Positions 1 through 64,000 of a stretch of DNA of 64,000 bases are shown piece by piece. The stretch's first letter is position 1, and the number at the start of each line of letters is the position of its first letter. Origin of the DNA: Mobula birostris (Eukaryota); assembly GCF_030028105.1 (NCBI RefSeq), contig NC_092383.1, positions 66,167,426-66,231,425 on the forward strand, in the 5' to 3' direction. The notes below the pieces were generated by a model. The model was given only the letters and a program-made list of their open reading frames with translations. It had not been told where the DNA came from and did not search any database. Made by a program: the position numbers and the translations under genes.

Positions 1-383
1 AGTCAGTGGGCTTGTAGAAGATGTCAGTGGACAGTCTGTCTCCAGAGATGGAGACCGAGAGATCGAGAAAGGGGATTGAAGTGTCTGAGATAGACCAAGT
101 GGATTTGAGGGCTGGGTGGAAGCTAGGAGTAAAGTCGATGAAATTGACAAGCTCAGCATGGGTGCAGGAAGCAGCACCAATGTACTCATCAATGTACCGA
201 AGGAAAAGTTGGGGAGCAGTACCAGAATAGGTTTGGAGCACAGACTGTTCCAGATAACCAACGAAGAGGCAGGCATAGCTAGGGCCCATGCAAGTTCCCA
301 TAGCTACACCCTTAGTCTCAAGAAAGTGGTAAGAGCCAAAAGAGAAGTCATTGAGTGTGAGAACTAGTTCTGCCAACCGGAGG
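1..383 (-). mobile_element. Penelope-like retroelement reverse transcriptase fragment (runs off the window edge)
   Basis: Minus-strand translation LTLNDFSF...KGVAMGTCMGPSYACLFVG...FLRYIDEY...PFLDL...DIFYKPTD matches PLE RT motifs; YIDD reads YIDE here. Confidence 0.85.
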
Positions 384-1108
384 ACAAGAAAACTTTATTT
401 CCATCTTTTACAGTTTCAAACTAACAAAAAATGAAAAGTGCCCAAAGCAAAAGTTTGGGCACCCTGCATGACACCCCCTTTGGCAAGTATCACAGCTTGT
501 AAATGCTTTTTGTAGTCAGCTAAGAGTCTTTCAATTCTTGTTTGGGGGATTTTCACCCATTCTTCCTTGCAAAAGGCTTCTAGTTCTGTGAGATTCTTGG
601 GCCGTCTTGCATGCACTGCTCTTTTGAGGTCCATCCACAGATTCTCAATGATGTTTAGGTCAGGGGACTGTGAGGGACATGACAAAACCTTCAGCTTGCA
701 CCACAAGAGGTAGTCCATTGTGGATTCTGATGTGTGTTTAGGATCATTATCCTGTTGTAGAAACCATCCTCTTTTCATCTTTGGCTTTTTTACAGATGGT
801 GTGATGTTTACTTCCAGAATTTGCTGGTATTTAATTGAATTCATTCTTCCCTCTACCAGTAAATGTTCCCCGTGCCACTGGCTAGAACACAAACCCAAAG
901 CATGATCCATCCACCCCCATGTTTAAGAGTTGGAGAGGGGTTCTTTTCATGAAATTCTGCACCTTTTTTTCTCCAAACATATCTTTGTTCATTGCGGTCA
1001 AAAAGTTCTATTCAAAAGGTTCAAAGGAACGTCTAAACAAGCCTAATGCTTTTTGGAAGCAAGTCCTGTGGACTGATGAAGTTAAAATAGAAGTTTTTGG
1101 TTGCAATG
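384..1108 (-). mobile_element. Tc1-family DNA transposon remnant, internally inverted
   Basis: ORF 416-910(-) has LQQDNDPKH...SPDLNIIENLW (DD34E region); the upstream piece FWKQVLWTDEVKIEVFG is on the + strand at ~1020-1108. Confidence 0.85.
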
Positions 1109-1587
1109 TGAAACGTTCTGCGCTTCAACAGGTAAGTAGTCCTCTCAGGTTCATTTTAAAACTACTGCATCGCCGCTGTTACGTCATGTAACTCCAGACA
1201 CTAACCCAGAGATTAGTGGGAGCCCGGGAAAATGTACACATGAGGAAATCTGAAGATGCTGAAATTTCAAGCATCTCTAGGAAGAGGTACAGTCGACGTT
1301 TCGGGCCGAGACCCTTCGTTAGTCTTGAAACGTCGACCGTTCCTCTTCCTAGAGATGCTGCCTGGCCTGCTGTGTTCACCAGCAACTTTGATGTGTGTTA
1401 CCCGGGAAAACGGGTATACTTTGTTTTACTTTAGTGAAAAGCTCACATGTGACGTGATGGTGTAATGATACATGCCATTCATATACTTTTACTTAAAACT
1501 CGTAATGAATTATGTAAACAAAATGCTTAATCAAACAGTATGTTTACAATATTACTCAAAGGTTACTGAAATATTAAATGCACAACA
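1107..1587 (-). mobile_element. Possible solo LTR interrupted by a Penelope fragment
   Basis: Minus strand reads TGTTGTG...TTTCACA (TG...CA ends) with an internal AGTAAA; no TSD identified. Confidence 0.4.
1233..1400. mobile_element. Fold-back Penelope terminal-repeat insertion
   Basis: Inverted arms 1270-1302 and 1327-1359; same family as 12385-12500 and 46159-46260; flanked by direct repeat CCCGGGAAAA (1223-1232, 1401-1410). Confidence 0.8.
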
Positions 1588-1964
1588 CTATATGTACTTG
1601 GATAATACATTACTGTGAACTTTGAAACTGTTAAATTGTTCTTTTTGGGTTGCGGGTTGCTAGGGCGGCATAGCTCAAAGGATCTACTCCGCGCAGTGTC
1701 ACTAAAAATTAAACTAAAGCAGTGTTATAGTTACACAGTAAATGCATTGCGGGCTAATAAAGAGGCAGCACTCTGTCAGCAACGTTAACCTGCTTCTAGA
1801 AATTTATACATAGAAGCCTCCAACCCAAACACTGGATTGCCATTGAATGAGCCACAACTGTGTTTACAGTTCGCAAACAGTTCTCTGCCTTCGAGGGGCT
1901 TCAGATGGCCTGGAACCGGGAGAGAAACCCTGCCAGCCCAGCCCACGGGGAACTTTGCTGCAAT

Positions 1965-2116
1965 TTGAGCACATGCGCCCTGCCGCCCCTCCGCCCCTCC
2001 GCCCCTCCGCCCCTCCGCCCCTCCGCCCCGGTTGACGCATGCGTCCTCGCAGAGGAGCGCCGCGTCGTGTCACGTCACGTCACGTCACGTCACCCGGAGA
2101 CGCGTCACGGAGGAAG
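1965..2116 (+). promoter_or_regulatory. TIMM17A CpG-island promoter/5'UTR
   Basis: (CCGCCCCT)x6 at 1983-2029, palindrome GACGCATGCGTC at 2034-2045 (NRF1-like), (GTCAC)x5 at 2069-2093; no TATA box; directly upstream of the ATG. Confidence 0.85.
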
Positions 2117-2142
2117 ATGGAGGAGTATGCTCGCGAGCCTTG
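2117..2142 (+). CDS. TIMM17A: TIMM17A coding exon 1
   Basis: ATG GAG GAG TAT GCT CGC GAG CCT TG|gtgagc = MEEYAREP(C); lies in a CpG island. Confidence 0.95.
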
Positions 2143-5100
2143 GTGAGCTGGGAGCCGGGTAACTGTAAATGGCGAGGGGTCGGCGGTCCGTGGGTGCGGA
2201 GGAGACACGTCCGAGCCCCGGCCCTCGTCTCTCTAAGGCGCTGGTCGTGGTGCGCGTATCTATGATCTTCGCAGGGGAAAGAGGATGGCTGGAAGGGTGG
2301 GAGCAGCGACTGAGAGACCGGCCGGGCCTTGCCGGAGAGCAGCCACGAGTTGTGGGGACGGTGGTAGAAGGTCAAGGGTTCGACAGTCTCTTGGTGTGGA
2401 GTGACTAGTTGAAGGTCACAGGTGGACCCTTACCTGTGGGTGTGGGGTGGCCAGTTCAAGGTCACAGATGGACCCTTTACTCTGGGTGTGGTGTTGCTGG
2501 TAGAAGGTCAGGTGCCCTCACCTGGTGACGGTTCCCCAAAGCTGTGGAGGGAGTGGGAGGGAACGGTGGAGGTAACCCCTGATGAGTATCCCTGACGAAG
2601 ACAGCAGAGTTTGTTATCGAGGCATCGGTTGTAATCAATAACTGTACCCGGCTTGAAGCCTGAGAAGAGGTTATTTGTGGAGAACTCAGTTCAGGAAAAA
2701 TTTTTGTAGAACCCGGATGCTGTGAAACAGCAGTTAATAATTTCTCCCTACAGTTGCTGACTGACGCTCAATGTAGGTTACATGGTCGGCACAACATTGT
2801 TATTGGTTATATTAACATTGTGGGCCGAAGGGCCTGTAATGTGCTGTAGATTTCTGTTTCTGTATTCCTCCAACACTTTGTTTTTGCAATCTTTGATCGA
2901 GTATTGGGCAGTGAGAAAGGAAATAACCTTGATGTAAATGGTCCTTGAAGGAAGAGTGACCAAAATGTGATATAATTTTACATTGAAAGGGATTTAAATT
3001 AAAGTAATTTAAAATCTTTCAGATAAAATAAAAATTGTGAAGGTACGAGGGGTGAATTGGCTGTGGTCAATTTGGAAATGACTTTTGAAAGCATGGCAGC
3101 AGACAGGCATTGACTAACGTTTAAGAAAATATTATTTGCAAAAGGGGGAGAAAGGTCATTTTAAAGCATAAAGCAGTGCAGGAGTAGTTGGCTAACAATG
3201 GTTGCCAGCAGTTATTAAAGATCAATTATAGGAGAGGCATATGCCATTGCCAGAAATAGCAGGAGGAAAAGATCGGCCATTAACTTAGTGATTGGAGTAT
3301 GCACAAAAGGTTGGGTAGCTTACGTCTAATACTTATATTCTTCTGGACGAGAGAAAACTTGGACAGGGCAACCTGCCCTCAGTATCCTGATACTGTTTCT
3401 AAGGAGTTTGTACATTCTTCCTGTGGCTAGGTGTGTTTCCTCTGGTTTTCCAGTTTCCTCCCACACGCCAACGATATGTGGGTCAGTAAGTTGGTCACAT
3501 GGGTGCAATTGGACACCATGGGCTAATGTGGGCTGGAAGACCCTGTTACAGTGGTGTATATTAAAATTAAATATGGAAGGGATTGGAATTATCAAGAATG
3601 TTTATTTATTGAGATACAGCACAGAACAGGCCCTTCAAACCATGCCGTCCAGCAACTCCCGATTTAATCCTAGTCAAATCACAGGATAATTTACAATGAC
3701 CAATTAACCTATCAACCGGTGTGTCATTGTACTGTGGGAGAAAACTGAACCACCTGGAGAAAACCCATGCTGTCACAGGGAGTGGGATTGGTCTTCTGTG
3801 TAATTCATTAGATGTTTGTGGAGATTTTCCACTTTAGTATTTGTGCACATTCGGTTTTGCTTGAGCAGATACCGCTGACATAGCAAGTACGTAATGTCAT
3901 TTCTTTCTCATTAGCCCTTGGAGGATCGTGGATGACTGTGGTGGTGCCTTTACCATGGGTGCCATAGGTGGTGGAATATTTCAGTCTATTAAAGGCTTTA
4001 GGAATTCACCAGTGGTATGTCATTTCACAAACCTGATAAAATTTTCATCTTTTTTATGTTCCTTAGTCTGAGATAATGTTCAGTTTCTTTGTACATTCTC
4101 CTAACCTTGTTTTTGCATGTGAAGTGATGTATTGCTTTTCTAACATCTCACTAATGTAGAAATAAAGTAGATAAAATTTTGATTTGCTCTATACAAGGAG
4201 GAGTCTAAAATCTTGCTTTACAGTTGTAATGAAGGATGTCAGAATTTGTACCATGAAACTGACAGCAACTTCTGAAATATTTGAATATATGATAAAATGT
4301 ATAAAATTCAGAAGTATCTGCTTTTGATTTTCCCGTTCCTTTACTGGATGCAATTTAGAGTTGTTCTCAGCGTAATCTTGTGAAGTTGGTAGAGTCAGTC
4401 ATAAAGCCCAGAAATAGGCCCTTTTTCATATGCCATCAAGTACTCATTTCTACTAGTCTTACTTAACAGCAGGCTGAGGTAGCAGACACCAACAGAATCA
4501 ACAAACTCATTTGTAAGGCCAGTGATGTTGTGGGATGGAACTGGACTCTCTGACAGTGGTGTCTGAAAAGAAGATGCTGTTTAAGTTGCATGCCACCTTG
4601 GACAATGTCTCCCATCCACTACATAATGTACGGTTGGGCACAGGAGTGCATTCAGCCAGAGGCTCATTCCACCGAGATGCGACACAGAGCGTCATAGGAA
4701 GTCATTCCTGCCTGTGGCCACCAAACTTTACAACTCCTCCCTTGGAGGGTTAGACATCCTGAGCCAATAGGCTGGTCCTGGACTTATTTCATAATTTACT
4801 GGCATAATTTACATATTACTATTTAACTATTTATGGTTTTATTACTATTATTTATGGTGCAACTATAATGAAAACCAATTTCTCCCGGGATCAATAAAGT
4901 ATGACTATGACTATCAACAGTTGGTGAGGAGTTTGCTAAGTGTTCTTGCAGTAAAATAAACTGAAAATGTTATGCAGTTATTATATGAAGTATAAGTGAA
5001 ATTTTAATAGCACAGCATATGTTTACTGCTGTTGGCAGCTTTTAATTGTTTAAAAACTAATGTACATCTGATCTGTAATAAATCTGGGCAAATATTTCAA

Positions 5101-8100
5101 AATATAACAAATTTTACCCTTTTCCCCCAGTTTTCACCAAGTTCCGATCTTAATCTTGTCTGATATCAGTGGCGGAAAAGTTATTGGAAGGTTTTCTAAG
5201 AGGCTGTGTATATAAGTATTTGGATAGTCATGGATTGATTTAAGGATAGTCAGCATGGCTTTGTATGTGGTAGGTCATACCTAATCATTTTTAGAGTCTT
5301 GTGAGGAAGTTACTAGGAAAGTGGATGAAGGCAAGGCACTGGATGTTGCCTACATGGCATTTGACGAGGTCCCACATGGCTGGTTGATCAAGAAGGTTCA
5401 GTCGCTCAGCATTCAAGATGAGGTAGTAAATTGGACTAGACATTGCCTTTGTGGTAGGGGGTTACCTCTGACTGGAGGCCTATGACTAATGTATGGCAGG
5501 GATCAGTGCTGCTCCATTGTTTGTTATCTATGTCCATGATTTGGATGATAAAGTGGTTAACTGGATCAGCAAATTTGTGGGTGACACCAAGGTTGGGGTT
5601 GTGGACAGTGATGAAGGCTATCATAGCTTGTAGAGGAATCTCTATCAGCTGAAAAAATGGCAGATGGAATTTAATGCAGACAAGTGCGAGGTGTAGTGCT
5701 TCAGTAGGACCAACCAGGGTAGGTCTTACACAGCGAATGGTAGGGCACTGAGGAGTGTTGTAGAATAAAGGGATCTGGGAATACAGGTACATGTTTCCTT
5801 GAAAGTGATGTTAAATGTCAATAGGGTCATAAAGAAAGGTTTTAGCACTTTGGCCTTCATATATCAAAGTACTGAGTGCAAGAGATGGTATGTTATATTG
5901 AAGTTGTATAAGGCGTTGGTGAGGCCTAATTTGGAGTATTGTGTGCTATTTTGGTCACCTACCTACAGGAAAAATGTAAATAAGGTTGAAAGGGTACAGA
6001 GAAAATTTACAAGGATGTTGCCTGAGTTATAAGGAAAGATTGACTAGGTTAGGACTTTATTCCTTAGAAAGTGGACGATTGAGAGATTTGATAGAGGTAT
6101 TCAAAATTGAGGGGGGAGTATAGATAGGGTAAATGCAACCAGGCTTTTTCCACTGAGGTTGGGTAGGACTGCAACCAGAGGTCATGGGTTAAGGGTGAAA
6201 GGTGAAAAGTTAAGGGGAACATGAAGGGAAACAACTTCACTCAGAGGGTTATGAGAGTGGAGCAAGCTGCCAACACAAGTGGTACATGTGAGCTTGATTT
6301 CAATGTTTTAAGGGAAATTTGGATAGGTGCATGGATGGTAGGGGTATTGAGGCTATGGTCTCTGCAGGTCTGTGGGAATAAGCAGTTTAAAAGGTTTAGG
6401 CATAGACTAGATGGGCATAAGGGCCTGTTTCTGTGCTGTACTTTTCTATCACTGCTGTAATTGCTAACAAGAGAATTATTTAACATCACTCGCTGCCTGG
6501 GCAATTTGATACTATAATTTTTGCTGGATTGTTTAGATCAATGTCAAAGGAAAAAGTCAAAGTTTTGGTGACATGGTGAATCTATGCAAACTTATAAGAA
6601 AATAGATGTGCTGTTGTGTTTTCTTTGTAATGGGTCTCATGCTGGTCTCAGGTCAGATCCTCTAATGTGATAATGCCAAGGAATTTAAAGCTGCTGATGC
6701 TGTCTACCTCCAATCTCCAGTGAGAACTGGCTTATGGATCTGGCTTCTTCCTGTAATTGATAATTAGTTTGATTTTGCTGACAGTGAGAAGTTGTTGCTG
6801 TGGTACCATTCATCCAGATTTTCTGTCTCCCTCCTATATGCAGATTAGTCACCATGCTCGATTTAGCCAGTGGCAGTAGTGTTGTCAGTAAACTTAAATA
6901 GGCATTGATTGGAGCTGTACTTAGCCCCACTATCAGATATAAAGTGAGTAAAGCAGGGTGCTTAACGCGCAGGGTGTAGTGCACGTGTGCTGATGGTAAT
7001 TGTGAAGGAGATAAGATACTATGAGATCTTCTATGGATAACAGACTTCTTTGAATTTGCAGTGAGCCTCATCTGGAAGCAAAGCTCACTGTCCCCTACGT
7101 CACAACATTTAACTTTGTAGGAGGTTATGGCATTCAGAACATGCCGCAGCTGTTGAACATCCCTTGTAGATTCCAGTCTAGTCTGGAATCTCCACTTTGC
7201 CTTTGAGACGACTTTTTGGAGGTCATTATTGCAGCTCTTGCAACATTCTTGATCTCCAGACTTGAATGCCTCTGATCTAGCTCACAACAAATTTTGGATT
7301 TCATTGTTCATCCAAAGCTTCAAGGCACACTCATCCATATGTCTACTCTTAATTCCTTGAATGATAACTGAAGTATGTAAATATTTTTGAATTTTGTATG
7401 AACTTTCCCCACGTTTCAAACATGCACAAAGATGCAGGTGACCCAGCCTTTGATTAAATGCATATGCATATTTCTTCTAAGCAGCAGACTACAAAATTCC
7501 ATCAATGATCTTCAGTTCTCACATTTGATGGTTTAATGTGGAGCAGAAGTCATGAGCTCCAGCAGAGCAGTTAAGTGTGTCAGCGCCATGACTGAAAATG
7601 CGGCAAGCGAGGCGGAATTCAAACCAGGCTGAAAAGCAGAGGGATGAGGCCTCCTCTACCCCGTCTTGTTGGCAAATATGTGGTTGCTGGAAAATATGAT
7701 TGATGATCTCAGGGCAAGGCTGCTATATCAGAGGCAGATCTCAATTGTTTGTTGCACTGAAACTTGGTTAATAGCGAACACACCAGATGTAGTGATACAG
7801 CCCGAGGATCTTACTAATTTTCTAATGATTAAATGTAGACCATTCTATTTGCCTCGGGAGTTCTCATACGTGATCCTGGCTGCAGTTCACATATCACCAG
7901 TGGCAGATTATAAGCAGGCAATTGTGAAACTGCATGATGTTGTCTGCAAGCAAGAAGCAGGCCATCCCGATGCATTTAACCAGGCCTGTTTGAAGAAAAC
8001 CCTGTCCAATTATCAGCGCATAATCTGATGCAACAGAGGTCCCAACACACCAAACCACTGCTACACTATGATAAGGAATGCCTTTTGTTCCTTTCTGAGA

Positions 8101-11100
8101 AACCATTTTGGCAAGTCGGTTAATTTGGCTGTACTCCTACTACCTGCATACAGACAGAGCCTAAAGAGCAAGGCTCCTGAAATCAAGACAACTTGGTGGT
8201 TGCAGGAGGCAGAGGAATGGCTATAGGGTTGAGTTGAGTCAGTGGACTGGGCCGTGTTCAAGTACTCATCTGAGAACCTGAATGACTACACCAAGGTTGT
8301 AACAGACTATTAAAACAGTCCTGGATGAGTGTGTCTTGAAGCCCTGGATGAACAATGAAATCCAGAATTTGTTGTGAGTTAGATCAGAGGCATTCAAGTC
8401 TGGAGATCAAGAATGCTGCAAGAGCTGCAATAATGACCTCCAGAAAGTCATCTCAAAGGCAAAGTGGAGGTTCCAGACTAGACTGGAATCTACGAGGGAT
8501 GTTCAACAACTGCGGCATGTTCTGAATGCCATAACCTCCTACAAAGTTAAATGTTGTGACATAGAGAACAGTGAGCTTTGCTTCCGGATGAGCTCAATGC
8601 CTCTGTGCTCGCCTTGACCCCAGAACAGTGAAGAATCATTGCACACCCCCATGTCTCCCGATGATCCTTTGGTCTCAGTATCTGAAGACGATGTGTGGGC
8701 TGCCTTTAAGAGAGTGAATCCAAGGAAAGCAGCCAGTCCGGATGGAGTACCTGGCCAGGTGCTGAAGATCTGTGCTGACCAGCTGGCTGGAGTATTAATA
8801 GATATCTTCAACTCTTGCTCTGGCAGTGTGTGGTACCCACCTGCTTCAAGCAGGCTTCAGTCGTACCAGTGCCCAAAGAGAGTGTGGTAACCTGCCTCAA
8901 TGACTATCGCCCAGTGGCATTTACATCCACAGTGATGAAATGTTTTGAGAGGCTGGTGTTGAAGCATATCAGCTCCTGTCTGAGTGGCAGCTTGGATCTG
9001 CTCCAATTTGCCTACCTTAGTAACAGGTCTACAGCAGATCCCATCTCATTGGCTCTTCACACAATCCTGGATCATCTGGACAGCAAAGATGCATACATCT
9101 GGATATATTTTATAGATTACAGCTCAGCATTTAATACCATCATCTCCTCAAAACTAATTAGTAAACTCCAAGACCTGGATCTCAGTACCCCTTGTGCAGT
9201 TGGATCCTGGATTTCCTCACTTGTAGACCCCAATCAGTTCGGATTGGCAAAAACATCTGGTCCACAATCTCTATTAGCACAGGAGCACCACAGGGATATG
9301 TGCTCAACCCCCTGCTCTACTTGCTTTACATCTATGACTGTGGCCAAGAACAGCTGCAGCACTATATACAAGTTTGCTGATGACACCACTGTTGTGGCGA
9401 TGAATCAGCATACAGGAGGGAGATTGAAAATTTAGCTGAGCGGTGTAGTAATAATAATAATAACGATAGCCTCTCACTCAAGGCCAAAGAACTTATTGAA
9501 GACTTCAGTAGAGGGAAACCAGAGGTCCCTGAGCCAGTACTTATTAGAGGAGCAGAGGTGGAGAGGGTCAGTAACTTTAAATTCCTGGGTGTCACTATCT
9601 CAGAGCACCTGTTCAAGACCCATTATATATTGCAAAGAAAGCACAACAGCACCTCTACTTCCTTAGGAGTCTGCAGAGATTTGGGTGGAATGTCATCAAA
9701 AACTTTGGCAAACTTCTATAGATGTGTGCTGATATAGACTGGCTGCATTACGGCCTGGTATGAGAACACTAATGCCTAAGAGCAGAAAGTCCTACAAAAG
9801 GTAGTGGATTCAGCCCAGTACATCATGCATAAAATCCTTCCAACTATTGAGCACATCTACATGAAACATCGCTTAGGAAAGCAGCATCCATCATCAAACA
9901 TCCTCACCACCCAGGCCATGCTCTTTTCTCACTGCTGCCTTTATGTAGAAGGTACAAGAACTAAAGGACTCTGGCCACCAGGTTCAAGGACAGTTACTAC
10001 TGCTCAATCATCAGGCACTACACTCATTCTCCTTCTGGTGTTCCCACAACCGATCGCCTCACTTTAAGGACTCTTTATCTTGTTATTTCATGCTTGTTAT
10101 TTATTTCTATTTATTTACATTTGCATCTGCACAGTTTGTCCATTGATCCTGCTTACAGTTACTGTTGTATGGATTTGCTAAGTATGCCCACAGAAATGAA
10201 TCTCACGGTTGTATGCAGTGACATTTATGTACACTGATAAATTTTACTTTGAATTTTAATATAACTAATATGACATTGACCTTTTGTAGCAATATTGTTA
10301 TTATGGTGTACTTTTGAAATAGGTTACTGAAGTTACTTATGTAATATTAATTTTGTTACATTTCTTTGCCTCTTGTATACTTTTGATATTTTTTTTTGTT
10401 TTTTCTTTAAACAGGGAATGAGTCACCGATTACGTGGAAGTTTGACTGCTGTTAAGAGTAGAGCTCCACAGATAGGAGGTACTTTGGTTGTATTTGCTTG
10501 TTTGATCTTTCAAGCTAAACAGTTTTTAAAATGTCAGTTCTCATAAGGCTGTTCATGATCAGCATTTGGGAAATTATCCACACTTTATAACTGAATGCTG
10601 AGGTATCTGTTCTGTAAATATCATTGTTCTTTTGATCTGTCTTGGAAATAAGATTTTGAGCCTGCAAATTATTTACTAAATTATACCAACAATGCAATAC
10701 TTTGTTGACTTGGAACATTATTACACAAGTCAGAATATGCTCCTGCTTCACTTTGGGATTTCGGGGAGAATGCTATAGTGTCAGAGTGCTATCTTTTGAA
10801 TGACTGTTCATTATGCTGCGGCATTTAGGGCAGCAGTGAAGGTCCTGCATTTCTGGTGGTGTTCAGGGCTTCCTTCATCATGTCAGTAGCTTCCTCTCAG
10901 CTTTCACTATTGTCTGTCATGAAAATCCCGGGTGGAGACTCCAGAATACCGTCACACTTAGATGTAGAAAGATTCTTCATAGCTGTTTCCACAACAATTT
11001 TGTTTTACTGGTCAAGGTTGTTAGCCCCGGGCTGAACACCCAAACCTGGAGGTCAAGTGGACCACTCTTAGTCTGGCCTCTACCCTTTGATCTGTTTGAC

Positions 11101-14100
11101 ATGAGTGACCCTACCAAAAGCCAAAGCACAAGACTCTGACTCCAGCCAACATAGCTCTCTGGGTCATTGAGGCAAGCAAACCTCCAAACCATGAGCCGTG
11201 GTCCTCTTGGAGGTACTATTTTTTGAATGGGAAATAAACTTGAATCCTATTTACCTGTCCAAAATGACAAAACCAAAACTAAAATGAAATGATGAGCTCA
11301 TATATTGTTCTGGCAAACTGAAACTAATTGTCCATTTATTCTCCTATTTTGTATTTAATGAAGCTTGCAAGAATTTGCATATTGGAAAAACATTTCCATT
11401 TAAATGATAACAATCAGCTTTTACAACAAAGTTGATTGTGAAATGCTTGTGGGAATTTACAGTTTCTGCTTGATTAATACACTTGTCTGTTAGTGAAATT
11501 CTTAGTGAAGTCCTCAGCATATAGAGATGTTAGAATCATGCTGATTAATTTTAATGTTAATGTCAAAGTTTGTTTTTGTGAACTTAATAGAAATTTGGTT
11601 TTCATAGCCCTGTCTAGATTTTTCTTGAACTTGCAGTTTGATAAAATGTTTCTGCATGTGATTTTTCCATGTTTTAATTAGGACTTCTTAGAGCAAGTCC
11701 TTCACACAAATGTTTCCATCATACAGAGCTGTAGTATATATATTCCATGCTAACAGTATCATGCAAAATGTTGCTCCTTCTAATCTAACTTGAATAGCAC
11801 CACTTTCATTGTGTATGTTACTTTGAAATATGTTAGATATTTAGATATATTATTCCCTGCCAAGCAATGGGGGGATTACATCAGTGTGAAAAGTTGGAAT
11901 GAAAGGCTCTGTTTTAATTATATTTAAGCATATTTAATTATGTTTCAGATGTTTAATAAATTTACTCAATACTCAATTTATAAATTTTTTAATCATGATT
12001 TATTAGCATTTTATTGAAATCGCAATGATATAATTGGTCGAATATGTAAAATTAATAATTCAGTGAGTGTAAATACATTCCAATTTTAATTATATAAGTA
12101 ATTACCCTTCAATTCATTTTTTTTAATATTTCAGGAAGCTTTGCTATATGGGGTGGTTTGTTTTCAATGATAGACTGTGGTTTAGTGAAGGTCAGAGGTA
12201 AAGAAGATCCATGGAATTCCATAACCAGTGGAGCTTTAACAGGAGCCATATTAGCTGCAAGAAGTAAGTGAAACTTTTGGTTTCAAAAAGTGAGATCTGT
12301 ATTTGGGATGCAGTCACTTTGGAAATTGTGCATAGCATTCTGATATTTATTCAAAAATGATGGGAAACCAGGGCTGTTAACTTGGAGCAACACACACAAA
12401 ATGCTGGTGAACGCAGCAGGCCAGGCAGCATCTCTAGGAAGAGGTACAGTCGACGTTTTGGGCCGAGACCCTTCATCAGGACTAACTGAAAGAAGATAGT
12501 CAGAGATTTGAGAGGGGGAGGGGGAGATCCAAATTGATAGGAGAAGACAGGAGGAGGAGGGATGGAGCTAAGAGCTGGAAAGTTAATTGACAAAAGGGAT
12601 ACAAGGCTGGAGAAGGGAGAGGATCATGGGACAGGAGGCATGGGGGAAAGAAAGGGGGAGGGGAGCATCGGGAAGATATAGTGAGAGGGACAGAGGGAGA
12701 AAAAAGAGAAAGAAAGCGGAAAAATAATAAGTAAGGGATGGGGTAAGAAGGGGAGGAGGGGCATTAACGGAAGTTAGTCAAGTCACTGTTCATGCCATCA
12801 GGTTGGAGGCTAGCCTCCAACTAGCCTGTCCTTTTCAGGCCAACCTGATGGCAGGAACATTGACTTCTCTAACCTCTGTTAATGCCCCTCCTCTCCTTCT
12901 TACCCCATACCTTATTCATTTATTATTTTTATTTTTTTCCCCTTTCTTCCTCTTTTTTCTCCCTCTGTCCCTCTCACTATATCTTTCTCTGGTGCTCCCC
13001 TCCCCCAGGAGAAGTTTTGCAAGTTTCCAGAATAAAAAGAAAATACAACGTTTAGAAAGGGATAAGAATTTGAGTAACATGGGGACAAATGTGAGAAGAG
13101 AGGTGGTGAATACAGGTCTGAGGATGTTATATTTAAATGCATGCAGTATACAAAACCAGTTAGATGTGCAATTAGAAACTGGCAGGTACAACATTGTGGG
13201 TGTCATAAAATTTTGGCTGAAAGAAGATTACAGCTGAGAGCTAAGCATACAGGGCTAAACATCCCATTAAAAAACAGGCAAGTGGGTAGAAGGGTTGGGC
13301 GGCTTTGCTGGAATTAAATGAAATTAAATCCTTAGCAAGAAGTGACATAGAATCAGAAGATAGAGTCCCTGTGGATATATTTTTTTTTACAAAACTGCAA
13401 GAGTAAAAAGTCCCTGGAGGGACTTTGAATAGTAGCCAGGGGTGGGTTCAAATTGCAACAGGAGGTAGAAAAGGCATGTAAGAAGGCAATCAATGTTACA
13501 GTGGTCATTGGGAATTTCAATATGCAGTTAGACCAGGAAAATCAGCTCAGCACTGCATCGTAAATGATGGAATTTGTAGAATACCTACTAGATGGCTTTT
13601 TAGAGCAGCTTTTGGTTGAGCTCACCAGGGAAACGGAAATTCTGGATTTGGTATTATCCAGATTTGATTAGTGAGCTTAAGGTAAAGGAAATCTTAGCAG
13701 ACATTGATCATAATATGCTAGAATTCAACCTTACAGTTAGAAGGAGAAACTAAAATCATATGTTAGTATTACCATGGAGTCAAAGGAATTGCAGGGGCTT
13801 TGAGAGAGGAGCAGGCCAAAGTTGATTGGAAGGGAATACTAGCAGGGATAATAAAGCGATAATGGCAGTAGTTTCCTGGAGTAACTTGGAAAGTGCAGGA
13901 TCATTTTTATTCCAAAGAAGCAGCAGCATTCTACAGGAAGAATGAAGTAACGGTGGCTGACAAGGGAAGGCCAAGGGAGCATAAAAGCAAACCAGAGGTC
14001 AGAGAATATTGCTAGTATCAGCAGGAAGCTAGAGGATTGGAAGCTCTTAAAGCAAGGCAACTTTGGGGAAAAAAAAACAAGAAAGGGAGAAAATATTAAA

Positions 14101-17100
14101 TATGAAGGTCAATAGTACAAAAATTACTGAAAGTTTTTTCAAAATACCAAGTAAAATTGAGGCAACAGTAGACATCTGATTGCTGGAAAATGCCACTGTA
14201 GAAGTAATGAGAAAGAAATGGCTTATGAATGGTTTTGTGTCACTATTACTGAGGAGATGGTGCTTGGGAAGTTGAAAAGTCTGAAGGTAGATAAGTCCCC
14301 TGGACCAGATGGAGTAAACCCCAGTGTTGTGAACGAGATATAGTGGTGATAGTGAAGGCATTAGTGGTGATCTTTCAGTGAACACTAGAGTCAGGAACGG
14401 TTTCAGTGGGTTGGAAAATTACAAATGTCATTCCTCTCTAAGAACGGAGAGAAGCAAAAGACAGGAAAATATAGACCAGTGAGCCTAACTTAATTTGGTG
14501 GTAAATCACCATTATTAGGGGTGAGGTTTTGGGTACTTGAAAGCACATTATAAAAGCCAGAGTCAGTGTAATTTCCTGAAGGAAAGATCTTGCCTGACAA
14601 ATCTGTTGGAATTCTTTGAGGAAATAACAGACAGAATAGCCGGAGCAGAGTAAGAGGATATTGTTTACTTGGTTTTTCGGAAGGCCTTTGACAAGGTGCT
14701 GCACACGAGGCTGTTAAGCAAGATAATGAGAATGCTACTAGTATAGATAGAAGATTGGCCGATCGGCAGAAGGCAACGAGTAAGAATAAAGGGGCTTTTT
14801 CTGGTTGTATGTCAGTGACTAATGGTATTATGCAGGGATCAGTGTGGGATCATCAACTTCACAAATGTTAATGATCTGGATGAATAAAGGAACTTGGTTC
14901 ATGTCTACTGATAACTGAATTGAGAGCACAGGAAAACCTGTTAAATGCATGGCAGTATGGCCTACATATTTTCTTTTCTAATGTGAATGTAGCTTGCAGA
15001 CACTCCCTTCAGTTTTCCATTGACTAAAGAAATTCAGAAAGATGAGTCTGTCCATATTCTGTACTGCTGAAAGGTTTGAGTGGATTATGTGCAAATTACA
15101 TTTTTGAAAACACAACACTAAAAAAAAACCATGCAATATTAGATCTCAAATAATTCAATGCAAAGTTTTCAAGAGATATGGATCTCATTTTTGCTTGTTT
15201 AGATTGCAAACTGTACTTCCTTTTCAGACCATAAGAACTGTGACCTTTTTCTTAATTGCAAACAGTACTTTGGAAGTTAGAGAAAAACTGCAGATATTAT
15301 GATTTTGTGTTTTTGAGAAATTATCTCATTTATGTTTCTGTAACCTATTACGTGCCCTGATTCTCCCACCACCATCACCCAGTAGAATAACCTAAAAGCC
15401 AACACATCTTTTGGCATATGGGGGGGGGGGGGGGGGAAGTGGAGCACTTTGGGTAAACTTACTCCACTCTTATAATAACTGTACTAAAACCTTGCCTTGA
15501 AGGTTATAATGGTAATGTAATAGCCACTTATTTCATTTCTATCTTCTAAGATCAATTTCTAATAGTTTTATAACATCAAAGTATTGTGAAAGTTGAAAAT
15601 CAGGAATACATTTTTAACTTTAGAATACACAAATCCTCTATTTCAGCTATGTTCTGCACCTTTTTCCAACACTAAAATCACTTAAAACTTCATAAAAGAA
15701 AGTACTATCGTTAAAATAGCTTTGACATGTCGACCTTTAGCCCAATTTATTTTAGAATAGGTTGACTTAGGTTAATTTTAAATGTCCACAGTTGTCATAT
15801 GCAGATCTTACAATAATGGTTCTGTTTGGTTTCAGTACTCATCTTTTAAGTGTAAGCATAAAAATAGCTAACTGTGTAGTAGGAATTTATTTCACATTAT
15901 TGCATTAGGCATAGCTTCTGGCCAAATATCTGCAGAAGTATAAGAAATTTAAACCTAGTATTTCCTATTAGTGTGGATGTAAATCAAAGGTGCCTGTCTT
16001 GTTCCCTTTCTCTTTTAACTTAGGTATGTCCATTTATCTAAAACTGTTCTTGAAAGCTCGCAAGGTCCTCTAAACAATTATTTTGATAGTGCATTCTAAG
16101 CTAAAGGTTTTTCCAACTCTCCATTCTAAGATTATAATGTGTTTAATTTTGCATCAATGCTTGCTTATTCAATATCATTCTGTGAAAATAGCATATTTCT
16201 GTTTTAAACACTATTGAATAACCCTATAATATCCTTTGAAGTGATAACAGCTTGGGTTTTGAGGGTTTTTGGTTTAATTGTAATTTGTTTTTCCAAGAAA
16301 GTAATGTCACAGTAAACCTATGCTATATTGTACCTTGCTTCTATTTTTCCCTCCATTTGTAACAATAATTCACACAGATACAGTTTTATAGTTTTTTATT
16401 TTCAGTATCTCTAAGCATAAAGTAAATCCCCTTTTGTTGTAATGGTTTATTTGAAAATTGGACTCTTGTCATTCAGCTTGCTCCCATTAAAAAATCTTTT
16501 TTATTCATATTTCTTCTAATTAAATTTCATTTGCTGCTGTTTTGCCCACTCCACTATTTCATCAATATACCTAGGCAACTTCTGTAGACTTCTGGATTTA
16601 GTTTTAATGTTTGCACATTTCTGAACTGCTAGTGAATACTGCCTTGATAGTCCTTTTTCACACTATTTATTTATTGTAACTTAGTAATTTTTAAAAATGT
16701 TTTGCAATGTACTGCAGCCAAAAACAACAAATTTCAAGATATCAGTGATAATAAACCTAATTATGTTTCTGACATTGCAGCCAATCTAGACTTCTCTTGA
16801 TTATAACTATGAAAATAATATCCTAAATAATTTTGAAAAATTGCAAGCTCATTCATCGGTTTTGATCCTACTTAGCACTCTTCCTGTATTTTCCAAGTTT
16901 CTAGGCTTGTCCATTTGCAATAGTCTCAAATGCCAAGATGGATGTTAATTGTATTTCTTTTCTGAGATAGAAATCCATTTAAAAAGTACATCTTGGTACA
17001 TTCATTTTAATTCCAACTGTGGCTGCTTTCATTTAGATGGCCCAATGGCAATGGTGGGATCTGCTGCTATGGGAGGAATACTACTCGCCTTGATCGAAGG

Positions 17101-18447
17101 GGCTGGAATAATGTTGACACGATTTGCTTCAACACAATTTCCAACAGGTAAGTTCTAATGCCCATTAAGTGATGCTTTTTAATAAGCATAATCTGAAAAG
17201 TAAATAAAGTTGGAACTACATTAGACAATAAGTTTTTCAGATCAGCTTTTATTAAAACTCAAGTTAGAAATTACAGATTTTAAAGCACGTTGAGGGAAGA
17301 GAATGGAGTCCTGTGACACGGTGAAAAACTTTGGAAATATCATTATGAATTACCATCTGGTAAACCATAAATTACTTGTGTAGTTAATATTTACTTTAAT
17401 CATTTGTATGAGTTAATGGTTCCTACAAATTTTAATGTACACTTTCTGGTTTGAAAAAGGAAACAGCTTTAAAGCAGTCTTGTAGATGAGGAAATCCACT
17501 TTATCTACAGTACATCTAAAACTTGTATTGGCAACTAACCTCACCCATAAACCTGGTCATGCACCCAGAACAATTAAATTGCCTTTGCAAGTTTCTTTGA
17601 GTGGGAATTTGTCAGATACAAATTGGCTCCTTTCAGTATATTTTAATTTACTAAAACTTGTTTGCCAATGTCACTGGTATATTTGTAAAGTCCTACAATT
17701 TGCTCACAGATGGTGAACTCAAACTATTTTTTGTGGTGCTGATTTGTACATTCTTGTACATCGGTATTTTTGAAAGTTTAAAAAAACAGTAAAAGTGTTT
17801 CACTTTCTGAGCAGATTCATTAAAGTCTTCTGCTTGATATCCATAAAGGTTCTGAACACTTCTGCAAATTTGTTCATCAAAGCAAACTTGACAGCCGTAC
17901 TGCTTTAAGCTTGGTAAAAGACAGTTACTGGCTCTCGATTTTAAACTTTCTTGGTTTAGATCTGTTTAGCCACAGCAGAAATAAAAATGAGCTTCTGAAA
18001 TCTTTCAGGCCTGATTTGAACCAAATCTTAGTTTTAAACAGTTCCTTAGTGAATTAAAATTAACTTCTGTAGAGAAGGAAGTAAATTACCCAGTTCTCAT
18101 GTGGTCATATTTATGATTAATGTAAAAATTAACTCTAGCTGTAGTAAAATCAAAATTACAAGAACCATGAGGAAACTTTGCTCTGTGGAAAAGTTAAGGT
18201 AGTAATACATTACTTCTGTAATCTATAAAACTGCAAGAAACTGGCCTACTTTGAACAAAGATTGTGCTAGATCATATTCAAATGATAACCTGAAAAATCT
18301 AACATGAGTAATTTTGCAATTACTATGAAGGGGAAAGTGGACATTGTATAAGATTTATTATTTTGACCCCTTGTAGGTCCACAGTTTGTAGATGACCCTA
18401 CTCAGCTACAAACTCCATCGTTCGGTGAATACAGGCAGTATCAGTGA
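2117..18447 (+). CDS. TIMM17A: Mitochondrial import inner membrane translocase subunit Tim17-A, whole gene span (6 coding exons, 166 aa)
   Basis: join(2117-2142,3915-4014,10415-10478,12135-12263,17037-17147,18377-18447) = 501 nt, all GT-AG, phases consistent. Protein [24 protein letters not shown]...[21 protein letters not shown]...FGEYRQYQ. The C-terminus YRQYQ and the adjacent RNPEP favour paralog A over B. Confidence 0.96.
2355..2525 (+). repeat. Diverged ~46-bp tandem repeat, 4 units, each containing AAGGTCA
   Basis: AGAAGGTCA 2366, TGAAGGTCA 2410, TCAAGGTCA 2456, AGAAGGTCA 2502; units 2 and 3 share ggtcacagRtggaccctt...tgggtgtgg. Confidence 0.75.
2575..2680 (+). mobile_element. Degenerate Penelope-type terminal repeat of a second family
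   Basis: CTGACGA-stem-GAGG(C) resembles a decayed hammerhead core of PLE repeats, followed by tgtacccggcttgaagcctgagaagag. Confidence 0.45.
3390..3560 (+). mobile_element. V-SINE (HE1-like) fragment
   Basis: gtttgtacattcttcctgtg...tttcctctgg...ccagtttcctcccaca resembles the V-domain. Confidence 0.65.
3605..3782 (-). mobile_element. V-SINE (HE1-like) fragment
   Basis: tgtgggagaaaactgaaccacctggagaaaacccatgc is the reverse complement of the V-domain; CR1-like tail. Confidence 0.65.
3915..4014 (+). CDS. TIMM17A: TIMM17A coding exon 2
   Basis: ttag|C CCT TGG...CCA GTG|gtatgt; [33 protein letters not shown]. Confidence 0.96.
4468..4914 (+). mobile_element. Rex1/Babar-type LINE 3' fragment
   Basis: RINKL...[12 protein letters not shown]...[10 protein letters not shown]-terminal coding remnant; ends AATAAA plus (ATGACT)n tail. 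Confidence 0.7.
5155..6450 (+). mobile_element. CR1 LINE 3' part (degenerate RT)
   Basis: [19 protein letters not shown]...[12 protein letters not shown]; 3' end gggcctgtttctgtgctgta. Confidence 0.9.
6540..7330 (-). mobile_element. Old Rex1-like LINE fragments
   Basis: Reverse-complement similarity to 8400-8600 and 9300-9720. Confidence 0.6.
7540..10255 (+). mobile_element. Rex1/Babar-type LINE, degenerate EN+RT
   Basis: [51 protein letters not shown]; many frameshifts; tail ataaattttactttgaa. Confidence 0.88.
10415..10478 (+). CDS. TIMM17A: TIMM17A coding exon 3
   Basis: polypyrimidine tract, acag|GGA ATG...GGA G|gtactt; [21 protein letters not shown]. Confidence 0.95.
10803..11215 (-). 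mobile_element. Short non-coding retroelement (RTE-derived-like) inserted into an old SINE
   Basis: 14-bp TSD CTAT(C/T)TTTTGAATG at 10789-10802 and 11216-11229; family assignment is from recalled similarity only. Confidence 0.6.
12135..12263 (+). CDS. TIMM17A: TIMM17A coding exon 4
   Basis: tcag|GA AGC...AGA A|gtaagt; [42 protein letters not shown]. Confidence 0.96.
12385..13010. mobile_element. Penelope (Neptune-type) 3' fragment with inverted duplication
   Basis: 12385-12810 (-) is homologous to 46159-46600; 12840-13008 is an inverted copy of ~12655-12805. Confidence 0.85.
13050..14885 (+). mobile_element. CR1 LINE, degenerate EN-RT part
   Basis: [10 protein letters not shown] endonuclease start, [23 protein letters not shown] remnants. 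Confidence 0.8.
17037..17147 (+). CDS. TIMM17A: TIMM17A coding exon 5
   Basis: ttag|AT GGC...ACA G|gtaagt; [36 protein letters not shown]. Confidence 0.96.
18377..18447 (+). CDS. TIMM17A: TIMM17A coding exon 6 (stop)
   Basis: gtag|GT CCA...CAG TGA; [22 protein letters not shown]. Confidence 0.94.
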
Positions 18448-18939
18448 CATCCATTTGAATTCATTGTAATTTTGTGGGTGCTGACAAAGCAGACATCCTC
18501 TGAAGAACTTCCACACATGGTCACATGAAACCAAGTTTAAGACTATTTATATTGCAAGGTTAGTATGGTTAAGAAGGCTTTTGTAGAAAATCTAACCCTA
18601 CCGAATGATTTTCTGTGGCCTTGTAATATATGTATATATGTTATATGCCAGACATAAGAAATGTTATGTAATTGAGATTATTTTTGTGCCTGAGTTTTAT
18701 ATGTTCTCTGGTGAATATATTTGTAAACGATCTATTGGCATTATATACGTTGTCACTTCAAACCCAGCAAAATATAATGAAACATCTAATTTTTTTAAGT
18801 ATATGTTGTACACATTCGGGCACTTCATTTAACTCGCAAGACAGATTGCTAATTCATCATTAAAGAACTCAAGGCAGTTATGATAAAACTTTGTTTATTT
18901 ACAACTTCCTGTGTTGAACTTAAACACAATGTGATATCT

Positions 18940-19258
18940 CTCCCCACCCCCTTTCTCTTCCATTCTTCCCTTCTTAACCCTTCTCTACTCCTCAGCTGCC
19001 TATCACTTCCCTCTTGTAACCCCTCTCGTTCTCTTTCTCCTATGGTCCACTCTATCAGATTTCTTCAGCCCTTTACTTTTTCACTTGTTATCTTCCAGCT
19101 TCTCACTTCATTTCCCACCCCCCACCACCACCTTATTATGGCTTTTCCCCCTTCTTTTCCAGTCCAAGGAAGGGTCTTGGCCTGAAACATTGACTGTTTC
19201 TTCCTCCATACAGATGCTGCCTGACCCACAGAGTTTCTTCAGCATTTTGTTTGTGTAA
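18940..19258 (+). mobile_element. Old Penelope 3' terminal fragment in the probable TIMM17A 3'UTR
   Basis: CT-rich tract then gaagggtcttggcctgaaacattgactg...gatgctgcctgacc...cagcattttgt. Confidence 0.7.
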
Positions 19259-19610
19259 CACAATGTGCTAAGTGTGTTTTGATCATAGCCCAAGTCTTAA
19301 TTAATGTAATTTAAAATTCAGGTGAATAACCAGTTGGGGTAAAATATTTTATATTTTACTGTTATTGAAAGGCATGTATTCAACCAACAATGTTTACAAG
19401 GAAAATATTAGAATGACTTTTTTCCATTCTAATATTGTACTCAAGTTTCACACTTTCAGTACTGTGTATGGAACTGTAATTGCATCACACATGCTTCCAC
19501 GAAGAGTTAAATACTGCTCAAGGTGGTACTGTGAAGAATATTAACAAAATGAGATGTTAGTTTTTTTTTTGCTGCTAAATATTGTTCTGGCAAACAAGAC
19601 TAATTGCATC

Positions 19611-19616
19611 AATAAA
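19611..19616 (+). terminator. Candidate TIMM17A polyadenylation signal
   Basis: AATAAA ~1.16 kb after the stop, followed by T/GT-rich sequence; alternative ATTAAA at 18859-18864. Confidence 0.5.
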
Positions 19617-20017
19617 TGAAGTACGTCATTGTATTGATTCTTGTTTCCACTGCTGCCAAATGATTTGATTGAAATGGTCCATAGAAATATGGAAATGTTG
19701 GTACAATGGGTGAGTCTTTCAGGGTCTGGTCTTTTCTCTATGATTACTCTTTCAAGCGTGCTTAACAGCCTAAATGTACTACTAATCTACACATTTTTGC
19801 AAAACAAGGTTTTACACCTGAAAATAGGAAGTTGTGCATCCAAAAAAGAGAAATCACATCTAACAAAATCATGGTGTTTAGCTTGTCATTGAGTCTTAGA
19901 AGGTACAGGACAGGAACAAGCCCTTCAGTCCATCTAGCTGTGCCAATACATTTAAACTATGTACTCCCATCAACCTGCACTGGAATCATAGTCCTTCGTA
20001 CACCTACCATCCATGTA

Positions 20018-21377
20018 CAGGCAGTCCCCGGGTTATGAACGAGTTCTGTTCCTGAGTCCATCTTTAAGTCGGATTTGTACATAAGTTGGAACAGGTACAT
20101 CCGATATTATTTAGCAACAGTTAGTCAAGCGTTTGTCTTAGTATATAGTATATATTTTATCTTTCTTTGCATATAAAACACTTAAGAAATGTATAGAAAA
20201 CATAGAAAATAGGTGCAGGAGTAGGCCATTTGGCCCTTCGAGCCTGCACCGCCATTTATTATGATCATGGCTGACCATCCAACTCAGAACCCTGCACCAG
20301 CCTTCCCTCCATACCCCCTGATCCCCCTAGCCACAAGGGCCATATCTAACTCCCTCTTAAATATAGCCAATGAACTGGCCTCAACTGTTTCCTGTGGCAG
20401 AGAATTCCACAGATTCACCACTCTCTGTGTGAAGTTTTTCCTAATTTCAGTCCTAAAAGGCTTCGCCTTTATCCTCAAACCGTGACCCCTCATTCTGGAC
20501 TTCCCCAACATCGGGAACAATCTTCCTGCATCTAGCCTGTCCAATCCCTTTAGGATTTTATACATTTCAATCAGATCCCCACTCAATCTTCTAAATTCGA
20601 ACGAGTACAAGCCTAGTTCATCCAGTCTTTCTTCATATGAAAGTCCTGCCATCCCAGGAATCAATCTGGTGAACCTTCTTTGTACTCCCTCTATGGCAAG
20701 GATGTCTTTCCCCAGATTAGGGGACCAAAACTGCACACAATACTCCAGGTGTGGTCTCACCAAGGCCTTGTACAACTGCAGTAGTACCTACCTGCTGCTG
20801 TACTGGAACCCTCTTGCTATAAATGCCAGCATACCATTGGTATGTATTTCAATAATTAAATCAGTGCATTGCTTAGTAATAATTGTAGCTTTAATCGGGG
20901 CAGGGCCTTTCACATGCTCTATTATTCTCACTTTATCCTTTACCCTTTAAAATTGTTCTGATCGTTGACCAACTGTAGCTTAACGCTTTTCCAATGACCG
21001 ATGATGTTTCACCTCTTTCCGATCGCTTTATTATTTTCACTTTATTTTCAATCGTGATCGTTTTCCGTCAACGGAACAGAAACATTGCGGATTCAGCAGC
21101 AGCCGTGGGTGGTGGGTCCTGACCTGAGCTCCCCTGGATCGTAAAGTCCACCCACACTGAGACAGGTTAAATGGGACAAGTGGGGGCGGTGCTGACTGGA
21201 AAAGGGTGGGGGGTGGTCAGGGTGAATCTTGCTAAGAAAAATTTAAGCCAAATACAAAGTTATACCCGCAGCAATGTTGACAGTAACGACTTAAAATGGC
21301 GGATGGCGTTCTCCATCCTCTGTTCGTGAAGTGCGAGTTGTTCATAAGTTGAATGTTTGTAACTCGGGGACTGCCTG
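20018..21377. mobile_element. Tigger/pogo-type MITE containing a younger CR1 fragment
   Basis: TIRs CAGGCAGTCCCCGGGTTA... and ...TAACTCGGGGACTGCCTG, flanked by TA at 20016-17 and 21378-79. Confidence 0.88.
20193..20840 (-). mobile_element. Young 5'-truncated CR1 LINE
   Basis: Uninterrupted 163-aa ORF 20284-20775 (YKALVRPHLEYCVQFWSP...); TTTTCTATG-type tail. Confidence 0.92.
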
Positions 21378-24300
21378 TACCTGTCCAAAATTCTCTTAAA
21401 CATTGAAATTGAGCGCCATTTATGGTGGCAGCTCGTTCCACACTCTCAAGACTTTGAGTGAAGAAGTTTCCCCTCATACTTCACCCATGACCACTAGTTG
21501 TAGTCCCACACAACCTCAATGGAAAAAGCCTGCTTGAATTTATCCTTTCTATACCCCTCATAATATTGTACAGTTCTGTCAAATCTCAATCTTCTACATT
21601 CCAAAGGAATAATGTCTTAACCTATTTAATCTTTCCTTATTACTCAGGTCCTCCAGTCCCAGCAACATCCTTTTAAATTTTCTCTGTACTCTTTCAGCCT
21701 TATTTACATTTATCTTGTAGGTTGATGACCAAAACTGTGCATAACACTCCAAAGTAGGCTTCACCAACATCTTGTATAACTTCAACATAACATCCCATCT
21801 CCTGTACTCAGTGTTGAAATTTAAGGCCAATGTGCCAAAAGCTTTCTTTACAATCAATCCTATCTACTTGTGCTGCTTCTTTAAATAAATTGTGGACCTA
21901 TATTCCCAGATCCCCTTGTTCTACAGCACTCTTCAGGAGTCAACTGTTCACTACGCAAGACCTACTCTGGTTGGTCGTACTGAAGTGCAAACCTTGCACG
22001 TATTTGCATTAAATTCCATCTGCCATTTTTCCAGCTGGTCCAGATCCTGCTGTAAGCTGTCTTCCTCACTGACAACTACACCCCCAATCTTGGTGTCATC
22101 TGCAAGTTTGTTGATCGAGTTAATTACATCATCCAGATCATTGATATATATGACAAACAACGTGACCCACCAGTGACCCCTGCAGCACACCACCAGTCAC
22201 TGGCCTCCATTCATAGAGGCTACCATCTACTACCACTCTCTGGCTTCTCCCATGAAAGTCAATGTCAATCCAATTTACTACCTCACCTTGAGTGACGAGC
22301 GACAGAACCTTCTTGACCAACCTCCCATGCGGAACCTTATCATATACCCTGCCTTCATCAACTTCCCTGGTAACTTCATTGAAAAACTCTTAAGATTGGT
22401 TAGACATGATCTACCATGCATGAAACCGTGGTGACTATCCCTAATCAGTCCCTGTTGATAAATATTCATTTTTCCTGTCCCTTGGAATACCTTCCAATAA
22501 CCTCACTGGCCTATAATTTCCTGATTTATTTTTAGAGCCTTTCTAAATAGTAGAGCAACATTATATAATCTCTAATCCTCTGGTATCTGTCCTTTTAGTA
22601 ACGATGATTTAAATATCTCTGCTAGGGCCCTTGCAACTTCTGCACTTACCTCCCATAGGGTTCAAGGGAACACGTTGCCAGTTCAATGCTACTTTGCTTC
22701 ACTTCTATAGACTCTATGTCTATCTCAGTCACAGAGCCAGACTCAACGCTAGAGACCTGACCACTGTGACTTCCCTCTGCTAGGTCATCCCCCGCAATAG
22801 TATCCAAAGTGGTATAGCTGTTGCTGAGGGCGATGGCCACAGGGATACTCTGAACTGGCTGTTTAATCTCTTTCCCTTTCTTATCAGCCAGTTTCCTGTG
22901 TCCTTTTTATACGTCCTAGCTATCACCCCTTCAGTCTCCTCAATGATCCGGAGTTCATCCAGTTCCAGCTCCAACATCTTAACAGGGAGTGTTAGAAGCT
23001 GCAGGCGTCAGGTATACTGGAAGTCTACCAGCCTTTCCACATCCCACAAGAGGAGCATTCCTGCCTAGCATCCCTACTGTTCTAACTGAACAAATATTTA
23101 AAAAAGGAAAAAACAAATAAATAGAGGGAAAAAATCTACCTACAGCTTTGCTTTCTCTGAGTGAAGCCTCGAAGTGCAAAAGCTTCAAAATCCCACTCTT
23201 CCACTGTCCACTTCAACATCGGCTGCTCTGATTGCCCCTGCCTTATTATAATTTGTTCTTGCCAATCAATCCCGATCACTGATTGGCCACTGTTCAAATG
23301 AATCTGATTGCCGTGAGTCAATGCCTTGTGTACTCAATCGACAAATCTAAATGAGCTATGTTGGCTCACATTTCGGATCTCTAATTTGCCACTGCTTTTC
23401 TCTCATTGTTCTCATTCAAAATATGAGTTAGTGATATTAACTTGCTGCCATTACTCTCTAAAATGAATGGTGTGATTGTTCCTTAGAGGAGCCAGCCCAC
23501 TGAACCTGCTGAACTACCATAAATTAAAGCTCCACTGCTGGAGGAATGCAGCTTCAGAATAGCTGTGAGAATTGCTGGTAAAGACAAGGTCATAACATTT
23601 TTTCACACCAAAATTTGATAGTGATTGTACAGAAAAACTGTCCACTCTTACATCAAAATGAAAACTAATTGCTGTCCCAATTTAAAGGTTTTGGGTGTTT
23701 TTTTGGGGGAGGGGGGTGAATAGTAAAAATACAAATTGTATTGATAGCATTGTTGCGATAATCCAGCACTTTGTTCTGGTCAGTTTCATTTAGAAGGCTG
23801 AGTGAGAGAAAATATCACTGCCAAATCATTATACAAACTTGAGCAACTTTACTACCTGATCACACTGGTGGGGTAATGTCTTTGTAGCAATTGCATCACT
23901 GTAGCAAATCATCTTCTGATCTAACAGATGGGATACGATACATAAGCAGTAGAAAAACCAAATCAACTTTTTCTTTAAAGTTGAAGGTTAAGATCGTAAG
24001 AATAGCTGAAGTGTTATTTTCAGTGACAGTAGAATCATTTTGGTAGAACAGGGCCCATGGCTTCCTATTAGACCAGTAGGAAAGATGGTATTGTAATCTT
24101 AAATAGAAAAGATAAGTAAAATTCATTATGGGGTTACAAATAAGATGTGAACTTCTGGGGTGAATGGTGTGGGGGGAGGGGGGAAGGAATAAAAGATAAG
24201 TAATACAATTTTACACATTCCTACATTAGCCCATGGCTAAGTTAGGCACTTTTGCCTGCATACAAGTATTCCTGATAAATTAGTTAAGCAAATTTTACCT

Positions 24301-24404
24301 TTGCCAATAGTGAGCACAGTATTAAAATTCTACAAGCATACTGGATATGCATTTAAAGCTAGTTAAGTAAATATATCAAAGCTTGCCTTGTTTGTGGTAA
24401 CAAC

Positions 24405-24410
24405 TTTATT
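24405..24410 (-). terminator. Candidate RNPEP polyadenylation signal
   Basis: AATAAA on the minus strand in unique sequence ~1.5 kb past the stop; other candidates exist (25432-25437, inside the Rex1 tail). Confidence 0.3.
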
Positions 24411-24629
24411 CATTGTACAGATTCCAGTTTGCATACATATTGAGTGTCCTTTGATTATGCACTGGCCTAATTTTCCTTTCAAAAATATTGATTTTGCTAC
24501 CAAATACAAATATTTCCATAGAAATGATTTAGAAGAGAAAGTCAGTAGTAGGAATACACCAAGATGATGATGACTATTGAAAGAGGCATGAAACATTAAA
24601 AGTACCTGAGCAAAGGATCCACAAGAGCA

Positions 24630-25640
24630 CAATCCAATTGGATTCTCAATTTCCTCACTTGCAGACCCCAGTCAGTTCAGATTGGCATCATCTCCACAAT
24701 CTCCATCAGCACTGGTGCACCACAAGACTGTGTGCTTTGTCTTCTGCTCTACTCACTTTACATATGACTCTGTGGTTAAGCACAGTTCCAATGCCATAAT
24801 TCACGTTTGCTGATGACGCCACTGTCATAGGCTGAATCAAAGATGGTGACAAATCAGCATACAGGAGGGAGATTGAAAATCTGGTTTAGCAAGACCAAGG
24901 AGCTGATTATTGATTTCAGGAGATGGAAAGCAGAGATCCATCAGCCAGTCCTCATCGGAGCATTAGAGATGGAGAGGGTCCGCAACTTTAAATTCCTCAG
25001 TGCTGTTACTTTGGATGATCTGTTCTGGCCCAACACACGTGCAATTATGAAGAAAATACAGTAGCTCCTCTTCTTAGACTTCTACAGATGTTTGGTGGAG
25101 AGTATATGGTCTGGCTGCATCACAGCCTTTGAATAGAAAATCCTACTGAAAGTAGTGGATCGGGCCCAGTCCATCATATGTAAAGCCCTCCACATCCCTA
25201 AGCACACCTACACAAAATGCTGTTGCAGGAAAACAGCACCATCACTGGGGACCCCAGCCAGGTTATACTCTCTTCTCACTGCTGCTAACTGGAAGGTATA
25301 GGAGCCTCAGGACCTACACCACTCAGCCATCAGGTTCTTGAACCAGATGGAACAACTTGCTCATCCCCAACATTGAGGTGTTCCCACAACCTACTGATTC
25401 ACTTTTAAGGACTCCTTATCTGTTCTCGCTATTTATTGGTTATTTATGTATTATTTCTTTATGTGTATTTGCATAGTTTGTTGTCTTTTGCACACTGGTT
25501 GAATGCCCAAGTTGGTGCAGTCTTTCATTGATTCCGTTATAGTGATTATTCTACAGATTTATTGAGTATACTGCAAGACAATGAATCTCAGGGTTGTGTA
25601 TGGTGACATATATACACTTTAATAATAAATCTACTTGAAC
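24630..25640 (+). mobile_element. Rex1/Babar-type LINE 3' fragment
   Basis: Homologous to 9200-10255 (FADD, KTKELIIDFRR, NFKFL); tail aataaatctacttgaac. Confidence 0.85.
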
Positions 25641-25923
25641 TATGGTTATGTGAAACACTTCCAAATATTTTTGCAGCTCATGTGTGCTATAAGATATGCA
25701 TACAATTGAATTTGACAGATCTAACCCAGATCTGTTCTTGGCAAACACACAGGAAAGAACACATTAGTACAACAAAGAATATCATGGCAATTTTGGAAGC
25801 ATGAATTGATTTACCCAATTTAAATCTGAAAACAATCAAGTTTATAGAGATACAAATATTATGAAGTATAATATTCAAAGATTTCCTGTAAGCTATTGAT
25901 TTAAATTTCATCATTAGTGAATC

Positions 25924-26073
25924 TTAATTAGAAATGATTTTTTTCACATAATTCTGTACATTTTTGTGAAGTTGATTTCCTGTAGCTGCAAAAATCTCCT
26001 GTGCTAACTTGCGTGTCCTTTCAGATCCAGACCACATGGCTCGATAAACGGGAACTGTGTACTTCTGTTTACC
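25924..26073 (-). CDS. RNPEP: RNPEP exon 11 (stop)
   Basis: cag|[49 protein letters not shown]. Confidence 0.94.
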   Translation of the reverse strand, partial: GKQKYTVPVYRAMWSGSERTRKLAQEIFAATGNQLHKNVQNYVKKIISN

Positions 26074-29000
26074 CTGTGACAAGAGGAAAAGGGTCAAAAC
26101 ATTTAACATAGAACATAGAATAGTACAGCACAGTACAGGCCCTTTGGCCCACATTGTTGTGCCGACCCTTAAACCCTGACTCCCATATAACCCCCCTCCC
26201 CACCTTAAATTCCTCTATATACCTGTCTAGTAGTCCCTTAAATTTCACTAGTGTATCTGCCTCCACCACCGACTCAGGCAGGATATTCCATGCACCACTC
26301 TGAGTAAAAATCCTTCCTCTAATATCCCCCTTGAACTTCCCACCCCTTACCTTAAAGCCCTGTCCCCTTGTATTGAGCAGTGGTGCCCTGAGGAAGAGGC
26401 ACTGAATAGGACTCTTACCTATTCCTCTTAATATCTTGTATACCTCTATCATGTCTCCTCTCACCTCCTCCTCTCCAAAGAGTAAAGCCCTAGCTCCCTT
26501 AATCTCTGATCATAATCCATACTCCCTAAACCAGGCAGCATCCTGGTAAATCTCCTCTGTACCCTTTCCAATGCTTCCACATCCTTCCTATAGTGAGGCA
26601 ACCAGAACTGGACACAGTACTCCACGTGTGGCCTAACCAGAGTTTTATAGAGCTGCATCATTACATCGTGACTCTTAAACTTTATCCCTCGACTTATGAA
26701 AGCTAACACCCCATAAGCTTTCTTAACTACCCTATCCACCTCTGAGGCAACTTTCAGGGATCTGTGGACATGTGCCCCCAGATCCTTCTGCTCCTCCACA
26801 CTACCAAGTATCCTGCCATTTACTTTGAACTCTGCCTTGGAGTTTGGCCTTCCAAAGTGTACCACCTCACAATTCTCCGGGTTGAACTCCACCTGCCACT
26901 TCTCAGCCCACTTCTGCAACCCATCAATGTCTCTCTGAATCTTCGACAATCATCTACATTATCCACAACACCACCAACCTTTGTGTCGTCTGCAAACTTG
27001 CCAACTACCCCCTCATCCAGGTCGTTAATTAAAATCACGAAAAGTAGAGGTCCCAGAACTGATGCTTGTGGGACACCACTAGTCACAACCCTCCAGTCTG
27101 AATGTACTCCCTCCACCACGACCCTCTGCCTTCTGCAGGCAAGCCAATTCTGAATCCACCTGGCCAAACTTCCCTGGATCCCATGCCTTCTGACTTTCTG
27201 AATAAGCCTACCGTGTGGAACCTTGTCAAATGCCTTACTAAAATCCATATAGAGCACATCCACTGCACTACCCTTATCTATATGCCTGGTCACCTCCTCA
27301 AAGAACTCTATCAAGCTCGTTAGACACAATCTGCCCTTCACAAAGCTATGCCGACTGTCCCTGATCAGACTATGATTCGCTAAATGCCCATAGATCCTAT
27401 CTCTAAAAATCTTTTCCAACAGCTTTCCCACCGCAGATGCAAGGCTCACTGGTTTATAATTACCCGGACTATCCCTACTACCTTTTTTGAACAAAGGGAC
27501 AACATTTGCCTCCCTCCAATCCTCCGGTACCATTCCTGTAGACAACGAGGACATAAAGATCCTAGCCAGAGGCTCAGCAATCTCTTCCCTCACCTTGTGG
27601 AGCAGCCTGGGGAATATTCCGTCAGGCCCCGGGGATTTATCAGTCCTAATGTATTTTAACAACTCCAACACTTCCTCTCCCTTAATATCAACATGCTCCA
27701 GAACATCAACCTCACTCTTATTGTCCTCACCATCATCAAGTTTCCTCTTATTGGTGAATACCGAAGAGAAGTATCCATTGAGGATCTCGCTCACTTCCAC
27801 AGCCTCTAGGCACATCTTCCCATCTTTATCTCTAATTGGTCCTACCTTCACTCCTGTCATCCTTTTTTTCTTCACATAATTGAAGAATGCCTTGGGGTTT
27901 TCCTTTACCCTACTTGCCAAGGCCCCCTTCTTGCTCTGCTCAGCCCCATTTTTAAAATTTTTTAAAATTCAATTTTCAAATTTAATTACATAGAATAATA
28001 TATCTACCATCCCCCCTCCCCTTGACCCTTCCGCCCATAACATACCCCTACCTAAAAAAAAGAAAAAAAAACAGGAAAAAAAAAGGAAAGAAAGACTGCC
28101 TGGATATTGGAAGGTCTCCACATGCTCCATGGGATTCAAAATAAATTTAATATATGTATTTGTTTCTTTCCCCAGAGGACCAACGTCTATATCATTGGAG
28201 CACCTATATATACAATCCTACCTTTTGTAAATAAGGGCACCAGATACTCAAAAATGTATCATATTTATTCCTTAAATTAGAAGTATTTTTTTCAAGTGGA
28301 ATACAGCTAAAGATTTCATTATTCCAACTATCCGTACTTAAATACGAATTCGATTTCTAAATAACTGCAATAGTCTTTTTGGCTACTGCCAATGCAATTT
28401 TTATAAATTCTTTCTGATATTTATTCAATTTAAGTTTCCGTTTTATCCCTTCAATGTCACCTAATAAAAATAATATTACGTTATGTGGAAGTTGTGTTCC
28501 AATAATTTGTTCCAACAAAACTCTTAAATTTATCCAAAAAGGTTGAATTTTGAAACAAGACCAAGTAGAATATAAGAGTACCAATGTCTTGATTACACCA
28601 AAAATATTGATCAGATAAGTTTGGGTTTAATCTATTTATTTTTTGTGGTGTTATATATAATTGGTGTAAAAAATTATATTGTACTAATCTGAGTCGAACA
28701 TTTATTGTATTTGTCATACCGTCAAGACATAGTCTTGACCAACTTGTTTCATCAATATTGAAATCCGTTTCCCATTTTTGTCTTGACTTATGGATTCCTT
28801 GTTTAAATGTCTGTTTTTGAATCAGATTATACATAAAAGTAGTAAATTTTTAAAATTTTTCTTTTGAATTAAAATTTCAATTTCGTTAGGTTTCAGCAAT
28901 AACATTGTTTGACCCAGTTTATCGCTTAAGTAAATCGTTAATTGAAAATAACAAAAAGTGTTATTTGATATTTTGTATTTATTCTTTAATTGTTCAAATG

Positions 29001-32000
29001 ACATCAATATACCACCTTCATAACAGTCTCCTACACATCAAATCCCTTTTTGATACCAATTATATAAAAGTTGATTATCCATTGTAAAGGGAATAAGTCT
29101 ATGTTGAATCAGAGGTCTCCTTGCTAATAAAGATTTCCTTATTTCATCAACATTTATCTTATTCCATAAATCATATGTTTTAATATAGGAGATTCTTTCT
29201 TTTCCCGTATCCATTTAGATTCCCATTTATATATAAAATCTTCCGATGTATTTTCTCCTATTTTACCTAATACTATTCTAATCCATGCCGGTTTTTCTTC
29301 ATCAAAAAAAAAATGCAATAAATCTAAGTTGATTTGCTTTATAGTAATTCTTAAAATTTGGAAGTTCTTATTTAACTCTTGAAAAAACTTCTGCGACAAT
29401 TGTATTGGTAGTGTTTGAAATAGATACAGTAATCTAGGAAATATATTCATTTTTACAGCATTAAATCTACCCACTAATGTTATTGGTAACATCATCCATT
29501 TATCAAGATCTTCTTGAATTTTTTTCAATAGTGATAAATAATTTATATAAATTATTCATATCATTATCAACTCTTATACCTAAATACTTTATACCATTTA
29601 TCGGCCATCTAAATTGAGTTGCTAATCGACATTGACTATAGTCTCCTTTAGTAAGGGGTAAAATTTCACTTTTATCCCAGTTTATTTTATACCCTGATAC
29701 TTTCCCATACTCTTCCAATCTAGAAGATAATTTACACAATGAATGCAATGGGTTTGTTAAATAGATCAAAACATCATCAGCAAATAAATCAATCTTATAT
29801 TCCTCCCGATTAACTCTAAAACGCTTAATATCTGAATCAATTCTAATTAATTCAGCTAATGGTTCTATCGCCAATACAAATAAAGCAGGTGATAATGGAC
29901 AACCTTGTCTAGTTGACCTTTTTAACTGGAATGGTGTTGAAATTTGGCCATTTGTCACTATTTTAGCATTGGGATTAGTATTTAAGGTTTTAATCCAGTT
30001 TATAAAAAAGTACTCCTAACCCATATTTTTCCAATACTTTAAATAAAACATCTCATTCCAATCTATCAAATGCTTTTTCTGCATCCAAAGCTATTGCCAC
30101 ACTCATTTCCTCCCTCTTTTGTGCCAAATGAATTATACTAAGTAACCGAGTTACATTATCTGCCAATTGTCTATTTTTAGTAAATCCTGTTTGATCCATG
30201 TATTAATTTTGGTAAATATTTAGATAATCTACTAGATAAAATTTTTGCTATTATTTTATAATCCGTATTCAACAAAGAAATAGGCCTATATGATGCTGGA
30301 TTTAAAGGATCTCTATCCTTCTTTGGCAATACTATTAAAATCGCTGTCAAAAAAAATTCTGGAAGTTTATGTGTTCTTTCTGCTTGACATATTAACTCCG
30401 TAAAAGGAGAAATTAATAAATCTTTAAACTTTTTGTAAAATTCAGGCGGAAAACCATCCTCTCCTGGAGATTTATTACTCTGAAGTGATCCTAAAGCTTC
30501 TTCAACCTATTTTAATGTAAAAGGCATATCTAATCCCTTCTGTTCTTCCAAATTCAATTTTGGGAGAGTTGTTTGTGATAAAAATCTTTCTATCTCATGA
30601 ACATCATTTTGTGATTCCAATTGATATAATTCAGAGTAAAAACTTTTAAAAGGTTTCATTAATTTGTAAAGGTTTATTTTATTTGCACTTGTTGTAATTA
30701 CATTTATCTTTTTGGAAGCCTGTTCTGTTTTCAACTGCCAGGCAAGAATCTTGTGTGGTCTCTCACCTAACTCATAATACCTCTGCTTAGTTCTCATAAT
30801 TGCTTTTTCTGTTCGGTATGTCTGAAGCTATTATATTGTAGCTTATTATTGACGAGTTGTCTTCGTTTTTCTTCTATCATATGTCTTTGAGATTCTTTTT
30901 CTAATTTTGTAATCTCTTTTTCCAGTTGGTCTAGTTCTACCATATATTCCTTCTTAATTTTAGAAGTATAACTTATTATCTGACCCCACAAATATGCTTT
31001 CATTGTGTCCCATAATACAAATTTATCATCAACTGAATAAGAGTTCGTATCCAAAAAAAATTGAATGTTTTTTTCATAAAATCACAGAAGTCTTGACATT
31101 TTAATACTGAATTAAATCTCCAGCTGTAAGTCGATTCCTCCTTATCCGTCATCATCATTGTCATTATTAGAGGAGAATGATCTGACAATATTCTCCTTTT
31201 ATATTCCATATTTTTTACTCTATCCTGAATATTCGTTGATAGTAAAAAAATCTATCCTTGAGTAAGTTTTATATCTGTTTGAATAGAGCAAATAATCTCT
31301 TTCTCTTGGGTTAATTCTTCTCCATACATCAATCAAATTTAAATCTTTCACCAATGACAGTTAATTTTACTACTTTCAATTTTGTAACAGCCTTGGTTGA
31401 TCTATCTAAAACTGGGTTTAGACAAAAGTTAAAAGTCTCCACCTATTAATATTTTATCATGTGCATCAGCCAAATTCAAAAAGTCTTCTTGTATAAATTT
31501 AGCATCATTTTCATTTGGTGCATAAATATTCATGAGTCCATAATTCCAAAAAAAGTTGGCAATGTATAATCAATTATGTCCCTGCAGAATCAGTTATTAC
31601 ATTTTGTATTCTAATTGGTAATGTTTTATTGACCAAAATTGCAACTCCCCTCGTTTTTGAATTAAATGAAGCTGTAATTACACGTCCCACCCAATCTCTC
31701 TTTAATTTCTGATGTTCTATCTCTGTTAAGTGTGTTTCCTGCAAGAAGGCTATATCTACCTTCACCTTCTTAATATGTGTTAAAATTCTTTTTCTTTTCA
31801 CTGGTCCATTAAGCCCATTAACATTAAAACTCAAAAAATTCAATAAGTTAGTCATTATTCTTAACAAAATTACTCCAATCTATAACATTACTAAACATTT
31901 CCACTCTCATAGTTCCTTCGGGAATCTCTTTAAAATTCACCATGTTGCTATGTGTCTTCTCCCCACCACCCTCAATCATCCAGGCAAAGAGAAAGAAGTA

Positions 32001-35000
32001 AAAGAAAGATAAATTATAAAAAAAATAACAAAGTACCCCCCTACTAATGTTGAGAGTAAAAGAAAACCCCACAACATTACCCCCTCCATTTTGCAGGCCA
32101 TGGCTGCCGCCATGATTACACACATGAATCCCGTAGCAATCGATCAGTAGTTCTTCCTGCTCCCCGTAACAAAACATAATATATAAAACTTTAATATCAC
32201 TACTCCCAACTAATATTCCTCAAACTTTTACATTTCTTCCCCGCTATCATATAATTAATATATTTGTATATTCTTCCACCCTTAAAGATCCACCAAGTCT
32301 ATTCCCTATCCCAGTCTTCATCTTTAATCCATCTCGCCCCACTGGATTTCTTCCTGTGTCTAGCGAATATTCAAAGATTCTTGTACAAACTCCTCCGCGT
32401 TCTGATAATCAGGTAAAAAAATTTTCTTTTTCCATCAGCCAAAAAAATCTTCAACATTGCAGGATGGCGCAGTATAAATTGATAACCATTTCCCCATAGG
32501 ACTTTTTTCACTGGGTTGAATTCCTTCCTTTTCTTCAAAAGTTCATAACTTATGTCAGGGTAGAAAAGAACTGTTTCCTTCTATCATCAGTGGCCACTTC
32601 TTTTTTTGGCATCTTGGGCAGCCGCTGGCAGAATCCTTCCTTTATCTTGATATCTTAAACATTTTATTAAAATTGATCGCAGATTTTGGTCGTGGTGTGG
32701 TTTTGGTCTTAAAGCTCTATGTGCCCTTTCAATTGACCGATTTCCCTCTTCCATTTGCAAAATTTCCGGGATCCATCTTTGAAAAAATTTTATTGGATCC
32801 TCCCCCTCTATACCTTCTTTAAGACCAACAATCTTAATATTATATCGCCTACTAAAATTTTCCAGCACATCCACTTTTTCCAACAGCCATTTTCTTTCTG
32901 TTGTCCAGGCAAGGATATTATCTTCTATCTTGTCCACTCTATCTTTGGCATCCTCCATTATTTCTTCCAACTTTTTAAACTTTCTTATCCGTTTTTTCCT
33001 GTTTTTTCATAACATTATCAAACATAGTCTTCATGTTTTTAGCGTCTGTTTTTATTACTTTTAATTCAGCCATTATTTGCACTAAGGCCTCTCTTATGTC
33101 TCCACGATGTTTTTTTACTTTTAATCTCTTCTTGTTCTTCTTCCTCCTTTTCTTCATCTATATTCACCGGGGTATCGGATTCTAACTCCAGATCACTCTC
33201 ACTTTCAGTGGCAATCGGATCTTGTAGTTCAGTTTGTACCAATTTGCGCATGCCCGCTTCTTTACGCATGTGCAATTCCTGCTTCTTCTTCCTAGAGACT
33301 GCTGCTGTTGTCGCTGCCTCCTGTTCTTCAACGCCGGAGACAAGGTGTGTCTCCTCGAAAGGAGATCCAACCTGAGCACGAGGTTCCATCGTAGTAGTAG
33401 GCCCTTTTTTCTTCCCATCTCGGAGTGCTGTCAAAATGGTAGTCTTCTTCTGTTTACAAGGCATATCTTAAAATAATCTTGAGTATTTATAAGTAGCCTT
33501 CAAAAAATATTTATTAACTTTTCTTTATTTAAATGATACTTTTGATTTTTTTTTTTTTTTTTACGGGAGAGTTGGATTTCCACGTCTTGATCCTACGTCA
33601 TCATGTGACGTCCCCCAGCCCCTTCTTAAGCTCCTTTCTTGCTACCCTATATTCCTCAATAGACCCATCTGATCCTTGCTTCCTAAACCTCATGTATGCT
33701 GCCTTCTTTCACCTGACTAGATTTTTCACCTCACTTGTCACCCATGGTTCCTTCACCCTACCATTCTTTATCTTCCTCACTGGGACAAATTCATCCCTAA
33801 CATCCTGCAAGAGATCTCTAAACATCGACCACATGTCCATAGTACATATCCCTGCAAAAACATTATCTCAATTCACACCCGCAAGTTCTAGCCTTATAGC
33901 CTCATAGTTTTCCCTTCCCTAATTAAAAATTTTCCTGTCCTCTCTGATTCTATCCTTTTCCATGATAATACTGAAGGCCAGGGAGCGGTGGTCACTGTCC
34001 CCCAGATGCTCACTCCATGAGAGATCTGTGACCTGACCCAGTTTGTTACCTAATACTAGATCTAGTATGGCATTCCCCCAAGTTGGCCTGTCAACATACT
34101 GTGACAGGAATATGTCCTGGACACACTTAACAAACTCTGCCATGTCCAAACCCTTGGAACTAATCAGGTGCCAATCAAGATTTGGGAAGTTAAAGTCACC
34201 CATGATAACAACCCTGTTATTCTTGCACCCTTCCAAAATCTGCCTCCCAATCTGTTCCTCAGTATCTCTGCTGCTACCAGGGGGCCTATAGAATACTCAC
34301 AATAGAGTAACTGCTCCCTTCCTGTTCCTGACTTCCACCTATACTGACTCAAAAGAGGATCCTGCTACATTACCCACCCTTTCTGTAGCTGTAATAGTAT
34401 CCCTGACCAGTAATGCCACCCCTCCTCCCCTTTTACCCCCCTCTCTATCCCTTTTAAAGCACTGAAATCCAGGAATATTGAGAATCCATTCCTGCCCTGG
34501 TGCCAGCCAAGTCTCTGTAATGGCCACTACATCATAATTCCATGTATGTATCCAAGCTCTCAGTTCATCACCTTTGTTCCTGATGCTTCTTGCATTGAAG
34601 TACATGCATTTTAGCCCTTCTGCCTTCCTACCTTTACACCCTTACTTGTCTTTCCTCAAAGCCTCTCTATATGTTAGATCTGGCTTTACTCAATGCACCT
34701 CACTGCTCTATCGCTCTGGATCCCATCCCCCTTGCAAATTAGTTTAAACCCACCTAAAGTATGCTAGCAAACCTACCTGCAAGGATATTGCTCCCCGTCG
34801 AGTTCAGGTGCAACCCATCCAATCTGTACAGGTCCCACCTTCCCCAGAAGAGATCCCAATGATCCAAAAATCTAAAACCCTGCTCCCTGCACCAACTCCT
34901 CAGCCACGCATTCAACTGCCATTTCCTCCAATTCTTACCATCACTGTCATGTAGCACTGGCAGCGATCCTGAGAACGCCACCCTTGAGGTCCTGTTCTTC

Positions 35001-38000
35001 AGCCTTCTGCCTAGTTCCCGAAACTCTCACTTCAGGACCTCATCCCTCTTCCTGCCTATGTCGTTGGTCCCAACATGTATCACGACTTCTGGTTGTTTCC
35101 CCTCTCGTACCAGGATGTCATGCACCCAAGTCAGAGACATCCCGGACCCTGGCACCCGAGAGGCAACAAACCATGCGGGTGTCCTTCTCACGTCCACAAA
35201 ATCTCCTGTCTGTTCCCCTGACTATAGAGTCTCCAATGACAACAGCTCTCCTCTTCTCTGTCCCACCCTTCTGCACAACAGGGTCAGACTCTGTGCCAGA
35301 GGCCCTGCCACCGTGGCTCACACCTGGCCAGTCATCCCCGCCAACAGTATCTAGGACGGTAAACTTATTTTTCAGGGGAATGGCTACAGGGGTGCTCTGC
35401 ACTACCTGTCTACTCACCTTCGCTTTCCCCCCTCTGACTGTCACCCAACGACCCGCTTCTGGCAGCCTAGGTGTGACTACCTCCCTGTAGCTCTCGCAGT
35501 ACAATTTGCAGCATAATAGGGTGAATTACTATTTGAGTTTAATTATTCAGTAAGGTTTGGAATTTGAGTTTTACATGCAGATTACAAATGTCCCTCCATA
35601 TTGGACTTATTGTGAGGTAGGCAGGAATAACAATAGCATGTTTATTATACTTAACTACCAAAAAAAACAGGATTTGGCTTTCATTTTCTATATTAAATAT
35701 CTTTAGTACCACATCCTCGTCTTTTGTTTAAAAAAAAGCCTTCATCCCCATTTTTTGAATGCAAGATGCCACCTTACTTTTATCCTTCAACACCCATTAT
35801 ACGGTCTTCCTAAGCCTATTAATATCTTGAATTTGACTTCAACTATTTTTTTCAGTAACTGTGATGTTTCATTTTCATCTCAAATTTTGTACTACTGTCC
35901 TCTATGCAAGAATTATCCATTTCCTTAATAAAAGGGTTGACAGTGCTTTTTAAAAAGATAATTTTGATCAAGGCATATGCACATAAAGCAAATCAATCAA
36001 ATTACATTTAATGACCTTACATGAATGTTGCAGAAGGGATGACCATCAGCTTATGTATAATTAATTATATACCTGACTCTGTAGAAATTTGTGAAGTTCA
36101 TCAAATGCATCTGTGTGGTTATTTTTCACAATTATCTGTACCCAGCGAAAACGTAGTTCAGCATTCTTGGAACTGGAGATATTTGGGTACACTTCACCCA
36201 TCTTAGCAACATTTCCTAAAGAAAATGAAATTTCAAATTTTATTCCAGTTTCTTAAAGCATTTAATCATCACTACTTGTTATAACAGTTACAAAGTCTCT
36301 TCTGAGCATTCATATATAATGAAGTGAGGGCAAAAGATAACTGTTTTCCAACAGTTAAACATGTGTTTGTTTAATTAAAACTTTTAAAGCCAAAGTTTAA
36401 GGTGAGTGGACAGAATTCTATAAATCAACTATGATTTATTGAAACAGCAATTGAAGACATCTGGAATTAAGCATGAAACAAATTAAAGTGCACAGATTTA
36501 ATTTTGAATATGACTTCAGTTGGACTCTGGTTAAATCATTAGTATCTGATTTAAAATTAAAAATACATTTTCACAATTTATGGTACACTACACAATATGA
36601 CAGGAATTTTAGTATTTGTTAGTAAATGTCATCCCTTATTAAATACCTGGAGGCAAAGGTGACTTTTCCAGTAGTTTATCAAGGAAGTGCACAATCTGGT
36701 AGGTTTTCCATGAGCATATGTCAACAGCTTTGATGGCATCCATGTTCAGCTCCGTAACCAACCATAGTGAAGCCAAGCTTTCCGCTGGTTTCATGAGAGC
36801 ATCACCACATGAAAGGTCTGGCAAGTAAGGTGGCCATCCAGGAGTATTCAGCCAACAATCAAATTCAAATCCTGGATAAGAAAATTTAGATCCTTTACTT
36901 GTTTCTCTAAATGTTCAGCTTCTTACCAAACTGACAGGGTGAAGAACATGCATAAATTGAAAAAGAATCAGGTAGAAAATAACAAAGCGTAAAGGACTCA
37001 GTCATGATAAAATTGTGGATAGGTTCCAGTTAATTAAAATAATTGAAGCAATTTTAATTTTAATCTTATTGGAAGATTGTGCGTCACCACTTTTTCTTCA
37101 GTGAAAAGGTTGATATAATAATAAAACAGCATTACCTGGTCTTTTCTCGATATCTTGTTTCTTGAGTTCTGGGAAATACTCTAAATAAAAACATAAAGCG
37201 TCTTCCGCCACAATACTTTGGAATTTGAATTTGTTCACATAGGCCTGCATGTAAACACAATTTAGACACATGATTTATGTTAAATCAGAACAAGTGATAA
37301 ACCTGTACACTGGGCAGTGTATCAGTGACCCATTTCGGGTAAGGGACTGCATTGATATTAAACTGCCTCATCAGGGACTTTCCTCCCATCACAAAAGGAG
37401 CTATTAACTGATGACCATTCACAATTCCCCAACAATGAAGTAGCCCATGCCTCTACACAGCAAGACCAGAACAATACTTGGCAATAGGCTGATCAATTTT
37501 TACTTGGAACAGCATAACAAGTCAATCAAAATCTGTCCTATTGCCCTTTTCTTATTTTAAAGTTAAGCAAATATATAACATCTTACAGATTGAAGTACAT
37601 TATGCTAAGAGTTTGTTCTACAGGTTTCAGAAGTCTTAGGTATCAGTGGAAGTTCTCAAATCTGGAATGTTAATGTAACGTTGCCTCCAAGTTACCATCA
37701 AATCAATTTCTGCTCTATAACAAGCTGGAGTTCATAGAGACAAGTTCTTTAGCAATGGTATTATCAAAATATCTGTATAAATGGCCAAAAATGCCAAGGT
37801 CACTGTTTCACCATAATCTTTCCCATTTTAATTGCAATGTCCAAATTTTAAGAGGTTAAAGATAGATGCAAAGTAAAAAAGCTTAAAAATAATTATGTGC
37901 ATCATGAAATTAAAAGGCACTTTTACATGTTATGTGCACTGTCTTTCTTTAAAATTGAACTAAATATTATTCTTGTTTTTGTTTGTGTTTGATGCAATTT

Positions 38001-41000
38001 GCATGATTTTTTTGCATGGGGGAGGGGTTTGATGTTTGATATCTTTCCTTGAATGGGTTGGTTCCATGGTTCTTTATTTCATGACTGTGAGGAAGATGAA
38101 TTTCAGGGTTGTATACTGCAGGCATACTTTGATAATAAACGTACTTTGAACCCTAACATGCATTTAGCAGTTTTTCTCCCCCTTATAAATAAAATTATAT
38201 TTACAATGAACTTGACAAGTTCTTACCCGAAGGAAAGCATCAAATGTGCTCTGATCACCCACAAGGTGAGCTAAATATGATACAAAGCAGTAGCCTTTTT
38301 CGTAGGGAGTTTCATTATATGTCTCATCTGGATCAATCCCTGAAAAAGGCACAACAATAAATTAATTCTTTGTCAAAGGAAGGTACAATTTCTAAGGGTG
38401 GGCTCACTTAGGAAATACAGAAATCATGGGGCACGAGAGAGCAAACACGAAGTTTACCATTACACAAATTACTATATCACACATTTATAGGCATCCGTTT
38501 GTCTCATGAGACCATGGATTTGCGCCTTGGAAAGTTTCCAGGGTGCAGGCCTGGGCAAGGTTGTATGGAAGACCAGCAGTTGCCCATGCTGCAAGTCTCC
38601 CCTCTCCACGCCACCGATGTTGTCCAAGGGAAGGGCATTAGAACCCATACCGCTTGGCACCGGTGTCATCGCAGAGCAATGTGTGGTTAAGTGCCTTGCT
38701 CAAGGACACACATGCTCGAACTTGCCAAGGCTCGAACTAACGACCTTCAAATCACTAGACGAACACTTTAACCACTTGGCCACGCACCAACACAGCCACA
38801 CATTATTGACTATGAAATGCCTCAGGATGGTCCAAGGTCACAAAGTAGTTCCTTTTTTCTTTGCACGTTCTCTGTGATTCTAAAGCCCTTCCACATCCTA
38901 AAAACATGCAGGTTGACAGGTTAACTGGGAATTGTAAGTTTCCCCTGGTGTGCAAGTGGGTGAGTAAAATCTGGTGGTAGTTGAGGGAAATTGGTAACAA
39001 GTGAAAATTGTTAGGAGAGGGATTGTTCTGCAAGTCAGCATAGACTCGATGGGCTGAAATAACTTCTTTTGTAAGGAAATAAGTAAAGCATCCATCAGCA
39101 ACTGACAATAGAACATACTAATCCATTCAGTAGTTGCTGAGTTAAACCTACAAAATCTTGAAATGGCACTAAACAGCTCTGATCAAAAAGACTGAGTGCT
39201 TGTTGGAACATCTCCAGTAAGTCAACAGCAAATACCAGGAATTTCCAGTAATTTGCTGTCACACTTCCAATTCGACCATTTTTGCCTCCTGTCCCACTCC
39301 AACGGGGCCTCATCTTCTATCCAAGCACTTTCAGTTTTGGGGATTCAATATCAAATTCAGCAACTTGCTTTTTCTGCTTGCATCTGAAAAATGATTTTTT
39401 GGAAGCACTGGGGATTTGATTGGGGATTCCAAATCAATTCGCACAGATCCAGATTATGAACTCTCACCTTGATCAAGTTTAACCTTCAGTTTATTGAGGG
39501 GATGGTCCTCTCCAGAGTTATCCATGTGTTGACGAAGGAGGGCTCTCCCTGTGGCAGCTTCAAGACAAGTGTACTCTGGACCTGAGATATAAACTTTGAG
39601 TAAATATACAGGAGAGAGATCTTGGTGATAAGATGGTATCAGTGCCATAAAGCTGCACATGGTTTATTGGGACAATTAATAATTGTGAATTTTTTAAATT
39701 ACAAGAATTTACCAGTGCAGCACAAAAGGTTGATTCAGCAGCAAGAGTATAGACACCAACAGTTTCAATTAGTTGCCTATTGAACTTGTCTGGAATGCCA
39801 CACTGAAAACATATGGTTTATCCTTTCCCCATCTTTTGAAGAGAGTAATATTCATGTTTCTTTTAAACTTTCCCTTTCTAAGAACCAAAAAGTACCAGTC
39901 CATCATGCAAACCAACTTCCCTCCATTTACACCGACTGCACTTCCTGCTCCACTGGCAAAGCAGCAAAGATTACCAGCAGCCCCCTCACCCTGGTAATTC
40001 TCTCTTCTCCCCTTTCCTATCAGGCAGAAGATCTGAAAGCTCAAGAACATAAATCCATAGACTCAGGTCAGCTTTTGTCCCTATATTAAATGTTTGAAGG
40101 GACCTCTTGCACACTAAAAGATGAGCTTTTGATCTCCCACTCTACCTTGTGACATTCTTTGTACTTTGTCTCTCTGCACTACACCTTCTCTGTAACTCCA
40201 ACACAATATTCTGTATCCTGTTTTTTTACACAACTAACTCAACAAGACAAAGGAGATGATTATTAACTTAAGGAGAACTCGCACCATTCTCACCCCTCTT
40301 CACATCAGTGGCACAGAAGTTGAAATTGAGCGGTTTCAAACTCCTGGGAGTATAAATCCTGCACAAACTCTTACGGCCCCAAGACACAATCAGGAAAGCT
40401 CAACAACACCTCATTCTGAGGAGGGTGAAGAGAACTGTCGATACACATTTATCCTTTTTACAGATGCACAGCCGAGAACATCCCAACATGCCGCATCACT
40501 GCATGGTAAGGAAACGGCACTGCAACAGACAGGAAGGTTCCACAACAGGTAGTCAAAACTGCCCAATGCATCACTGGGCAGTTTTGAGAAAAGGGCCAGT
40601 AACATTATGAAGGATTCCACCCAACCTGTTCATGGACTGTTTATCCCAGTCCCATCTAGGTTACTTAGCATCCATGCCAGAACCACCAGACTCAGTTACT
40701 TTCCCCAAGTTCGGGACTGTTTAATGTCATTGCCAGTATACAAATGCAAAGGGGAACGTACTAAGCAGCAAGGCTGACAACACCTCCACCCAATAACCCA
40801 CCCCTTCACACCCCCACCACCACTACCATTTCCTGTCAGAGTCACCTTATATACAGACGCTCATGTGCCTAGCATCAATTTATCAACCTACAATCAACAT
40901 ATATAAGCTATCTTTATATATATATATATATATATATATTAATTGTGCTTTTTGTGCTCTATCAGATCTGGAGTACCAATTTGGTTCTCCTTTGCACTTG

Positions 41001-44000
41001 TATGTTGGAAATGACATTAAACAATCTTGAATCTCAAGATGTAATTATGCATGTCATGATTTGTGCTGACAGAATACAAAACAAAAGTTTTTCACTGCAT
41101 CTTGATATGTTACAATAATCAACACCAAAAAACAATTTATTCATACTTTCTGCCCTCTTCACCTGCTATGAAAAGCAAACCTAGAACAGCAGACTTCAAA
41201 TCTTTTCTGAGGTAGAGGTTACTAATTATTGTGATGAAGGGTCTTCACCATGAAAGGTTAATTGGCTTCTCTTTCCATGGATGCTGCTTGACTGCCTTAG
41301 TTCTTCCAGCATTTCTGTTCTGGTTTGAAGTTTATAATTTTATTTGCTTTTGATTTTGAAGTACAAATTGTGAGTGAGTTCCTTCCTTTCAGTTTCACAT
41401 TCCAAACTTGTAAAAGTGTCCACAACAGATGTTAGGCTAAATTTAAAACAGAAACTGCTGAAAACACTCAACAGGTTGGCTGGTATGTGCTGAGAAAGCA
41501 GCAGCATTTAAATTACAAATGAATGACCTTTCATTGTTTTTGTTTCTTCCCATGCAGTAACTATGAATATTTCTAGTTTTTATTTCAGACATTCAGCATC
41601 AGTTATATTTTAGTTTTTTTTCACCTTAATCCTCTGGAACAATGCTTTCCCATTTCTATCCACTTAGATTTTAAAAAATAACTAAGCTTAAAAATACATG
41701 TTCACGCATTAGCCTTGTCAGGCAGGAACAAATCCTGCATACACTCCCAATACAGTAAACACAATGAACTGTTAACAGAAAAACAAAACCATCCAACCTG
41801 AAATAACAGGGCAAAACCTCAAGACGCTAATCTCTCAAATTTGTTAGAAATCACGCACATTATAAATTAAATAATTTAAATATCCATTGCAAGTTTAATC
41901 ATATTGCATGCTTTTAAAAAATCTAAGATATGAAATTTTGAAGTCTGTACAAGGCTTTGAGGAGTATGCTGGAATGGGAATCCAACAAAGCATACTAAAT
42001 GGCTAAGATCTTATTCAGAAAGACGACTATCTGGATTTTTTTTTTGGATCACTGTAACATACATTCACAAAGCCATACCGTAAATTTCAGTTGAAATTCT
42101 CCTCTGAGCATACATTGTGAATCCTTCATTTAGCCAGAAGTCTCCCCAGTTGGCATTCGTTACCAGATTGCCAAACCAGCTGTGAGAAATCTCATGGATG
42201 ATGACATCAGCCAATGACCGATCTCCAGCCAACAGACATGGAGTAACAAACGTAATGCAAGGATTCTCCATCCCACCAAAAGGGAAAGACGGCGGCATGA
42301 AGAGAAGATCATACCTTTGGATATTACAAGACATTTAGTGTCAAGTTATTTTAAAATGCAAATGAAACAAGTATTCCACTCTCAATTACTTTTATGTACA
42401 CTCTCACACTGACATCAAAACACTTTATTTTTCACTCTAAAAAAGCTAAATCACAAACTATCAGCTTGCAGAAACTTGGATGCAGAAGAAAATCTTAGAT
42501 CAAGTAAATTTTGGTAGACCTATACTCAGGCATACAATTAACCTCATTGATCAGAAGAGTTGAAGGGCAAAGCTATCAACAGAATTGCAACCCAGACTGA
42601 GTAGATGCCGAGTCCCATGAGTTTCTCCAATTAACCATTTAGCAGAACATACAGTACAGCACAGGAATAGGCTCTTCAGCCTACAATGCGATGAACACGA
42701 TGCCAATTTAAACCAGATCTCTTCTGCTTGCACATGATCCATTTTGCTCCAGTCCCCACCAGTTTCATATCTGCTTCCACCATTACCCCTGGCAGCCCAT
42801 TCCAAGCATTTACCACCCCCGTGCAAAAACCTTGCCCCGCAAATCTCCTGTAAACTTTAAGCTTCTTACCCTAAATGTGCGATTCTACATTTTTAACCTG
42901 TTGAAAAAAGATTCTGACTGTTTACTCTGTCTATGCCTCTATTTTTAGTAAACATCTATCAGGCCATTCGCTCTAACAGAGTGTACCAAGAGATAAAATG
43001 TTAGAGTTTATTAATAAACTCCAACCTAATGCCAGCAGTGAACTGAGGTGGTTATGTCAATTTTGAAAAAGTTTTGTTTTCAGAAACAGAAACTGCCAAA
43101 AACACAGAACCAGTTGGACAGCATGTGCTGAGAAGGAAGCTGCATTTTAATTGCAGATCTGACCTTTTATTGTAATTGTTCCTTCGCCTGCAGAAACTAT
43201 CTAAATATATCCTCACCACTAACAACCTTTGTTCCCTCAGGTTGTCATAGCTATGGGAAGTGGTGGGAATAGCCTCTCACGACCTATTAAATGCTCCCAA
43301 TGGTGTACATCAAAAAGCCTCCAACAACCAAGTCCAGCTCTTGTCCTTTACGTGCGGCTTAGCTACTAAGCCGGGTAGAACAGTTTCTACTGACAGGAGA
43401 AGGGGCAAAGATGGGTTACTGGTGCCTTAAAACCAGTTGCGCTGGACAGAAGGGGCTCGTCAGCTGTGGTTGGCTGCTCATCCAGGAGAAGGAAAACTCT
43501 GATCTCAAATTTTCACTGCTTGATGTCTCTACTCACTTAAGGAGAAGGCTTCAGGAGTAAACCCTGAGGTGCCAAACTGTATCTGCCTTTGCCGTTCCTT
43601 TGGATTCAATGGAGGCCCTCAACAACCAATCTTCATGTCATCTGTAAACTTACTAACCCTCCTCAGGGAATCTTGCAAAGGCAGCTTGTGTAACTGATGG
43701 TCTGCACTGGTACTACTTTTTCTATCTGTTTCACCAGTCATTACTGAATAATAATGAATTAACTTCAGCATTAAGAAACAAAGCTGCTATTTTGATAATG
43801 AAAAGCCTGTGTTGTTAAGCATCTTACACACTGTCCACATTTGCCAAAAAGTACTCCAATCACTAGATTAACTTAACAGGTAATATGGTTGATTAGCATA
43901 TCATGAAATTTCAAAATTCATGCTAGTGCATTTTTTTAAACATTTACACATTTTCACTGTAGGCACGCTCTCACAACTCGAAGGGTCTGGACCCTTCTTC

Positions 44001-47000
44001 AATGAATCAAAGCAAGGTTTCTGGATCTAAGAAGTCCAGCATGCCCAGGAGAGATCAGACTCAGAGTCTGAGGAGTCAGTGTCCACAAGGAAGGCCTGCA
44101 CCTCACCCAGTTCAGCTGATTTCATCCACCCAGGCCTGCAGGCCTGGGTGGATGGCCTATCATACCTTGTGTGATTAAAACCTTGTCAGGAAGCTCAATG
44201 TCATTACAGCTTTCCAAAGTTATACTCAAGTGATAGCCCAGATTACAGGCTTGAATTCAGAAATGGATTAAGTTCACAGCTGCATTGTCTCCAGGAAACC
44301 ATTTTTCAGATGCTTAACAAAAAAAACAAGGAAAAGATATGTATACAAATTCTGGGTCTTATCAAACTACTATCTCACATGGTACCTATTCTTCCTTTGC
44401 CACACTGTCTGAAAATGACTGAATCCTCATTTGCTAGAATGCGTATTGCTGGAACACATTTATCAATTAGCAGATTATATTGTTTAACAACTGCAAATAG
44501 TAGGGAAACTAAATAGATTTCAACTTCAGAGAAATAGTACATGATATTCTAGCTTACACACTGTTCTCATCAACATATACTACAGCAAACTCAAAATTTC
44601 AGAATACCAATTTTAAATTAATTAACTAATGCTTTATAGAAAAAAGAAATGAAGCAAATTTAAAACCAAAATCGAATCTTCAAACTTTAGAATAGCCATT
44701 GTCTCTAATAGAATTTTGCACTGAACCTTGATACCAGCACTCCTAATAATGATATTGCTAACTAAGGAGTTAGAATTTTTATAGATGGTAGAGGTTAGGA
44801 CAGAAATGGGAAATACAGTCGGCCCTCCTCATCCGCGAAGGATTGGTTCTGAGACCCCCCGCTGACACCAAAAACGCAGATGCTCAAGTCCCTTATTTAA
44901 CCTGTCTCAGTGCGGGTGGACTTTAGGACCCAGGGCAGCACAGGACCCACCGCCCTCAGTGTTTATGTTCTGTTGACTTACAATACCTAATACAACGTAA
45001 ATGCTATGTAAATAGTTGTTACACTGTATTGTTTAGGGAATAATGACAAGAAAAAAAGTCTGTACATGTTCAGTACAGGCGCAATCATCGTAGCTCTTCT
45101 GGGAACACTGATGCCGCCTCAGCGTCAGCCAATTCCGATTCTCCCGTGATCTTTAAGTTCTTGAGGCTGCAGTGCTTTACACAGCCAGCCAGCCATCCCT
45201 AGCACTAACACTTCCACGAATTTCAGCTTTATTGTGCAAATGCTCGATTCGTTCTTACCGACTTTACGGCTCACTTCGGAATGCAACACGCCACTTTTCA
45301 GAAGATCTAATATTTCTAATTTCTCGGCGAGGGATAGCACTTTACGCTCCCTCTTAGCCTTTGAGGAATTGCTTTGACCACGTAATTGCTTTATAGGAGC
45401 CATTTATTCACAGAAACAAAGTAGCAAGTGAACGAGATGCAAGGCAAACAATGCTCGAACGAGTGCTGGAGAGAGAACTTCTGGGTTTTCCCGATTCGCG
45501 GTTGGTTGAATTCGTGCATGAGCAACTCGCGGATAAGGAGGGCCGACTGTAGTTCAGACTGGGAAACATCCAATCTCTCACGAATTTCAATAACTATATA
45601 CATTACTGTGCAAAATTGTTAGCTATAGATATAGCAAGGGTGCCCAAGACTTTTGCACAGTGCCATAGTAACTTTATGCTGCCAAAAAAAAATATTCATG
45701 ATATGCGTGAATGATGAGAAACCTGATTCTGATATGGGTCTCTATCGTAGACAGAGTGGGAAGGAGGCAGGGAGAGGGGTATCATAGTTAGGAAAAGGGG
45801 AAGGGAGAGGGGCGAGAGTGTGGAGCACTAGAGAAACATTCTGCAATAATAAAACATTTGTCTGGAATCAAATAACCTTGCCTGGTGTCTTAGGGCCAGG
45901 TTTGTCTGCACCCACATCACCCAACATTCATTGCTCCCGCCAGATTTACAAACCCGCTCTCCGATCCATGTTGAGAAATACAGTACTGTATAAAAGTCCT
46001 AGGTATTTAATACTGTAAAAACTCAAGGATAAATTTAACCACACTGTAAATTATATATTTGAAGTCATTTGTAGTCAGCAAGGGGATTATTCAGTTTGGT
46101 CTACTATGACTATTGCAGATCAACTTAAGAAAGGGAAAAATGAACAAATTACAACAATCAACACACACAAAAGTTGCTGGTGAACGCAGCAGGCCAGGCA
46201 GCATCTCTAGGAAGAGGTACAGTCGACGTTTTAGGCCGAGACCCTTCGTCAAGACTAACTGAAGGAAGAGTGAGTAAGGGATTTGAAAGTTGGAGGGGGA
46301 GGGGGAGATCCAAAATGATAGGAGAAGACAGGAGGGGGAGGGATGGAGCCAAGAGCTGGACAGGTGATAGGCAAAAGGAATATGAGAGGATCATGGGACA
46401 GGAGGTCCGGGAAGAAAGACGGGGGGGGGGGGGGGGACCCAGAGGATGGGCAAGGGGTATATTCAGAGGCACAGAGGGAGAAAAAGGAGAGTGAGAGAAA
46501 GAATGTGTGTATAAAAATAAGTAACAGATGGGGTACGAGGGGGAGGTGGGGCCTTAGCGGGTTAGAGAAGTCGATGTTCATGCCATCAGGTTGGAGGCTA
46601 CCCAGACGGAATATAAGGTGTTGTTCCTCCAACCTGAGTGTGGCTTCATCTTTACAGTAGAGGAGGCCGTGGATAGACATGTCAGAATGGGAATGGGATG
46701 TGGAATTAAATTGTGTGGCCACTGGGAGATCCTGCTTTCTCTGGCGGACAGAGCGTAGATGTTCCGATCTCCCAGTCTGCGTCGGGTCTCGCCAATATAT
46801 AAAAGGCCACATCGGGAGCACCGGACGCAGTATATCACCCCAGTCGACTCACAGGTGAAGTGTTGCCTCACCTGGAAGGACTGTTTGGGGCCCTGAATGG
46901 TGGTAAGGGAGGAAGTGTAAGGGCATGTGTAGCACTTGTTCCGCTTACACGGACAAGTGCCAGGAGGGAGATCAGTGGGGAGGGATGGGGGGGACGAATG

Positions 47001-50000
47001 AGTGAAAGGGTACAAACATGAAATATTTTGTAATAGACCGAGGACAAATTAGAGGTCAATGAGGAAGCACAGAAAAAAAGAAAACTGTATGAGTAATGGT
47101 AAAACAGCTAACATTCCTGAGAAATGATTTTCTATTATACAGTGCCTTGCAAAAGTATTCAGCCCCCACAAGTATTTTCACATTTTACTGTCTCATTTTC
47201 TAAATTTAAAATATATTGAAGTAGGATTTTTGAGCTAATCTACAAAATATTGTGCATCATGTCAAATCAAAAGAAAAATTCCAAACGCTGTCAATAATTT
47301 ACAAAAAATTACAACTCACTCAATTTGTTGATGTAGAAAATTGGAGGATCACCTGGTTTGTATGAATTCCTAAGAATAAATACCCCCTCTTTCTGTAAGG
47401 TCCAACAGTATGGTTGACTTTCATTAGATCAAACCAAAATGAAGGCAAAAGAGAATTCAAGACAAGGTGAGGAGATGATAATAGAGAAGTACAAATCTGG
47501 GGAAGGGTACATGACCATCTCAAAGGCACTGAATATGCCCCAGAGCTCAGTGCAGTCCATTGTGGATAAAATGGAAAACAAATGAAACCAGAGACACCAC
47601 AGCCTAGGTCAGGCCATCCCTCTAAACTTAGTCATCAGAGAAGAATGGCACCTGTAAGAGGTAACTGTGACACTAACAGTCACTGAGTGAGCTGCAGAAA
47701 TCAATGGCTGCAACTGGAGATAAGTTCATGGCTTCACAATCTAAGGCCTTACACAAAAATAGTATTTGTGGAAGAGTGGCAAGGGAGAAGCCCTGGCTAA
47801 AAAAATAGCATTTCCTTGCCCGTAAAGATTTTGCAAAGCATCACTTTGAAGATACTCTAAAGATGTGGAAGAAGGTCTTGTGGTCAGATAAGACTAAAGT
47901 GAACTAAATGGCCTAAATTTGGGGTAAATCAAATACGGCACATCAGCCAGGTAACACCATTCCTCCTGTAAAGTATGGAGAGGTAGCATCATGTTATGGG
48001 GATGTTTCTCAGCAACAGGGACTGGAAATCAGGAATTGATGAAAAGATGAACACTGCCCAAATACATAGAGATCCTGGATAAAAACTGTACTCTTTTCTA
48101 TAGATGCTGCCTGGCCTGTTGAACTCCTCCACTATTTTGAGTGTGTTCCCTGGATAAAAACCTGCCAGCCTCTGCAAGAAAACTTAAACTGAGGAGGAAG
48201 TTTGTCTTTCAGCAGGACGAGGACCCAAAGCACACTGCCAGAGCAACAATGGAGTGCTTCAAATGAAGAAAATTGATGCCCTTGAGTGGCCCAGTCAGTC
48301 CTGACCTTAACCCAACTGAAGGCCTCGATACTGCTGTCTACTGCCACTCCCCAACTAACCTGGCAGAGCTTGAGCAATTTTGCAAGGAGGAAAGGGGAAA
48401 CCCTGTTCCCTCACATTGCGCAAAGCAAATAGAGACACTGTGGCGACCCATTTTCTGGCACACACGAACCGGCGCACAACAGTGTGCGCAGGCAGAGGGC
48501 CGGCCCCAAAAAGGGCGCCAGGCCATCTTCACCAGCAGGGGGAAAATCCCGCGCACGGAAAGGGTCTGGGAATATGCATTCCCCACAGCAATCCCGCCCC
48601 AGAGAGGGCGGGAACGGGAAGGCTTTAAAGCAGGCCGCGAAGTTTGAATAAATCTCTTTCATCGCAACTCTAACTCACCGACTCCGTGTGGTTATTCTAG
48701 CGCTGTGTGTAGCACACCGCTACAATTGGTGACCCCAACGGCCCAAACGATATTTCGACCAGAGATGACCGATGCCGCACCTGTTCACGCAGTTTCGTTA
48801 AAACTGCCAAGCTTCTGGACGCTGAGACCCCATTTATGGTTCTAACAAGCAGAAGCTCAATTCCACATTCGGCAGATAACCTCGGAGTCCACTCGCTACT
48901 ACTACGTGCTGAGCTCCCTCGACCAAGAGACTGCTGCACAAGTTGAGTTTATACAGTCGCCCCCGGAGGACGGCAAATACACAGCATTCAAAGCCCTGCT
49001 CATAAGGACTTTCGGACTCTCACGGCGCGAACGAGCACGCCGCTTAATGCACCTGGATGGTTTGGGAGACAGGCCGCCGTCAGCATTAATGAACGAGATG
49101 TTGGCCCTGGCTGAAGGACACAAACCCTGCCTCATGTTTGAGCAGGCGTTCCTAGAGCAACTGCCCGAGGACATATGCCTGCTGCTGTCCGACGCAGATT
49201 TCAGCAACCCCCGGGAGGTGGTGGCCCGAGCAGATGTGCTGTGGAATGCCAGGAAAGAGAGAGGGGCGCCCGTCGCACAGATCACCAAGCCGCGAGCCCA
49301 ACGAACAATGGTGTTTCTACCACCAGCGGTGGGGCACAGAGGCCCGCCGCTGCAGACCACCCTGCAAATTCCCGGGAAACGCCAGGGCCAGCCGCCGCTG
49401 ATGGCTACGGCGGCTGGCCATCAGGACAGCCTCCTGTACGTCTGGGACAAGCAGTCGGGACGCTGCTTTTTGGTCGACACCGGAGCGGAGATCAGCGTCT
49501 TACCTCCGACAGGGGCGCCCAGTTCACCTCCAGCCTGTGGTCGGCTATGGCCAACCTTTTAGGATCACAGCTACACCACACAACTGCCTACCACCCACAG
49601 TCGAACGGACTAGTGGAGCGCTTCCACCGTCACCTGAAATCGGCTCTCATGGCCCGCCTGGAGGGACCTAACTGGGTGGACGAGCTTCCCTGGGTCCTGC
49701 TCGGAATCCGCACGGCGCCCAAAGAGGATCTGCACACCTCGTCGGCCGAGTTGGTGTACGGCGCACCCCTGGTAGTCCCAGGAGAGTTCATACCAGCCCC
49801 AAAGGGGCAAGAGGAAGAACCCACAGCAGTCCTGGACAGACTACGGGACAGGCTCGGTAACCTGACCCCCATCCCCACTTCACAGCACGGACAGAGCCCG
49901 ACCTGCATAACTGTAAGTTTCTTTTTGTACGACGGGGCGGACACCAGGCACCGCTACAGCGACCCTACGAGGGGCCGTTTAAGGTGATCAGGAACAACGG

Positions 50001-53000
50001 GTCCACGTTCGTGCTGGACATTGGGGGGAGAGAGGAGGTTTTCACGGTGGACCGACTCAAAGCGGCCCATGTGGACTTTGCGCAGCCGGTCCAGGCTCAG
50101 GCACCACGGCGCAGGGGCAGACCTCCCAAACAGAGGCCGATCCAGACTGTGGACATTGGGGGAGGTATCGCCGGTTTTGGTGGGGGGGGGGGGTTATGTG
50201 GCGACCCACTTTCTGGCACACACGAACCGGCTCACAACAGCGCGCGCAGGCAGTGGGCCGGCCCCAAAAAGGGCGCCAGGCCATCTTCACCAGCAGGGGA
50301 AAAATCCCGCGCGCGGAAAGGGTCTGGGAATATGCATTCCCCACAGCAATCCCGCCCCAGGGAGGGCGGGAACGGGAAGGTTTTAAAGCAGGCCGCGAAG
50401 TTTGAATAAATCTCTTTCATCGCAACTCTATCTCACCGACTCCGTGTGGTTATTCTAGCGTTGTGTGTAGCACACCGCTACAACACATCCCTAAAGACTA
50501 CTGGCTGTAACAGCTGCGAGGGGTGATTCTACTAAGTACTGAGAAAAGGAGGATGAATACTTTTGAACTGCTGACATTTCAGGTTTTGAATTTTTAGTTT
50601 CTCATGCTCTGCAATTTCCTTGCTTTTCAGACTGTGAAAAAAGGGGCATGTGATTCACGAATAAAAATTCTCAGTTAAACCAGTATTACAACCAGGGATT
50701 TTGATAAGTTTGTGCGAACAAAGTGTTGGAGGCTGAATACTTTTACAAGGTACTGGAAATAGCAGTCAGTCAGGTACACTCTTAAAGAGAAAGCATAGTG
50801 GGCATGGATTTGAAAGCTGCATATTCATCTTGTGGCAGGAGGGTAGGTGTGCCATATTTTGGGTATTAAAAAACTTAAATCTTGAAAGGAAGCAACTTTC
50901 TTTCTGTTGATCCATCAGTTAAAAACAAATTATTCACATACCAATTTGCTATTTTTGTTAAATTGTTAGTGCAGGCAATTTCAGTGTTATCTGTGCATAT
51001 TAAACAATTACAAAAAAAAAACTTGAAAATCTGAAGCAAAGTTCATCAGCAGAGACTTGTGAATGAACCAAAGATTTTTGATAATACATCATAAAGCAGA
51101 TTTACCTTCCCCATACATATGGTCCAAACAACTTCTCACCAACTGTCAAGAACTCTTCAATTACACCATTAAATTCTTCCTTAGCAGCTTCAAGCAGACA
51201 CGGTTCAGTCCAGACACGGCTTCTATACCAGATACAGAATTCACATTATACCCGAGCAGTAAGAGAATGGGGGGGAAAAACCCTACTTCATGACAAACAT
51301 TCTTAAAAACCTATTTAGCCACCTTATAGAGGTAGAATGATAAGGCAACCAATGCCACTATTACTTCCCACATTCTGCACACTACAAGTTAAAGCCGTAC
51401 TTTGCTTTAATTACAATTCCTCTATTAGAAAAGTAGGTCAAAAACTGACGGCTACAGTGGAAGTGATTCAAATATTAACCAGATAGGAGGCCATTAGTGC
51501 CATAAAGCTCTTTTAGATTGCCTAATTAAGATAGACCCATGTCCTTTGTACCTTAAGTGAGTACAGTACAAATACTTTGAGGCTACATGATAAATTTTAC
51601 ACAATGTTTAAAGAGGTCAGTACTTCACCAATACAGAGTATGTTTATGTCCCTGCCTTTGAATGCATACAATATTCAATCCAGAATCTTAAATCTTTGAT
51701 GCCACAGGTGAACTGCCAGATGACTTAAAGACAGCACCTTTATTTAAGAAGGGGAGCAAGCACAAGTCTGGTAATTATGCCCTACTGTCAATGGAAGAAC
51801 AGCTATTGAAAAAGTTCAAAGGACAGGATTAGTCTACCCTTGGAAAGGCAGGGACTAATCAAAGACAGTCAGCTAGGTTTGTTGTTGCAGTGGGGGAAGA
51901 GATCTTGACCAAATGTAACAAATGTAATCATGAAGACAGCGTGGTCTACATGACCTTTGACAAGATCTCACCCTGGCAAACTGGTCCAAAAAGGTTAGAA
52001 CCCTCAAGTAAGTTTGAGACTCTTACTGTTTGGTTGATACATTAAAGATCTGGGTCTGAAAGTAGGAGATATAAAGGATAAAACCAACATTAATAGGGAG
52101 GAGAGTCAATTTACAGAATGACATTAAACAATTTGTAGGAAGGGCAGAGCAACTGCAAATGGAGTTTAATCCTGGTAAGTGTGTGACGCTGCTTTGAGAG
52201 GACCAACAAGGTCAGCACCTGCACAATGAATAATGTGGCTCTAGAGAGTAATGAAGAATAGAGGAAACTTTGTGTGCAAGTCACAGATCAGTGAAGGAGA
52301 GAACACAGATTGGAAACGAGTTGAAGAGGGCATGTGTGATACTTGCCTTCCTTAGGCAGGGCAGTAAATATAAAAGCAATGAAGTTAAGACACAGTTGGA
52401 GTACTCAGAAGTTCTGTTTGCCATGCTGCAGGATGGGCATGAATGCACTGGAGAGGGTGCAGAGGAGATTCTGCAGGATGCTGCCTGGGATGAAGGGGTT
52501 TCAGTAAAGAGGAGAAACTGGACAGGCTGGGCTTGTTTTCTTTGGAGCAGGGGAGGCCGAGCAAGAACTTGATAGATATACAGAATTATGAACGCCACAG
52601 ATAATAAACTCTCCCCTTGGCAGAGAAAAGCTTCCAAATGGAAGACTACACAGAAGACTGCTGAGACCATGACTTCCACTCTATCGAATAGAATTAATCT
52701 GTGAACTGGCAAAAACAGAACAGCCATGGTTGTTTTTAAAAATTCTAACTCATGAAGTAGTTTCAGGGAAAAGACTAACCTTGGTCCAACCTCTGCAGAC
52801 ATAATGTCACCAACTGCCAAAGCAACAAGATATGCAGGAATTGGGTGTTCCATTTTGAAGTGGAATACATTTTCCTTTTCATCGTGTTCCCAGTTAGTTG
52901 CACTCATAACAGCGGTAAAACCTTCAGGAACCTGAAACAAAATTCATGTGGTAATGGAACCCAGAATCTCCTAATGTACTGAATCACATTGAGTCAGAGT

Positions 53001-56000
53001 CATGGAACAGTACAACACAGAAAGTCCCTTTAGCCCATCTAGCCTGTGCCAAACTCTCCTGCCTATCCCATCAACCTGCACCTGGACCATAGTCCTACAT
53101 ACCCCTCACATCCATGTCCTTTCTAATCAAGTAGTCTTGGTATTTTAAGGGCAAAAGAAAACAATTCTGATTGAGATTAGAGACGAAATCGATGCACATC
53201 AGCTCTGGCAGCGTTTGTAGGTCATTACTTTCTACAATTTCACTCGCAGATGAGCTCAATGCTTTCTATGCACACTTTGAAAGGGAGAATAAAATTACAC
53301 CTGCGTGAATCCCTGCAGCATCTGGTCACCCTGTGATCTCCGCCTTGAAGACTGACATCTGAATATCTTTCCAGAGGGTGAACCCTTTCAAGGCAACAGG
53401 TACTGATGGTGTACCTGATAGAAAACCTGTGCCAACTGAATGGCGGGGGTTTTCAAGGACTTCTTCAATCGCTCACTGCTGCAGTCAGAGGTTCTCACCT
53501 ACTTCAAAGGGGTGAAAATCATATCAGTGCCAAATAAGACTAGGCTGAGCTGCCTCAATGACTATCACCCAGCAGCACTCACATCTACTGTGATGAAGTG
53601 CTTTGAGAGGTTGATCATGGCCAGAATCAACTCCTGCCTAACCAAGGACCTGGACCCACTACAATTTGCCTATCACCACAATAGGTCTGCAGTGGATGCA
53701 ATCTCACTGGTTCTCCATTCGGCCTCGGATCGCCTGGATATTTATATATGTCAGGCTGCGTATTGACTACAGCTCAGAGCTCAACACAATCTTACTCCCA
53801 GTTCCAATCAACAAGCTACAAAAATCTGGGCCTCTCTACCTCCTTCTACAATTGGATCCTTGCCTTCCTTACCACGAGACCACAGTCTGTGCTAATCAGA
53901 AATAATGTCTCCTCCTTGCTGACAATCAACACTGGTGCACCTCAAGGTTAAATGCTTAGCCCACTGCTCTACTCTCCATACCCACGATTATATAAGATGA
54001 CAAGATAAAGGAGCAGATTATGTGGCTTGGCACAGCTCAAACGGCAACTATAAAATTTGCCTATGACACAACTATTATTGGTAGAACAAGGAAGAAAACA
54101 GCTGGTTTAGTAGTGTTGCAACAACAATCTTGCAGTCAACGTAAGTCCAAGGAATTCATTTAAGCAGGGGACGTTGAGGGAACACACACACCAGTCCTCA
54201 TCAAGGGATAAGTGGAAACGGGGAGCATTTTCAAGTTCCTGGCTATCAAATTTTCTGAGGATTAGATTAGATTCAACTTTATTGTAATTGTGCCGAGTAC
54301 AGATACAAAGCCAATGAAATGCAGTTAGCATCTGACCAGAAATGTAAAGAATAGTGTTATTTACAAAATAACTGTGAATAAGTAGTAAGTGTTACAGCAC
54401 ACAAATATAACAGTACTGAGACAGTACAATATGGGTGCAATACTGCTTAGCGCTGTGATGTGAGGTTCAGCAGGGTCACAGCCTTAGGGAAGAAGCTCTT
54501 CCTGTGCCTGCTGGTGCGGGAGCAGAGGCTCCTGTAGCGCCTACCGGATGGGAGGAGAGTAAAAAGTCCATGGTCCTTGATAATGCTTTTCGCCCTGTCC
54601 CGGCAGCGTTTATGGTAGATGTTCTCAATGGTAGGCAATTGGGTGCTGATAATCCGCTGGACAGTTTTCACCACATGCTGGAGTGCTTTGTGGTCTGATA
54701 CGGGACAATTGCCATACCACACTGAGATGCAGTTGGTGAGTATGCTCTCAATGGTACAGCGGTAAAAGTCCGTCAGTATTCTGGGACAGAGGTGAACTTT
54801 CTTGATGCTCCGCAGGAAATAAAGGCGCTGTTGTGTCTTTTTGATCAGGATGGAGGAGTTCAGGGACTAGGTGAGATCCTCGGAAAAGTGGACACCAAGG
54901 AATTTGAAGCTTGATACACACTCCACTACAGCTCTGTTGATATAGTTGGGGACGTGAGTGTGGCTCCTAGCATGCCTGAAGTCCACAAAGATCTCCTTGG
55001 TCTTCTAGGTATTAAGGGCCAGGTTGTTGTCAGCACACTACGCAGCCAAGTGCTGGACCTGTAGGCCATCTCGTCATCCCCTCTAATCAGGCCAACCACA
55101 TGGTATCGACTGCGAATTTGATTATGGAGTTAGAACCATGTACAGGAATGCAGTCACAGGTGAAAAGAGAGTACAGAAGAGGGCTCAGCACACAGCCTTG
55201 AGGCACGCCGGTGTTCAGGGTGAGAGTGGAGGAGGAGAGGTTGTTTAACTCAACTGATTGGGGTCTGTTAGTCAGAAAGTCCAAGGTCCAATTGCAGAGG
55301 GATGAGCTGATACCAAGCTGGCGAAATTTGCCGATCAGCTTGGAGGGGCTCACAGTATTGAATGCCGAACTAAAGTCAATGAACAGCATTCTGACGTAAG
55401 AGTTGGGGCTGTCCAGGTGGGTCAGGGCAGAGTGAAGTGTCGTGGAGATGGCATCTTCTGCTGACCTGTTGGTGCGATAGGCAAATTGATGGGGGTCCAG
55501 GATAGTGGGCAGACAGGATTTCAGATGTGATAGAACCAGTCTCTCAAAGCACTTTGCAATGATGGGGGTGAGTGCAACTGGACAGAAGTCATTCAGGCCC
55601 GTGGCAGTGGAATGCTTTGGCACTGGCACGATGGTGGCGATCTTGAAGCTTGTGGGGACAACTGCCTGGGCCAGATTAAAAATGTCCGTGAAGACCCCGG
55701 CCAACTGCCCTGCACAGACTCTGAGCACACGGCTAGGTATTCCATCCGGACCAGCTGCCTTCCGTACATTCACTCTGCTCAGGGTGGTGCAAACATCGGA
55801 GGTGGAAAGTGAAAGAGGCAGTTCACCAGGTGGGAGATCTGCTTTGAGGGTGACCTCCTTGTTCTCTCGATCAAAGCAAGAGTAGAAGTAATTGAGCTCA
55901 TCAGGGAGGGAAGCAGAGCTGGAAGGGTGCACAGTACTAGGTGGTTTGAAGTCTGTAATGACCTGTATACCATGCCACTTGCGCCAGGGGTCCGAGGAGT

Positions 56001-59000
56001 TGAAATGCTCCTCGATTCTCTGTTGTATATGTGTTTAACCTGAGAGATTCCCCTCCTCAGGTTGGCCCTGGCTGATCTGTAAGCCTCCCGGTCTCTAGAC
56101 CTGAAGGCTGCATTTCTGGCTTTGAGCAGGAGGCAAACTTCTCTATTCATCCATGGTTTCTGATTGGGGAAAACTTTTATTTGTTTTTGTGATGTCTATA
56201 ATAGGCCCAACATAGTGATGTAATTACAAAGAATTCACGACAGTGGCTATATTTCATTAGGAGTTTGGAGGATTGTCAGATGTACCGTGGAGAGCATTCT
56301 AAGTGGTTGCATCACTGTCTGACATAGAATGACCACTGCACAGGATCGGAAAAGGCTGCAGAAAGTTGTAAACTCAGCCAGTGCCATCGTGGGCACTAGC
56401 CTCCCCAGGATCCAGGATACCATCAAAAGGCAATGCCTCAAGACAACAGCATCCATTATTGAGAAACTCCTTCTCATTGCTGGGAGATGGTACAGGTGCC
56501 TGAAGACACACACTCAACATTTCAGAAACAGCTTCTTCCCCTCCACCATCAGATTTCTGAATGGACAATGAACCCATGAACACTACCTCACTATTTTTCC
56601 CCTTGTCTTTTTGCACTACTTAATTTTCTTTTTTGTATAAACTTGTTGTAATTGATAGTTTTTATTATTATATATTGAAATGTACTTGCTGGACAACAGC
56701 AAATTTCATGAAATATGACAGTAATATTAAACCTGATTCTGATTCTTATCCAAGACCAACTACTTTTGCTTCTTTGAAAATTCGACCAGGTGAGTACTTA
56801 GGTAATTCATGAAATGCAACACAAAAGCAGGCCAGTTAGTATCTGTGGGGGGGAAGAGAGAGTTACCATTTCAGATTTAGTCTAAGGACTGCAGCTACAG
56901 GCCATTTTCAGCATTTTCTGCTTTATTACAAAGTTCCAGCACCTGCAGTATTTTGTTTTGTTTTAGATTCTAATCCATACACCATTCACCAAATCTTTAC
57001 TTTTTGAGGCAAACATCAGAAAATATCCTTTAATGTGCTTCAGGCCAATAGATTCATTAACATTGAAATTAGGAATAAAGAAAAATAGACATTGTAAATA
57101 ATCCATTTAAAAATATTCACCAATTGAAGTTAGAAGAAAAAAATTCTATTGTGTGGTAGAATATATTTTTCTTTTGATAAACATACACAGTTTCAGGAAA
57201 GGAAAAGAACCTTCAATTATTCTGTCAGGAGACTTTAGTAGCACCTAGTTTTAAGTGCTCATTATAAATCTAACATCAAGAATGTGTTAAAACAAAAAAA
57301 ATTCAGAACTTACCTTAATAGAGGCAGAATAAGTGCTTTTAACAGCTGGGGTATCAAAGCAAGGGAAGAAAGATCTGTTTAAGACAGCTTGACCTTGGGT
57401 GAAGAGATAAGGTTTTATTTTTCCTGCTGTCTGTTCAGGGTTCAGCCAAACAACCTATTAAAGAGAACAAAACGATGAGCTTTGCTGAATACCGTCTTCA
57501 TCAAAGCACAGTATCTGCTCTTAGCACCTATGTAAAGAGTAGCCAGAAGTACAGAGGAAAAATAGTTTGCACTGGATTGTCAAGGAATCTGTAGCAATAG
57601 ACAACTATAATTTATACATTAAAAATGAAATAACTTTACAAAATGGAAAAGGAATTGCAGACAGGAGGTTTGGTGGGGAGACGGGTTAACTGGGAAACAA
57701 GGATACAGTGGTATTTTATGCTTGATACCTATGAGCACACTACAGTGCTGAGTGATACACACAGGATCAAGCTTGATGTGGAACCAAGATGTACGCTCTG
57801 GTGGGTTATAAAAGATTAAGGTATAAAATAAAAACTTCCAGATTCCAGGTTTTAAGATTATTTTATACCAGTTCAATGACCTTAACACCACAAGGCCAAA
57901 TTGTGGTTGCCTGTCCTATCCAATGATGACAGGAAGCCTGTAAGGAGGAGTTTTTAACCACACATCTTCGAAAATAATACTTCAGCATCACATGCAAAGC
58001 ACCTGATAAAGAAACCAACACTGACATAATCCTAAAACCACAATTTCCTACAAAAATTTCTTTTACTTATATTGTGCCTTTTATGATCTCAAGAATATCC
58101 AAAATGCTTCACTACTGTACTACCAGAACTTCATGCACTAGGACACCCTTGAACAGTAATATTGCCAAATAATTTGATATAAAAAAAGAACGTAGTTGGA
58201 GGGAGTAGTACCAAGTATAGCTCCGCCACTCTTCAAATACCTCCTAAAGATCTTTCACAACCACCCAAGGGAATTCGACTCCTTGGTTTAACCTCATGAG
58301 TAAGATGATATTTTATTAATCGGTTTTTGTTTAAAAAAAGGATGTAAATATCTCAAGCATTTATTGTACATCCGAAATTCTCCTGAGGCCGTTTCAGAGG
58401 ACGATTAAGCATCGATTACAGTATACCGATTCAGGTCTGGATTCACATACAGAACAGACCAGGCAAATATGGTATTTGCGAATCAGATGGATTTTAGTTT
58501 TGTGGTCACCATACAAAGACTAACAGATCCTCGTTTTGCTAAAACTTTTAGGAGCACTGGCAAAAACACAACACAGATTCAGTCGAGCAAACAAGGGCAA
58601 ATTTCCACCTCAGCAACTATACTCCTGCCCTTTGATAGTTTGCCAGTTCTCTATAGGTACTCAAAGACATAAAATCCGGGAAATCCCCAGGTTGACAGAC
58701 TGGCTCTAGTGGCCAGAGTCTACTTTAGCTCGTTTATTGCCTTGCCTGAGAATATAAGATTCCCCTAATCCACTCATTAATGGTTTGTCATTGGGTGCCA
58801 ATTGCCGAGCTCCTATGAAACCTAGTTGTTGTTTTTCCACGCTTCCTGGAAAATGAAGGGATTCATTGAAAAATATTTCAATGCAACATATCAAGAATGT
58901 AATAACACCCAATCGTCCGGAAGATCAGACAGTTGGCCAACGTATCTCTGTTCTCTTTCAAGTCTATTAGGGCCACATAGGGAATTTTCCAAATGGGCAC

Positions 59001-59422
59001 TGACTTGGAAAGAGGATCCCGAAACTACCAGTACTCACCCCTGGCCCATCGGTGGCCGTGTAGTCGATAGTGACTTCCAGCTGGTCCCCCGGGTGACAAG
59101 GGCCGGGCAGAGTGAGCACCAGGATGGAGCCGTAGCTGGTGAACGGCTGCGTCTCATGGTGCAGGGGGACAGAGGGGGAGCCGGCGCCGCCGCACTTAGC
59201 CCGGACAGCGTGCACGCTGAGGCTGGCGTGGGTGTCCAGCCGAAGCTGCCCGCCCTCGGGCCGCAAGCAGCTCAGCTCCAGCACGGCGCGGCCCTCCAGC
59301 CGCCGCTGACCGAAGTCGACTCGCAGCTCTAAGTGCAGATGCCGCACACGGAAGCTCTGAAAACTGGAGGCGGTGGACGTGTCTGTTGTTCGCGCCGACC
59401 CCAGCTGAAGCTCCGCCGCCAT
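25924..59422 (-). CDS. RNPEP: Arginyl aminopeptidase (aminopeptidase B), M1 zinc metallopeptidase, whole gene span (11 exons, 627 aa)
   Basis: Eleven GT-AG exons total 1884 nt with consistent phases. Motifs GGMEN, HEISH-x18-E and TPYEKG are present. [24 protein letters not shown] fits RNPEP rather than LTA4H or RNPEPL1. Adjacent to TIMM17A, as in human. Confidence 0.95.
26105..27947 (-). mobile_element. CR1 LINE 3' half (RT domain and tail)
   Basis: ORFs 26820-27920, 26461-26949 and 26069-26464: [29 protein letters not shown]; (TTCTATG)n tail at ~26105-26120. Confidence 0.95.
27948..33615 (-). mobile_element. Full-length (5.67 kb) degenerate L1-clade LINE
   Basis: 7-bp TSD CAGCCCC (27941-47, 33616-22); 5' end GGGGACGTCAC; ORF1 remnants ([23 protein letters not shown]); ORF2 remnants (SFNVNGL, LQETH, SDH, QGCPLSP, FADD); A-rich tail. 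Confidence 0.93.
33616..35495 (-). mobile_element. CR1 LINE 5' half (esterase-type ORF1 and endonuclease)
   Basis: [10 protein letters not shown]...DGLHLN (SGNH esterase); [23 protein letters not shown]; continuous with 26105-27947 across the L1 TSD. Confidence 0.93.
36073..36215 (-). CDS. RNPEP: RNPEP exon 10
   Basis: tag|[47 protein letters not shown]|gtatat. Confidence 0.94.
36647..36871 (-). CDS. RNPEP: RNPEP exon 9
   Basis: cag|[20 protein letters not shown]...[21 protein letters not shown]|gtattt. Confidence 0.94.
37136..37244 (-). CDS. RNPEP: RNPEP exon 8
   Basis: cag|[36 protein letters not shown]|gtaatg. Confidence 0.94.
38227..38339 (-). CDS. RNPEP: RNPEP exon 7
   Basis: cag|[37 protein letters not shown]|gtaaga. 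Confidence 0.95.
38486..38789 (-). mobile_element. tRNA-derived CORE-type SINE
   Basis: A box TGGCCAAGTGG (38782-38772), B box GTTCGAGCC (38737-38729), CORE-like GTGTCCTTGAGCAAGGCACTTAACC. Confidence 0.8.
38858..39075 (+). mobile_element. V-SINE (HE1-like) 3' fragment
   Basis: ccacatcctaaaaacatgcaggttgacaggttaactgg...gtaagtttcccctggtgtg; CR1-like tail gatgggctgaaat. Confidence 0.65.
39468..39581 (-). CDS. RNPEP: RNPEP exon 6
   Basis: cag|[37 protein letters not shown]|gtgaga. Confidence 0.95.
39830..41035 (+). mobile_element. Two old Rex1-like LINE 3' fragments
   Basis: Similarity to 9470-10250; tail attaaacaatcttgaatct; includes a (TA)n tract. Confidence 0.65.
40915..40939. repeat. (TA)n microsatellite
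   Basis: About 12 TA units. Confidence 0.9.
41228..41325 (+). mobile_element. Old Penelope terminal-repeat fragment
   Basis: gtgatgaagggtcttcaccatgaaagg...gatgctgcttgac...ccagcattt. Confidence 0.55.
42079..42314 (-). CDS. RNPEP: RNPEP exon 5 (catalytic GXMEN and HEXXH-x18-E)
   Basis: aag|[19 protein letters not shown]...[39 protein letters not shown]|gtatgg. Confidence 0.97.
42640..42975 (-). mobile_element. CR1 3' end fragment
   Basis: agaacatacagtacagcacaggaataggctcttcagcc tail, as at 26110-26150. Confidence 0.7.
43240..43610 (+). mobile_element. Probable RTE-type non-coding retroelement fragment
   Basis: ggcttagctactaagcc...ccttaaaaccag...ggagaaggaaaactctga resembles RTE 5' regions (recalled similarity only). 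Confidence 0.4.
44816..45549 (-). mobile_element. Tigger/pogo non-autonomous DNA transposon (MER2-like) with transposase N-terminal HTH
   Basis: TIRs CAGTCGGCCCTCCTCATCCGCG and CGCGGATAAGGAGGGCCGACTG, TA on both sides; ORF 45125-45403(-) MAP...[19 protein letters not shown]...[13 protein letters not shown]. Confidence 0.92.
46159..47003 (-). mobile_element. Penelope-like element (Neptune clade) 3' part with GIY-YIG endonuclease
   Basis: CKRNKCYTC linker, [33 protein letters not shown]...EHLRSV...GSLQPDGMN; terminal repeat with hammerhead remnant. Confidence 0.92.
48087..48148 (+). mobile_element. 62-bp Penelope terminal fragment
   Basis: tagatgctgcctggcctg...ttttgagtgtgtt flanked by 13-bp TSD CCTGGATAAAAAC (48074-86, 48149-61). 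Confidence 0.8.
48439..48724 (+). repeat. 5' LTR
   Basis: TGTGGCG...CGCTACA with internal AATAAA; followed by PBS TGGTGACCCCAACG at 48727-48740. Confidence 0.95.
50197..50482 (+). repeat. 3' LTR
   Basis: About 11 substitutions versus the 5' LTR by eye; preceded by poly-G PPT at 50182-50193. Confidence 0.95.
51106..51222 (-). CDS. RNPEP: RNPEP exon 4
   Basis: tag|[38 protein letters not shown](R)|gtaaat. Confidence 0.95.
51640..52630 (+). mobile_element. Old CR1 LINE RT fragment
   Basis: Degenerate PLFKKG, FDK, MEFNP, QLEY...ALERVQRRF remnants. Confidence 0.7.
52780..52931 (-). CDS. RNPEP: RNPEP exon 3
   Basis: cag|[11 protein letters not shown]...[22 protein letters not shown](R)|gttagt. 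Confidence 0.95.
53245..56745 (+). mobile_element. Rex1/Babar-type LINE split by an oppositely oriented Rex1 copy
   Basis: 53245-54261 ([25 protein letters not shown]) resumes at ~56195-56745 ([10 protein letters not shown]...[13 protein letters not shown], attaaacctgattctgattct tail). Confidence 0.85.
54262..56192 (-). mobile_element. Younger Rex1/Babar-type LINE, 5'-truncated
   Basis: 281-aa ORF 55087-55932 ([28 protein letters not shown]); tail AATAAAGTTGAATCTAATCTAA. Confidence 0.92.
57314..57454 (-). CDS. RNPEP: RNPEP exon 2
   Basis: tag|[47 protein letters not shown]|gtaagt. Confidence 0.95.
58055..58315 (-). mobile_element. Ancient DeuSINE-like remnant
   Basis: ttatattgtgccttttatgatctcaagaatatccaaaatgcttcac and cttggtttaacctcat resemble reverse DeuSINE tail and core (recalled similarity). 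Confidence 0.4.
59039..59422 (-). CDS. RNPEP: RNPEP exon 1
   Basis: [37 protein letters not shown]...DYTATDGPG|gtgagt; CpG-rich. Confidence 0.93.
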
Positions 59423-59665
59423 CGCTGCAACCTAGGAGACTGACACTCTGTCACAAGTTCCTCATCCGACCCGCCCTCCCGCGCATAGCCCCGCCCTTCT
59501 CCCCAAAGCCCCGCCCTCCTGCACATAGCCCCGCCCTTCTCCCCAAAGCCCCGCCCTTCTCCCCACAGTCCCGCCCCTTTCCTACATATCCCACCCTCTC
59601 ACCCAGAGGCCCCAGCCTTCTGCCCATAGCCCCACTCAGACTCCATGTAGCTCCACCCATCACTC
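59423..59665 (-). promoter_or_regulatory. RNPEP promoter with GC-box minisatellite
   Basis: 19-20 bp units AGCCCCGCCCTTCTCCCCAA repeated about 9 times (59468-59640), decaying away from the ATG; each good unit holds GGGCGG. Confidence 0.8.
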
Positions 59666-60279
59666 TGGGGTGTGTATGTTTTGTAATCATTCTGAAACAG
59701 TTGAACACATTCTTTTACAATGTGAAGCATACAAGGCTGAAAGAAAGCAAATGCAATCTGCATTACTATCTTTGAGGGTTGATAGTTTCCATTAAATCTT
59801 TACTAAGTAAAGGAGGTGACTTTAATTCACAATATTGTCTTTCATTATTTACAATCTATAGGGCTTTTGGGGGTAATTTAGTTTTCATTTGATAAAGAAC
59901 TAGTAGGAGTTTCATTTCCCAACTCACTACACCACACTCCAATCCAGTTGGTGGCAGAAATGCACCTTTCAGTTGGACTACCAACTGCCATTAAAACAGC
60001 CCCACCTGTTTCTGAATAGCCCTGCCCTTCCTACACCCAGCTCCATCTCCATGTAACCCTGCATGTCACCCATAGATCCAACACTTTCTCCCGATACCCA
60101 CCTTCACATGGTCCCACACTTCTCCAGCGGCTCCACCCCTTCTTGAGGTACCTTATCACCAATAGACCCCAGCTTTCCCCCTCCCTGTAGAGCCAGGGGC
60201 TCAGTGTAAATCCTACCCTAAACCTTGTCCTGTTTCCCCATGGACCCACCTTCACAGCAGATCTTTCCCCTCTGCGTAA

Positions 60280-62115
60280 GACTTTAAGACAGAGGAGCAG
60301 AATTAGTCCATTTGGCCTAGACCTAGAGCCTGCTCTGCCATTCCATCATGACTGATTTATTATCCCTCCATTCTCCTGCCATTTCCTGAATCAGGGAGGA
60401 GAAGATGGCAGCGCGACGCAGCGCACGCGGCCGTTCTAAGTGAATATCGATATGTGTAACTAGGGGCTGTGCACAATCCAGATTTGATGGGGACAGCTGT
60501 GAAGCGCAGAGGAACATCTGGAGAAACTTCTGAAATGCCTGCTTCGCTGCTGCTGCAACTGTGCGATTGAGAATCTCCGGAGACGAAGGCCCCAAATCTC
60601 CGGCTTTGTGTATCACCTGTTGCCGGGGCTGGGGTCGAAACACTCGGCAGAGATGGTGCTCGGTGCTCGGTGTCGAATAGGTGGTCGGAGGCTCGGAGTT
60701 TTTCGGACGGACTCGGAGTCGGACTGTGGTCGGATGCTTCCGGGATGCTGCACCGGCAAGTTGGCGGCGCTGGAGGTTTACCGTCTGTGTGAGATGATGG
60801 GACTTTCGAGAGACTCTGAGATTTTTACTGTGCCATGGTCTGTTCTTATCAAATTACGGTATTGCTTTGCACTGTTGTAACTATATGTTATAATTATGTG
60901 GTTTTTGTTAGTTTTTAAGTCGGTTTGTCATGTGTTTTCGTGATATCATTCTGGAAAAACATTTTTATCATTTCTTAATGCATGCATAACTAAATGACAA
61001 TAAAAGGGGACTGCATGTCCTCATAATCATAATCATAATAATCTCCCCTTAACCTTTGACGTCCTGATTAATCAAGAACCGATCAACCTCAGCCTAAAGT
61101 AACTTGGCCTGCATAGCCATCTGTGGCAATGAATTCCACGGATTCACCACCCTCTGGCTAAAGATTTTTTTCCTCATTTCTTTTCTGAATGGGCGTCCCT
61201 CTATTCTGAGGCTGTCCCGCCTAGTCCTAGACCCCCCCCCCCACTATAGGAATCATCCTCTCCACGTCCACTCTATCTAGGTCTTTCTATATTTGATAGG
61301 TTTCAATGAGAACCCCCCCTCATTCTTCTAAACTCCAGCGAGTACAATCCCAGAGCCATCAAATGCTCCTCATATGTTAATCCTTTCATTCATGGGATCA
61401 TCTTCATGAACCTCATCTGGACCCTCTCCAATGCCTGCACACCTTTTCTTAGATAAGGGGTCCAAATTGCTCGCAATGCTCCAAGTGTGGTCTGCCCAAT
61501 GCCTTATAAAGCCTCAGCATTATATCCTTGTTTTTGTATCTAGTCCTCTTAAAATGAATGCTAATATTGCATTTGCCTTCTTTACCACTGACTCAACCTG
61601 CAAGTTAACCTCCAGGGAATCCTGCACCAGAACTCCCAAGTCTCTTTGCACCACTGATTTTTGAAGTTTCTCACTACAGTATTTAGAAAATAGTCCACAC
61701 TTTTATTCTTTCTACCAACGTTTATGGCCATACACTTCCCTAAACTATACACTGTATTCCGTTCTCCACTTCATTTCCCATTATCCCAATCTGTCAAAGT
61801 CCTTCTGCAGACATCCTTCTTCCTCAACAATACCTGACCCTCCATTTATCTTTGTACCATCTGCAAACTTGGCCAAAAAGCCATCAATTCCTTCATCCAA
61901 ATCATTGACATATAACGTGGTAAGAAGTAGTCCCAAACACCAACCTCTGTGGAACACCACTCATAGCCACCCAGAAAAGACCCAGTTTATTCCCACTTTT
62001 TGCCTCCTGCCAATCAGCCAATCTTCCATCTATGCTAGTATCTTTCCTGTAATACAATGGGCTCTTACCTTGTTAGGCCGCCTTGTGTGCGGCACCTTGT
62101 CAAAGGCCTTCTGAA
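60280..62115 (-). mobile_element. CR1 LINE 3' part interrupted by a short retroelement
   Basis: Homologous to 20200-20840 and 26500-27230; tail taagactttaagac. Confidence 0.85.
60392..61043 (+). mobile_element. Young CpG-rich non-coding retroelement with (ATAATC)n tail
   Basis: Begins near AAGATGGCAGCGCG, ends AATAAA...cataatcataatcataataatc; splits the CR1 3' end. Confidence 0.7.
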
Positions 62116-62569
62116 AATAATATGATAGAATTCACCCGACATTTTGAGAGGAAGATGCTAAAGTCAAATGTATCAATATTGCAAGGGAGTAAAGAGGATT
62201 ACGGAGGCATGAGAGAGGAGCTGTTCAAAGTTGATTGAAAGGGGTCACTTGCAGGGATGATGGCGGACCAGCAATGGCTGGAGTTTCTGGAGGCAACCCC
62301 CATGCATATAAACCAGTTGGCATCTTCGGATGGGTGGGAACAGATTGGGACAAATCTAAATGCCTTCTCTCTCCACTCACCCTCCCCAATCTCCAACCCC
62401 TGCCTTCTCTCTGAGCTGCAATAACTGAGGGCTGTGAGTGCTGAGCAGAGTTACTCAGTCACTCAGTGAGCCAGTGAGGCCAGGTGACAGTCACTCTCCC
62501 TTCACAGCTGTTTCAATGATCCTCTCCATCACTGTTGTTTATTTCTTGCAAACAGCTCTTAGGTTAGGA

Positions 62570-63215
62570 TCAGTTCTCAGAAATCAAACCCTTTCGCAAC
62601 CTTAGACTTATTTTGAGTGGTTGTGGTATGGGGTAGCTGATGGGACAATAAAATGTGTTTGGGTAGAATTAGTATCAAAATGTGTTCGTCCATCGTCAAC
62701 ATCGATGAGGACCTCGACACCATTATGATGGTGTCGAAACCAGCGCGTGATTTGGATTTAAGTGAGGGAGAGTTGCGCAGCGTCAGCCTCACTCTCTCTT
62801 CCCAATTCCCATCTGGATCCAGTGGCAAGACAGAGTCAAGACAGCTGGAGATGGGACTAGGCACAGTGGATGACCAGGACATCTCCTGTGTCTTGTCCTG
62901 CCCTAGATGTTCCATGACGCTTGCAGAGACCGCCTTCTTGACCGTTGGACCTTCCATTGGTCTCATCTGCTCAATCTGCCGGAGTCTGTCTTCACATGCT
63001 GGGATAGACGTCTCCCTATCTCACCGAGGGTTTGAGACCGTCGGCTACCCTCACCTGGTTTAGCCAGCTTGTCGAAGCCGTTGCCCGGGGTGTGGCCGCT
63101 GTCGCATGCAGACAGCTACGGGGAGCCACAGGTGAGAGCTGAGTGCCAGGTGGGGACCAAAGCTGGACAAACCGCCTTGAAAAGGACGCGACATGTTCCC
63201 CCACCAGAGGTACTA
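62570..63215 (-). mobile_element. Probable RTE-derived non-autonomous element
   Basis: CpG-rich segment with RTE-5'UTR-like motifs (recalled similarity) and TAAGTCTAAG tail-like sequence; no credible ORF. Confidence 0.4.
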
Positions 63216-63483
63216 CCCCCTCCCTGACACCCCATACACCCCGTATCAAAATGAATACCTGATGGCTGACATGGTGTGCTAAAAGGCCTGCCCCGATGCT
63301 GTACTTCTCTCAGACTCCATGACTGGGCTGGCCCAAAGGGATTGAAGGAGATCACAGCAAAGGGAATGTGTGAAAGCTCAGAGTGTGGAGGCATATGAAG
63401 GAAGGGCCAGAACCATGTGGACAAAGAGTGAAGGGGACTGTGGAAGTTCAAGAAATGGAGGGAGAACATGGGCTTGAGTGAAG

Positions 63484-64000
63484 CTCAAAGTTCAAAGTAA
63501 AATTTATTATCAGTGTACATACATGTCATCACATACAATCCTCAGAGTCTTTGTCCTGTGGGCATACTTAGCAAATCTATAGTACAGTAACTGTAAACAG
63601 GATCAATAGACAACAAACTGTGCAAATGCAGATATAAATAAATAGCAATAAATAATCAGTGGGAAATAACAAGATAAAGAGTCCTTAAAGTGAGGCCATC
63701 GGTTGTGGGAACACCAGTAACAGAATGAGTATAGTGATCCCCTTTTGTTCAAGAGCCTGATGGCTGAGGGTAGAAACTGTTCTTGAACCTGGTGCTGTGA
63801 GTCCTGAGGCTCTACCTTCTACCTAATGGCAACAGCGAGAAAAAGATCATGGCCTGAGCGGTGAGGATCTTTGATGATGGAGGCTGCTTTTCTACGGCAA
63901 CTTTTCATGCCGATGTGCTCAGTGGATGGGAGGGTTTTACTCGTGATATATTGGGCCAAATCCATTTACCTTTTTGAAGGATTTTCCACTCAAAGGCATT
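63484..64000 (-). mobile_element. Rex1/Babar-type LINE 3' end (continues off window)
   Basis: Reverse complement of the 9790-10255 family; tail ataaattttactttgaactttga. Confidence 0.85.

What the first reader, a model, noticed from the sequence alone, without database searches (positions are those of the whole stretch)
44816..45549. MER2-like Tigger element: horizontal-transfer candidate that retains a transposase N-terminus
Seen: 22-bp TIRs, TA TSD and a pogo/CENP-B-type HTH ORF start. From memory of the human MER2 consensus (not a database search), both ends and the non-coding AT-rich block 44976-45089 (aatacctaatacaa.gtaaatgctatgtaaatagttgtta.actgtattgtttagggaataatgacaagaaaaaaagtctgtacatgttcagtacag) match with only a few differences. 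Such identity in non-coding transposon DNA between a mammal and an apparent chondrichthyan would be far too high for vertical descent. Inference: horizontal transfer. This copy also ties MER2-type ends to a transposase, so the genome may hold the autonomous parent.
Basis: partly seen in the sequence, partly recalled or inferred. Interest (0 to 1): 0.7.

Follow-up and report, generated by a model that had tools for sequence, protein, structure and literature searches.

The report
Dead ray Tigger transposon, MER2-like ends
This is a broken 734-base copy of a cut-and-paste jumping gene in an intron of a ray gene, one of at least 85 like it, whose decayed full-length parents sit in the same genome; the family likely reached rays by jumping between species, but its match to the human repeat MER2 is recalled, not computed.

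Summary
The anatomy is real: 23-bp inverted ends, TA duplication, and a Tigger transposase remnant (codons 1-71 and 140-177 of 596, frameshifted). The copy belongs to a ~748-bp non-autonomous family (85 junction hits, about 5.6% from consensus) and carries a 75-bp patch from a second Tigger-like family. The parent is in the genome: seven 2.2-2.5-kb copies with matching ends, all broken; a consensus of 13 copies gives an open 596-aa DD32D transposase. The genome also holds a 344-bp non-coding derivative, the better MER2 candidate; the window copy is only 77% like it. The transposase groups with skink and whipworm proteins (76%, 68-69%), not with the elephant or dugong ones (64-65%), which fits horizontal spread. 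Identity to mammalian MER2 was not computed and rests on recall. Tigger transfer between placental mammals and cartilaginous fish is already reported, for what appear to be other elements. This scan noted MER2-like Tiggers in three other elasmobranch windows. New here: the parent, the derivative series, and one copy fused to a GTF2I-like gene in stingrays and devil rays, which likely dates the family to 66 million years or more.

The parts
44814..44815 (.). TA target-site duplication
   Evidence: TA on both sides in 18 of 20 copies
44816..44838 (-). 3' terminal inverted repeat (transposase sense), 23 bp
44839..44900 (-). subterminal 3' end shared with the long parents and the 344-bp derivative
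44901..44975 (-). 75-bp GC-rich (63%) patch replacing the parent's sequence; matches a second Tigger-like family
   Evidence: 72-88% to 12 of 12 donor loci; present in 20 of 20 family copies
44976..45089 (-).
   Evidence: 105 of 110 columns identical to this genome's own family-end consensus over about 44990-45098; MER2 identity not computed
45090..45200 (-). transposase codons about 140-177 (end of HTH_Tnp_Tc5 and linker), out of frame with the N-terminus; followed by deletion of the catalytic domain
   Evidence: 90% to parent nt 717-825
45201..45403 (-). transposase codons 1-71 (CENP-B_N helix-turn-helix); 10-bp deletion near 45227 shifts the frame in this copy
45404..45526 (-). 5' untranslated region, subfamily A type
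   Evidence: 342 of 362 identical between the family consensus and subfamily A 5' end
45527..45549 (-). 5' terminal inverted repeat, 23 bp
45550..45551 (.). TA target-site duplication
20018..21377 (.). copy of the second Tigger-like family, likely donor family of the patch, with a LINE fragment inside

Best explanation
It is a dead, internally deleted copy of a Tigger (pogo-type) DNA transposon family whose broken full-length parents are in the same genome; it was likely moved in trans by the parent's transposase, and the family likely entered the ray lineage by horizontal transfer at or before the end of the Cretaceous. Shown: inverted ends, TA duplication, two deletions with fixed junctions across copies, a patch matching another family, decayed parents, and a DD32D transposase at consensus level. 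Inferred: the parent's transposase bound the ends, cut the element out and inserted it at TA. Interrupted gap repair with template switching after excision made the derivative series (about 344, 660, 748 and 1,600 bp), the mix of subfamily A and B parts, and the 75-bp patch. Inferred from recall only: placental MER2 is a derivative of the same element, from a parallel invasion of mammals.
For: Family structure. Parents: (596 aa; D194, D308, D341). All broken: 7 of 7 long copies have at least 2 stops; 3 more broken; only 18 loci keep the catalytic-domain DNA. The second deletion junction is shared by 20 of 20 748-bp copies and 16 of 17 660-bp copies. Similar divergence across derivatives, 5.5-6.5%, fits one burst. 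Tree at odds with host phylogeny: ray + skink + Trichuris 100/99, with coelacanth (50%) and teleost (48%) far outside. No named shark, skate or chimaera protein among the 251 rows listed. The shared fusion insertion in Mobula, Hemitrygon and Hypanus sets a likely minimum age near the K-Pg boundary (PMC6485097 passages). MER2 was active around the split of the mammalian superorders (PMC1914374 passages).
Against: No DNA from any non-ray host was compared, so no dS test was made. The nearest relatives (91% and 94%; P0005, P0248) are unnamed and could be other cartilaginous fish. Absence of shark hits may reflect that decayed elements are not annotated; two searches listed only the best 120 of 390 and of 555 hits. 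Ancient paralogy with loss can also give an incongruent tree. The tested groups were named after the first tree was seen. The mammalian transposases found fall in a sister clade. Three other windows of this scan report similar elements in shark-or-ray genomes (unchecked), which could mean a wider, older distribution.
Confidence: 0.75

Rival explanations
1. An old, vertically inherited chondrichthyan Tigger lineage that burst late; the likeness to MER2 is limited to conserved transposase-binding ends or is misremembered.
For: No non-ray DNA tested. Mammalian transposases retrieved are only 62-65% identical and lie in another clade. Tigger is widespread in vertebrates (PMC7386202 passages).
Against: Nematode proteins nest inside the clade, and a vertebrate-only clade is rejected. 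DNA transposons evolve neutrally within vertebrate genomes (PMC7070016 abstract and passages), so long vertical persistence is unlikely. The recalled match covers internal non-coding sequence, not only the ends (recall).
Confidence: 0.15
2. Assembly contamination with mammalian DNA.
For: Only the recalled likeness to a mammalian repeat.
Against: Copies lie on more than 25 large contigs with distinct flanks and TA duplications. This copy sits between exons of the host aminopeptidase gene. A related copy is fused to a host gene in several rays.
Confidence: 0.01
3. The window copy is a co-opted element that supplies a DNA-binding peptide or a splice site to the aminopeptidase gene.
For: Same orientation as the host gene. 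A related copy does donate an exon elsewhere.
Against: The frame is shifted after codon 59, and its divergence (6.0%) is ordinary for the family.
Confidence: 0.03

Closest known systems
Tigger family of the pogo superfamily (PMC7386202 passages; PMC9219625 section 8 part 1, passages, one supplement search)
   Same: TA duplication, short inverted repeats, CENP-B_N + HTH_Tnp_Tc5 + DDE_1, DD32D within the DD29-36D range, parent length 2.2-2.5 kb.
   Different: The terminal motifs, N-terminal peptide and Trichuris were not found in that paper's supplement (0 hits; long cells are cut and the sequence file may not be held as text). The two chondrichthyan rows seen have other repeat motifs.
Human MER2 / MER2B (listed as Mariner-class in PMC5753468 passages)
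   Same: From recall only: terminal and AT-rich 3' sequence, and a length near 345 bp that matches the sister 344-bp derivative.
   Different: The window copy is 734 bp, keeps coding sequence, has subfamily A ends and a foreign 75-bp patch. The passages seen name parents for MER44, MER30 and MER1 but none for MER2. Identity not computed.
Afrotherian Tigger transposases P0016 (elephant) and P0027 (dugong); recalled as Tigger7-like
   Same: Same domains, 64-65% identity.
   Different: Sister clade; union with the ray protein rejected.
MER6, a composite mammalian MITE (PMC6887750, abstract only)
   Same: A mammalian MITE traced to an element found in a distant vertebrate, with a captured foreign segment.
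   Different: Different element; the captured piece there is a SINE domain.

Membership tests
Tigger (pogo superfamily) | TA target-site duplication | tested here: met
   (18 of 20 copies on both sides)
Tigger (pogo superfamily) | short terminal inverted repeats (8-33 bp) | tested here: met
   22 of 23 in the window copy, 24 of 24 in the consensus
Tigger (pogo superfamily) | CENP-B_N plus HTH_Tnp_Tc5 DNA-binding domains | tested here: met
   over cut-off in L017 (CENP-B_N), L208 exon and P0248 (both); below cut-off in the window copy
Tigger (pogo superfamily) | DDE_1 catalytic domain with DD29-36D spacing | tested here: met
   parent consensus DD32D; DDE_1 in P0248; deleted from the window copy
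autonomous element | intact transposase ORF in a genomic copy | tested here: not met
   7 of 7 long copies with stops; 3 of 3 more broken. Of the 18 loci, 16 were read and are broken or deleted; 2 were not read and match only part of the probe.
MER2 | high identity to the MER2 consensus beyond the inverted repeats | not testable with these tools
   no repeat library or mammalian DNA copy on hand; full-text motif search found 0 papers
MER2 | short non-coding element of about 345 bp (length recalled) | tested here: not met
   window copy is 734 bp with coding remnants; a sister family has a 344-bp consensus (10 copies)
horizontally transferred element | element tree at odds with host tree | tested here: met
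   16 chosen rows; groups named
horizontally transferred element | patchy taxonomic distribution | tested here: inconclusive
   named hits of 85% or more only from myliobatiform rays; annotation bias; closest full-length relatives unnamed
horizontally transferred element | DNA divergence below host dS | not testable with these tools
   no non-ray DNA of the family obtained (searches gave none close)

The most novel reading that the evidence does not exclude
Stingray-lineage genomes preserve the autonomous parent of the placental repeat MER2, plus a ray version of MER2 itself. One Tigger element invaded placental mammals and rays in parallel in the Late Cretaceous, within a clade that also reached skinks and whipworms, and in rays one copy was spliced onto a GTF2I-like gene.
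Probability: 0.65. Interest if true: 0.68.

Novelty: new member of a known kind. Interest (0 to 1): 0.45.

Why it matters
Transfers involving mammals are rare: 24 of at least 975 events involved mammals or birds (PMC7070016 passages). If the MER2 match holds, the ray supplies the transposase and full structure behind a common human repeat for which the papers seen name no parent, at only 5-6% decay, and the fusion gene gives an independent age. If it fails, this is an ordinary dead Tigger family with one interesting fusion.

Tried and rejected
Metagenome contigs: 77 loci, the long matches only 32-44% identical, none of this family. Viral contigs: 22 pattern matches, 0 confirmed, so no vector was seen. 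The generic DDE_1 search returned other Tigger families; none of its top 15 loci matched the element's DNA. Search for a parent with the longer C-terminal tail of P0248: 0 of 44 matches passed residue 52 of 72, so the long ray copies lack about 20 final codons and a 45-bp 3' block that the small derivatives keep; the complete master was not found (the tail is low in complexity and may match poorly). Selection on the fusion exon: pN/pS 0.33 against 0.63 pooled, Fisher p = 0.22, not significant. Full-text motif search: 0 papers. Pace and Feschotte 2007 and Smit and Riggs 1996 were not held. PMC10162687 has no mention of Tigger or MER2. Sequence look-up among earlier scan findings: nothing. The careful 43-row tree did not finish; one search shows the quick tree.

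Full report
Observation. The element runs 44816-45549. Its ends are inverted repeats that agree at 22 of 23 bases, with TA on each side. On the minus strand an ORF starts at 45403 and reads as a Tigger N-terminus. In this copy it scores below Pfam's CENP-B_N cut-off; a sister copy passes. A second transposase piece follows out of frame. The element lies between exons (about 51122 and 42316) of an M1 aminopeptidase gene on the minus strand; the motifs used to find the exons and the label 'aminopeptidase B-like' are recalled, and the first exon has one weak PDB aminopeptidase hit. The host is inferred to be a myliobatiform ray, because GTF2I-like exons in the genome are 82-100% identical to a Mobula protein.

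A family, not a single relic. The genome search had 3,226 candidates and scored 40; 39 of these match at least 710 of 734 bases, at 85-90% for non-self hits. The 20 best were fetched: consensus 748 bp, TA on both sides in 18 of 20, mean K2P distance 5.6% (3.5% without CpG). These are top hits, so the distance is biased low. The first deletion junction occurs 85 times with at most one mismatch (41 exact, control 0); a Poisson estimate gives about 120 copies.

The parent. A protein search with the N-terminus gave a 607-aa full-length relative, P0005. Searching the genome with it (72 of 5,410 candidates scored, stricter filter) gave copies at up to 85%. Of 20 loci chosen from these, 17 had both ends, seven of them 2,190-2,459 bp. 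They form subfamilies A (4 copies) and B (13 copies), 92.9% alike over 1,890 bases. The B consensus reads as an open 596-aa protein with D194, D308 and D341, that is DD32D. No copy is intact: 7 of 7 long copies carry at least two stops and 3 of 3 more are broken. Only 18 loci keep DNA of the catalytic domain (18 of 18 candidates scored); 16 were read and 2 match only part of the probe. The long copies lack the last 20 or so codons of P0248 and a 45-bp 3' block, so the complete master was not found.

Anatomy and mechanism. The window family keeps codons 1-71 and about 140-177, then the 3' end. Its 5' end is subfamily A (342 of 362). Its second junction is shared with a 660-bp subfamily B family (20 of 20 and 16 of 17 copies). 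Bases 44901-44975 replace the parent's sequence with a patch that matches 12 of 12 fetched loci of a second Tigger-like family at 72-88%; 9 of those 12 are 712-747 bp, and one copy lies in this window at 20018-21377. Fixed junctions across dispersed copies are shown. That they arose by interrupted gap repair with template switching, and were then spread in trans by the parent's transposase, is inferred from established Tc1/mariner-pogo biology.

The MER2 question. Searching with one short copy gave 30 loci; 29 had both ends: 10 of 309-357 bp, 17 of 642-680 bp and 2 of 535-552 bp. The short ones give a 344-bp non-coding consensus, 6.5% diverged, made of the parent's two ends and the 45-bp block. 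From recall, human MER2 is about 345 bp and has these ends, so this derivative, not the window copy (77% over 282 columns), is the MER2 counterpart. That identity was not computed: no repeat library or mammalian DNA copy was on hand, and a full-text motif search found 0 papers. The claim stays open.

Horizontal spread at protein level. The B consensus is 94% and 91% identical to two unnamed proteins, then 76% to a skink, 68-69% to Trichuris, 65% to elephant, 64% to dugong, 62% to opossum, 50% to coelacanth and 48% to a teleost. In a 16-row tree of chosen representatives, ray, unnamed, skink and three Trichuris rows form a clade (100/99). A vertebrate-only clade is rejected (p-AU 0.0006), and so is ray with afrotherians (p-AU 0.003). 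The groups were named after the first tree, the model had no mixture, and the other 230 or so proteins held were left out. Against: no DNA comparison, unnamed nearest relatives, and annotation bias against dead elements. Metagenome and viral scans gave nothing close.

Age. One 1,006-bp B copy (L065/L208) supplies codons 1-191 in frame, with a splice donor in its own 3' end, to a GTF2I-like gene. The same junction appears in annotated proteins of Mobula, Hemitrygon and Hypanus. P0250 is letter-identical to this genome's exon and is not counted as independent. If the insertion is orthologous (inferred from proteins only), the family predates the split of stingrays from pelagic rays, placed around or slightly before K-Pg (PMC6485097 passages). 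MER2 activity falls near the mammalian superorder splits (PMC1914374 passages), which is compatible. The exon is intact where only 1 of 23 other copies is, but its pN/pS (0.33 against 0.63) is not significantly lower.

What is known. Diaby 2022 (PMC9219625; outline, section 8 part 1 of 2, passages, one supplement search) reports Tigger transfer between Eutheria and two sharks; this family's motifs were not found in its supplement. Gao 2020 (PMC7386202 passages) defines Tigger. PMC5753468 passages list MER2 without a parent. PMC7070016 (abstract and passages) finds mammal transfers rare and does not mention Tigger or MER2. Searches (listings only, apart from the papers named) showed no report of MER2 in rays or of the fusion. 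Repbase, Dfam and subscription papers were not searchable. This scan has noted MER2-like Tiggers in three other elasmobranch windows, each without a computed match.

Verdict. A real, dead Tigger derivative with its parent recovered. Horizontal origin is likely, and the MER2 link is plausible but untested. New member of a known kind; interest 0.45.

Noticed in passing
L208:1901-2906 and 4219-8613 (G000:C29, about 44,451,900-44,458,600): A Tigger copy donates an in-frame DNA-binding exon (CENP-B_N + HTH_Tnp_Tc5) to a GTF2I/GTF2IRD2-like gene; the same junction is in Mobula, Hemitrygon and Hypanus proteins. Candidate host-transposase fusion; no paper found (listing).
   Followed up: partly
L209:2593-4299: A paralogous GTF2I-like gene has an open ORF of at least 569 aa from a different Tigger family (36% to this one, all three domains) about 860 bp upstream of its exon; possibly a second, independent capture.
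   Followed up: partly
window 20018-21377: Second Tigger-like non-autonomous family (about 712-747 bp, different inverted repeats, TA flanks) with a LINE fragment inserted; likely donor of the 75-bp patch.
   Followed up: partly
proteins P0007, P0009, P0006, P0016, P0034: Related transposases fused to host N-termini: SCAN or repetitive segments in a skink, KRAB in elephant and Podarcis.
   Followed up: no
proteins P0005 and P0248: Intact 607- and 611-aa transposases, 91-94% identical to the ray consensus, on element-sized contigs (2.4 and 2.1 kb) from unnamed sources; may mark a recently active relative.
   Followed up: partly
L021-L025, L045, L051, L061: Several other Tigger-like ORFs of 515-601 aa without stops in this genome: domesticated genes or young elements.
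   Followed up: no
window 48846-50409: Gypsy-like retroelement remnant (gag, protease and integrase-like frames, label from recall) in the same intron.
   Followed up: no
window 416-922: Tc1-like transposase fragment on the minus strand (label from recall).
   Followed up: no
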